Position numbers and translations under genes: made by a program. The notes beneath the pieces were generated by a model that made no database searches, had not been told where the DNA came from, and saw nothing but the letters and a program-made list of their open reading frames with translations. A DNA stretch of 64,000 nt. It comes from Trichoplax adhaerens. Taxonomy: Eukaryota; Animalia; Placozoa. The DNA lies in the NCBI RefSeq assembly GCF_000150275.1, contig NW_002060950.1:2840106-2904105 (forward strand). Reading direction: 5' to 3'. Positions 1 through 64,000 of this stretch are shown one piece after another. The first letter of the stretch is position 1, and every line of letters starts with the position of its first letter.

Positions 1-2215
1 TAGACAGTAATCAAAAAATAGACATTTTTGATTTTGAATTGCTCTTCATCTATTAAATATAGATGAGCTATCCTACTCCCCCAACCTCGACATCCACAAT
101 AACGTATTGATTCAATAACATTTTCTCATCTCTTGCAAATAAAATGATGATGCATCCTTTTGACTCATTTTCTAGAATAATGCAAAATAGAGAATTTTGA
201 TCATTTGAATTCATTTTCTTTCCAATGTTGTTGACCAAGATAATACTTGATGTTTACCTGAGTTAGGTAATAGTCATAAAAGATTCATATTAACTTTGAT
301 CCAGTCATGCTGACTGATAATCTTTTTATAGCCAATTTGATGTTGGTGAGAAATTGGTGATATTACTCATATTACACCGCTAGATAATATAATACTTTCT
401 TAATTAGAAAAGCAAACAACAGGCTGTGTACTGTAGAGGGTGTTTTCTTATAGCTATTGTTTTTCCTTGAGCTCAAAAGTGGTGATTCTAGTCCAATCGA
501 GTTGGAAGATAGTTTATTATATAGTGTCTTTGCAACATTTTTCATGGGCATAATGATGATCATCGTGCTGCTAACCAAGGAGATAGCTTTTCTAAGCTTG
601 ATTGCTGTCACCTTGTATGACAATTGCATAAGTCTACCGTCGTTGTGTACGACAGCTGTATTGAAAATATTGAATCCAAAATGTGCTCTGATTCCTTTGG
701 CTCTGGCTTCAGGAGTAAATAAAAAATGCCATTTATTAAAGTAATCCAGTAGCTAATGGCTATTACTGGAGTAAGTATTGATTAACTATTTAAAATCAAT
801 AGTCTTTTTTTTTAATATCTGCGGTCGTATGAACATTGAATGATTTATTGGCCTTTACACACCCATTCGTGATGGGCTGCTCCAACTTTCACCCTCCCAA
901 TGATGGAAAAAATTTGCTTAATAGCCTTATTTCAATTAATATGCTATTGTACATGTTGTTTTTTACCAATTAGCATATTTTTTTCATTGATTAAGTGGAC
1001 GAGAAAAGAAGGATGAATAGACTAGAAAGGGGGAAAAAAATTGATCAATTAATACGTTGAAGACGATATATTATTATGGAATAATTTTCGTTATAAACAA
1101 AGCGTTATCAATGGCTAACTCATGATTATGATGTCCAGTAGGTGATCATATTGTCTAGTAGAAGACATTGTAATAGAATAATAAAATATCATCAATATCT
1201 CCTACTATCAATTGATGAAAATTTATAGACAGCCTTAAGCTAGCATTGAAATTGAATGAGATTAAACTGTAATGCATGATAGTATACGAGGCATTAAAGT
1301 TAAAAGTCATCAAATATCACCTTGATGAAATTAGATCAGTTATGCTTGATAAATGATCCATTTATTTTGATCGATGATACCATAATATAATGAGTTAAAA
1401 GGTTCAAAAATGGATGGATAGCATGATATATCATTCAGTAAATGAGGTAGTTTATCAGTATTATCCTTCGGCTCAGTTAGATAGTCAATGTAGGCATCTT
1501 GTAGTAAAGTGGGATGCCCTTATTGACATTGAAATTGAATTTTATACCAGTATTTGTTCAAGCATGTTAGAATTGCTCAATCGGCTCGATCATTGATTGT
1601 CCGTTGGAAAAAATTTCATTTTTCTATTCTATTTTTTTTCTCCTTTTTTTTATTTTTTTCTATCCACTGATGTTGAGGCAATTGATTCTAATTTATACTT
1701 TCAAAATAAGACGAATAGACTGTTTAAAAGTTAACGATGTTGTTAGCTTAATGCTCTTCAACTAGAATAACAATCGATGACATCTTTTAATAATAGACTA
1801 ATGCATCTAAATGATTTGCAGATTTGAATCCAATACATTATAGACGTCATGGGGTGCAAGTTTATTCTCGTCACCAAGAGTAGTATATAATAGACGGCAT
1901 ATTTGATTGACAAGTCATTTTTTGAAGGAGTAATTGAATAGAAAGAAGTTAAGTAGTGATCTTCTCATTAGTCGTATATAGCCCCCACTAACTATCGTGT
2001 GTGACCTGTAGCGACTGATGAACTTTGCTATCACTTGTATTAATTGAAACAGATTTAACCATTCCATCTTTCTGCTGGGCTGCTATTCAAGTTATACCTA
2101 TAATCAACATTCCATTTTTTTCCTCTTGGATCTACTGGAGTGATCGTTATATCATTATTATTATTCTATAGAAAATATTTCTTGTCTTAATCATACTTAT
2201 ATTACCACATTCAAA

Positions 2216-5200
2216 ATGCATAATTATCCATCGTTGAAACGGACTACTGCCATCCTTATTTTATTACTGGCTTTAATGGTATGGAGCGATAATGTGCAAT
2301 GTTGCCCAACTCTATGCCAATGTCAGAGAAAAGCAGTCAGTTGCCGAGGTGCTGGATTGACTGTCATACCTAGAAGTATTCCGCAAGATATTGAACGATT
2401 GTAAGTATCATCATGCAAATTGTTTGCCTACGATACCATTTCTTCCTGGTATCTTTTTACCTCTTATCCATATTGTCTGGTAGGCACTACTTTAATCGAT
2501 CGATAACCAAGATAATCTCTTTCTGCCTATCTTTGGTTCTTGCTTTCTATCTCTCTTTCTGTCTCTCTTGCCATACTTTGATAACCTTTTTGTACTACTA
2601 TCATCATTTATTCCATTCTAGACAACCATTTAAAATTGTATAATTTGCCCTCCAAAAAAAACAACCCTGTCCCGTTGAGGCATGCAATCGAGATGAATTG
2701 ATCGAGGCTTTTCAATCCAGTTCAAAAAAATCTTTTTATTACTACAGTACATTGTAAGACATCAATATCATCGTCTGTTGGTCCAATAGCCCTTGCGATC
2801 AAGAGATTGAAATAACACTTATTTTATGAGTGCTCTAAATAGGCCTTGCTTATAACTTATCATCTTTATTTCTTTATCTACAATGAACTGATTGATCATT
2901 TATTCATCTGACATTAATGATGATATTGACCACTCGCTAAGATTACTCATTTTTTCAACATCCTATTGCAAGAGGAAATCAATGATAGCATTTTGAACCA
3001 ATTTGCTTACGAGATCAATGTTAGAAAAAACTTCATTTATACGATTTGTTAAAGCGGAAATACAATTGGATATGTCTGACCGCTACGTCTCTATCTATAG
3101 CACTCTCTAGACTTGATTGAATATTCCATATGGATGTCGCTATTCCACTTCTTCAATCAATTTCATCCTATAGTGACGAACAATTAAGATCAATCCTACA
3201 ACTTTGTTGCATTAAAGTTGTGCATAAATTGCTCAGATTTCTCTATCATTTTTAATTTTTTTTTTACTTCAGTTGAACATCACTTTTATTATCCATTTTG
3301 GTTATCAATGCTATTTTTTTTATCATGCATTATGGAAGTATTGTCGAATTTTAATAGTTCATTATTTCCTCGATAGAAAATTCATTCATCCTACGTGAAT
3401 GGTGATATTAAATTCTTTTTTTATTCCATTGACAGGGATTTCAGTAATAACAGCTTAACTTCAATCACAATCACCGATTTTATGGCTTTTAATAGATTGA
3501 AGACATTGTAAGTTGCAATTATTTCAGCTTTAGTCGAAAAAAGTCGGATCTCAAATTGAAGCTCCGACTGCATGTATAAGTAGAAAATTCTCCTTCTATA
3601 AATGGATTGTTTAAGTTTATTTATTTAATTGGCTTCGATGATTGGATTGAGAATTGATTCATCGCCATGTCGTATATCGTATAAATATTGTATAAATAAG
3701 ATCTGTAACAAAAATATCATATTAATTATATCGTTGATGAAGATAACCTTATCCTCGATTAGCATTCAATTACAAGTTCTATCATTTTGAATCTATGACA
3801 GGAATTTATCATCCAATGCTATAAAAGAAATACAACCGGGCAGCTTTGATAAATTGATCGTCTTGGAAAAACTGTAAGTCAACATTGATGATCTAGTCTG
3901 CAGTTCTAATCTTCATGAATGATATTTTAGATAATAAAATATTGCAATAAAAACATAAGTGAAGGAGGCGTACGCAATAGCGACGATATATCCAGTTGTC
4001 ATCTTGCCAGCCCACCAACGCAATACATGATATTTATTAAGTAGCTTAAAAAAATAAGCCCCAAAATGGATTGATATAGGATCAAGTTGATCAATAAGAT
4101 GATGTCAATGTCGCTGTGTTGTGTTGCTTTCTGACAAGGAAAATCAATTCATTTGATAAATAAGATGTCATAGAGCTATGGTTATAATATTTTTTGTTCT
4201 ACCCTATGGAACTCTCCATGGCTAACTCTACTTGATCAATTTATCTTATTTATTATTTTTTTTAATTTGAAATTGGACGCCACTTGACTAGACTTGGCAC
4301 CAGTTTTTTTCTCAAATGACCGCTTGAAGGATAACTCCATTGAGTCGATTTTTATAGCAAATCTTATATTCTACTAGTAAAATGCAAGAGATCACCTTAT
4401 GATCATTGATTTATCAGATAAGTGATACATTTCTAAAGTATGATCTAAGTGGCTTACTCAACTCGATTGCATTGACGAAGACAATTTAACAACGTCATTT
4501 TATACAAAATTTTTTTTGATGGCTGATGACATAATGTACTTAGTTTTTTGTCTCAACATGCCCAAAATGTAATGTTTGTTTGCTTAATCGAAAGACCAAC
4601 ATTTTATTGTTTGATTAATCACTGGTCCGCATCTACTTTTAGTCGATGACAAGATATCTTGGGCGGTCTAGCGTATGCGTGTATGCGTGTCTTGTGACAA
4701 AAAAGAGATATCCCGTAAAAACTGTCTAGTGCTGATTCATCATTGCAGCTTGTAGCTTGACCTAACGTAGAAGAATATTAAGCATTGCATTTTATTTTAT
4801 TCTATTCCATCATGATACAAAGTGAATGCTATTACAGTTCCCATCCAAGCGACAATTATAGCTGCTTATTCTATAGAGTTAAAACGAGCTAACATTATTT
4901 TTTATATTCGTATTCATATGATGATTAGCGCCATTAAGTAGAATAATCATTCCATTATTATAATATTAATTAATTAATAAGGTTACAGTGTCATTAACGA
5001 CAATCGATCGCCTTGAATAGCAATCGGCTTGAATTAAGTAATACAAAAAGAATTGTTTTTTATTCATGGCCAATAAGATGCCAACCTCAAATTATTTGAT
5101 AGGGCCTAATTCAATATCAATGATCACATTCTATTATTGCTCTTGTAGGCTATATTAGAGAGCAATAATGGCCATCGAGCTCCTTCTAAAGTAACAATAA

Positions 5201-8200
5201 ACATTAAATTATAACAATGATCGATATAATAGGCTCTAAAAATTGGATAATAGAATCACTCTTTAAGTTTTTGCTAAAAACTAGTCTATTGCTACGTCAA
5301 GACGGTAGCTTTTTTTATCCTAAAATGATACACAGAGAATTTATTTTAATAGAGAAAAGAATTAGACCGTAATACAGATAGTAGTGGTAGATCATTTTCC
5401 CATCATGATGATCATACTATACTGGGAAATATCAAACTATCTTTAAATTCGTATGATTGCTTAATACATCATGCTGATCGATATGAACTTCTTACACTTC
5501 ATTTTTTTTTATACGCAAAACGTACTTATACCAAGTAATCGTAAGTGATTTCGGTATTATAGAAGATAATCATTTGTATCTAATATCTGCCCATATTTAA
5601 TGTAGCATCTGTTTGCAGTATTTTCGGCAACACTAATACAAATAAACAAATATGATTTAACACGGTGTAGTAGTTTGTAACATTATCGTCAAGATGATTC
5701 AATTAAGTTTAGCATATAAATAATTGAAATTTAGACGTCTATAATCTAATTATGACTAACATTTTTTTGGCACGTATTTCAAGCAAGCTTGCACTAGCCT
5801 CTTTCTCTTGTTTTCAACAAATGATTTTATTGAATCAAAGTAGATAAAAGTGTATAAACTTAAATCAAATTTTCTTTCCCTTTAAATCGACAACAATAGA
5901 GTTGGAGCTTTTAATTTTATAATGTCAATATGGATTTATCAAGCAAGAAACACACCTTAATTATTCACATTTTCTTTGGTGGTCATATTTTTACAGCTGT
6001 TTTATCGAACGATAATCCTTTTTTTTCAGACAATACTATAGTATCATTTTTGCATTAATTTAATAAGAATACAGAGCAGATTTTTAGATAAGCAGATGTA
6101 TGTATATATATATAATATGTATATTGGATAGAAAATAATGGTAATATTTGCTCGTCGATTGAATCATAAAATCCTGCATTGACCTTCAAAATCTTGGCTT
6201 TCTCCATTTAAAATATGAATTTCTAGATTACTTGCTGGTAATAAACTGCATGAAATTCAAGACAAAGTATTCAACAAATTAAAATCACTCAAGCGCTTGT
6301 AAGTCTAACTAGATGGTTACAACTAAATTATTAATTAATAAATTTTTAGTCATACCGTAATATTGATCCACGTATACTAAAGGCATAAGGAAATAGTAGA
6401 CCAATAAGTCGATAACCTACGTGGTGGTGTGAAGGTTTTGTTTGTTATTGACATAAAATAGATCAATTTTGGGGGGTCGAACATCTTTACTTGATTCGAA
6501 TAAACAATATTAATGTTAGAGCGATGAGTCATACAAGCTGACCTTATCAGTTTAATAATTGAGCTAGAGTTCAGTTAAAATTGTCGAATTTTATTTTATC
6601 AATAAATTATACAATCTATCAATTATTTAATAATCAAGATAGATTTAATGAATTCATTTCCAGATGGACGATATTACATTCAATTATGAGCTTATTATCA
6701 ATCGATTAATATCTAATGTATCAGTCTATTGAATGAAGTTGATTAAAATTAAATTAATTATGGAAATAAAATTTTAATTTCATAAATAGTAATTTACAAT
6801 GTTGCAAAATTGCATTTCAATTTGCAATCAGCAGATTAGGAGATTAAATTAGCAATCTTCGCTTGATCTTCAAATTAATTTATAATCATCAATAAGACGA
6901 ATTATTTAATAAGGAATAATTCATTAATACCATATATTGTATTAGCTAACAATATGTTACCACCTTCTACTTATTGTCTATCATTCAAGGGACTTGGTGA
7001 ATAATCAAATATTGGATCTGGCTCCTAATAGCTTTAGCGGTTTATCCAAATTGAAATCTTTGTATGTCGACGTGACGTCATGATGAGATCATCTAATCAT
7101 TTTATTTTTAATTTCATCTCTAATAAATAGAACTTATAGCTATTAAGTTAACTATGCTGCAAGTTTACATCCAACTAATGTAGTCAGCTTGGAAATTCTG
7201 ATTTGATTGATTAACAATATGAAAATTATTTTATAGGCGCCTTGATCACAACTTTATTGATTGTGTACCAGCTACAAGCTTATCTGGCTTAAAGTCATTA
7301 TTAATCTTGTAAGCTATGAATCAATCGAATATGGACTATAAATAGAGTAGAGACAAAGATTTTTTTGATTCCAATTCATGAACTACTTTTAATATCACTC
7401 TTTAGGTCATTGACAGACAATAAATTAGTCTATTTTCGACATGAAGTTGTCAAGAAATTGGTATCTTTGCAAAAATTGTATGCTCAATAATTGAATATTT
7501 TTTCATTCTTGTATAATTAGAATTGGTTGTTTTAAATTCATATTTGGTAGCTATAAGCTAGATGATAGGATTAAAAAAGCAGTAAGATAGCTTGACAACA
7601 ACGACTTGTTTTTAACCTATGTCAACTAAGAATTTATACTTTATTAACATTACAGCTTTATTATGTAATAATACTATGATTCCTGTATTTATAATAGGCA
7701 TTTAAAAGTTAACCCTCTAAGTTGTAATTGTCATCTAAATTGGCTGGCTGATTTAAAAAATTCTCAACCCAAATTGCGAGTATTTGGCAAATGCCGAACT
7801 AAATTAGCTATTAATGGAAAGAAAACGTTCCCTCTTGGCAAGAACTTTACGTGCACTGGTAATTACATAATTTTGTAGATTCACTAAATTTTAACAAAGA
7901 TCTTTTACATAACAGTGCTGTCAAATATAGGTTATATCAACACTTATGATTAGCTAGAGGTTAAAGTTTTATTTTATTCTACCGCTAATTATATATAACA
8001 TCTTTAATATTTATATAAACAAAGATTTAATACAGCAAGAATAGTTTGTGACTTATAAAAATAAATAATATGTATTTTTCGTTCTCTAGAAAGCGAACGT
8101 CACATGAATTTGACATGTTCCTATATTCCAGCCTGCCCACAAAAATGCACGTGCATAGGCACGATTGTAGACTGCTCCAGGAAAAAGTTGACGGAAATTC

Positions 8201-11200
8201 CTCATCACCTTCCAATGGAAACTACTGACTTGTAAGTCTGAGTGATATAACGATATTATTAAATTTAATATTAAATTGTACAAGCATGTCTAATGGATCT
8301 GCGCACATTGAATAAAAAACTAGTTGATTCATATAGATATCTAGAGTAAGTTCTCCTTCATAAACTTTGATTTAGGCGTATATCTGGAAATAGAATAAGT
8401 TCAATCAAGTCATTTAGTTTAAGAAATCTTAAAAAGCTAGCAAAGATGTAAGTAATATGACCGCTCAAAGGGTGTCGACTTGTGTTCAATACTCAAAATA
8501 GATTGGAGCCAATTATGCATAATGATAGATTTCTACATTTAGCCTACTAAATTATCTTATGACTATTAAATAGATTGTTAAGCGTAAATTCATAAATTGC
8601 ATCTTAAACATATAAAATAGATAATATGAATTAAGATTATAATTATGTTATAATGCGTCATGGTTTTTGCTGATGCACCTAATGTGTATCAATTATATTT
8701 TAGTTTTCTGATCTTAAAAATTGATATAGTCAGATCTTAGGAAAAATACAAATATTGATTGTCTTATATATTTAGATAATTAGTAGGGATGCAATACGTG
8801 TATTAATTTAGTAGGTACAGTTTATGTAATGCATAAAAGTAGCGTAGGTTATTCTATTTGAATTGCTTCGTATTATCCAATAAAATTAACTGAGCTCATT
8901 CAAAGATTAGATATTTATAAAACTTACTTTAAGTATTAAAATTATTTCATTATCTCCTTTTAATTATTAATTTCTTTGGTTTTTACCTTATAAATTATGC
9001 TTTCAGAAGTTTTGTATTTTAAATATTGTCTGAATTCGTTTACAGCGATCTGAGCACTAATTTGATTGAAGATATACATCCTGAAGCATTTAAACACACC
9101 CCATCGCTGGAACAGTTGTAAGTGACGCAATATCAGAATATTTTTTCTAATAATTACATACCTAGACGGCTGAGGTGATAACCTTTTCAAAATGAGGTTA
9201 AAATTTTAATTATTTTTTTCTAGATTATTATTCAATAACAAACTTAAACACCTACCCACGAAAGTTTTCAATGGTTTATTTGATCTACGGGATCTGTAAG
9301 TTTGACTAATCAATCAATTAAAAATATCATTGCTGTAAATTAGGTAACCGCTGTTTATGTTCGGATAGATGCATTACTTATTGATATGCTCTGAGTATAC
9401 TAAACTGGTACATGATTGATTTTCAGAATTCTTGATGGCAATTATATTAGCTGTATCGATAAGGAAACGTTTCAGGATCAACAGAAACTAAAAATCTTGT
9501 AAGTTCGTAGAGTTGACAGTAAAAATTACTTATTTCATAATATTTGCACGTTAACACTAATTTTTAATTATGATTTAATTTTATAGATCAATTTCTCGTA
9601 ATAAATTATCCTCCTTAGTTTATGAAACTATAGATCCTTCCAAGCGTTTATTAAATATACAATCTATGTAAGTTTTGCATACTTGGAGCATTCTTATTAA
9701 GATCAAAATTGGTAGGCACTAATCGCGTAAGGTGTTACTAAGCTGTTAGTGTTTTTTTTTTTATGTAGATTGTTATCGGAAAATCCCTTTATATGTGATT
9801 GCAATTTACAATGGCTAAACCACCAATTAATTCACAACTCGACGATGCGGCAATTAATTCGTGGTACACTTATATGCAATGCGCCTAGGCGAATGGTAGG
9901 GAATGAAATTGGTTTAACGAGCTCATCTCAATTCATGTGCAAAGGTAAAGCGAGACAAACATGGTAGTTTTGCTTGAGCTGTTTTTCGAATACATAAGTG
10001 ACAATCATTTGTATAATGCATGATCATCTAACTCGTCTTCATCTATTTATTTAATCTATAAAAATTAATACATATTGGTTGGTCGGTAACATAGGTTCGG
10101 AGGGTCTAAGAACGAGCAAGGCAGGTAGCCAAAATTGTTTTATCGACTGGCCTTGCCCTAATAGTTGCACCTGCTCTGGCAGTAAAGTTACATGTAAAGG
10201 CAAGAAATTTACTGAAATTCCTGACAAAATTCCACGTTTAACAACAGAACTGTACGTATTTATTAGTAGACTTTCCGTAGTGATTCTTGTGATAAAGATA
10301 GCAGTATTCAAATGATAGTAACTATCATAGAGTTACCATAACAGAATGCTAGATAGTTGCTCACTATGCGAATGATGAATTAATTTGCTGGATTTCATTA
10401 TTGTTACCTTTTGTAGACGACTTGACAACAACGAGATTAGCGAAATAACAGCAGGGAAATTAGATGAATTAAAATATTTGGAATTTCTGTAAGTTGCTCA
10501 CAAGTTTGATTTAGTACGTAATCTTTATAGCGCGAAGCTTATAGTATTTATTAAAATTTATCGTGTATAATAATAGGAGTGTTAGCAAAAATAAAGTAAC
10601 CAAGATCGCTGATGGTGTCTTTAAAGATCTTCAGAACTTGAAGCACTTGTAAGCAAATAAATTTTATATTATTGTGTTGCATTATATCTTTATTACGTGT
10701 AAGCATTGAATCAACGATATTTTTCACATTTATTCAAGAGCCCTAACAGATAATGATTTAGAATCCCTATCTCCGATGCAGTTTTTGGGTTTAGCGAATT
10801 TGGAGAGATTGTACGTTTGCTAGTTATTGAAAACAGTATATTGTAATCATTTAATGACTAACTCGACTACTAAATCGATATTACAATTTAAGTAAATTTG
10901 CGAATGAGAGTTTAATGGCTTGTTGCATTAATTATTACGTATAGCTTTCCGTGAAATTTTATATCGTGGAATAGGCATGATCGTTTAAGTCCTCTACCCT
11001 TCCATTTATTTAGGTTTCTAACTCGCAATAAAATCAAATGCTTAAACGAAGATACATTTCAATACTTGCCTAATTTACAATATTTGTAAGTGATTAGCTG
11101 AAATTGTTCGTGTAAACTATTAAGAAATGTTCGAAAATTGATAGATCCCACAGATAATAAATTGTTTAAATTCAATTTTATAGATTTTTACCAGAGAATC

Positions 11201-14200
11201 AGATTGTTAACATTGAAGAAGGAACATTTAGTTACTTCAAATCTCTAAATGTCCTGTAAGAGCAAACTATGCATCTTAGTATCATTTATTTAAGTATTTG
11301 AAATTAAGTTTGCCAATATTGCAGCTACCGCAACTGCAATTATCTATAGCTTATTTTGGCTTTGAATATCGTTAATTTGTAATGATTAAATTGTTAATCA
11401 TTTTGTCATCAGACGCCTTGCCGAAAATCCTTTGGTGTGTGATTGCTATCTTAAATGGCTAGCTGAATGGCTAAGGAAGCAAAATGTGAAAGCAGATAGT
11501 GTACAATGTTTCAAGCCAGACAACTTTCATGGTTATGAAATTGATAATATGAAAGCTTCATCATTTCAATGCTTAGGTATAGCTTTCTTCAGTACTGACT
11601 TCTTTTCGCTACTCATCAATTTATGATTAAAATATCAGTACAGCTTAGAAATGGTTTTCAAAACTAACTAGGAAAAAGAAAAGATCGATGCGAAGCAGTA
11701 AATCACTGCCCCGACGGATGCAGTTGCTACGGAACGGAAGTTGATTGTAATCGCCGCGGATTAACCACTGTTCCATCATTAATTCCAACGGATACTACAC
11801 AACTGTAAGTGAGAAGGATGGATACATGAATAAGCAAAAATTAAATAAGTAGTGTAAAATATCAATTTCTGCTGAACTGAATATGCTATTCCTGAACATC
11901 AGCATGGGATATTAATAACGTTTTCTACTGGGAAAGAATGTACTTTCTTTAATCAAGAGCTCTAAATTTAAGCTGGTCGTTATTTTCTATCTTTCAGGGA
12001 CTTAAGTCACAATAATATAACTGTCATCCCAGATTTTGCCTTTAAAAATTTAGCTCGACTGCAATATTTGTAAGTATGGAATTGATTTAGATATTGCAAT
12101 ATCATTTGACCTTCATATGAAAAATCGAGTAATGACTATGATAGATATTTGCTGATTTATAGTTATACATTTATTTATAACCGTATAGAATCTTAAATGG
12201 GAATAAGATTGGATGCTTGTCAAACGTTAATGCTTTCGCTGGACTTTATTCATTACAGTACCTGTATGTATTAACAGAGATTGTGATTTTATAGTAATTC
12301 ATTTGAACTAAATGATATTACATTTTATTACGTGATCATCAGGTTTTTATTTAACAATCAAATTACAACTATTAAGGAGAATATTTTCGATGATCTTGTA
12401 TCATTAGTTAAGATGTAAGTATTTTATAGATATAAGAGTTGTTTTCCTACGTTATGTTAATGAGTCGATGTACGATTTGATTAAGGTTTATAAATGATTG
12501 ATTATTATAATTATTATAAAGTGATCATATAGTCTAATTTGTAAGCTTGTTGATCAATTGCATTACGTGATTACTTGCTATTAATTTCTTTATAGCTCCT
12601 TAGAAGATAACTCATTATATTGCGATTGTAACATAACATGGTTGCGGGAGTATCTACTACAGAAAAATGTTGTCTCTTCGGGAGTTAAATGTAAAGGTCC
12701 ATTAAAATTACGAAACCAGTTTCTTAAAAGGTTAAATGAAGGACAACTCGTATGCAATGAAGGTTAGTAAGATCACAAATTTATCAATAGATGAATCATT
12801 AATATCTAGAAAACATTATATAAAAACTAACTAATAATAATTAATTGAATGATTTGTAGATAGTACAGCAGTACAACATACTTGCAATCCTTGCTTGGCA
12901 AAGCCTTGTGCCAATAATGGGGTATGCTTTAATCAAGGCAATGGCCGATATAGATGTAAATGTCCAAAGGGTTACAAAGGTACTCAGTGTGAACAAAAAA
13001 TCGTAACTTGTAGTCGTGCAATAAATTGCGGACCAAATACGGATTATTGCTTTGAAGATGCAGATCGATTTCAGTATTGTAAATGTTTAAAAGGATTTAT
13101 TGGAGACCGATGTGATACCAAGGATAAGTGCTACTCTAATCCTTGCCAGAATAATGGCAAATGTACCTATATACATAGTGATTTTTTATGTCGTTGTGAA
13201 GCTGGTTTTACGGGCAGTTTATGTCAAACGAAGCTTGAATCATGTCATGGCTACTGTAAAAATGGTGGTTCATGCCAGTATAATTTTAAAGGCGATCGCT
13301 TTTGTAATTGTTTTGCGGACTTTACTGGCCCCATTTGCCAACATAGTATTCAAGATTATTGTTCATTAGCTGATCGACCATGTGCAAATGGTGGTGTTTG
13401 TACCAATAATCTAAAGGCGCAAAACTATACATGTTCTTGTCCTTATGGATTTACTGGACCACGCTGTGAACTCATCGATGAAAGATGTATTGGCAATAAC
13501 TGTACTAATGGAGCTACATGTACATCATCAACTGTTAATACCGGTTATTTATGTCTTTGTCCGTATGGTTTTGCCGGAAAATACTGTGATATCTGTGTCA
13601 AATGCCAAAATGGAGGTAAATGTGTTACGAATGAAACTGGTAGCCATCTTTGCGTATGTCCTGATGGCTTTACAGGAGATGAATGCCAAAATATTCATAA
13701 AGTTAGTTTTATATCAACGAACTCTTATATTAAGATGCCTGGACCTAGTATTGATGAGGTATTAACATCCGCTTCAACGATCAGTTTAAGCATGAAATTT
13801 TCAACGTACACAAGTAGTGGTTTGGTAGCATATGATGGTGGTATGGATGATTTTATTTCTGTCGAGGTTGTTAACGGTAAAATCGTTGTTACAAGTACAC
13901 TATGGGGCTATCCAACACGAATTCAATCAGAGCAATCAGTTAATGACGGCGTAAAGCATTCTTTGACAATATCCATTGCTAGGAAACAACTTACAGCAGT
14001 AATTGATAATATTTATATGTATACGACTGAGTTATTTCCTAGCAAAGCGGAAATTGATTTTGCCTCTGGATTTTTCTTGGGTGGAATACCTGTTGGATTA
14101 AAACACTTAGCCGGAACACAAAATCAAATTTTGTCTGGTTATGGTTTTGTCGGTTGTATTAATGACGTTGTTATTAATAACACGATGCAATATTTCCACC

Positions 14201-14732
14201 TGAATAGAAATTTAAAAGAAAATCGAGATATTATGATTGGCTGCACGATTAGGAATACCCCTTTTACATCTTCATATGATCCATGCGTGGATAATCCGTG
14301 TCCCAAAGAGTCATATTGTGTAAAATTTGAAGGCTCAGGAAATATAACACGTACATGTTTAGAAAGTACGTAGATATTTTCTTAATTTAAATTGCAATAA
14401 ATTGTTTTAGAGGAGCACCGATAAGAAAGATTTAATATACGAAAATGAATTAATAAGTAATTATTATCATTTTTTTTTGAATTAAAATTGTAGATTGCTA
14501 TCGAAAAACTGGTGTAGGTCACGTCTATCTGGATGGATGTGTTAGTACGAAAAAAGTAAGATATAGTACATGTATGTCACAAAATGAAAGTCCTTCCCAA
14601 TCCTGCTTTAGCGATGCAGCTATCGATCCAAAACCAGTATTTTATCGTTGTGGTACCCGCAGTGACGTAAAATTAAAAGTTGCCGCAAAAGCTCAGCTGT
14701 GTAACTGTAAAACATGTAACATACGCGAATAA
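2216..14732 (+). CDS. slit: Slit-family secreted protein: signal peptide, 4 LRR domains, 7 EGF repeats, laminin-G, a partial EGF and a C-terminal cystine-knot-like domain; multi-exon
   Basis: Exon 1 (2216-2400) encodes a signal peptide and LRRNT ([14 protein letters not shown]). Many 72-nt phase-2 GT-AG exons each encode one LRR, e.g. 3436-3507 [24 protein letters not shown], 3802-3873, 6227-6298, 6990-7061, 7237-7308, 7406-7477. LRRCT exons ([28 protein letters not shown]) start near 7698, 9770, 11413 and 12596. LRRNT exons start near 8090, 10094 and 11672. One exon (12860-14365) holds the EGF repeats and LamG. The last exon (14494-14732) reads [29 protein letters not shown]. The domain order is diagnostic of Slit. 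Confidence 0.95.
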
Positions 14733-15960
14733 TGACAGCAACATAATTATACCAATTGAATTAACTTCGCAAGACATCACTTTCACCTTCAATCAAACTA
14801 AACCATTAATTAAAATCCATCCGATTGAACTGACCAACGAGAAACATAATTCTCTCAATCTTAAGGTTGTAGACTTTGATGCTATAATTCAAGCAAGAAA
14901 GGTCTAATATAAAGCATATCTGATTGCTTCCTTTATCATCACCTGGTGCTAGAGCGAGATGCACGTATTTAGGTATAAATTTCACTTCATCGCAAAAAAG
15001 CGACTGTAATCACTGTTAAATTGTGATAAAGTAAAAACAATTAATTTGATGGATGATGTAATCATGAGATACAGCAGTTACTGCACTTTTAATTATAATA
15101 CTGTGATAACATGTATACCTATAAAACGTATCCGTAAATCACCACTTAATGTTTAGTATTTATTGTTGTCAATTTATTTATTACCACGACAATTTTTGTT
15201 CATTAGAAGAAGCTGGCTTATGAGAGAGCGATATTGATCAGTATGCAATAACTTTTGAATTTTATGGAAAGAATTGGGTTTAATCACAACGTTATTTCAG
15301 AGAATATTTGATTTCTGATATATAATATTTTACAAATATGATATTGTTACTACAATTTTAGCCCTAAAATTACGTTAATACATTACAGGTAATGTAACGG
15401 ATAGTACGGTATGGATGTGAAATATAAATACATAACACATATATGTATATATGTCTCTTTCTATATATGTACTGGTATTTAAGACAAAATGTATAGATTC
15501 CAACTGCTATATTGCAAAGCCTACAAATTCATAGGACATTTTCAACGATGCATAAAATATTTTGAATTATTCATTACGAAAATTTATTTCTATTAGAAAT
15601 CAATTACGTATTAACCTCATTGTCTATTATATTAATTTTAACGCAATGTTTTGGTTCAAACCTTATCGGTTAAAAGTAATCTATTTAATTATTGATAATG
15701 TCTACTACAATATTATTGCGTATCTTGGATAGCCTTGTCTATAAAGACGAGCTCTGACACAAGAAAGGTGTCTATTTACTGAAAGTATAAGCTCTTTATT
15801 AACATATTGATTAAGCTTTTTCAAGTATTTCATACATTCCTAACGCAATTATAAAAGAAAATTTCATATTAATGACGATATGCCGGTAGCTTTTGAAGCT
15901 TGAGCCGCACGGAAGTGTTAAGTGGAAGGTATTTAAATACCAGTATGACTTAAGCACAAC

Positions 15961-18900
15961 CTATAACTTGTACTTCTTTCTTTTTTTTCTTGTTTTACAG
16001 TCCCTAATATTATCACCCTTGATGCTATTGCTTCCCATCCTAGAATATAAAAATTAATTTCAAAAATTAAGTACTTACAAGCACAGGCTGCAAAGCACTC
16101 TGCAGTAAATAGGTCGTAGCGTTATATTAATGTGGTAAAAGAAATGTAAATCATCTTATTCTTATCAAGTCGCAAACATTGCAGTGTACTTTCGCTTGGG
16201 TTGTCTTGATTTTACTGAACAATTACGATGTTTATGGTCGTATTGGCCACAAATGTAGCAACCACTTCCTTGCTCAGAGCTTGAAATCAAATAGGTAATA
16301 AATATTATTAATTATTAGTTCAATGTTCAGGACAATCTTCAGCATATCTAAATAAAAGGACATGAGATTACACCAAAAAAATAGCACGTTGTGATAAATA
16401 TTTACGTGGTTTTGCATTGATGATCTTTAGGGAGACACATTTTGCATATTTGGCAATGTACTCTTCCTGTGAATTTTGCGTTTTGCGTAAATAGATAGTA
16501 TTAGAATATTAATCTTAAATTCCTAGTATTTTCATAATCTTAGTGAATAAACTTTCACTGATCTCAAAGAGCTAAAGTTTAAAACCAATCTTAGTAGTTA
16601 CCTGGTTTAACACATTTTTTACACTCATCGCAATGGATGTAGGTTCTACCATCCTTAATATACATTAAGATCAATGATTAAGAATTTTGATTTTACATGA
16701 TTGTTAAGAAACAATCTCGCATTGCCAATATAACATTGCATAGTACCTTTGAAGGACAATTGTTGCATTTGTAGCAATGAATATTTTCTCTAGCTACATA
16801 TCGATCACAACTGTGACAAAATCGATAACCCTCTTCTTTAGGTAACGTTATCTTAGATGGCTTTATGTTAGTAAAAAGTCGTACTGGAGATTGCCTCTTT
16901 GATGCTTTGAGCTTGTCCGTATTTCTTCTATTGTTATATATCGGGTGATTATCATAATCAACTTTATAATCACTCATGTGGAATCCGCGAAGACATTGAT
17001 ATACATGATTTTCCAGAAAATATGGAAAAACTAATATTGTTGGCATTTCTTCCCCTAATTATAGAACAATAAGTATGAGTTAATAAAGGCTGCACTCATT
17101 TCAAAATTCCTTACCTAATAGTTAATAAATAAACTGTAGAAAAGGATTTTTACAGTAACTGCTATAGTTACGATGTTACTATCACGTAATGGAAGCGAAA
17201 TAACTGCCGTTGAGTCGAAGTAATAAAATTAGAAATATTACGTTATCATAAAAGTTATTACTGTATATCGATTCGATTTACAACAGAATTCTACTTAGCT
17301 AATATTTGACTAACTTAAACCTAAACGGAGCAATTTTTGTAAACTTTCAGCAATAACTTGCAGTAAGCCACCGAAAGGAGGATCGATAAGGATGATTCCC
17401 TTCTTATTTTCGTTTTTCTGCATAAAATCCACATAAATTTGCTGACTAGTTTCACCATCAAAGAAATAATTATTAAACATATTATAACGGCAGTAACTCC
17501 AATTCGGATAAAATTGAGCCTAAAAATTAAAAGCAAAAGGCAGTAAATTATTAATTACATTGTTATATAATCCGAAGAGATTTAGATTACGGTATTTCCG
17601 TTAGTTAATACAACTTTGAATTTGCTCGTTTAGCAACAATTTTTGATCTTTTCTGTGTTGCTTACGTAGCGATGATCAATATCCAAGAGGATACTTTGGA
17701 TGCTTTCTTTGCCACCAGGGCTACGTTGTAACTGAAGGAATTCATGAATTCTAATGAAGCATCAAATAAGGCTTATTTGAGTCCCATTTAAATCTCTTGC
17801 TTCTCTCATACTTTCATACTACACATAGGCTACTATTACATTCGAAATATTCTCAACCTAGACGTAAAAGTAGCTTACCTTGGAAGACCTATACATATGA
17901 CGTAGTCTATTGCAAGTTCATTTAAGAGATTGTGAAAGAAGTTACAGGTTTTGTCAGAAAATAAGTATTGCTAAATTAAGTATGAAAACAAAATCAGTTT
18001 TGAGAAATTTCCCGATGGTTTGAGCGACCTGCTGTAAATTGCAATAATAATAAGTTTTATAGCTACGAATTGGGCATCGGTAATACGATCAAAGCGTCTC
18101 TGCATAGGTATAATTACGAGCGTAATTAATAATATAATAGGCGTGCCCTTAGTTCAATATATATAACATATCTATATCATGTACATATATATTAATATAA
18201 ATGTTGAAATTTACAGCGTTGGTTTTGTTGCGTATTAAAGGTTTCAAAATTGTCGTCGGACGATCCAATCGACTAGCATCAATACCACGGGTAACATCAT
18301 GCTTATCATGATCGGTAATTTCTGATAGGAATAGTAGTAATTCACAATTGTGACAGTAATTTCGTTGAATGTCCTCTTTAGCAGCTTTCAGCTCAACTAA
18401 TCGTTGAGCTAACTGCTTCCTAGGCAATATATTCGGCTGCAAAGATAGATTAATTTGCTGTCTCATCCGTAATTTATCATCGCTAACGTCTTCATCGGCC
18501 CATTGAAAAAAGGAACAGTCTTTACGATCTCGGCATGCTGAGCAAGCGAAAAATCGGCGAGATGTCTTGTGTGATTTGTAAAATCGTTCAAATAGCAAAG
18601 TTGGACCTGCAAAGTGTAGAAACAAGAGAAATAAAGGATTGAGATATTATACAGTATTGTAAATTGGCAACGAATATCAGATAATAGTAACATTTCAATT
18701 TGTAACATTGACCAAAGGCGTTTGAAGAGATATGCATAAACTGTGCGTTCTCCATGGATCCTATATCTAGATAATGGATTATAAGAAAGAAGTACGCGTA
18801 ATACAGTAGTGTCTCTTTTGCAGCTTTATACGAGGATTCCATCCAACGACGTTAGATAGATATGCATGTTTATTTACTTCATGAATATGGTCTTATGAGT

Positions 18901-19244
18901 TTCCAATAAGGTTGAAAGCAATGCATTGATCGTACGACTACGTAGCCTCAATAAGGGTTAAACTCTCTCAATTAATAAGATCACTCAACATCAATCAATA
19001 AATAATATTGTACATACTCGACTTCACTGTCAAAACGGAGAGCATAACAACTGCTACGTAGGCAACTTGGTTCAACTGCCATTGATAAATTGCATGATTT
19101 AATCAGAGCTTGAACAGGCTTGGTATGCTCGTAAATCTCTATACGGAGTGACTTACCATGGGGACAATATGGCGAGGGCTTATTTTTCATTTCATCCAGG
19201 CAAACATCGACGGAGCCACCTAATGAACGATCGGCTAGGGACAT
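15961..19244 (-). CDS. ZCCHC4: ZCCHC4 28S rRNA N6-adenosine methyltransferase (about 10 exons)
   Basis: The spliced product contains CPHG|PTLLFER..RRFFACSACRDRKDCSFFQW, the SAM-binding segment VICIGLPRIHE..LLDIDHRY and the catalytic IDPPFGG (exon ~17322-17519). It continues FPYFLE..YKVDYDNHP..RQSPVRLFTNI, then Cys/His clusters and a CCHC knuckle CYICGQYDHKHRNC (~16195-16280), ending in a basic tail RKKRKKYKL*. The last exon boundary is less certain. Confidence 0.93.
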
Positions 19245-19924
19245 TTTTGGGGAACCTGCAACGATTCTTTAACTTCCTCGCATAAGAGTTTGCAGCTGCA
19301 GAAGTTGAAGGCTGCAATAAGAATAATACTGGACTGTACAATATGCAGTACTAAAGGCATTGTGTATGATCGTGGACTGATGAACCAGTACGAATGAATG
19401 ATGTCATAGAGTATTAAAGCGATCAGTTTACGGACGTCTGACAGAAACCCAAATCGTGTTTTGAGAGATTTCTCTTCATAATCTGGCAAGGAGCTTGACG
19501 AAAGCTTGTAGAAATGTAGATCAATAAATGATGATAATAATAACGATGATGATTTATAATCAATGATAACGCAGGAAATCGCTGGTTCCAAAGGTCAACT
19601 GTTGATACAAGTTAAGTTAGCTGGCACTACCAGGAGTCTAGGCTTTAAAGGGTGCTAAGTGGTCTTTTTAGACAGTATCATTCCAGGTGATATACTCGTA
19701 GATGATTCAAATGATTCATGCAAACTGTCGTTTTCTTTTAATACACCTTGGTGTAGAGTAGAGCAAGTGTTAGGCATCGATGATAGTCGAAAGTTTCATC
19801 TGTAAACTAGGAAGTAAAATCCACGTCATTTGCCGCTCGAGTTGCAGCTTCTTCAGGTTTGGGTAATAACGATATCTCGTAGTTGCTGGATCAGCAATTT
19901 TACTTTGCAAAAAGGTATCCGGAA

Positions 19925-20989
19925 ATGAAGTATAAGCAGATATTATCAATATACCTCATAATATTGGTCTGGTTATCGTCACCATATTATCAGATAAATG
20001 CAATGACGAACTGTGCAGTAATAAAGTGGACTTTTGCAATGAGTGGTATCCTTTTTGGTGGATTAAATATTTGTATTAAGATGGTGCTAGATTCAACAGT
20101 GTGCTTGTCGCATGAATGTTGTACGGATCGTGCTCGATATCACTATTTAACAAATACCATGATAGAATCTCTACGGCGTGACATTTTTGGTCAAGAATTA
20201 GCCGTACAAACTATGGGTAACATCTTCAAACGCTATCAGATGAGTCAGAATAGCTTCAAAAATAATAAAATCTTTCTATTTCACGGCGATATTGGTACTG
20301 GTAAAAGTTACGCTGCATCGCTTTTAGCCCATCATTTATTTCCACTAGGTATTCATAGTAGACTGGTTATGAATTTCGATCTAGTAAACATACTAGACGA
20401 TAAAAATAACGACATATTTCAAGCCAATCAATGGTTAACAAATCAAATTCTGAAATTGAGTCGGCTCTGCTACGCTGGTGTAATTATTCTTGAACGATGG
20501 GATGAAGTTAATCTTTGTCAGTTTAATGTAATCGATTCAATTGTTGGAAATCGAATAGGCGATCCCAATCAAATGAAATTTCGGCGTATGACATTTATAT
20601 TTATTTCTACCATGGGCAGTGCAGAAATCAACAACGCTACCATTGCTGCCTATAGCAACAATCTACTTCGGGGCGATTTTCAAGATCGACAAATTTATCA
20701 TCAAATTGCTGCATTGATAACAGATAAAGTTCCACAATTTGCTAGTATTGATAGCTTAATTAACATTATTGTGCCTTTTCTACCCTTGCAAAGAATTCAT
20801 ATCAAGCAGTGCGCATTACATGCAATATCAACAACTACTGAAGTACTCGTAAATCAAGATAGGAAAGCTCAACTAGCTGAACATATTGCTAATTCTGTAT
20901 CATATCATACTATAAGTAAATTCCAGTTTGCAAAATGGGGATGTAAAAGAGTTTATGATATCTTGAATGCTGCATTATCGGTAGAGTAG
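19925..20989 (+). CDS. Torsin-family ER-lumenal AAA+ protein, intronless and divergent
   Basis: ATG at 19925 is followed by a hydrophobic signal/anchor. Torsin-like motifs: ECC, IFGQELA, Walker A GDIGTGKS, IFISTMG, VPFLPL.R.HIKQC and the C-terminal sensor-II GCKRV. The ORF-track start at 19883 is a TTG. Confidence 0.88.
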   Translation: MKYKQILSIYLIILVWLSSPYYQINAMTNCAVIKWTFAMSGILFGGLNICIKMVLDSTVCLSHECCTDRARYHYLTNTMIESLRRDIFGQELAVQTMGNIFKRYQMSQNSFKNNKIFLFHGDIGTGKSYAASLLAHHLFPLGIHSRLVMNFDLVNILDDKNNDIFQANQWLTNQILKLSRLCYAGVIILERWDEVNLCQFNVIDSIVGNRIGDPNQMKFRRMTFIFISTMGSAEINNATIAAYSNNLLRGDFQDRQIYHQIAALITDKVPQFASIDSLINIIVPFLPLQRIHIKQCALHAISTTTEVLVNQDRKAQLAEHIANSVSYHTISKFQFAKWGCKRVYDILNAALSVE

Positions 20990-22585
20990 TGAGGGAGATA
21001 TCGCTAGCCATTTCCTTTTGTAATTGCTTGTAATGATAGAATTGATAAAATGTCTTTAAAACTTCCAATCCTGACTGAATTATTTATATTGAATGCATAT
21101 ATATGTATAGTATATTGTATTGTTAAAACTACAACAAGGCTTATTCCAGCAAAGGATACTTTGCTAAGGAACGTTGATAGTCTGCATATGATAAATGTGG
21201 TGTACTGTACATAAATTTTGGAGCCGTTACTGACGTTAGTGATTTCAAACTTGATGGAATGGCACTTTCCGTATGAAATGGTTGCATTCTTTTTGAAATA
21301 GAATGGAGAAATTATACCAAATCCCGTTCAATTGCCTTCATCGTTACTAGACTGTAACAATGCAAGAATACCTGTCTTCAAAGATGGCCGAGTCTAGCCA
21401 ACACACAGTCTATAACTTATGTATATTTGAATATACTTTACTGTACATCAATTCGTCAATGTCCTTGTCCTCTAACAGGATATACTCGTAAAATAATAAA
21501 ATATAATAAGAATAGATAAATTCAATTAGATGTAGTATCTCGTATGTACCTATACTCGTATATATATATATTTCGTAACCTATATATATATAACTTGACT
21601 AAAATCGCGTAAGATAAAATCCGGTAAACTAAAGTGATACCGGGGAATTATGATATGAACTAGTCGATCTGTCGCTCGCTATAGAATTCATGTACTTTTT
21701 ACTTTAAATAAATTATATTACTACCATTTCATACTGAGCATATTATATGCATATGACATTCTACTGTATATACACTAATGTACGCGTGTTATTATTTATG
21801 GAGTATTCTGATCAGTAGAACTTGTAGCTGATAAACACTGGGTAGCTGCGTCTTCTACTTTTATGAAAATAACTCGTGGAGACCCGATCGCGTCTCTACG
21901 AGTTGTACGCTATTACAATTATTGAATACTATGATATTTTTAGAACTTGCACAGTAGAGTTGGGCAATTCAGAATGTTTATTCCTTGAATATCATTTCCA
22001 TAGTCTTATTGGTTATTGCAGCTGACTTGATTAAATAAAAAAACCCTTCATTCTATGACCTCTACCTAGAAGATTTGCTGTATCAATTCCTCTCTACTGT
22101 AAGCTATTTTACTCTAGTTCAGATAGAATTTTACACATGTTGAAATGTATTATTCATAAGAATACTATGGCATAATCAATGCCTTTGGTGTGCCTAAATA
22201 CGAGATTTTTATAGCCAATTATTTACTTAATTAACTAGTACACCAATTCATAACCAAATGCGTAAACCATTCCAGCGGTTGTAGTGCAGCCTGCAAATTA
22301 GCTTCTACAGTATATCATGCACCGCATGAGAATCGAGTGTCCGCATTGATTCCAGTTTGCATCTATCGTTGGCTGCTTGGTTTGGCTTCGACGAGTGGCC
22401 CAGCACATTTAAGGAAGCAAATAGAGTAAAAAGACAAGGCTTTTTTACCTCGATGGCAGACCATCAATTTTGTTTCTTGTTTTGCCATCTAAGATTAAAA
22501 TAATAATATAGTATTGCCGATGTAACGGTACGGACTACGGACTGACATTGAACTGGGAGTCACCATACGACTATGGGCGACCGTA

Positions 22586-22715
22586 TACGCATGCGTAAAC
22601 CGAACTCTAAAATGATTGGTCGAGCGGCAAATTTAAATCTGGACAGTCCTTATAGTGCCGATTGCGATCTTGAGGTCTTTAGAGGTCTTTCACCTGAATG
22701 ATTGGTACTGATTGG
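22586..22715 (+). promoter_or_regulatory. Putative Rhotekin promoter: NRF1-like palindrome, three inverted CCAAT boxes and a CHR-like TTTAAA
   Basis: TACGCATGCGTA palindrome at 22586-22597; ATTGG at 22615, 22701 and 22711; TTTAAA at 22632. These lie in a locally GC-richer stretch upstream of the putative 5'UTR exon. Confidence 0.4.
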
Positions 22716-22809
22716 GTCTGATTTGCTATCGATCGAGTGGTTGTAGAGTGTTGACAACTGAAGGCGTAGCATCGCGGAAAAGTGGAAGGATTCTGCTTGG
22801 CTCTAGACT

Positions 22810-23092
22810 ACTTGCTACTTATATGAAGTTACCTGTTGGAAAATAGAAGAAATCAAAGGGAAATACAACTGGAAAATTATATCTCCAAGAAGAATAGCTT
22901 GTAAAGGAGCTAGGATTCGATTCATCTGTTTACGGTAAGCTAGAATACTTGGTGCTTGACTAATTGCTACGTGGATGAAGTTGCCTGTTGGAAAACAGAA
23001 GAAATTAAAGGGAAATACAACTGGAAAATTATATCTCCAAGAAGAATAGCTTGTATAGGGATTCGATTCATCTGCTCACGGTAAGCTAGAAT
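22810..23092 (+). repeat. Tandem duplication of about 150 bp, each copy ending in a 5' splice-donor motif (CG|GTAAGC)
   Basis: ATGAAGTT(A/G)CCTGTTGGAAAA..GGGAAATACAACTGGAAAATTATATCTCCAAGAAGAATAGCTTGTA..GGATTCGATTCATCTG..CGGTAAGCTAGAAT occurs twice. Confidence 0.9.
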
Positions 23093-23545
23093 TGCTCTAG
23101 GTCAAGCCAAGCACACGGCGTACGAATATTGTACTCGTATGACTTATTTCAAGACTAGTCACAGATAGAGAATTAGTAGTGTACGTAATCGTATTTCTTA
23201 CTATCTAGAACAGTAGTCTTGATGCACATAAGAGTTCAATATTGTTAGTGTACAGGTAGCTTACAATATCAAAATCACCAAGTTTGTTGATGTAATCATA
23301 CTATAAAATCTTTTGCATACTGCATTGCCATTAATAGAGATTGTCTGAATTAGAGATAGATAGAGTTTAGCAGCCTAGTGTTATGATCAATTAAATCGTT
23401 ATTATGAAATCAACAAATAAATTTCCAGGAATGTTAATGCCGGAGAATTTGAAGCAATTCAATGCTACTTTAATAATACAAAATTGAAAAACCTTATAGC
23501 ACATTAATTAAAAATAAGTATTGGTATTTTTGTGTAGGAAGACAT

Positions 23546-26500
23546 ATGGAATCAACTGCAAATCGTTATTCACAACAGCGACGCTATGTAGATAGCGATC
23601 GAGATATGATTTCAGCAGCTATTAAGAACAAAGCTAAAATGCAAGAAGGCAGGACACAATCAAATTATTTAGTACGTTCTAGGGTATGAATACCAGACTT
23701 TATGTTATACACTTAATGTGAACACTTTAGTACATTAACTAGCATGCAGCAGCAAAATAGGTCGAGTATTTTCTCTTAAAAAATTTATAATCATGACATT
23801 GTAAGTTCATAAAATAGCTCTAGTGAATATTATAATACTGTTAAGGCATCATTTGTAATTCTTGCTGAATTGGTTGTACACAATCATATTTTGTTTATGC
23901 TACTTTTTGCCCTGTAAAACTACTATATTAGGCATCTTATTCATGCATTCATTATAAAATGTACGCATCTATAGGAAGACAAAAGTCTACAATCTAACAT
24001 CGATCATGAAATTACTATGAGGGATGGTATCAATAAGTTTCTTGCTGCAACTCAGTTAAATACTAAGCAAGCATTAGGAGCTAGTAAAAACCTTATCACC
24101 TGCAACACACGAATTATGACGTGGATGTCAATGCTACAAAAGCAGCACGAAGTCTGCTGTCGACAAGAGTATAATAAGAAACCATCAAAACAAGATAACG
24201 AATGGTACGTAAAGTATGCTGTATTGCCATATACGTAGTAGACTAAACCGAATGCCTTTATTCATTCGTTTTAGCGTTACTGCACTGTAGTAAATAACAT
24301 GAAATTATTATAAGCACGTGTTCATACTTTGCAATTGATTAGAAATATAATTATGGCTGCATCTTTTTATTCAATATTGAAATATCAGGGCCTTTGAACC
24401 ATGCAAAAGTAAATTGAGCTTATCAGGTAACAACTAACTACATTATGATTTGCTGGCGTAAATAAATGAAATTATTCTATTTCATTATATTGTGACACTA
24501 TTGGCGATTTGTCGCTTAAAGAAAATAATGATTGCATTGAGATTAGCTGGGGGAATATATCTTAACTAACGCTGACTCATTATTCTTTAATTTTCAACTC
24601 GAAATCATTAATGCCTAGAAATCAAGATTCCTCTGCAATGGAAAAATGTAGATGTTACTACATTGAATAAAGAAAATATTGGTATGAGATGCTTCGAAGC
24701 ATTAGTGATCGTTACTTCACCGCAAGGACTAAAATTCACTTTGTTCCGTTACAGAAAATCGCACTTATAGCTTATTTTGTGTATTGAAACTGGGCTCAGA
24801 AGTACTAGATACTGGTCTTATATATGATATCGATAAAGCCTTGAAGATAGTCACCTTTGATGATGTCATTACTTTGTGAGTTAGCTGATTTGTTGTACAA
24901 ATTGTTTCGTTGACATACATTGAGTATACTGGGAAACTTACTGAAATAGAATCATAGCTTCCTTGATTAATAATATTAACTTCATATATAATTTATTGTG
25001 TACGCGAATATGTTAGTAACAGCGAAGTAGACAGCAAATTTATATTGGAAATTCAAGTTTACTGTGCGATTAGTTCAACCGATAGTCACCTTAAAGGCAA
25101 TCAGCATAAGTCTAATCGACGAAAGTTTGGCAAATCGGTAGTAGCACGGAAAATTGTTATTTGATTTTCCCTCTTAATTAAAATTCTTTATGCCAATATT
25201 GGATGGGAAATATAATAATAGCTATTTTTGTTAATGTTTTGAACAGGACAAGGATGACGCCAATTCCCAGCTGAGGTAGGCAACATTATGGTTTGGATTG
25301 TGTTATTCTAGCTTTGTCAAGGAATAGAAGTGATATAGCTAAAACTATACAATTTTTCTTGTTATGTAATAGTTCCAACAGCTACAAATATTACGTTATT
25401 GGTCATGCTTACCTAAATCAGTCGAATGCTTCTAAGGAACCTCAAACACATATTCTGTACGAAGGTGCACCATCTGGCCTATCAGCTTCTTCTACATCAG
25501 CTTCAGCTCCATTTGATTTACCCACAACTGGTGCATTCTCCTGTCGTTTGTACATTAAGCCAAATTGCTCTGGCGAAGAAATAATTAAAGATTATATTAA
25601 CGTCCAGGTTAGAGTACAACTTATAAGGTAGTTTACATTCACTACTCTTTAAAATTAGAGTCTATTGTATGTCTTAAGGTTATTAATCAAATAATTAAAC
25701 CCCAGAGTCGATTTGGAAAGTGGATAATACCTTCCTAGTGTCATTTCTAAATTAATTTTTAGCAGGCTTATTTTACAACATGATATGTAGTGTACAACAA
25801 TTGGTATCAATGAAATTCTTTTCTTGTAGTTAACAGTTGAAGGTATGCCTGCCTGGATTAGATTCTGGTGTTGTTTGCGTCAAATATACATTTATGGATG
25901 GATGTTTTCTGAAGATGAAGAAAAAAATCAGCCAACAAAAGTGGCATTTGAATTAACGAAAGTATGATTTTATGATACTGTAATTTGATAGACCATGTCC
26001 GCTTTACATTTTTATGCTGGAAGGGTGGATATTCACCAAAATGCTCATTTGACTTTCTATAGGATAGCAAAATAGAACGTGCACCTCGATTAAGAATGAG
26101 AAGGCTCAACTCCTTGTTACTATCGAATGTGTTATGGAATGGTAAATTAGAAGAAGTATTTTTATCTGCTGAATCAAAAGATGATCGAGATAGATGGATG
26201 GAAGCAATCAGTCAAGCAATTGCAAATATCAAAGCTTGGGGCGATCATTGTCGCAGTACGGAAAAAATTGTTCAGCCTACTCATCAAAGTAAATTATTTA
26301 AGTCTATCAGGAGCTATGGTGATATTACATCCAGTGCAGAAAAGCAAGAAATTGATTCATGTGATAGTAATATAAAGCGTGACAGTGCAAATTCAGTCAA
26401 TGATCCTGCTAAAAAGCTAGAAGCACCTCCAAGAAAAACTAGAGTACGCGTTCGTCAACATGTTAGCGTGGAAGTTATTCGTGATGATATGCCAGAAAGT

Positions 26501-26866
26501 GGCATTGAGCGTGCTGTTGGTCGCCCTCGAGAAGAATGCCGCGGTGATGTAAGGACATCAAATGTGAGAACTCGTCGGCCAATTACTACGAGAAACGATG
26601 GATCATATTCGGATAGTCAACACCGTAGAAGAATCATTTCTGAGAAAAAAGAATATAGGGAAGTCCATCTAGCTTCTCATGGTTGCCATCAAAAGCGCTC
26701 ATTCGATGAATGTTCGTCTCCCCGGAGAATAGTTGCATCTCCACGTTATGATGCTAAAGTTAATGCGGATGACAAACGACCTAGATTAATTGTACCGAAA
26801 GGAACACCTAGAAAGTACCATGCCGTACCACCTAAAGCATCTTTAAGTGAACTGGAGAATATTTAG
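23546..26866 (+). CDS. RTKN: Rhotekin (Rho effector): HR1/Rho-binding domain, anillin-homology domain, PH domain and low-complexity tail; about 10 exons
   Basis: Exon ~23975-24204 encodes IDHEITMRDGINKFLAA..QALGASKNLITCNTRIMTWMSMLQ, matching the rhotekin RBD. AH segments PCKSKLSLSEIKIPLQWK and YSLFCVLKLGSEVLDT..TFDDVITF follow. The PH domain reads WIRFWCCL..VFLSAESKDDRDRWMEAI. The last exon is ~26063-26866. Confidence 0.88.
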
Positions 26867-29800
26867 TTGGAATTATTGGCCTGGTGGCATCTCAAGCCAC
26901 CTTTTTTTTTCAATTTCGTCTTCATTTCGATATACATACTCATAAAAATGTCTTGATTTATACCAGATTCTAGTCTGTACAATAGATCACACTTATATGA
27001 CTTGCAGTTGTCTTGTCTCATTATTACTAATATCACAGATTATTTAATTGATTAATGTAGCTTTTCTATCGTAATTACCATATATTTTTCATAAATTAAA
27101 GGGAGTAATGGAGTATAAGCGAAAAGTTTAATATGATGGGCTTGGTTTAGTGGTATATGGTAATCTGTTACATAAGTAATCTGATCTGATTTGATAGCAC
27201 TCATTTATATATGTTCATTTCGTTTTAGTTATTGCTACCTAACTGTTATTCTATATTACGATTAAATCCTGAGTTGTGGGTAACTTTGTATACTTCACAC
27301 TTAATATACGATACTACTTCCAAGTACCAGATAATCACAACAATCAGTTCAATTGTAAAATTTATAATCTCTAATACGGTATTACAAATTTGATCAGGTA
27401 CTAGTGTATTAGTATAAATTCCTCATGTGTATGTATTGGTTGTAAACTATGATTATGAGAACATTGGCTAATCCTTGATGTCATAAAATACTCGTATATT
27501 ATTTTATATAAAATTACGGCTAAAGTTGTAAGTACACTTTTTATCCTTCTAATATACTTGTATCATAATATCTAAGGCATCTGTACCAATAAGATCATAT
27601 TATTATAAATTAAAAATTTTTTGTCTTCATAATCTTGCGATTGAAAAATGTGTGATAATATGCGCATTTCTGGTACAGTGATAACCATGATAACAGGTGA
27701 GGCATTAAATGCGCGTATATTATGATTATTGTCATCTAAGAATTTAGACTTTATCACTCCCGAGACAATTAAAGAGAGTAATATAGTAATAAATGACTAG
27801 TTGTAGTATTCAAAAACCTATAAAGATTTACGCGTAAAACATTCATCAACAAAGCTATTTCACGTAACAAAGGAGTTATTGCTGATGCTGCTGTTCCTTA
27901 TTTTATGTACGATAGGGAAAGAAATTTTACAGTTGCAAAGAGTTTGCTAACTTTGAAATATAGTAAAGATCCATAGCATAACTTTATTTAGTGGGAAGTG
28001 TTGAACATAGTGATTTTATTGGCTATCTTAATTTCTTTTGCAGCAGTAGCTTTTAACTTCGAGCAAGCAAAATACGAGCTTTATTAAAGTAGCTATGATA
28101 GTCCGCCATGTTATGTTGAACATTAAAAATCAATAGAGAGTAGACTTTTGGATACTAGAAAGATAATTAGTATAATATGAAAAGCCATTAAATAAGTAAA
28201 TGAAAAATTTTAGCCCATTTTCAACAACGCCTGCAGTAAAATGTACATATTAAATTTATGTCCTTTTAAGAGAAAAAAATAATATATATCACTAATAAAC
28301 TATTGGAAAGACCAATATAGAAATTCTAGTGTTTAAGCATATGAACATATTATCTAATCTTATGTGGGTCTTATTATGATTAAGCAAAGCTTTATCTTGA
28401 GCTACTGCAGTTATGTATGCATATGAGAATAAAGATTTCCGATGTAGCATAAAGGATTTAAGTGAGTTACACTCTTGTAACAAATGTAATCTAAGTTACT
28501 TAAACCAGGCCTAACCAGTTTATAAATACACCTAGATTCAGCCAATTAAAGAATAACATAGGGTTTAATAACATGTTATTAGCATCATTATTGTATGCAA
28601 GCTTTTTAGAATACATAAAGCTTAATTATTCAAGACTTGCTATACACAGTTACCGGTGGGATCACAATGGTGATGACGTCTTTCCTAACGTCAGCGTTAA
28701 TTATCACCATAAATTGTTTAGTCCATCTAATAAACAATAAGCCAAAATCAAATAATATTTAAAGCAATAATAAGATGATTCAATGCTACCGTTAATTATT
28801 GTATTATGATAATTGCCATTATAATTAATTGAGAGTGGTATTATTCTTTCATCTATAAAGATGCAATTACTATGACATCATGAATAGTTAATCTTAACGC
28901 TTGCTTGTGTTCTCTTTAGTAGTTCATTTACAGTGCATCTTTGTTGATAATGCATCAACTATCGATGGGCATGAGACAAAAGCAGCTATTATACAGTATA
29001 TCCTGCTTCGACATATTGAGCGTCATTGATTGAAAGATAGATTAAGATAGGACAAGGAAGATTATAAATTATTGCTAGAACTTAGATTGAAATATTGTAA
29101 TGTTAGTGGATGAATCCGTTGATAAATACAGGTCATTAACGTATTTTAATAGTAATTAATAAGCTATTGATGACATTATTTGTCATCGATGTGGTATGAA
29201 TGAATTATCTATGAAGATAATTGTTGTTAAGTTAAAATGTAGTAAGGGTCGAATATACGTATAATTGATTGATAATGAAATGAAATATTTTTGATTAAAG
29301 TTTAGTAATATTATTATTAAATCCGTTATTAAATTAGAGTAAAAAAAAAAACTATTAGCTTCTATACTTGAAGTTAATGTCTGTTTGTTCGTTTTAGTTT
29401 AATGATTAATAAAAATTAGCTACTACATCTATAATGAAGTTCTCGATTCTCTTTATCTTATCATAAGCATGGATTTTCTTGCTACTGCCCCATTATAGAA
29501 AGCTTACATATTGTATTCCATGTTCCTACATGGAGTAAAAATGAGCTGTTCGATTTATTTTAATCTTGAAAGACATTCTTTGGGAAGATATTACAGCAGT
29601 TATGTCTATTTGGTAATGTTACCAAATGTACTAAAACACCACTCTCAAAAGCCGATCATTTTCAGAAGGCAATCATGATATGTACAATGGCTATTAAAGT
29701 ATTATGTTCATATACAACGATGTCTTAATGAGTAGCTGGTCATTGCATTTATATAATCGGCATAGTAAAACTCTAGGTACTCAGTTTTACAATATTTTAA

Positions 29801-30099
29801 GTGATTTTAGCAATCATCCCCGAAGGCAAATTCAATCAGGTTAACTTCATGCTAAAAGAATGGGGAACAATCGGTTGTATGTACGTTGTAATGTCAGCCA
29901 TATCGGTACTGCTCTATGCAACATTATCCGCGCTACAGCATTAATTTATTTTATTTAAACGGCTATCGTTATTGCTGATTAGAGCTGTATTGAGAGGTTT
30001 TGGCGTGCAAGGCAAGTGGAATACTATCCATTGTAATACACATCAGGAATTTTGATATCTACGATCTACACGTATCGGTTCATCACGTAAGTGTTAAGA

Positions 30100-33000
30100 G
30101 TTAAGAAAAGAAGGAGGAGTTCAATTTCTGACTAGGGGGTCAATACTCAATAGGAAGAGGAATCCTGGAGGCGAAATCACGACTTGAATCAATCAAAACT
30201 AATTTTCTTTGGCTGTATTGATGTACGAGTTTCCGGTGTACAGTTTGTTCAATCAGAATGTGATTGATGCTATAGTTGAGACGACGGGCCACTTTTGCTT
30301 CGCTAAGAACATCTAGCTATCTATCGGCCTATCCGACAATCATCTAAAATTGAATGCACAGTCAATTAATTCAATTCAATGATTGATTAATTAAGAAGAA
30401 GGCACCGAAAGCAGTACAGCACGATTATACTCGTAACGAAATCAATTTCATTCATGAAAACAATTTTGAATTGATTTTCCATGGTGATACAGTTACTGTA
30501 CTGAACGACGACTGCAGCAGCAGCTGCTGTAACGCAGTGCTACAGTATCCAGTACAATCCGATTGTTGACACAATACTATGTACTGTATGATACAGTACT
30601 GTACGCAGTACAGTGTACAGTGCACAGTACTGCAATGGAGAGATACTGTACAGTGTACTGTACACACTACGCACAGCAACAGCGCGTACCCGTTGTACAG
30701 TCCATGATACTCCATCACACAACAGTGCCAGGACACTACTGTATACACTATACTGTCTATATGAATGGAAAACATTGATTTGCTAGGCACAATCATTGAC
30801 AAGCCTTGCCACGGGACTAACCCGCTCAGATCAGAGTTGATGACTTGAAGAAATGACAGTTTCTCCTTCTTGTCTATTTAATTTGAAATTATTACAATCT
30901 ATCCTTACATCGTATTGTCTTGCATAAGCTAGTCCGACACTTTGTAGCAACTTTAAAGGACAGCTGAAGGGTGAATTTCCGTATTTGAAAGACTCTATCC
31001 TCTTCTTCATCACGCACTGTAAGTCGATAATATATTGGTATACATAAGTAAGTGTTCAATTTGTTGTTTTGCCATTGCAAATGGTCAATGACGCTGTAGC
31101 AAGCACGGTTACACTGTACTGTAGAGAATGGCAATTTAAACTGGCATGCTTAGTCACTCCAACCAAGAAAGTTAATAAACTGACATGATTAAATAAATGT
31201 TATGAGTGATGTTGTGGTAAGACACTCAAATGGGAAATGTGCTATAAATCTTATAATGTTAGAATGATTTCTTGGCTCATTCTTTTGGAATTTGTTAGAA
31301 CTATTTACCCGATGTGTTCGCTTCATATAATCCTGTTGTTTCCGATATAAATTAGTTGCCATTTGTGCAATATTGGTACGCGTCGAACGTACTGTAGTAT
31401 CACTGTGACATGTCTATTGGGCACAGTCAATACTGGTTTGTCATAGAATATTTCAGTACTTGCAAATGAAGGTTAAAGTCTGACAACGCCAGTCTTTTCA
31501 TTCTAGTTTCAATGTTTTACCGCTAGTGTTGGTGGTAAAATACTCTTAATCTACAACAAATACTGTCAATGCGAATAGTCCACTTGTATTGCAATGTTAC
31601 CATGACCAACGGCTCCAACATAGTGTATAGTGTTCTATTCATTTTTCTTAGACATACTTTGTATTGTATGATATATATTACCCTAGTAGAGCTTGTACCA
31701 AGACTGACTCGGCATGCTATGTGGATTAGAAGATATTTACAAGACATTTTCCCTGTGTAATACTGTGATAACGTGCTTAAGTTCATTAATTAATTAGCAG
31801 CATAACCGATATCTTAGCTACTGCGCTGACTTGATCTAAATGACTTTAGCGACTTAGCGCTTTGTCCAGATAGAGTAATTACACTATAATGCGTCGATTA
31901 TAGTAGAATATCCAATTAATGATCCATAGCGTTGAAAGCAATTTGAAGATATCAGTTTTGAAATCTTTTAGTCAAGCATGATGCACTTTTTATCATGTTC
32001 TACTTTGGTAAATTATTCAAAAGAGTGTTTAATGACAGGGGCAAGATATTTTCAGTGACTATTTCCAATTCAATCGATGTTGTTGTTTTTTGCCACTGGA
32101 AATACTCATCCAATGTTGGCGTCTCTACTTCCATTTTTATTGGTGTAGAGCTTAAACAACAGATAGTCAATCAATTTTTTTTGTGTGGGGGGGGGGGGGG
32201 AACTCGTTACGGGCCACCGAGTGACAGTCAACCTTGATGCACAACGTTGATCAACGGCGATAAGGATTGGTATAAAGAAAGTCGAGAGCGTCGTACAAAA
32301 TGATGCCAGAATCAGAATTATCCATAAAGAACTGTATGATGTATGGAGGTTGAACGATACGTTGCTGGGCTACACCGCTTGCTGTCGTGATTATTAGGCC
32401 GGATAGAATGCCGGACACAAGCACGCAGTCCATTATGGTAGTCCGTAGGCTTTCCATGCCCATTGCCCAGTCAGAATCATGATGACGCTGAAGCAAGGTG
32501 AAGTACCCACTGCGTCAATCGATGTACTGAATTTGTCGCGGTAGTTCGTGTCTTGGGTCTGCTTCACCTTTTTGCTTGACGCTAGTCACTTTGATTGTAC
32601 TCAGTGGACGTATGGACTGTACTATCCTGATACGTTGTAGAGACACGCCAAGTTGGTTGTAGCCATGTACCACGGACTACTCAAAATTTCCCAGTAGGTG
32701 ATGCTTGCTGCGGTTCGACGGGAGTGACACACACACCAACTGCATTCCATTGCATGTCCTCGATCTGGAAGTGAAGGAATGGTAGAGTGATTTGTAGTTG
32801 TAGTGTTTGGGGGTTATAAATTTTCAAACTAGATACAAGTTTATATAGGATTAACTGCTTGTCCGACCATAGATTTTCATGGTTGAAGAATTGTGTTACG
32901 TCGTTATGGAAGTATTTGATATTGTCTTTGTATCTTTTCAAGTATAATTTCCCCATTGGTCCATGCTTGCTGCGGTTCGATCGTTCGACGTTAAGGACAC

Positions 33001-33150
33001 ACACATACGAACTGAACGCAATCTTTTATTATGATCGTCTACTACAATTGCACACTACTGTACACTGTACACTGTACACTGTCACTGTGCAATGGGATCC
33101 CATTTCTTCCTTCTGTTTGCATAGTAAAAACGAGAAGTAAAATACTGGAA
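30100..33150 (-). mobile_element. Possible decayed mobile or viral insertion: GC-richer block of broken reading frames
   Basis: Higher GC than the flanks, interrupted minus-strand frames, TACAGTAC-rich low-complexity borders (30540-30760, 33050-33090), a G run near 32187 and an A run near 33150. No recognisable domain. Confidence 0.3.
30540..30760. repeat. Low-complexity TACAGT/ACTGTA-rich tract
   Basis: Dense interleaved tacag/ctgta/gtac motifs; related motifs recur at 33050-33090 and are scattered elsewhere. Confidence 0.7.
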
Positions 33151-36100
33151 AAAAAAAAAAAAAGACCTATCGTTATTAACCTTCCTACAGGCACATAGCT
33201 CTCTTATTGTAGAAAGGTACCCACTAAATGTATTTGTGATCAATTTTGTACCAATTGATGTCAAAATTGTAATGTCCTAGGCTTCTACTACGCTTCAAGG
33301 AATCCGACCAACTGCAGTCGATCATTCCACACAATACTGCACTTGACTAGATACCGGTATGTTGAATACGCTTTCAACGACTTCAACAGTAGCTTCTGGT
33401 AGTGATGACTAGTGCTACTTTGCTAGCTCTATTTCTATATTACGCTAGCTACGATGCCTGATGAAAGAGTTCAGTAAACACGAGTGCTGTAGTCAAAATT
33501 TCATTTCTAGTCAATAGGTAATTTACAGGACAGATACAGGTCTCTAGTAGACGGACAGGAAAGTGGTTGTAGTCCAGCATAAATGATAGTCTGGGCTAGT
33601 TCGTTAATGTGTTCACTTTAATATTAAGATGTCTTATACTTCTATAAATTCTTCCTTTTAAATCTACTCCTAATGTATGCTTGTTAAAATTATTACCCTA
33701 AACTAATTAGGACCAATTATATACTCATATCTTTAAAATTCATCTTAAATCAATTGGATGTTTAATATACCTTATATCGAGATTGCTTCAACTACAGATT
33801 GCAAGGTCAAAATTTTGGCCCCATAAGTATAACTCTAGGCTAACCAATTTTTCGATGCCATGTAATTTCCGTCATTGAACGTAATGTACTGTATCATACA
33901 AGTTGAATAAGTCGCTAATGACCAATTAATATTAGATAGCAGCAAGATAATATGGAAATGATGAGTGATTGAAGTGACATGAATGTAAAGAAGTTAGTAA
34001 CACAAAGTAGACACGTTATACTCATTAGATTATATAAACAAGTACGTTATATAGTTAATAGAGATGGCCATCTCAAGTAATTATAGTAGAATGATTATAA
34101 TGGATGACTTCAATAGCAACTGTAATTGTACTAGTACACCGAGTGTGACCAGAATGACTGCTATTGCTTCCCATGTAGTGCTTCAGTAGTTGGGGAGAAG
34201 TCGGCTATCATGAATTGATAAAATTATCCTGCTAACTAATGCAGTACACGACTGAGTTTGACTATGATTATATACTCGTAGAATACTAGTGAATCTTCAT
34301 TTCGGCTTCACGGTGACACCTACAGTACTTGGGTACAATAGTTCGAGAACAATATTCGCTACCATTCATCTTCATGCAACGCTCGATATCTGCCAGCAAC
34401 TTATATGATTGTTATATTCGTATTGATACGATGAACTTGTGGCTTTGCCAAGATACTTAGTAAACCACGACAAATTATTGCATCCGGCAAATCATATCAT
34501 CAAACACATTTTGCAAAGCAGCAATAATACCGAATAAGAGAATATGCAAATTGATATGATACACTACAATAGTTGTTAGCAGCGCTCATGCTTGAATAGT
34601 TCCGTAGATCGATGGGCCTGGAATTTTTATGATAGCAGTTACAGTATGCCACATACAATGCTATCTTTTATTGACTTTTCAACACATGTCTACTGAGGTG
34701 TTTCGATCAATATTTTCTTATGACTCTCAGTACAAGTAGAGTTCCTATTTAAACTAGTTTGCTTTTGCTAGAGCAAAATGATATGTATACTAGCGACAAA
34801 GATTTACAGTATGTTGCTCAAGTACTCCTTCTTTTCCTATATATTTGTTGAATTTCTTATTTAGCAGCTAATGACTACATTTTTTTCGAAAATGACAGTA
34901 AAGCCCAATCTCGTGAAATCAACTTTTGTAACTGAACTGGATGAATGTATCTCTAATTTAGTGTAGTACTGAAGATGATAATAGTTACCGTTGCTTTGTT
35001 CTATTTTTTAAGATTTTACACTCAAATATATACTTACGTACATAACATGGGCACTGATCCTAACAATCCATTCATCCAAGAACAAATGTCTTCCACTAGT
35101 CTAAAATATATGAAAAGGGTAAAGAAGCAGGAGAGAACTTCTGCGCCATACTCTATACTATATATACGCGTATCTCAAATATTCAAACATAATAAAAAAA
35201 TGGGATCGTATAGTACACTCTGATATTTTTAACTTTGAATAGATCATGTATTTGATATTTTTTTATTTATTATCATTGACGAGACACACTTGGGTTGTCA
35301 GTTATAGAATTGGATGCACTTGAAACTTGCCAATAGACGTGATTCAACATGTTTTGATTCTTGAGAAATTATCAATTAACTCCTTTCTTGGGTTTTTCAC
35401 TCATGTCAAAAATTGTCATCAAAAAATACATGAAAGACTCTTTAATATATTGTTTGAAGATAACTCAGTTAATACAATAAAAAATAGAGGCTTTCTTGCA
35501 TCTTAAAAACATAGTGCATATCATAATCGATTTCTGTTGGTTGTCATGTTTTAAACTGTAACTATGCCTATTAGTTATGATTTAAGCTAGGCATGATGAA
35601 GATGTGACCATCATTAAAGCTACAGTACGTTATATCTAGTGGATATTAATCATCGCTATGTACTGTACTGTCGTATTTTGATCACAATATTATTTTCTGC
35701 AAACTATTTCATGTATTAGTAGATATTGTATTATATGGTCAAATCTATTTTTTACCATTTCAGTAAACACTTATTACTTTTACTTTCTCGTCATATTATA
35801 CAAATACCATTGTAATTGATTTTATTGTCGTAATGACTCCAATTCTTAACGTCATCTGTGATCTTTTGATTGGACATAAGGCTATGAGTATATTAATGAA
35901 TGTTGTTAATATCACTAATCCGGTAAATAAAAAAATATGAGCACAGTAGAATATGTTTAATAACGATCATTTCAACTCATGTCTTCCCATTTTAATTATT
36001 ATTATCGTATCTATATATCTTTGATTGCATTCTAGACTTGATTATTCCATGACGTTATTGAATTTATAACCGTTATTTCATGAATATGTTTTGCTTTATC

Positions 36101-36765
36101 GAGTTAAAAGCTTTCTACTTTAAGGAAAAAAAACAAAAAAGTAACCATATAAATGCTTCCAAAGTTTAGCAGCGCGATAAATTAGTTCGTAATTGCTACA
36201 TTACCAAGCTGTCATGTAGCATCCGACAATTTGGCGCTTCGATTATGAATAGTTCATTAAAGATAAATGTGGTAGCTTGGAAATAAAAAACTATTCTCTA
36301 CCAAGATGTATAGGATACCAATTTTTTTTCTTACACGTCTATGTACAGTACTGTATAACTTCGTGTACAGTATAAACGTGTCGATCACGATGAGCATTGA
36401 TTGTTACCTACTTACAGACAGTATCATATTAATGGACACACGCAAAAAATTGAGTGTACGTGCGAATATATATTTATGCCATGTAATGTACTGTGTATAA
36501 TATTGATACTCTCATGTCTTATCATAAGTTACCATTTTCGACAGTTAAATAGATGCACGTAATTGATTGATTTGGTGACTTTTCCTTTAAATAGACAGAC
36601 ATAATGTAGCCGTAATTACTTTATTATTATGTTTTATTATAATTATCCTAACTACTATTTACTGTATTGTCATAGAAATTGTGCACTTATCTTGTCTTGG
36701 TTGAAAAGAAACTGAAGGTACATTAGTTTATCATTATTAAGCGACGACGTGAGTTGACCACCTCG

Positions 36766-39700
36766 ATGGAAGAAGACAATTTATCACCATTGGCTAACCA
36801 TGCCGGTGCCAATTTGCCTCATTCACGATATTTAAAATCGAGGAGATTGTCGATTAGTGCTGAAGCTTGTAACTTTGATAGTGATGGCGAAGAAGAAGGA
36901 TCTGGTAAAGATTTAGTAGTGGTAAGTCATGATAAGAGTAATGCTCGCATAATCACACTGTATTAATGCATGGTCGTCATGTTGATTAATTTTCGATGAC
37001 TTATCATTTTGAGTTATCAATTTTCAATTAATTTAACTAAATGATTTCTGTTAAGGCATAAAAAGTTATATAGCAATTACTGATTTATGTACAAATCATC
37101 CTGTGACTCAAATGGTTTCTGAATTTAAATGCTGTTTCCTATTCTTTTATTTCAAGTAACATTGAGAATGTACAGTACAGTACTTATAATATTGGCGAAC
37201 CTTTCTGTCTGCTGTAGCTATGCATAGTAATTATAGAATTATTATTGCAGATACCGTGTTAAAATGACTATATTTGCTAACGAATTTTGAGAACTAGACG
37301 AGTATATCTATGAGAAAATAACTTGAAGGAATAATGACATGGACATTATAGAATCTAGTGCATTTTCTGTTTTTATTTCTTTACTATTTTTTCCTATTAT
37401 ATAATTCTTTCGTCGTTGATAATATTCGCTATTAATTGTCGATCGACTCTTGCAGATATGAAAATATGCGTTTCAATTTCGTGACGTTTTTCAATATTGT
37501 TCACCCCGTGTAATGAAAGGACTATAGTTTATAGGCCATTATCACCGTAAAGTAGAATATAAGTTAATAAGTATTTGATATTGTGTCTTAAATACATGAA
37601 CGTTACTTTATTTAAAATCAAATTTCAAAATAACATTATCGTTGCGCTAGTTCTTATGTATCTCGCATTATTCAGCGAAGCAGTAAACTTCACTATGAAC
37701 TAACCATTAAATATCACAGTGAAACATATACATTATAAATTTCGCATCATCGTTTTATAGAGAATGCATTACAATATTACGTCCAAGTTGAGGAATTTTT
37801 GACAGAGGGCGAAAAACTACGATGTTATAATTTAGCAGATGATAAATTTCTGTACTGTGTTTCAAGGTCCCTTTAAGCAAATTTATTGTAGTGGCAGATA
37901 CTATTAGCTTAATATATCCCCACTTATTGGTGTTATCATGCCGCACAATATAGTGCATACCTAGTAATGGAAAAACTTATTAATAAGTACTTCGTACTTA
38001 GTTTAGAAATGATGACATATGGGAGTTTCAATATACCGATATTCATATTGATACTTATTGATGCAATATTGATAAAGTATGAATGATATGGATTATTGAA
38101 GACTATGACTGTTGTATCGGGTTTCTTTTTATGTCATTTTAATATCTCAATATGCCAGCACTTACCTCTTTTTCTTTCATAAATATATTGAATTGAAAGC
38201 AAATTTACATCTTGATCGATAAAGTAAAATTCTGTCATCTTTAAGTCATTTATGTTTCATAAAGCCATTAATTAAATCATTTCTTTTTTCATTTTTTAAA
38301 CGCGTTAATCTCTTGTGTGGCATACATCAAACCCGGGGGCATAAATACCGTTTTAATACTTGCAATACATTTTTGTACGATATTCTTCGACTACTGTACT
38401 ATTGTTTAAAATTATAACCCTAAACTTGTATATATTATCGTATCATATTATCGTCAATCTGTTATATCTTTTTATATTTGTAATGTTCAAAAAGACCAAC
38501 ATTTAAAATATTGGAAAAATTCTTTTTGCAGTTGGTAAATTGCTTTGAATTCAGCGATTGCTATGATAACGAAGTAAAAATGATGATATACAGTATATTA
38601 AGGATAAGACTGCAATAAATAAATAATACCGTACTTAATGCATAGGCAAAATTATAATCATCGATATTACGCTGACGAATGTGATCGTATTTTTTACAGT
38701 AGATGTTAACAGAGTCGACATTGATACGACTTTAATACGACATTAGCACATTAGAAAGAAACCCATAGTGCATACGTACTGCGTCTTGTTTTAGGCTTTA
38801 ATTCGTTAAACAATTTCTGATGGATAAGTTAATCAGTAGAAGTTGTACAGAGTTGATAGATTTCTCGTATGTGGGATAAAGGTACTATGCCATCGATGGA
38901 AGATTTGCCAGTGTATCAAATATCTGATGTTTAATATTCAGTGATTAAAGGCTACGCTTGCGATTTTTTACGCAGTTAATGCTATTTAATTGACCTATTT
39001 GTTAATTCTACGGTTTTACTATTTCAAAAATCAATCAGAACTAGTACAAAAATTAGCGTATATCTTTCTTTAATTATATCATATTGACGATGTTTGTAGC
39101 TTCAGCTAACATACCGATAAAATTTAAATTCCATGTAATATAAAAACCTTTAAATATCGTCGTTATGCAATTTAAGGTTAACAAGGAGTCGTCATGTGTA
39201 TATGCTATACCGATCAGCGATTATAAATATTATTAGATGAGATTTGTTGCTGTTGCATCATTTTGCATTCCTGCCAAAAGCAAGATCAAATCGTTAAGCT
39301 GTTGGATGATAAAATTACGAATATAGTGCGACTTAAAATTGCAGCCTATATTGTACGTAGAGAGGCAATTTATTGTACAAATTACGGAAATGATATTGTA
39401 ATGCTACACTTTATTTGGTATCTATGATCTGAAATAATTGAAATGAATTTTAGTCCTTTACACAGATGATTTATTACCGAATAGAGTATTTAGAACGAGC
39501 GACAAATTCGATACACCCTTCTTATGTGAAATATCAAATGTATCTACTCAATTTCAATTTGTTATTGAAGAGCAGTTATTATAGGATTCCTAAAAGCAAC
39601 TTAATTTAGATGTAAATGATGTGTAATTTAATCCGTCAGTCGTCTACGGTGAAGGTGATAACTTTTTCTTATATTTTTAACTATTTATCATACCTTATTG

Positions 39701-42597
39701 CTAGTTATCATGACTAAATATAGAAACTCATTATAAATTATTAGATGGAGTTATATGATAATCCGTTCAGATTTAGATAAATTACTTTCAAATATTCATC
39801 ATAATTACTGATTAAGTTATAAATGATATTTAATGATATAAACGATGGATTATAATTCCTCGAAACTTAATGAAAATGCATTTAATGAGAGATTTTAACT
39901 TAGTATGATTACTTCACATATACCTTATAACCTATCATTACATGTGATCTCTATAAAGAATAATTGTAATATGAATACAATTTATCGATATTTTGAAAGG
40001 GTAGGACTTTAAATAATCTATAATTATAATGCAATGATCAAACTTTTGTTTTATGTCTAGTTGATTTCTTGAATACATTTTATCAACTACGCCTTAAGAT
40101 TTAGTAACTTTCTTTGGCTCTTTTTAATTGGACTTGTATATTCATAGTCTAATAACAAAACTAAAAAAATAGGGCATAAAGTTACTTATATCACGTTATC
40201 ATTAATGATACTAAATATACACCGTATTGCAGACGTAATCAGCCTTGACTCTTAAAAGAATTAATTAAATCGAATACTATATATGTAATCAACTGGACGA
40301 AAATTAACTAAATACTATTAATTCTTATGATCGAAGTTAGTATTAATACTGAAGGCCTCGATTAATGAAGTAAATATCAAAAGCAGTCTAACGAATGAAA
40401 TGATTGGTGATTATGTTATTATAATTATCGAAATAATTGTAATTGAATTTTAGGTATTAATCTTTTCGTGATAGTTTCCTGTAAGGCTGTAACAGTAAGA
40501 TTAGTACAATAGGGTTATGCCTTCTTTGGCGTCTTATATCCTCAACTAAATGATATTTGAGTAATAGTCTCATATTGTGATATGATTCTATATCTATCAG
40601 TAGTACCGCTACGTAGTGCAAACAATATTAGAATAACATGCACCTGTTTCAACATAGTCTGGCTCTGTGGATATTGTAATAATACAATTACTGCTATTGT
40701 TACTATATTTCAAGTCAATGCAAGACTGTCATAATTGCTGATTAGCTAATAATAACGACTAGTTATTTTATTGACATTTTTATATTCCTGTCAAGTATAA
40801 AGATATAACTAACTTACTGTACTTGTGGTCAAGACATAAATAGAAGCCACATTTACATGTTATTGTAGTGGAAAAAGTTAAATCCAGATGAAACAATAAC
40901 AAATAGGTATTGCTTTTAGTATCCGTTGAGTTGATATTTGTTTTTACTATGATTACATCTGAACCTATTGTCTAATTTCCTTCACCTGTTCTTGTTGTCC
41001 TGGTATTTAAGAATTAGCTCAACATTTTGGTTTACAATTAATGGGTCTTCCATCAATGATCTAACTAAAAATAACACATCTGATAATTGATTTACATTTT
41101 GTAGATTGTAATTTTTTAGCTCAGATTTATAGCAGATTTTAGCAGGAACTGAAGTGCAAAGTGATTAAATATTAGTGCTATTGACTTAACATCATCATCG
41201 TTACAGCCTGTCGTTATCATTGTATAGCTTCAACGTAATTTAAACTGCTTTTGGCTCAGGGTGGGGTGATTTTACACATAAGTAGTATAGCAGCATTTGC
41301 GCTACTGCAAGGTTGCTGACACGTATATAGATGCTATAAATTCATATAGTATATCATTTTTAGCTGAAATCCAATCTATGTTTTATAACAGCTAATATTG
41401 TTAATTCTTTAACTGATTTAAAATTTTTAAATTTTAAAAAGAAATTATTCCTGTAGAGAAATATTTAAAACTTATTATTACCTTTAGGTTAAACATCCTA
41501 AAAGTGATGAACAGTTGGCTCGATTAAATAGTGCAATTACCAAAACCTTCGTTTTCAAAGCATTAAATGATGAACAACGTGAATTAGTTATTGACTCAAT
41601 GTACGAGAAGTGTGTGGCTAAAGGTAAGAAATATTAAATATCAAAATCGGGATAATTGATGGCATGCATAGCTGAGCATCATACCGTCTTTATGAATAAT
41701 TATAACAACCGCTTGTATATAGAATAAATGACCGGAAATTAGCATAATGTTATAATGTTACTCCATAATTTTATATCGTTATGTAAATAGGTTATGACGA
41801 TAGTATCAGCTTTCTGTACTCATTCTTACTGTGGGAATTTTTGATACAGTGCACAAAGCTTTATCTAAAGTATATGAAACGATTTATTATCATTAGGAAA
41901 TGACGTTATTCGTCAAGGCGATGATGGCGATAATTTCTATATTGTTGATGCCGGCATTTTTGAAGCCATTGTTAAACGAGACGGCAAAAGTGAAGTTGTC
42001 TTCAAATACGATAATTCTGGTAGCTTTGGCGAGCTAGCATTGATGTACAATACCCCCCGATCGGCCACAGTGCGTGCTTCTACGGACGGTGTACTATGGA
42101 CTTTGAGTGGTGAAATGTTCCGACAAATTGTCTTAAAAGCTGCTCGAAAGAAGAGGGAAGAATTCCGTAAATTGTTACAATCTGTAACCATATTGAAAGA
42201 ACTGAGTACATACGAATTGGAAAATGTTGCGGATGCGTTAATTTTAAAAAAGTATAAGAATGGTGAATGTATCTTTAAGGAAGGTGATCAAGCGTACGAA
42301 TTATACTTTGTATTAGCAGGTGCGGTCGAAATCCGAATGCTTGATAAATCAAACAGACAAAGTGGCCAACAAGTAAAAATAACAGAGTGTCCAGTTGGCA
42401 GTTACTTCGGCGAACTTGCGTGGCTAAAAAAGGATCCTAGGGCAGCATCGGCCTATGCTCTTGGTAATGTAACTTTAGCTGAATTGGACGTTTACGCATT
42501 TGAACGTTTACTCGGCCCTTGTCGCGAAATTATGGAAAGAAATGCCAAGGCATACGAAAAACCATTAATTGAGAAATTTGGCTCGTTGGCAATGTAA
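36766..42597 (+). CDS. PRKAR2: cAMP-dependent protein kinase regulatory subunit, type II-like (3 coding exons found)
   Basis: Exon 36766-36921 has the RII-type inhibitor site RRLSISAE. Exon 41488-41623 reads VKHPKSDEQLARL..FKALNDEQRELVIDSMYEK. Exon 41897-42597 has VIRQGDDGDNFY and two phosphate-binding cassettes, FGELALMYNTPRSATV and FGELAWLKKDPRAASA, ending AFERLLGPC. Confidence 0.92.
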
Positions 42598-45500
42598 AAT
42601 TAAGACTTCAGGACCAATTATATTATCATAATGTTGCAGCTAGTGATGCTGTTAGGGTAGGCAACCATTCCAGCTGTTTCAAATCGACCGTAGTTAGTTT
42701 TATCTACCATAAGAAAGCGATTTTGACACCGACAACATCGACGAAAAATTTAATTTCGACAAGACTATTGGCAATTTCTCGTAAAAAATGTGTATTTGTA
42801 TGTAATATCTTTGTCCTTACATGTAGTATAATTATTTTAGAAATTATCCAACGTGTGGCAATCGATTGCTGAAATTATAAAATTTCGTAGCAAATTTACA
42901 TTACTTTAGAAAATATATCAAGGACATGAATTGTGCTATTATAAAGTGCATTTACGATATCAGTTGATGATCGTTGGTTTGAGGTATTAATGAGCAATTT
43001 AAGGTTTACATACTTTGATGTTGGCCAGCTAATTATTAATGATATTTTTAGTTAGTGACTGTTGATAAAGTATTACGAGTTAAATTTACTTACCAATTGC
43101 TAAATGTCAAGTATTATATTTAATGTTTTGACTGATAAATGATACCATTAACTGCAGTATTTACATGTTAGTATCTTACTGTATACGTGTATTATTTACC
43201 AAGCAAGATGGTACAACGTGATCTAGGCACAAGACTTGGTATTATATTACACCATCATCTTGGAGCTACTTACAGTCTAGACAATGTGATGATACGCTGT
43301 AGTATCTAACGATAACGTTTGTAACTGTAAGCCGTTGATGACAAAGATATTTTCTGGCTATTTTGTCGAGGAATGTATCTGGTTTGTGTATCATGTTTGC
43401 TGTAGTTAGTGAATGTAGCCGCTATAGTATGAGCTGGTATGAATGATTTGTTCCGGATATACAGTAGTCAGTAGTTTACGAGACAAGTTGCTATACAATC
43501 ATACCAGTATTTGTTAAGTACTAATAAAATGTAATCGAGCAAAATTGTATTGGGATATGACGGTAACATTTTCTTACTTGACCTGCTATGATGGAGTGAT
43601 ATATGTGGACTACTAAAACACCAAGGACGTGACAATCTCTACGGTGAAATACCATACTGTATGAGTCCAAACTTGATACTGTACGGCGTATTATAGACTT
43701 ATTGCATAAATTAACATACAAATTGCTTCATTTTGGAATCATGCGGTAATTATGATTTCACTTTTTAGCGTTCAAATCATGAGTGAATACTGCTAATTCT
43801 AAAGCATATGAAATGCGAGTTATTAATTTAATTTCTAATTAGATTATAGCGGTAAAATGTTAAAAAGCGCTGTACATCTATTCATTGCAAAAATGAATAA
43901 TAGGTTAGAAGCGTCGAACGGTATTTTTGATGGATCTTAGTCATTGGGCTGCTTTTCGTCCGACTGTCATACTAAATGCTGAGCACGCTACTAGATTTAA
44001 AGAACATAGCAATGGCACCGTTGTGAGATTCAGCATTTTGCGTACATAACGTTATGAAACTCCGTATGTTGATGTGCCCTCGATTCCCCAATCAATATGA
44101 GCATTCAGGACTGATAGAGGTACTGTAGGAGAAAAAGCCTCACTTATACGTATATTTTCATGCATATACTCTGCCGCAGGAAGCATATATAGTAAGATAA
44201 TCTACCTGTAAATTTTCTTTTAACGTACTGCTTTGTGCTGAATACGACAATTTCATTTGAACGGGAAATTAAGTAATGTATATAATTGGTCTAAAACTAA
44301 ATGCAGCGGTTCTAACCCTATTACTGTACCGATAATTTCCCAACCCGCCCATTAATCCTATTGATAATTCCCCTACCCTAAAAATTATTAAAATAATTTT
44401 TTCAACAATTTTAACAAAAAATAGCTTTAACATGAATGAACTCGAAAATTAAGGTAGTACAGAGGTATAGGCTAGATGAGCATAAGCCTGCAGTGTAACT
44501 GACTGACTGTCCTGCAACAAAATCGAATTTGACAAAGGCATATAAGCATATTTTAACTCCTTAGTATGAAATTACTGTTCCATATTAGTTTCTAAAATTT
44601 ACCGATAAAGATTAAAAATGAAAATAGTGACTAGTTGATCACAAGAGTTGACCATAGATTTTACGAGTGGCTAAGGAATGCATTTAATTGTGAATCTGTC
44701 TCAAATTGCGGTTATGCTTGCTCATTATGGCTAGTGAAAACATATTTAATCTGTGATAATCATAGACTCTAATAATTAATAACTATAATGCGCGTAGTAG
44801 TAAAGTATAATATTAAATTTAAGAAAAATCAACCGGCGACTAAGTGATCCGATACTTGTCTATCGGGTAATTAATGAAAAGGGAAACTTAATAATAATTC
44901 AAGTAAACAGTTCGCATAAATCATTGTTTTTATCAAAAGACGAATGGATTGAGAAGTAAGTTCTGGAAGATAACTTGCCTGTGCAACGGTAGCGATCTGA
45001 GCTTACACTAAATGTTGTGGCTACGTAAATAATGACCACTTGCAAGAATAAATTAGTAATTCTAAGGTTTAAAGTTAAAAATTACTTTTGATCAGATTTT
45101 AACGGTAAGAGTATAACCATGTTATTTCTTGCAATTTTTCTTTAGTTCGATAAATAAAATAAAAAAGACTACCATCAAGTGTATTATTGAGATTCACTTT
45201 ATCGGTTTTGCTTAATAATTGCCAATCTGCTTGATAGCGAATGACCAATTTTTTTATTTTTCGTTACGAGCCATAGACATTAAAGATACATAATAGTTTA
45301 TTGTGCAAAAACTAATCAATGCAGCAATCAAAAGGTGTAGCATTCACTGCTGTATATGAATAGTATAAGTAACAGTGTGAAATATTTGTGATTACTAGCT
45401 ACTTTTTTTATCTAATAAATGATAATTAAAACAACAGCTTTGGTTGAAACTTTCAATTTATCGTAAGCTTGAGTCTAAAGTAAAGGCTGTAATTATTATT

Positions 45501-45683
45501 ATAATTATAAGGAAGCGTTAGTATAAGCTGTAAAATAGTTCATTTGTTAGGCTAATTCATTTCTCTCGATTGATTAGCTATGATAACGCGTTCTGGTTGT
45601 AATAACTTTTTGCTTGAAATAATCTATGAGTTAGGTACCGGTATCTAGTCCAAAATAGCTAAGCTGCATCATCATCGAACTTA

Positions 45684-46301
45684 TCAAGCACTTCTAATCC
45701 AATCATTAGATTTTGCCTCATATGCATCGTCCCAATCGAAAGAGGTCTTTTGCTGTTGCATAGAAGTACTGATCCAATTACTCGATTTTGCTTCATACGC
45801 ATCGTCCCAATCGAAAGAGTTCTTTTGCTGTTGCAGTGAAGTGCCTGCCCAATCATTCGATTTTGCTTGATAGGCATCGTCCCAATTGAAAGAAGTCTTT
45901 TGCTGTTGTGAAACAGGCCCTACGAAAGCGTTCGATTTTCCTTGATAGGCATCATCCCAATCGAAAGAAGTCTTTTGCTGTTGTGAAGCAGGCCCTACTA
46001 AAGCGTTCGATTTTCCTTGATAGGCATCATCCCAATCGAAAGAAGTCTTTTGCTGTTGTGAAGCAGGCCCTACTAAAGCGTTCGATTTTCCTTGATAGGC
46101 ATCATCCCAATCGAAAGAAGTCTTTTGCTGTTGTGAAGCAGGCCCTACTAAAGCGTTCGATTTTCCTTGATAGGCATCATCCCAATCGAAAGAAGTCTTT
46201 TGCTGTTGAACAAAATTACCTAATGCAGCATGTGAAAGGTGTCTAGCAAAGCCGGTTGAAATTATGTAAGCGTACCATATAATCATTACCTTGCCCCACA
46301 T
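45684..46301 (-). CDS. Secreted repetitive peptide precursor (205 aa), predicted to release TSFDWDDAYQ-amide and variants
   Basis: ATG at 46301 lies just downstream of a splice acceptor (TTCAG|, exon start 46336). Signal-like MWGKVMIIWYAYIISTGFA is followed by seven 25-aa repeats QQQK-[TN]SF[DN]WDDAY[QE]-[GA]K, four of which have the amidation signal G-K. Confidence 0.85.
   Translation of the reverse strand: MWGKVMIIWYAYIISTGFARHLSHAALGNFVQQQKTSFDWDDAYQGKSNALVGPASQQQKTSFDWDDAYQGKSNALVGPASQQQKTSFDWDDAYQGKSNALVGPASQQQKTSFDWDDAYQGKSNAFVGPVSQQQKTSFNWDDAYQAKSNDWAGTSLQQQKNSFDWDDAYEAKSSNWISTSMQQQKTSFDWDDAYEAKSNDWIRSA
45690..46210. repeat. 75-bp coding tandem repeat, 7 units
   Basis: CATCATCCCAATCGAAAGAAGTCTTTTGCTGTTG recurs every 75 bp. 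Four units are near-identical and three are diverged. Confidence 0.95.
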
Positions 46302-47726
46302 ATTTGCTAAAAATGCTGATTTACTCCAATTCAAACCTGAAGTTATAAAGAATCGCTGTTATGAGTGTGGGTTTAAGCTAGCTAATCAAGTCAATCAATA
46401 AGTTTGTCTTATATATGCTTATTTTATGTGGTAGTTAAATTAAAATTATACCAACGATTACCGATTACGTCTTTTATTCATATTGATATAATATGGTCTT
46501 GTTAATAGAATTAAGTAATTGCAAAGTTCAATCTTAATGACAATTAGAATAGAATATAACCTGTTCACAAGTTGTAGTATACTCAAATACGAGGATAATG
46601 TAGATGATGCGTTTAGCTGAATAAATGGACGTTTTTAGCAGGCTTCATTTAGTGCTGCTATTTCTATGATCTTAATCTACATTGTTTACCGTCCAAAATT
46701 AGAATTTTAGATGTTAATCAAAATACTATTTGTAGCATTGAATAAGCATTCTTACAATAACTAAATATCTAATTATGTATTGCTCATCCAATAATTAAGT
46801 TAGCTAATTGCTAGTTACTTATGTAAGATATTAGTCAATATTACAGAATCTCGGTATTTTAGTAACATAATAGAAATATAACATGCTTCCATCTGGTTAA
46901 CATTGATATTAAATCTAAATCTAAATATAGCTGATTAGCTTAATTTTAAATCTTCTTTAAACAAAGATATTCTAGTTAATTGTGAATTTTAAATATTTAT
47001 TAATGCTTCAAATATTACGTCTATTCCTAAATGTCCAGTTATATATATTATATAGGATTTTCATTCAATTTTAATTTAGATATTCACTCCGGAGATAATT
47101 TCATTATTGAGTTACGAATTGAGTCGTTTTGATTTTTGTACTATGGAGAATTTTAGTACAAGTTAAATTCATAAACAAATTTAATCGCATAAACATCTGC
47201 TCTCGAAGATAACCGCTACAAATCAGTTAACGCTTGGTATTTGAAGTACTACATATGCTTCCAATAATTTTTCAGCATGTAACTACACTATTCTTAGTAA
47301 TCATGTAAAATTTAGTTTTAGTTGGGCAACCCAGCTGTAAATTGAGTCGCTACTTCAGTTTTTCCTCAGCAATACGTTATAAAATTTTGATACTAATCAA
47401 CGCCAGTTGCCATAATGATATATGATATATGTATATTGATAGCGATATCTTTGTGCGGTTAAATTTGTTAATTATTATATTGCACCTTTCTAGGGCTGTA
47501 ACTGTGGACTAGGAATAAAGTTATGAGTAGCTCTATGACCTCATGTTTCATTCTCGATCCATAAGTATAAAACATGACTTCCTAGTAGATCTAAACACTG
47601 AATCAGACCTAAATTGTCCATACCTATAAGCTTAATGAAATTATGGTCAAATCTTCTTTAAAATCTGATTGATCATTTCGTAACTAGATTAATCAATGCG
47701 TAGGATTACCGTGTCCTCTTATAAAG

Positions 47727-48010
47727 ATGAAAATTAATATTAGCTTGCTTACTTGCTTGTTACAAATAAGGAAGCTGATCAAGGATTTACTGATGTGTCC
47801 AAGTACTCATGCCTTGATTATAATTTTTAAGCTACCCTGTAACGATGAAAATTGAAATTACTGTACCTTGCAAATTATAAATAGGAGCAGTAGATCAATA
47901 TTTTAATAATTCTTCGCATTACTAATAACTTGATTACTATGCCACTTAGCAAACATGAAAATTGAAATTCGCTTGTTTACTGTAAATAAGAGAAAACGGA
48001 TTAACATTGC
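47727..48010. repeat. Degenerate tandem triplication, period about 110-118 bp, between the two precursor genes
   Basis: ATGAAAATT(G)AA(T/A)TT..CTTG..AAATA(A/G)GA starts at 47727, 47845 and 47955. Confidence 0.55.
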
Positions 48011-48973
48011 GGTATCTTTTCGTATCAATCTTTTATCTTGTCAGCTACGAGTGAGATGATGTTTTCATGATATCATCCAAATTTTATTCCTTCTAGTCAT
48101 TATTACCGTAAGTATTAAATTTCAAATGCTATTCCACTAAGTATAAGCGAGAGACTTTGATATCAGCATATAAATCTTAAATATTACTAATTTAGAAACT
48201 ATAAAGGGGTAAAGATATCACAAACCCTGTAACAAGTAGAAACTTAGACCAGGAGCAGCAAAAATTATTAATGCCTGTTACCAAGATGTATTGTTACTGA
48301 GCTTCATAATGATATAAATTTAATACTCCCTGGCTATTTAGCTCCTCAGGAATTCTAGTAATAGATAAATAGATGGATCTATTGATGGTTATAATAGACC
48401 AAATTTATAATACCACGCGTTTATTTCTTAGCCATTATACATCTCCAATTCACTATGATGAAGAATATGAAGACACTGCAGTTAATTGATAGAAAGCATC
48501 ACTGACTATCCGTGTCTGATCTTCAAAATTAATTATCCTAAACTCTATCATAGCATTATTTGTTACTATTTGCTTACTTAAGAATTAGTATCAGTGAGTT
48601 TGAAGTAGATTAAATGTTTAATTCTTGAATTTATTCATAAGCGGTCTCATATCTCTAATTAAATAGAGCGAATGATATAATTAATACTAAGGTACCGTAT
48701 GGAAGACTTTTTTAACGGAAAGTAATCGAAATTTTATATCTACATCCAAGATTTAGTGTGACTGAGCTCGATATAGCGCAGATCTATTACCTGCATCTTT
48801 AAGATTAGGCATCAAAAGATTTCATGATAAATCAGTTTATAACGTCCTGAAATGCTGTTTCACTGCCAGATATCTTCAATTTAATACTGTATCTGCATAT
48901 TTAGAGATTATTATCAAAAATTTCTCACAAACTATATAGATACAAGATTAGGGATTTATTCAGGAGATGCATC

Positions 48974-49011
48974 ATGGACTACTAGATATACCTGTACATC
49001 TAGTAGTCCAT
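48974..49011. repeat. Short inverted repeat (14-bp perfect stem)
   Basis: ATGGACTACTAGAT-N10-ATCTAGTAGTCCAT; related to the hairpin at 60835-60870. Confidence 0.8.
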
Positions 49012-50471
49012 AGCTGCAGCTCACATATAATTCAGAGATATGAGCATGGGTAGTTACTGTTACTAGAAGAAGAAAATAATACCTAAACGTATTTCAATAC
49101 ACAGTTACCACGGCATCATTTACAACGCTCTACCGTGGTATAATCATGCAACATATTAATCTTGGTATTAAAATGTAGATACACTTTATTTAATGCTATA
49201 GTTTGTTAAGCACCGTTGTCATAATTTTAAATTATGAGGATCAAAGAGCTACTAAATTACACAATATCTAAGTCCCAAATTTACCCAATATGGTACATAT
49301 CAGGAGATAGGCTAAACTATGGACCCTGTGGATGAAGATTTTGATATAATTACGGTACTTGTTCAGACTATTGCTCAGTAGTTATTGTCTAATCTTTTAA
49401 ATATGTTGATAATGCAGATATACTCACTACTAATTCCATGCAAAACTATGAGTTTTCAAATACGATCATAGAATTACTTATTATACAAAATTTAGCTAAC
49501 TCTGTGTTACTTTAAATAGAAATTTGCCAGAGGATTTTCATCTAGAGTTAAGCTAAACGTTGGTCATCTATGCTTTTTGCCTGTAGCTCATGTATAAGAA
49601 AAATAGAGCTACTAATTATTGTATTGAACTATGAGTCCATAGAAATAGTGAAGCAACTGTTATATACTATTATTAAAATGTAGTCTGTGTATAAAAAAGG
49701 TGCTAATAATTACTGTCTAGAATTATAAATCTATTGAAAATGTAGAAAGTATAAGATATTACGAAATTGCTCTTCATGGTTAAGGAAAATGGGTACTGCT
49801 CTAATTATTATCTTGAACTGTAAATCTATGGATAATAAGTAGAAAATGTTCAATATTATTAAAGTTATAGCGTCTAGACATGCATATAGTTCATCATTTC
49901 CTAGGCGAAATCTTAATATCTTCAGCATTTCAATATTAACTTTCTTCCACAAATAAAAATTATCAATCTTTGTTGTGTTCACAAGCTACATATTTATTGA
50001 TGATTAATGGTAGGTTTAAACGCCACTGATATAACATACGATATGTACGCTAGTTTAAAGATCGCAAAGCATAATATCATACTAATAGCTTTTGCTAGAT
50101 GTTTATCATCTCTAGCGAATGCTTACGCAAATATTAGTCGTTAAACATCACGTAGAGGAAATACAATATGGCTATTAGTATAATTTAATACAGCTACTTC
50201 ATAGAGTTATGATCGACTAGCATAAAGAAAGGAAATATAGGTTATGTGCTATCATCATCTTTAACAACCACTAATACTTAAGGCTACTAAACGTATGTGG
50301 CTTAAGAAGAGCCCCAGAGTCTAAATAACACGATGGAAATCAAATACTATTGAAATTATTTTGGGAATAGTGTCAGGATTAGTTAGTCTAGTTAGTTGTC
50401 CATCATGTTTCTGATATAAGTGAGCCAGAATTGAATCTAGCATAAGGGCCTATTGCTATATTATGTTTTAA

Positions 50472-50990
50472 TTACCCAGAATAACTTTGAAGCAATTTAG
50501 CTAGGGGAGCATAGCGTTGTGGATCTGTACGCATTAAAAACGTCAAAATCTGGATGATTTTATCACAACCACAGTTTGATTGGAGCAATGGGGTACCAGG
50601 TCCTCTTGATTCAAGCAATGGTGTGCCAGGTCCTCTTGATTCAAGTAATGGGGTACCAGGTCCTCTTGATTCAAGTAATGGGGTACCAGGTCCTCTGGAT
50701 TCAAGCAATGGTGTACCAGGTCCTCTGGATTCAAGCAATGGTGTACCAGGTCCTCTAGATTCAAGCAATGGTGTGCCGGGTCCTCTAGATTCAAGTAATG
50801 GGGTACCAGGTCCTCTGGATTCAAGTAATGGAGTACCAGGTCCTCTGGATTCAAGTAATGGTGTACCAGGTCCTCTGGATTCAAGCAATGGCGTGCCAGG
50901 TCCTCTCGATTCTAGAGCAAGGGGAACTGCAAATGCAAGGTCGTGGGAAACGAGCAAAGTAACCATCAACATACACAAGAGCTTGGCCAT
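50472..50990 (-). CDS. Secreted repetitive protein / putative peptide precursor (172 aa): signal peptide, 10 x GPGTPLLESR, GPGTPLLQSN and a unique C-terminal tail
   Basis: ATG in an AAAATGG context; signal-like MAKLLCMLMVTLLVSHDLAFA. The 30-bp repeat units differ only at synonymous positions. The tail is CGCDKIIQILTFLMRTDPQRYAPLAKLLQSYSG*. A TATA-like TATTTAAGG lies about 140 bp upstream on the minus strand. Confidence 0.85.
   Translation of the reverse strand: MAKLLCMLMVTLLVSHDLAFAVPLALESRGPGTPLLESRGPGTPLLESRGPGTPLLESRGPGTPLLESRGPGTPLLESRGPGTPLLESRGPGTPLLESRGPGTPLLESRGPGTPLLESRGPGTPLLESRGPGTPLLQSNCGCDKIIQILTFLMRTDPQRYAPLAKLLQSYSG
50583..50913. repeat. 30-bp coding minisatellite, 11 units
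   Basis: TCAAG(C/T)AATGGNGT(A/G)CC(A/G)GGTCCTCTNGAT in tandem. Confidence 0.97.
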
Positions 50991-53900
50991 TTTCTAGCTA
51001 GTTGTTATAAAATTGGGGAATACGAAAATTCTCAACTTCACTTAGTAAATTCTTAGTTTGCAACAAATGATGGATTTGCTGCAATTAGCTACCGGAGATG
51101 CGATTTAATGGCCAAAGGTTATGAATATGTCCCTTAAATAAGTTTCTTGAGGGGCTAATTGCGATTCTTTGGCTAATCATTACTAATTACATTAGAAATA
51201 AATTGAATTAAACATTAATATATCGTATTACCACATGCAGATATATTATTTACAGATGGTCTCTAAACGATGTAATAAGATCAGAAGTCCTATTGATCTT
51301 TTATTCCTTGTTCTGATAGTGCCATAAAATAACAAAAATAGCAGAGAGTACCTTTCAATGTATCGTAGACATATAGTCTTCTTTACAATATAGAGGATAA
51401 TAAGCTATCTGAAATCTTACCATGTATACTGTATATTCAAGTTGGCAAATAGGATCACAAATAATATAATTATAATTTGACAGCAGTAGCATAGATCATC
51501 TCTACCTCCTTAAATATTGGATATTACACATCATTTTTATTTAAGCTAGACAAACTAGATTAATAAATTAAGGATGAATCTTAACATGGGATTCCTAGTG
51601 AGAATATTACGTCAAAGTTGGCGTAAATCATAATGGCTCATTTTAGTAAACTCTATTAAGCGAGGTATAGATGCTACTATAGCTAGAATATTAACTATAA
51701 TTAATATTTTAAAGCATATTTGTCAGAGGAGAAAATGTGCTGCTAATTATGTTAAATTACTTGTACAAGATATTTAAGCCAGATACCGCATAAAAGAATC
51801 TTTATCAAATCAATTTTTTACAGATCTTCCATGTCTGATCGTTTAAGACAGTCGCGTCTGGCAAAAATTGCATTAACAAAGTTATGTTCCTGGTTGAAGG
51901 TGATGATTATTACACCATGTGAAGAATATCGTTAATTTAGTTAGATAAAAATAGATTCTTATTATAGCAATATACGCATCAGATGGCAACTACTAATAAG
52001 GTCCAACATATATTATTCTCAAAAATAGTTATCCCTTGAGTCTTGACTATAAGTCTATCGCAACATCCTGAACATACCTTGATATTGTTCATGTATGGCT
52101 ACGTGATATTTTAATTTATGCCAAAACTGAGCATATTGATCGTTTAAGCTGTTTCTTGGTAAACAATTCGAAAGCTATATATAGAGCTTCGTCATTCTCT
52201 AGATTACTTATGGACAGCAAATAAATTTACCTCCAGTGAAAAATAAAGGTTATGCTGATAATAGGAATGTTTGGATTGCAAGTTTGCGGATTAGTGCTTA
52301 CGTAGGCATTTCCCGAAAAATAAAATTTCTTATAATCGTCATAGGTGTAATTATTGATAGAAATATCTACTTATTAAAATTTGATTTAAGCTACAATGCT
52401 GGTATGCAAAATAAATTGATATTGGATATTTAATCATTGAGATAGGCTAATTATTCACTTTTTACTGGTAGAAGTGTACTTTATGTAGTATTTCATCTTC
52501 TTATTAATTAATTCTATGAATAACATTAAAAGGCTAGCTAAGGTAATGTAGTGCCTATGAATTGCAATAGAGAATAGAAATTATTTGAATTAGATTGAGA
52601 AATAACCATGGTATTGGTAGACATTGGTGATGATCTCAATAACGATAGTTACTGCACTGTACTACTTACTGTATTACATAATTAGCTGATACATACTGTA
52701 TATCAAGTGCCGCAATCTTTTGAGATATTTTAATCACCTCGAGACAAAAAATGGTCGATTTCGGCTCATGTTTAGTCAACGGTTATGAAACAGAATGATA
52801 ATACCCCTAAACGTAGATTTATGATGTTTATCAATTGTATTTGTGTCCAATAAACGTAATAATTGCGCTGATTAGAGAAATTTCTAAAATGTAGGAAATG
52901 GAAACAGTTTCGATTTGCAGATTAATATTTATTTTGGTATTTACTGAAAATTTTGAACATTCCCGATTGTTTAGGATAGGCATATGATCGCTTTCAAATA
53001 TAATCTACGCTTAATAAACAGAAATGAATGTAAAATACGCGTAAATCATAGCTGACCATTTGATTTGTTCCTCCTTTTCCAGCAAAAGGCGTTTTTAAGC
53101 AGCATTTCATTCTTGTATTAATACGGACGTTAAGGATTGCTGATATGAACTGGCTAGCTAAATAGAGACTTTAGGCTTTGGAATATATAGAGTACTGCAG
53201 CTTGAACTTAAGTGAGAAATAGCTATAGTACTGCTCAATAAAAAGTAATGGATGATCATTGAACAGTAATTAGTGCTTATAGGAGTCAAGACAGGAATTG
53301 AAGATATTATATACTATGGCGTTACTGCAGCTATTTTATGCATTCCATGACTATTTTGAAACGATTAGACTACATTTGCCCATGATAAATTTAGATCAAA
53401 TCAGTATTACATTTAAGGATCAGTGATTTATTTTAGACCTAGATGGCTTCTCATTTAATCCAGATCACTAAATTACCAAGTATGATTATAAAAATAAACC
53501 GTAACTTTCTTATTTCAATATTTATTTCGGCTCTAATGGTATGTTTTATGGGCTCCATCTCATGATTTTCGTTACTACAACATTTGTCACACACCGATAC
53601 TTACCAATTGCATCAAACCATTTAATTTCGTTTGCAGTTACCTGTAGCTGAGCAGTGGGAATTGAATTTTAAAATGAAATTAGATGACTGTTCGAATAAA
53701 CTAAATTTATTATACTGCATCCTGTCAAGCAGGTCGTCCACTGTATTGCACAATCATCTTATCTCCATAATTAATCGTACCTTCTAAAATAAAACTGCTC
53801 CAGAATAAGTATTATAAAAGTTTTCTAGCATTACTACTATACGCGTATATGAAGTTTGCATACTGGCAAAAGGTATGCTGCGGTGCAATAGCCTACATAA

Positions 53901-54183
53901 TATAGTGCTTCATTTTACACTACTATAACATGCTTTTATCACACCCAACTACTGTAGTTGTGTCCCAGCCATATGATAATTATTAACTGTTGAATAGAAA
54001 GTAACTATTTATTGTATGCAGTAGTTTTAATGTCTGATATTAACAAACGAGCTGTCAATGAATTTTAGTTACACAATCAACTATAAACATGACCAACGCC
54101 AACGTTGTTGAAGCCTCGAAATGTTATATTCTAGTAATTATGAAATAATAATCGCAATAATTTTATTATATGAATAATGTAAT

Positions 54184-54263
54184 ACAATCATTATAATAAA
54201 CTGACAATCATTATAAAAGATTGACAATCATTATAAAGAGATTGACAATCATTATGAACGATT
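54184..54263. repeat. About 20-bp tandem repeat x4 downstream of the Tudor gene stop codon
   Basis: (TG)ACAATCATTAT.. occurs four times. Confidence 0.85.
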
Positions 54264-54380
54264 GTATTACAATATGCATCAGAGAACCTGTGTATGAAAA
54301 ATTAGAAAAAAACAATAATTTACAGTTATTATGCTATTAATATAAAAGGTATTATAATAATTAAGAATAAAGATTAACAT

Positions 54381-57300
54381 TTATTTCTTTACGTAAGAAC
54401 TATAATGCCTTAAGGCAGCTAGACTGTCTTGTAATGGATTTAAGTCACCATCTGTGTCTTTGGTATCATTAATTCGCTTTGCATATCCTCGCATTATCAA
54501 CGTGTTTTCGATTTTGATAAGCGATGATTCTTTGGTGACTTGTAACTGAACATCATACGTACCGTCGTTAGATATCGAAATAAATCTGGCTTTTAAGTTT
54601 CCTAAAGTAACTAAATTCCGAAAGGAGGAGATTGATTCCGTATTCCATTCGCCGTCTTGCAGCGTTCCTATACATTTATGAAGGCTACATTGCATGGCTA
54701 ACGGAGGTACAGGATCGGATTCATTATAATTTGCTCCAATATCTGCAAGACTAATACAATCAGTGGTACCATAGTCAATATTGAGCACAGCTGCTTGCTT
54801 ATTTGGAAGAAGTCTCATGATAAGACCACGATACCACCCACTACTTTGGGTGCCAATAAAGTATATCTTTCCAACAGAAATACCTTTGTGCCCAACTGTT
54901 TGCATAGCCACCTTCATGTTTTCTAGATAATGTTTATTCATTTGTCCAGTTTCATCACAACAATGCAACCAAAATAATCCTGGATTGATAATATTAGTAA
55001 CTTCCACTTTAATTAGATTCTCAGAAGATAGTAGATTAGCTTGATTTATAGGTAATAATGATTCTTTTATCATTCTGTGGAAGCTATGGATCTTACAAAG
55101 AAATCTATGAGAATCCCAGTTTAACTTACACAGATTTTTCTCAACTAATATTCGATTAATATTAGTTAAGCCATTCTCATTATTAACAAATAAATCAATA
55201 TGATAGTTGTATTCATCTCGTAAAATTATTTTTGCTTTTAATAAGACGTTTACATTTAAAACTAATCCTTTAAACCAATCAACTATATCAGGGACCCAGC
55301 TTTCACAATTATCTGGATTGGTAATTCCATATAACGTGCAAGGATAGATGGAAGCATAGGATTGTGCAACTGATTTGAACAAGGGTTTAATTTCGTTCAA
55401 ATCAATAGTTTGCACAATCCCTTCATCAACACAGTGTATTTCAGCATTCTCGTTACCAATAGTATCAATTATTACGCGACGCCAATGTTCGGCAAAAAAT
55501 GCACTATAAGCTTTGCCACATGATAGCTCATTGATATTAACAGACCTGACGTTCTTGCTGTATCTTTTGTCCATAAGATCTCTTATGTCACTATATTGTT
55601 GTATTTCACGATCAGGTTCCAACGATTTGACTAGAAAATAGTTTGGGTTTACAACATCGGTAATAGCTATGTCTATTGTTGCACTGACTACTAGTTCCTC
55701 ATAACTTAATGAATCAATACATTCGTTATCGGTATCTGTACTTGCCTCTTCGAGATTATTGTTACGATTACTTAATATAGGTACATTGGTAGATGCAGTA
55801 TTTTGACCTCGAGTTGAGATATTATGGTCCTCCGTTTCTATAATATTTTTGTCCATTGATGGAACAGTTTCTTTCAAGTTAGGGTGTCCAGATGCTGCTG
55901 ATAGTGAGCTCTGGGTATTGCTCAACTGTTCACTTGTTGAGCGAATAGATTGTAATTGATTATCCGTAATATCCAATTGTAGCATTGTAAACTCTTTTAC
56001 TTTGTCTTTAGCCATTAATATGTTGCGAAGAAATTCCGAATTTTCAACGTTGAGAAAGGCATAACGACTTCTACTCACTTGCTCATTTAAACTTTCTTGT
56101 AAATTATCAGGTAAAAAGATAATAACTTCAATTTGATTGCTAAATTTTTCATCAATAACAACGGCATATAAATGCGAGGCTGTATCGAGAAGTGCAGCAA
56201 GATGTCTTTTGCCTTCGATTCTTGCACTACCATCTAATGTATCTGTTCCGTAAAGCTTAAATGGATAAGGACCAGATTGTGTGTAATGTAAATATTCAGG
56301 CAGTTTATAGAGAGAATTTAGGTTTACATTCTGGATACTACCACCAGAATCTATGAAAGCTACAGTAGTGACAGTATCCAACGCTAGCACACGTACTCTA
56401 TGCAGTTTGTTTGTAACCACGCCATATATTCGACCTACTTTAACTTCGTTACTATTTATTTTTACCCAACATTTCGATGGGTATATAGAACCGACAATAT
56501 CACCCAGCTTGAAAGCCTCAGAACTAATTTTTCCCCAAAAGGAACATCCGTCATTACACCAGGTAGCAGCTAGTGGAAGTACCATGCTATCTTTATTCGA
56601 GCTATTAATTGTGGGATAATTAAAGTCGTTATATGATAGATTGTCGTGAACATGAGGATCAACACTTTTATTGTTATTTCCAGTTGTAGCTCTGGATAAG
56701 GCAATTTTCTTTTTGGGAGAATGCCTTGCTTTATTACTAGGCGCTTCATCATTCGAAAACAACGAATTGTTAGTATCTGACGTTTGGTGTGCATCGACAG
56801 TGCTTCTTTCCATACTTCGGTGTTTACTGGATGTTTTACGGTGATCGATCTTTCGTACATCAGATGTTGAAGATTCGTAGCTACTAGAATCTGGATATCC
56901 ATCGTTGATACTAGATGAACGCAAGCTTCTTGTTATACTATCAGTAATATCTTCAGAGGTCAATTTGCCGTCAATTTGACTATCAACTTGCTTTGCATCC
57001 TTATTTAAAGGAGTATTATTTAAGTCACGCCTTGCATCGATAGATTTGCCTGCAATATAAATTTATAAGATAGCAAGATTTAGCATAAGAATTGCCGAAT
57101 GCAGTTCAAGTATCACAATTTAAATCACAACTTACTAGATGCATTAATTAACACAGACGATCGCCAAGAGGTATTGTTTCTGGTATTTGTGTCACTTTCC
57201 ATTTCATCTACTTGTACATTATTTGTAAAATTTTTTGCAGAACTGTTAGATAGGCTCATTTCTGAAGCAAATCTGCTTAAAAATTTCTCAAATACACGAT

Positions 57301-60300
57301 GTAATTTTTCCAAGCGTTTATTTTTTTCTGTTTCAGATCTCGTTGACCATGAACAACTTGTAAATAGAACGTTTGATGGCATTAAATTAGCAGCATGATA
57401 GCTGGCGAGACCATCAATTTCGCTTGAAAATTTGATAAATCTAAGAAAATTGTACACGAAAAAATTTAGAATAGCTTAGAACTTGTCTTACGTATTATGT
57501 TTTATGTCGAAATGAATGAAGTTGGGCATTACAAAGTTATCTTTCCATCATCCTGCTGATCTTTCTGTTCTGACCATTCGTTGATTACAAGGCCAACTTT
57601 ATCAATAGCGACCAATAACACTTGCTATGATGTCCAAATATCATGAGAATAGTGATGTAAATTAAGTGAGATTAATTCAAGCTTACATCACAATGACAAG
57701 TGATAATAATCTCATTCAATTTATAGTCACTATAGACATTTCATAACGGATATCGTCACATAATGATAACTACCTTAGAAATTATGGTATTAGAGTAACA
57801 AAATTGAATTTCACAGTCGTTCTTGACAGAAGCTTGACCAAATTTTCTGTGAGCTAATACTCTACGTCTTAAACATTCAAAGGATATATTGCCAAAAATT
57901 AAAACACTGATAATTCAACAATTCGAGTATAAATGATAACCATATTTCTATCATGATCATTATAATATAATTATCGGCATTTACATTTTCTTTAAATTTT
58001 TTTGGAAATCTGTCGTTGTCATCAGTATTTTGTAAGGATGATTGAAAGCAAGTTTAAAATCAATCATCCACTCCTTTAGGGCGTCCTTTTGAGATTGTGG
58101 GCTAATCAAGTCTAAAGTAACGTCTAGTTTTTGACCTTCAAGCTTGTAACGATTCATCGCAGCTATAGCTGCAAAGGTAGATTCATCTGATACATATACA
58201 AGTGTCCTAGTTGAACAAAAATAACTCTCTTAGTTGTCCTGTATAGTACGGCAGATTGCATTAACAAAATCATTATTGTTTCTGATAACAAAATTTTCAC
58301 AAACATGTGCCAGTTGCCCTTTCGAGAGTATTCACGACCACCAAGAATTTTAATTTTTCCAAAATTTTCAAATATTTCTTTAATTCTTTCCTAATTAAGT
58401 TATTTGATATGAATAATAACATTAGGGATGTTATACGTATGAAGCATTACAAATCTTGGCAATTCATCCATATACAGGCTTAATGAAGTACTGCCAATTA
58501 CATATTCTACCTGATCCACGGAACGTGGTATTCTTGAAATGCAGATTACTCTGGTATTGGTAGAGGCTTTCAGGTCTTTATCTAGCGTTTGAGATTTCCT
58601 ACGTAATAACGACATAGATATATATACACGATCATTACTGAATTTTCACGCCGAGAGTATAATGTAGATTATAGGTAAAGCACGGAACAATCTTTCCATT
58701 GCTAGCTGTAATTTTGTAGTACAACTTTATTATAATTGATGGTAAATATTGATATACTTTTTTAAAATGGTAAATAATTCCTGAAAGACATTTTTGTTTT
58801 TTTCCGATATTTCATTTCGTAGTTGATATTCAGCAAATGCTTTCTTCAGATACAAAGTTCTTTTCCTTTTATCAATAAATTGTACATCTATCGTTTTATC
58901 GTTAATTTTATGATTGGATAATATTTGAGTAATTTTGAATGCTTCTTCTTCGGATTCAAAAGTAATCAATCTGAAATAGGCAACAACCAGTTATATTATG
59001 AACGACTGTAATACAGATTTAAATTAATCTTTAAATTTAAAACAAAACTATCGCTATGCCACTAACAAACTAGGTAGCTACATGCACGATGATATAAATA
59101 TAAACGATAATCAGTTATAGAAAATACCAAATTATAGCTTCTAAGTGATACATACCCGATTCTTCCAAAAGATGGATATTTAGCTGATTCAAATTTAGTA
59201 TCAAACTTTGTAGTAGTTATTTTTTCCAATTGATCAGAGAATTGTTTCTGTTACGATAGGATGAGAAGGTAGAGTTGCCAAATACAATTAAATGTCAAGA
59301 TGCCTTAATTTCAATCATTTTGGCTATAGAATTTTATCCATCAAACCTTAAAATGATACTTACTTTGGTAATTTCGTTAGGAAGATAGCGTATTCTTATC
59401 GTTACTTTGCATAAGTTGTATTCTTTGAATGCTGTAGAACTATCTGAATCATGATTTGAAGTAGTGTCAACGGAATAAATACTTTTTTCTGTATCAGTAT
59501 CCGTCATTTCTGAGTTCATATCCGTTCCTGTATGGTCTGGATTGAAAGCTCTTTCTATTTGCAGCATGAATTTTTCTGCAGTATCTTGTGTATTAGCGAA
59601 GGTACTCAGTTTATACATTGTTTCCAGTATGGACATGTCATGAATTTGAGCATTGGAAATGGAAAACTTTGTAGACATCTCGTCATCTATTACCATTTCA
59701 CTGATTTTATCCAAGGCACGTTTGCACCGAAAAGCGTCATCTCTCAGCTTGAAAGATACACGACTAACGAAAGAGTAAGAATAATATCATTAATAGCGAA
59801 TTCTTTCACAGTATTGATCAGACATTGGACTTGTGTGCATTAGGATAATAAAGGGCAAGTCATTGCATATCTCTTTCACTACGGCCACGACTACTCCTAA
59901 ATTAGCCCAATGCCAGCTTAGTGTTTATGCTGTAGATGTTATAGCAGGAGCTATACTATCAGACTACAATTAAAGCTATTTTTACCCAAAGAAGACGTGT
60001 GTCTACGACAATAGTTATTGCAGTAAAATGATGGCATAAACCGTTACTACAGAAAAGAACTTGTGATTGCATGTAAATAAGGACAATGCTGTAGACTCGG
60101 TCTTACAAATAGACATTAAATAATTTTGGTAAAGTGATTGGAAGGCAAAGCGTGCCGCCGCCTATTACTATTCAGCGATCATTACTTTAAATCATGTCGT
60201 CATGGATGACAGCTAAATAAGGCATTTATTTGGCAGTAAGAAGAATACCAGCAGTATGCATAACACTTACACAGTTGGTGTTCGCGAGTAATTGATAATA

Positions 60301-60568
60301 GGGCCATCCACGATAAGGCCAAATTGAGGTAAAAATTCAGTCAAGCTATTCTGAAATATAAAACAACATAAATTAAAATTCTTGATTGTTGAGGTGGCTA
60401 ACCAAGCAAGTGATTGATAACTTGTTCATAATATCAAGTAAGTAATTAATCAACGAATTGTACAACTTGGCAATATGTAGGTCCATTTACCATAAAGTGA
60501 TGGCTTGGCATTTTTTCAAATTGGATAGTAATTTCGACAGGGTTCTGTTGTATTTGCCCAGCAAACAT
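54381..60568 (-). CDS. Multi-RRM (3-4 degenerate) plus three extended Tudor domain protein (TDRD-like), about 12 exons
   Basis: ATG at 60568. Exons 60568-60491, 60350-60271 and 59763-59364 give ..FLPQFGLIVDGP..VRVSFKLRDDAFRCKRALD (RRM-like). The second RRM is IRIRYLPNEITK..IGLITFESEEEAFKITQILSNHKINDKTIDV. The third is VICISRIPRSVDQERIKEIFENFGKI..AIAAMNRYKLEGQKLDV. The last exon (~57050-54381) has three eTudor units: LHRVRV..FIDSG, ITDVVNPNYF..WRRV..CVDEG and VTNIINPGLFWL..WYRG..IDYG..PPLAMQCSL. Confidence 0.82.
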
Positions 60569-60834
60569 AGTAGCAAAATTGGCTCTATTCGTCATTCGGC
60601 AGAATGTAGTCAATTATACACATAGAAAGTTATTGGGATCGAATCGCTACCAATATAATCGATATTCACAATATCTATCATACTAGGCTGACTTAAAATG
60701 GCATAAATATGTTAATATCGTGAATAAACTGGCTGCAATACGAAATCCTTTTGCCTAGATGAAGATGATCATGTTGCTGTAGGAATGAGCGTAACAATTA
60801 CAACATTCATTTATACTGTGCATGGTACAGTCAT

Positions 60835-60870
60835 GGATTACTAAATACTCGTGGGAGTATTTAGTAGTCC
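60835..60870. repeat. Short inverted repeat (16-bp stem, 4-nt loop)
   Basis: GGATTACTAAATACTC-GTGG-GAGTATTTAGTAGTCC with one T:G pair. Confidence 0.8.
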
Positions 60871-60999
60871 TCAACTATATCTGTCTACTTAATCTAAATA
60901 TGGCTATTGATGTATGATCTACAATTGAATGCAGCAATAAAATCAGATTTATATTTCTGAATTCAAAGGGATATCATGTGGGTCCAATGTTGATATTTA

Positions 61000-62160
61000 A
61001 GAGTGTATTTTGAAGTGTAAACGAATAAATCCACACTTATCATCGAATTGGTGATCCATAACGTTCATTCTGATCATCATCGCTTACCTTGGTTTGGACA
61101 TGTTTGATTTGACGAAGAGATTCCGTTAGTCCAATCTCTTTCAATCAATTTAAGCAGGTAAATGGCCAAGGTGTCTACTTGCTAAAACAATAACCTACAC
61201 GTAGAATGCAAATTCAGCAGTCAATCAGTAATAATTCGATATCATCATGGTGAGATCAATCAATCGATAGACTATTGCGTTAACAGAAGTTGATCTATCA
61301 AGAGTATTGTATGACTGCATGGCGTTTTTAATGCAACAATATCCTGATAAAGATGTTCAAGGGACCAAGGGGAAGTTCTTTTTTGAATGGCTTTTCACAA
61401 AATTGAAATTGTTTGGATGACTTAAGATATTTTTTGTTCAAGGTAAACTGTTTGTACGAATCGCGGATGACAAACGATGAAAACTACAACGTTAATGGAT
61501 TCAGTATTTGAATCGATAATTCTCAAGCGTCAATTCTTTTTACAAATTGCTTTCTTCATTATCAACCTTTGGTGCAATGATATTTTTTATAGCCAACAAC
61601 AAGGTCAAATAAGATCCGATACAGTGATGGCCGACCGATCTATTTTCACCATGTCTAATCAAATTACACTTATGCTAACGTCTTCTACCTAATTTACAAT
61701 TTAAAAAGGATTGCATCGACAGGCATGGCGCCTGCCGTCTCTTACTACCTCTGTTGACGCTTGCTACTACTAAGTCTGTTGCTACTATATCGTCATGTTG
61801 TATGCCGTTGTAAATGATATTGGGTACATAAGAATTGGCAATGGATTGCAGAGGTGGATGTCCAATGAAGCCATCTCTGGACAAGACAACGTCAATGATG
61901 ATGGAATAACTACAAGGCTTACCATTGAATCAATGTTTACAAATCGTTCTTCTTCCCTGTATGCCAGTCTATAGCGTGATATCATCCAGGCAATAGTTAG
62001 TCTTTACAAGGTTAGATGAATCATTGTAGGCTAGGTTGTAGCATGCTGCCAATCATGAAAACAAACAACATGCAATTCAAGATGTTGGTGACATAAGAAC
62101 AAGAGGCAAAAAACGCTTCGTATGCCTAAAATGCCAAAATTTAAAAAATGAGCTATTCTA
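61000..62160 (+). pseudogene. Decayed coding-like sequence ending in a PHD-finger-like remnant; possibly a transposase relic
   Basis: Broken plus-strand frames, e.g. TIALTEVDLSRVLYDCMAFLMQQYPDKDVQGTKGKFFFEW. Near 62030-62140, LGCS and IQDVGDIRTRGKKRFVCLKCQ occur in different frames. Tandem repeats follow directly. Confidence 0.3.
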
Positions 62161-62203
62161 GTACCATGTTCAAATTAACACATGCCCCAAGGGCTGTACT
62201 GAA

Positions 62204-62470
62204 TCTAATTTGGATCGATTTGAAGCGATCGATTGCTCTACAAGCAGGCAATCGGCAATAGTAAAAGTAAGAAAGAAAATGAGTCCAGGGTTTTTCCTAG
62301 TCTAATTTGGATCAATTGGAAGCGATCGATTGCTCCACAAGCAGCCAATCGGCAATAGTAAAAGTAGAAAATGAGTCCAGGGTTTTTCCTAGTCTAATTT
62401 GGATCAATTGGAAGTGATCGATTGCTCAACAAGCAGCCAATCGGCAATAGTAAAAGTAAAATAGAAAATA
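62204..62470. repeat. Tandem repeat of 92-97 bp, about 3 copies, CCAAT-containing
   Basis: TCTAATTTGGATC..GATCGATTGCTC..CAAGCAG(G/C)CAATCGGCAATAGTAAAAGTA starts at 62204, 62301 and 62393. Confidence 0.93.
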
Positions 62471-62760
62471 AGTCAGATTGAATTTGCTACCGATAGTCAC
62501 ACAGAGATTAATTTCACGGTGTGAAGAAGAGTAGCAGTTTCATCATTCCCCAATAACTTGTCCAGTTGAAGAAGAACAGTGAAGATGCGAGCCACCAATT
62601 TAGCCAGGTAATGGCGGAGCGCAAAACGGAAGAGTTACAACACGCTAACACTAGTGACTGACTAATCGATTCATTTATGGCCGGCCGGACGGTAGGACAG
62701 CAGTCCACGATAGTAGTGGACTCTGCTGCCCAAGCGTATAGTGTACAGTATGGCGGTACC

Positions 62761-64000
62761 GACGCCATTCAGGTGTGAACAAGGCCAGTGCAAAATCTAT
62801 GTCATTTTACAATAACTTTTTACACAAGCAAGAGATGACAAATCATTTGGCAACCGTGAGTTGCCAAATGAAACAAATGGGTCTCTAATAACTCACCATA
62901 TTTTGGATATCGTGTACAAGAAACTTGAATGAATTTCCATAGCGATACAAGCAAGTTTCCAGGCATTTTCAACCTTCTATTTCTGTTTGGTCATCATGGC
63001 TTTGTCTAATTCTAGCCATACGGTATATGGCCCGTTTATTATAATACATCTTAGAAATGCTGACGGAGGCACTTTGTTGGCGTACAGACGCCAATCAGGT
63101 ATGAACAAGGACAGTGCATAATCCATGTCATATTACAAGGACTTATTAGACAAACAAGGGGTGACAAGCCATTTGACAAGCGTGAGTTGTCCAAGAAACA
63201 AATGGGTCTCTCTCTACATCTCACCATATTTTGGATATCGTGTACAAGAAACTTGAATGAATTTCCATGGCGATACAAGCAAGTTTCCAGGCATTTTCAA
63301 CTTTCTATTTCTGTTTGGTCATCATGACTTTGTCTAATTCTAGCCATACGGTATATGGCCGTTTATTATAATACATCTTAGAAATGCTGACCCAAGCACT
63401 TTGTTGGCGTACAGACGCCAACAAAGTGTGAACAAGGCCAGTGCATAATCCATGTCATGTTACAAGGACTTATTAGACAAACAAAGGGTGACAAACTATT
63501 TGAGAAGCGTGAGTTGTCCAAGAAACAAATGGGTCTTCAACTCACTGGATATCGTGTACAAGGGACTTGAATGGATTTCAATCGAGATACAAGCAAGTTT
63601 CCAGGCATTTTCAACTTTCTATTTCTATTTGGTCATCATGACTTTGTCTAATTCTAGCCATACGGTATATGGCCGTTTATTATAATACATCTTAGAAATG
63701 CTGACCCAAGCACTTTGTTGGCGTACAGACGCCAATCAAGTGTGAACAAGGCCAGTGCATAATCCATGTCATGTTACAAGGACTTATTAGACAAACAAGG
63801 GGTGACAAACTATTTGGCAAGCGTGAGTTGTCCAAGAAACAAATGGGTCTCGAACACCTCACCATATTTTGGATATCGTGTACAAGAAACTTGAATGAAT
63901 TTCAATCGAGACACAAGCAAGTTTTCATGCATTTTCGACCTTGTATTTCTGTTTGGTCATCATGACTTTGTCTAATCCTAACCATACAGTGCATGGCCGT
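62761..64000. repeat. Satellite-like tandem array, unit about 315-327 bp, about 4 copies, running off the window end
   Basis: TTAGAAATGCTGAC at 63051, 63378 and 63692. GACGCCA..TGAACAAGG.CAGTGCA starts near 62761, 63088, 63415 and 63728. Confidence 0.95.

Follow-up and report, generated by a model that had tools for sequence, protein, structure and literature searches.

A conserved decapeptide-repeat gene of Trichoplax adhaerens as a possible multi-copy peptide precursor

Introduction

Does a short reading frame of Trichoplax adhaerens that spells out one decapeptide ten times encode a precursor from which this decapeptide is released, or a secreted protein that acts as a whole? Placozoans coordinate feeding and movement by secreted peptides alone, and the catalogue of these peptides underlies models of the origin of nervous systems. 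The frame lies on the minus strand of the window analyzed here, i.e., a stretch of 64,000 nucleotides (NCBI RefSeq assembly GCF_000150275.1, contig NW_002060950.1, positions 2,840,106 to 2,904,105), and all coordinates refer to this window unless another contig is named. An original prediction, made from the letters of the DNA, had described the frame as an unrecognized secreted precursor and candidate for a new peptide family, with a structural or mucus protein as the alternative.

Results

A transcribed single-exon gene for a secreted-looking repeat protein

The open reading frame at 50472..50990 is a real, transcribed, single-exon gene, and its product looks secreted. Its parts are the following:

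50472..50990, minus strand: complete coding sequence of 172 codons plus TAA, one exon, single copy (open reading frame list, RNA-library contigs, genome search)
50928..50990, minus strand: signal-peptide-like N-terminus, residues 1-21, predicted cut after A-F-A (inspection and hydropathy; layout alike in the homologue)
50904..50927, minus strand: degenerate unit 1, VPLALESR, residues 22-29; the homologue has GTLAMESR and L-x-ESR alone is kept (alignment)
50604..50903, minus strand: ten identical GPGTPLLESR units, residues 30-129, differing at synonymous third positions only (Tandem Repeats Finder, translation)
50574..50603, minus strand: terminal variant unit GPGTPLLQSN, residues 130-139, in which Glu and Arg are missing; homologue, GPGTPLLQSD (translation, alignment)
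50475..50573, minus strand: conserved 33-residue tail with C-x-C, predicted helix 142-155, DPQRY loop, predicted helix 161-170, and terminal Y-S-G (alignment, AlphaFold2, dN/dS)

The open reading frame list, Tandem Repeats Finder, and the translation bear out a frame of 172 residues with ten identical GPGTPLLESR units and one GPGTPLLQSN unit. The count of ten plus one in the original prediction was correct, but it passed over the degenerate VPLALESR behind the signal peptide, with which the protein holds ten identical and two variant copies of one short peptide. Tandem Repeats Finder places the array at 50584-50912, with a period of 30, 11.0 copies, 92% matches, and zero indels, and the units of the pro-protein follow each other without spacers. 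By inspection, the N-terminus shows the traits of a signal peptide, namely Lys3, a hydrophobic core LCMLMVTLLV (mean Kyte-Doolittle value 2.9), and A-F-A before Val22; the homologue described below likewise shows a basic n-region and a hydrophobic core and has A-x-A ahead of its first unit. The mature protein of 151 residues contains 29 Leu, 25 Pro, and 24 Gly and carries a net charge of +2, and its tail begins with C-G-C and ends with Y-S-G directly before the TAA. The genome (105.6 Mb, 1414 contigs), searched for the complete protein and separately for its tail, revealed no paralogue.

Four public sequencing runs (X1, X4, X7, and X12) were compared over 45500-51400 (5901 letters). Contigs of X1 cover every bin at flat depth, and X1 is therefore considered a DNA run. 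Contigs of X4, which is recorded as RNA-Seq, are limited to 50091-51109 and 45500-46287, besides a dispersed repeat of ~40 bp near 48990, and except for this repeat the ~4 kb between the decapeptide gene and a neighbouring cassette gene are free of X4 contigs. The runs X7 and X12, which come from two further studies, cover the decapeptide gene only (50217-51072 and 50321-705). As the RNA-library contigs span the gene without joints, it is unspliced, in agreement with the single exon expected from the original prediction. Coding differences in other runs occur at 50667 and 50768, and both are synonymous. The k-mer depth of X4, a run of 45 million letters, is very high at ~1000 on a 525-nt contig, depth being a poor measure for ranking genes. 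The transcript and its signals comprise:

50991..51109, minus strand: 5' leader of ~119 nt, free of other ATG codons; an in-frame TAG lies two codons ahead of the ATG start, whose context is gaaaATGg (contigs X4 50896-51109 and X7 50862-51072)
51133..51140, minus strand: TATA-like box TATTTAAG, ~25-30 nt upstream of 51109, where the outermost RNA-library contig ends (sequence; putative promoter element)
50091..50471, minus strand: 3' untranslated region down to the X4 contig end at 50091, containing ATTAAA (50184-50189) and GATAAA (50102-50107) (contigs, sequence; putative poly(A) signals)

The ends of the X4 contigs agree with the TATA-like box at 51133-51140 and with GATAAA at 50102-50107. 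Since the contigs show no RNA strand, the orientation of the transcript rests on these TATA-like and poly(A)-like signals together with the coding evidence.

Neighbouring sequences

On the same strand, a neighbouring gene at 45684-46301 has a signal-peptide-like start and seven QQQK-TSFDWDDAYQ cassettes, four of which are followed by GK and three by AK. X4 RNA-library contigs lie on it (45500-46287), and its DWDDAY string is absent from those tables of PMC10580291 that were accessible. At 54381-56963, also on the minus strand, an ORF of 860 amino acids contains a clear Tudor domain (Pfam PF00567, E value 7.6e-28, three stretches). Between the two repeat genes, ~40 bp at 48971-49013 are matched by contigs of one DNA and one RNA run whose flanks are then unlike on both sides, and this segment looks like a short dispersed repeat.

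One clear relative in a marine metagenome

The only clear relative is P0001, an ORF of 115 amino acids on a 593-bp ENA marine metagenome contig (L003), which consists of its own signal peptide with T-A-Y-A before the first unit, GTLAMESR, four GPGTPLLESR units, GPGTPLLQSD, and a tail that begins with C-P-C and ends with Y-S-G, the stop codon being at the position equivalent to that in Trichoplax. The number of full units thus differs, ten in Trichoplax versus four in P0001, while the unit itself is unchanged. Positions of the tail that are invariant between the two include both Cys residues, DPQRY, and the terminal Y-S-G, so that the alignment supports the importance that the original prediction had attached to the Cys pair and the terminal Gly. 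The tail of P0001 carries three extra lone Arg residues, two in the first helix and one in the equivalent of the last 12 residues (…MLRNYSG).

Word-indexed homologue searches with the whole ORF, the tail, and the homologue as queries found P0001 alone, and among the 372 matches that an exhaustive profile search retrieved from 1.84 billion representatives, P0001 is the sole full-length relative. Other profile matches, such as mucin-like proteins with TTEGPTT repeats and a GSEFLGKR neuropeptide precursor, are unrelated proteins with a ten-residue period, and were rejected as period resonance. One protein that matched through this period alone, P0010 (253 amino acids), is an unrelated precursor of neuropeptide type with ~13 APGSEFLG copies flanked by KR. 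A TARA metagenome contig (L004, 771-1118) encodes P0044, which has variable DPGFPLYESR-like units, a last unit ending in LKQN, and a Cys…KII tail, and aligns with the decapeptide-gene protein by BLASTP at 2e-20. As P0044 starts with GTG, has no in-frame ATG, and shows no DNA match to the Trichoplax genome, it may be a distant relative, an exon, or a chance match. A scan of JGI metagenomes returned 154 pattern matches, of which 0 were confirmed. Pfam assigns no family; the sole match, to the Spt5 C-terminal nonapeptide repeat PF12815, stays below the gathering cut-off (23.1 versus 25.4 bits) and is discarded as resonance of the repeat period in a secreted protein.

The exact protein is absent from a collection of 15 billion proteins, from which records of this genome may be missing. 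Varoqueaux et al. tested eleven peptides (10.1101/360925), none of which is similar, and in the accessible portion of the work of Najle et al. (PMC10580291) unit and tail are absent both from the curated 60 peptides and from the mass-spectrometry table, whose search database perhaps did not contain the gene. A full-text literature search with substrings of the unit and the tail retrieved no paper either, and together with the lists just mentioned, as far as accessible, this agrees with the earlier view that the peptide is not among the described placozoan peptides. The gene therefore belongs to an orphan family of which two members are known, the Trichoplax gene and P0001.

Coding strand and selection on the decapeptide

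At the DNA level, the ten identical units differ at 5 of 30 nucleotide columns (Pro CCT/CCC, Gly GGT/GGC, Thr ACN, Leu TTA/TTG, and Ser TCN), all at third positions and all synonymous, as had been noticed before, and pairwise comparisons of these units give 118 synonymous and 0 non-synonymous differences. Counted as events, at least 8 synonymous changes occurred within Trichoplax, at least 11 within the metagenome gene, and 5 are fixed between the two, with 0 replacements. Since synonymous sites make up only ~30% (S = 43.8 of 147), at least 24 synonymous changes without any replacement are incompatible with neutral evolution. Between Trichoplax and the homologue, the repeat residues are identical at 49 of 49 positions at a pS of 0.59, i.e., with synonymous sites near saturation. 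Codon choice differs, the homologue using CTY/TTR for Leu and CGN for Arg versus TTR/CTT and AGA in Trichoplax, and the ten encoded residues are unchanged; no Leu/Ile/Val, Thr/Ser, Glu/Asp, or Arg/Lys exchange is found in the 14 full units of the two species. Purifying selection on the decapeptide is very strong, both inside the gene and over a deep split between species.

Outside the units, the tail retains 19 of 33 residues (58%; dN 0.31, dS 2.3, dN/dS ~0.13) and the signal peptide ~5 of 21 (pN 0.55 versus pS 0.59), the latter appearing essentially unconstrained save for its hydrophobicity. Constraint therefore decreases from the invariant units over the tail to the signal peptide, and the unit is more conserved than the rest of the precursor. 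The non-zero nd that the Nei-Gojobori method yields for the identical repeats is spurious; it stems from multi-step paths between Leu or Arg codons and was disregarded, since the residues are identical.

The plus strand contains a mirror ORF at 50554-50997 (147 amino acids) with 11 identical SNGVPGPLDS units. They arise because both frames have their wobble positions in common, and data from within the genome therefore do not fix the strand. One might consequently suppose that the minus strand holds no protein gene at all, either because the plus-strand ORF codes or because a tandem repeat contains an accidental ORF, and the lack of strand information in the contigs would be compatible with this. 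However, the mirror frame of the homologue changes 3 of 10 residues per unit (KSGVPGPRDS) whereas its minus-strand frame keeps 10 of 10, which identifies the minus strand as the constrained, coding strand. The minus frame alone opens with an ATG in favourable context and a signal peptide and closes with a conserved tail and a stop that is equally placed in both species, and the TATA-like box and the poly(A)-like hexamers agree with this strand as well as with the ends of the contigs. A non-coding or plus-strand origin of the repeats is thus very improbable, and the comparison across species, for practical purposes, excludes it. For gene callers, the plus-strand mirror ORF, which is not conserved in the homologue, is a trap.

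Predicted structure

AlphaFold2, supplied with a two-sequence alignment, gave a model with a mean pLDDT of 48. In this model the repeats have a pLDDT of ~40 and no secondary structure, and the tail forms helices at 142-155 and 161-170 (pLDDT ~70) that are joined by the DPQRY loop. As the repeats are predicted to be disordered, they would be accessible to proteases, and DPQRY, because of its place in a loop between predicted helices, might equally well serve as a structural turn or as a cut site. An entry of the ESM Atlas with the exact sequence offers a more confident, solenoid-like model that resembles an RTX beta-roll at a TM score of 0.53. This fold was rejected, since AlphaFold2 did not reproduce the model and the protein has no GGxGxD motif. 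Feature matches of the ESM Atlas, all at or below 0.77, lie in the noise range, and its structure matches for the tail are generic helical hairpins. The amphipathic peptide that the original prediction saw in the tail found no statistical support, for the helical hydrophobic moment of the 12-residue tail amide does not stand out from shuffled sequences (p = 0.08 for Trichoplax, p = 0.34 for the homologue), nor do the moments of the tail segments; of the earlier interpretation, the gene and its transcription, the secreted look, the constraint on the unit, and the conservation of Cys and Gly stood.

Discussion

A tentative precursor model

The interpretation that we favour, with some reserve, is that of a multi-copy secreted precursor which would give rise to GPGTPLLES(R) and to a Cys-linked, possibly amidated tail piece. 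After removal of the signal peptide behind Ala21, the pro-protein would be cut after the Arg that ends each cassette, either by a convertase-like protease in the secretory pathway or by trypsin-like enzymes after release, and the Arg might then be trimmed off. The expected products would be one VPLALES, ten GPGTPLLES(R), and one tail piece of ~43 residues starting with the last unit, GPGTPLLQSN, which would be uncleavable. The C-x-C of this piece could link two chains, two short helices would follow, and the terminal Gly could be converted to a C-terminal amide. Graded conservation, a copy number that changes while the unit stays fixed, the lack of conservative replacements, predicted disorder, and a conserved boundary argue for the repeated peptide as the main functional product, and together they are characteristic of multi-copy peptide precursors; GPGTPLLES(R) might act as a diffusible signal, within the animal upon other cells or between animals, in the manner of other Trichoplax peptides that are not amidated and have an acidic last residue (ELPE, LFNE). 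Also counted in favour of a precursor are the invariant Cys pair and terminal Gly, the purely synonymous coding differences of other runs, and the RNA-seq contigs on both the decapeptide gene and the neighbouring cassette gene, the latter being a canonical Gly-Lys cassette precursor that follows at a distance of ~4.2 kb on this strand.

The main weakness of the precursor model is the cut site. Units are bounded by a lone Ser-Arg, and P4 is occupied by Leu, P6 by Pro, and P8 by Gly, so that the original prediction was right in seeing no basic residue at these positions; the boundary is neither dibasic nor of the R-x-x-R type, nor does it have the basic P4, P6, or P8 residue of a recognized monobasic convertase site. 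The putative boundary is nevertheless what the degenerate first unit retains, L-x-ESR alone being kept there in both species. As the tail of the homologue holds three more lone Arg residues, a rule by which every single Arg is cut does not apply, and cleavage would be specific for its context, i.e., Ser-Arg before Gly-Pro, or might take place outside the cell by secreted trypsin-like enzymes. With regard to protection of the ends, the units have neither a Gly-basic amidation signal nor an N-terminal Gln; they start with Gly-Pro, and a Gly end exists at the C-terminus of the protein only. In cnidarian neuropeptides, N-termini of the X-Pro type are thought to protect against aminopeptidases (PMC9545775).

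Comparison with placozoan and cnidarian precursors

Placozoan prepropeptides such as those for MFPF, LF/LFNE, ELPE, and PRWamide (Nikitin, 2015; Varoqueaux, 2018; PMC10580291) resemble the decapeptide protein in being small, secreted, and made of many copies of one short peptide. Several of their products are non-amidated, two of them end in Glu (ELPE and LFNE), and their genes are often adjacent, as is visible from the adjacent gene numbers of accepted precursors (Table S5, PMC10580291). Placozoan peptides that combine Pro-Gly with hydrophobic residues (LPGMFPF, EPGISLFNE, and QPGHALF) recall GPGTPLL. In contrast, the decapeptide gene consists of one exon and is free of spacers, its unit boundary is a lone Ser-Arg, and its helical tail contains conserved Cys residues, whereas the accepted precursors that can be seen in the genome have dibasic sites and variable acidic spacers, or micro-exons, and no sequence relationship is demonstrable.

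The Trichoplax genome encodes LPGMFPF(K) nine times in one locus, with KR/KK sites and variable acidic spacers, and QPGHALF is encoded as well. The MFPF precursor (L007 1477-2478, minus strand; G000:C1410:7684534-7685025) consists of interleaved LPGMFPF and QRKWYPF cassettes, each with KR/KK and a short acidic spacer, and an upstream exon is to be expected for it, as a signal peptide is absent from its long ORF. QPGHALF, the LF peptide, is encoded at ~G000:C1414:253574-253596 (minus strand, L010), where RK follows it and near-identical flanks are repeated nearby; as the stretch free of stop codons is very short there, the peptide is located in a micro-exon. The cut site of PRWamide is R-W-G-R (PMC9545775), and a back-translated ELPE pattern had no match in the Trichoplax genome.

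Cnidarian preprohormones, for example that of Antho-RFamide with 19-21 copies (PMC9545775), share with the decapeptide gene many identical peptides placed back to back and boundaries of a single Arg. They differ in that Gly-Arg ends each copy for amidation and that the Arg of the peptide itself provides the basic P4 residue, and GPGTPLLESR has neither of these.

Released peptide, intact protein, or active tail

The absence of a canonical convertase site and of an amidation signal from the units would equally be expected if the 151-residue protein stayed intact as a secreted repeat protein, with flexible or elastomeric decapeptides and disulfides through the C-x-C of the tail, in mucus, an adhesive film, or an extracellular coat. 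Structural proteins of the decapeptide-repeat or GPGXX type, such as mussel foot protein 1 and flagelliform silk, are built of short tandem units rich in Pro and Gly, are far longer, and have units that vary within and between species. Such proteins resemble the product of the decapeptide gene in their Pro/Gly-rich units, in predicted disorder, and in a non-repetitive helical C-terminal end with Cys that is able to link chains; a Pro/Gly/Leu-rich, disordered composition counts against the precursor model in so far as it also suits a structural protein, and the predicted helical tail with its conserved Cys residues would fit as well. That the unit is missing from the accessible part of the published peptide mass-spectrometry lists points in the same direction, and the k-mer depth in X4 would suit an abundant secretory product, depth being a poor measure. 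Structural repeats, however, normally tolerate conservative replacements, and GPGTPLLESR is invariant throughout the full units of both species; 151 mature residues are very short for a matrix or elastomeric protein, the more so with only four units in the homologue, and the solenoid-like model that might have lent the repeats a fold of their own was not reproduced. An intact repeat protein is thus a serious alternative, which we consider rather unlikely on balance.

A different division of roles would make the tail the active product, as a helical Cys peptide or as the amidated last 12 residues after DPQR, with hormone-like or antimicrobial function, and the repeats a pro-region or spacer. 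Precedents are the secreted precursors ending in Gly, similar to Hydra arminins, that have been described for Trichoplax (PMC11452194), which share with the decapeptide protein a signal peptide, a length of 150-250 residues, and the C-terminal Gly. The purifying selection on the tail and its invariant Y-S-G, DPQRY, and Cys residues would be in line with such a function. However, a tail-centred model conflicts with the finding that the repeats are more conserved than the tail, which is the reverse of the pattern of a pro-region. In addition, the decapeptide protein lacks the acidic N-terminal region of arminin-like precursors, so that the supposed pro-region is not acidic, the tail is weakly cationic (net charge ~+2) without significant amphipathicity, and the 12-mer of the homologue contains an internal Arg. 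We therefore regard an active tail with accessory repeats as improbable.

Significance

What is new here is a decapeptide gene that is missing from the published peptide lists checked, as far as these were accessible, and whose sole detectable relative lies on one marine metagenome contig. Should the protein stay whole, it would represent a compact, strictly conserved secreted repeat protein of more local interest. In its widest form, which we put forward as a doubtful proposal, the precursor model would make GPGTPLLES(R) a secreted signal peptide that is specific to placozoans, has stayed the same in deeply separated lineages of the phylum, and is freed from a spacer-free precursor by Arg-specific cleavage outside the convertase rules, together with a disulfide-linked, amidated helical tail; it would then belong, as a highly expressed and so far overlooked member, to the chemical signals by which this neuron-free animal coordinates its behaviour. 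Should the unit be released as a peptide, behaviour and receptor screens would gain a new ligand, and peptide processing in placozoans would include a cut at lone Arg residues that motif predictors relying on KR/GKR rules systematically miss, so that more such precursors may be hidden.
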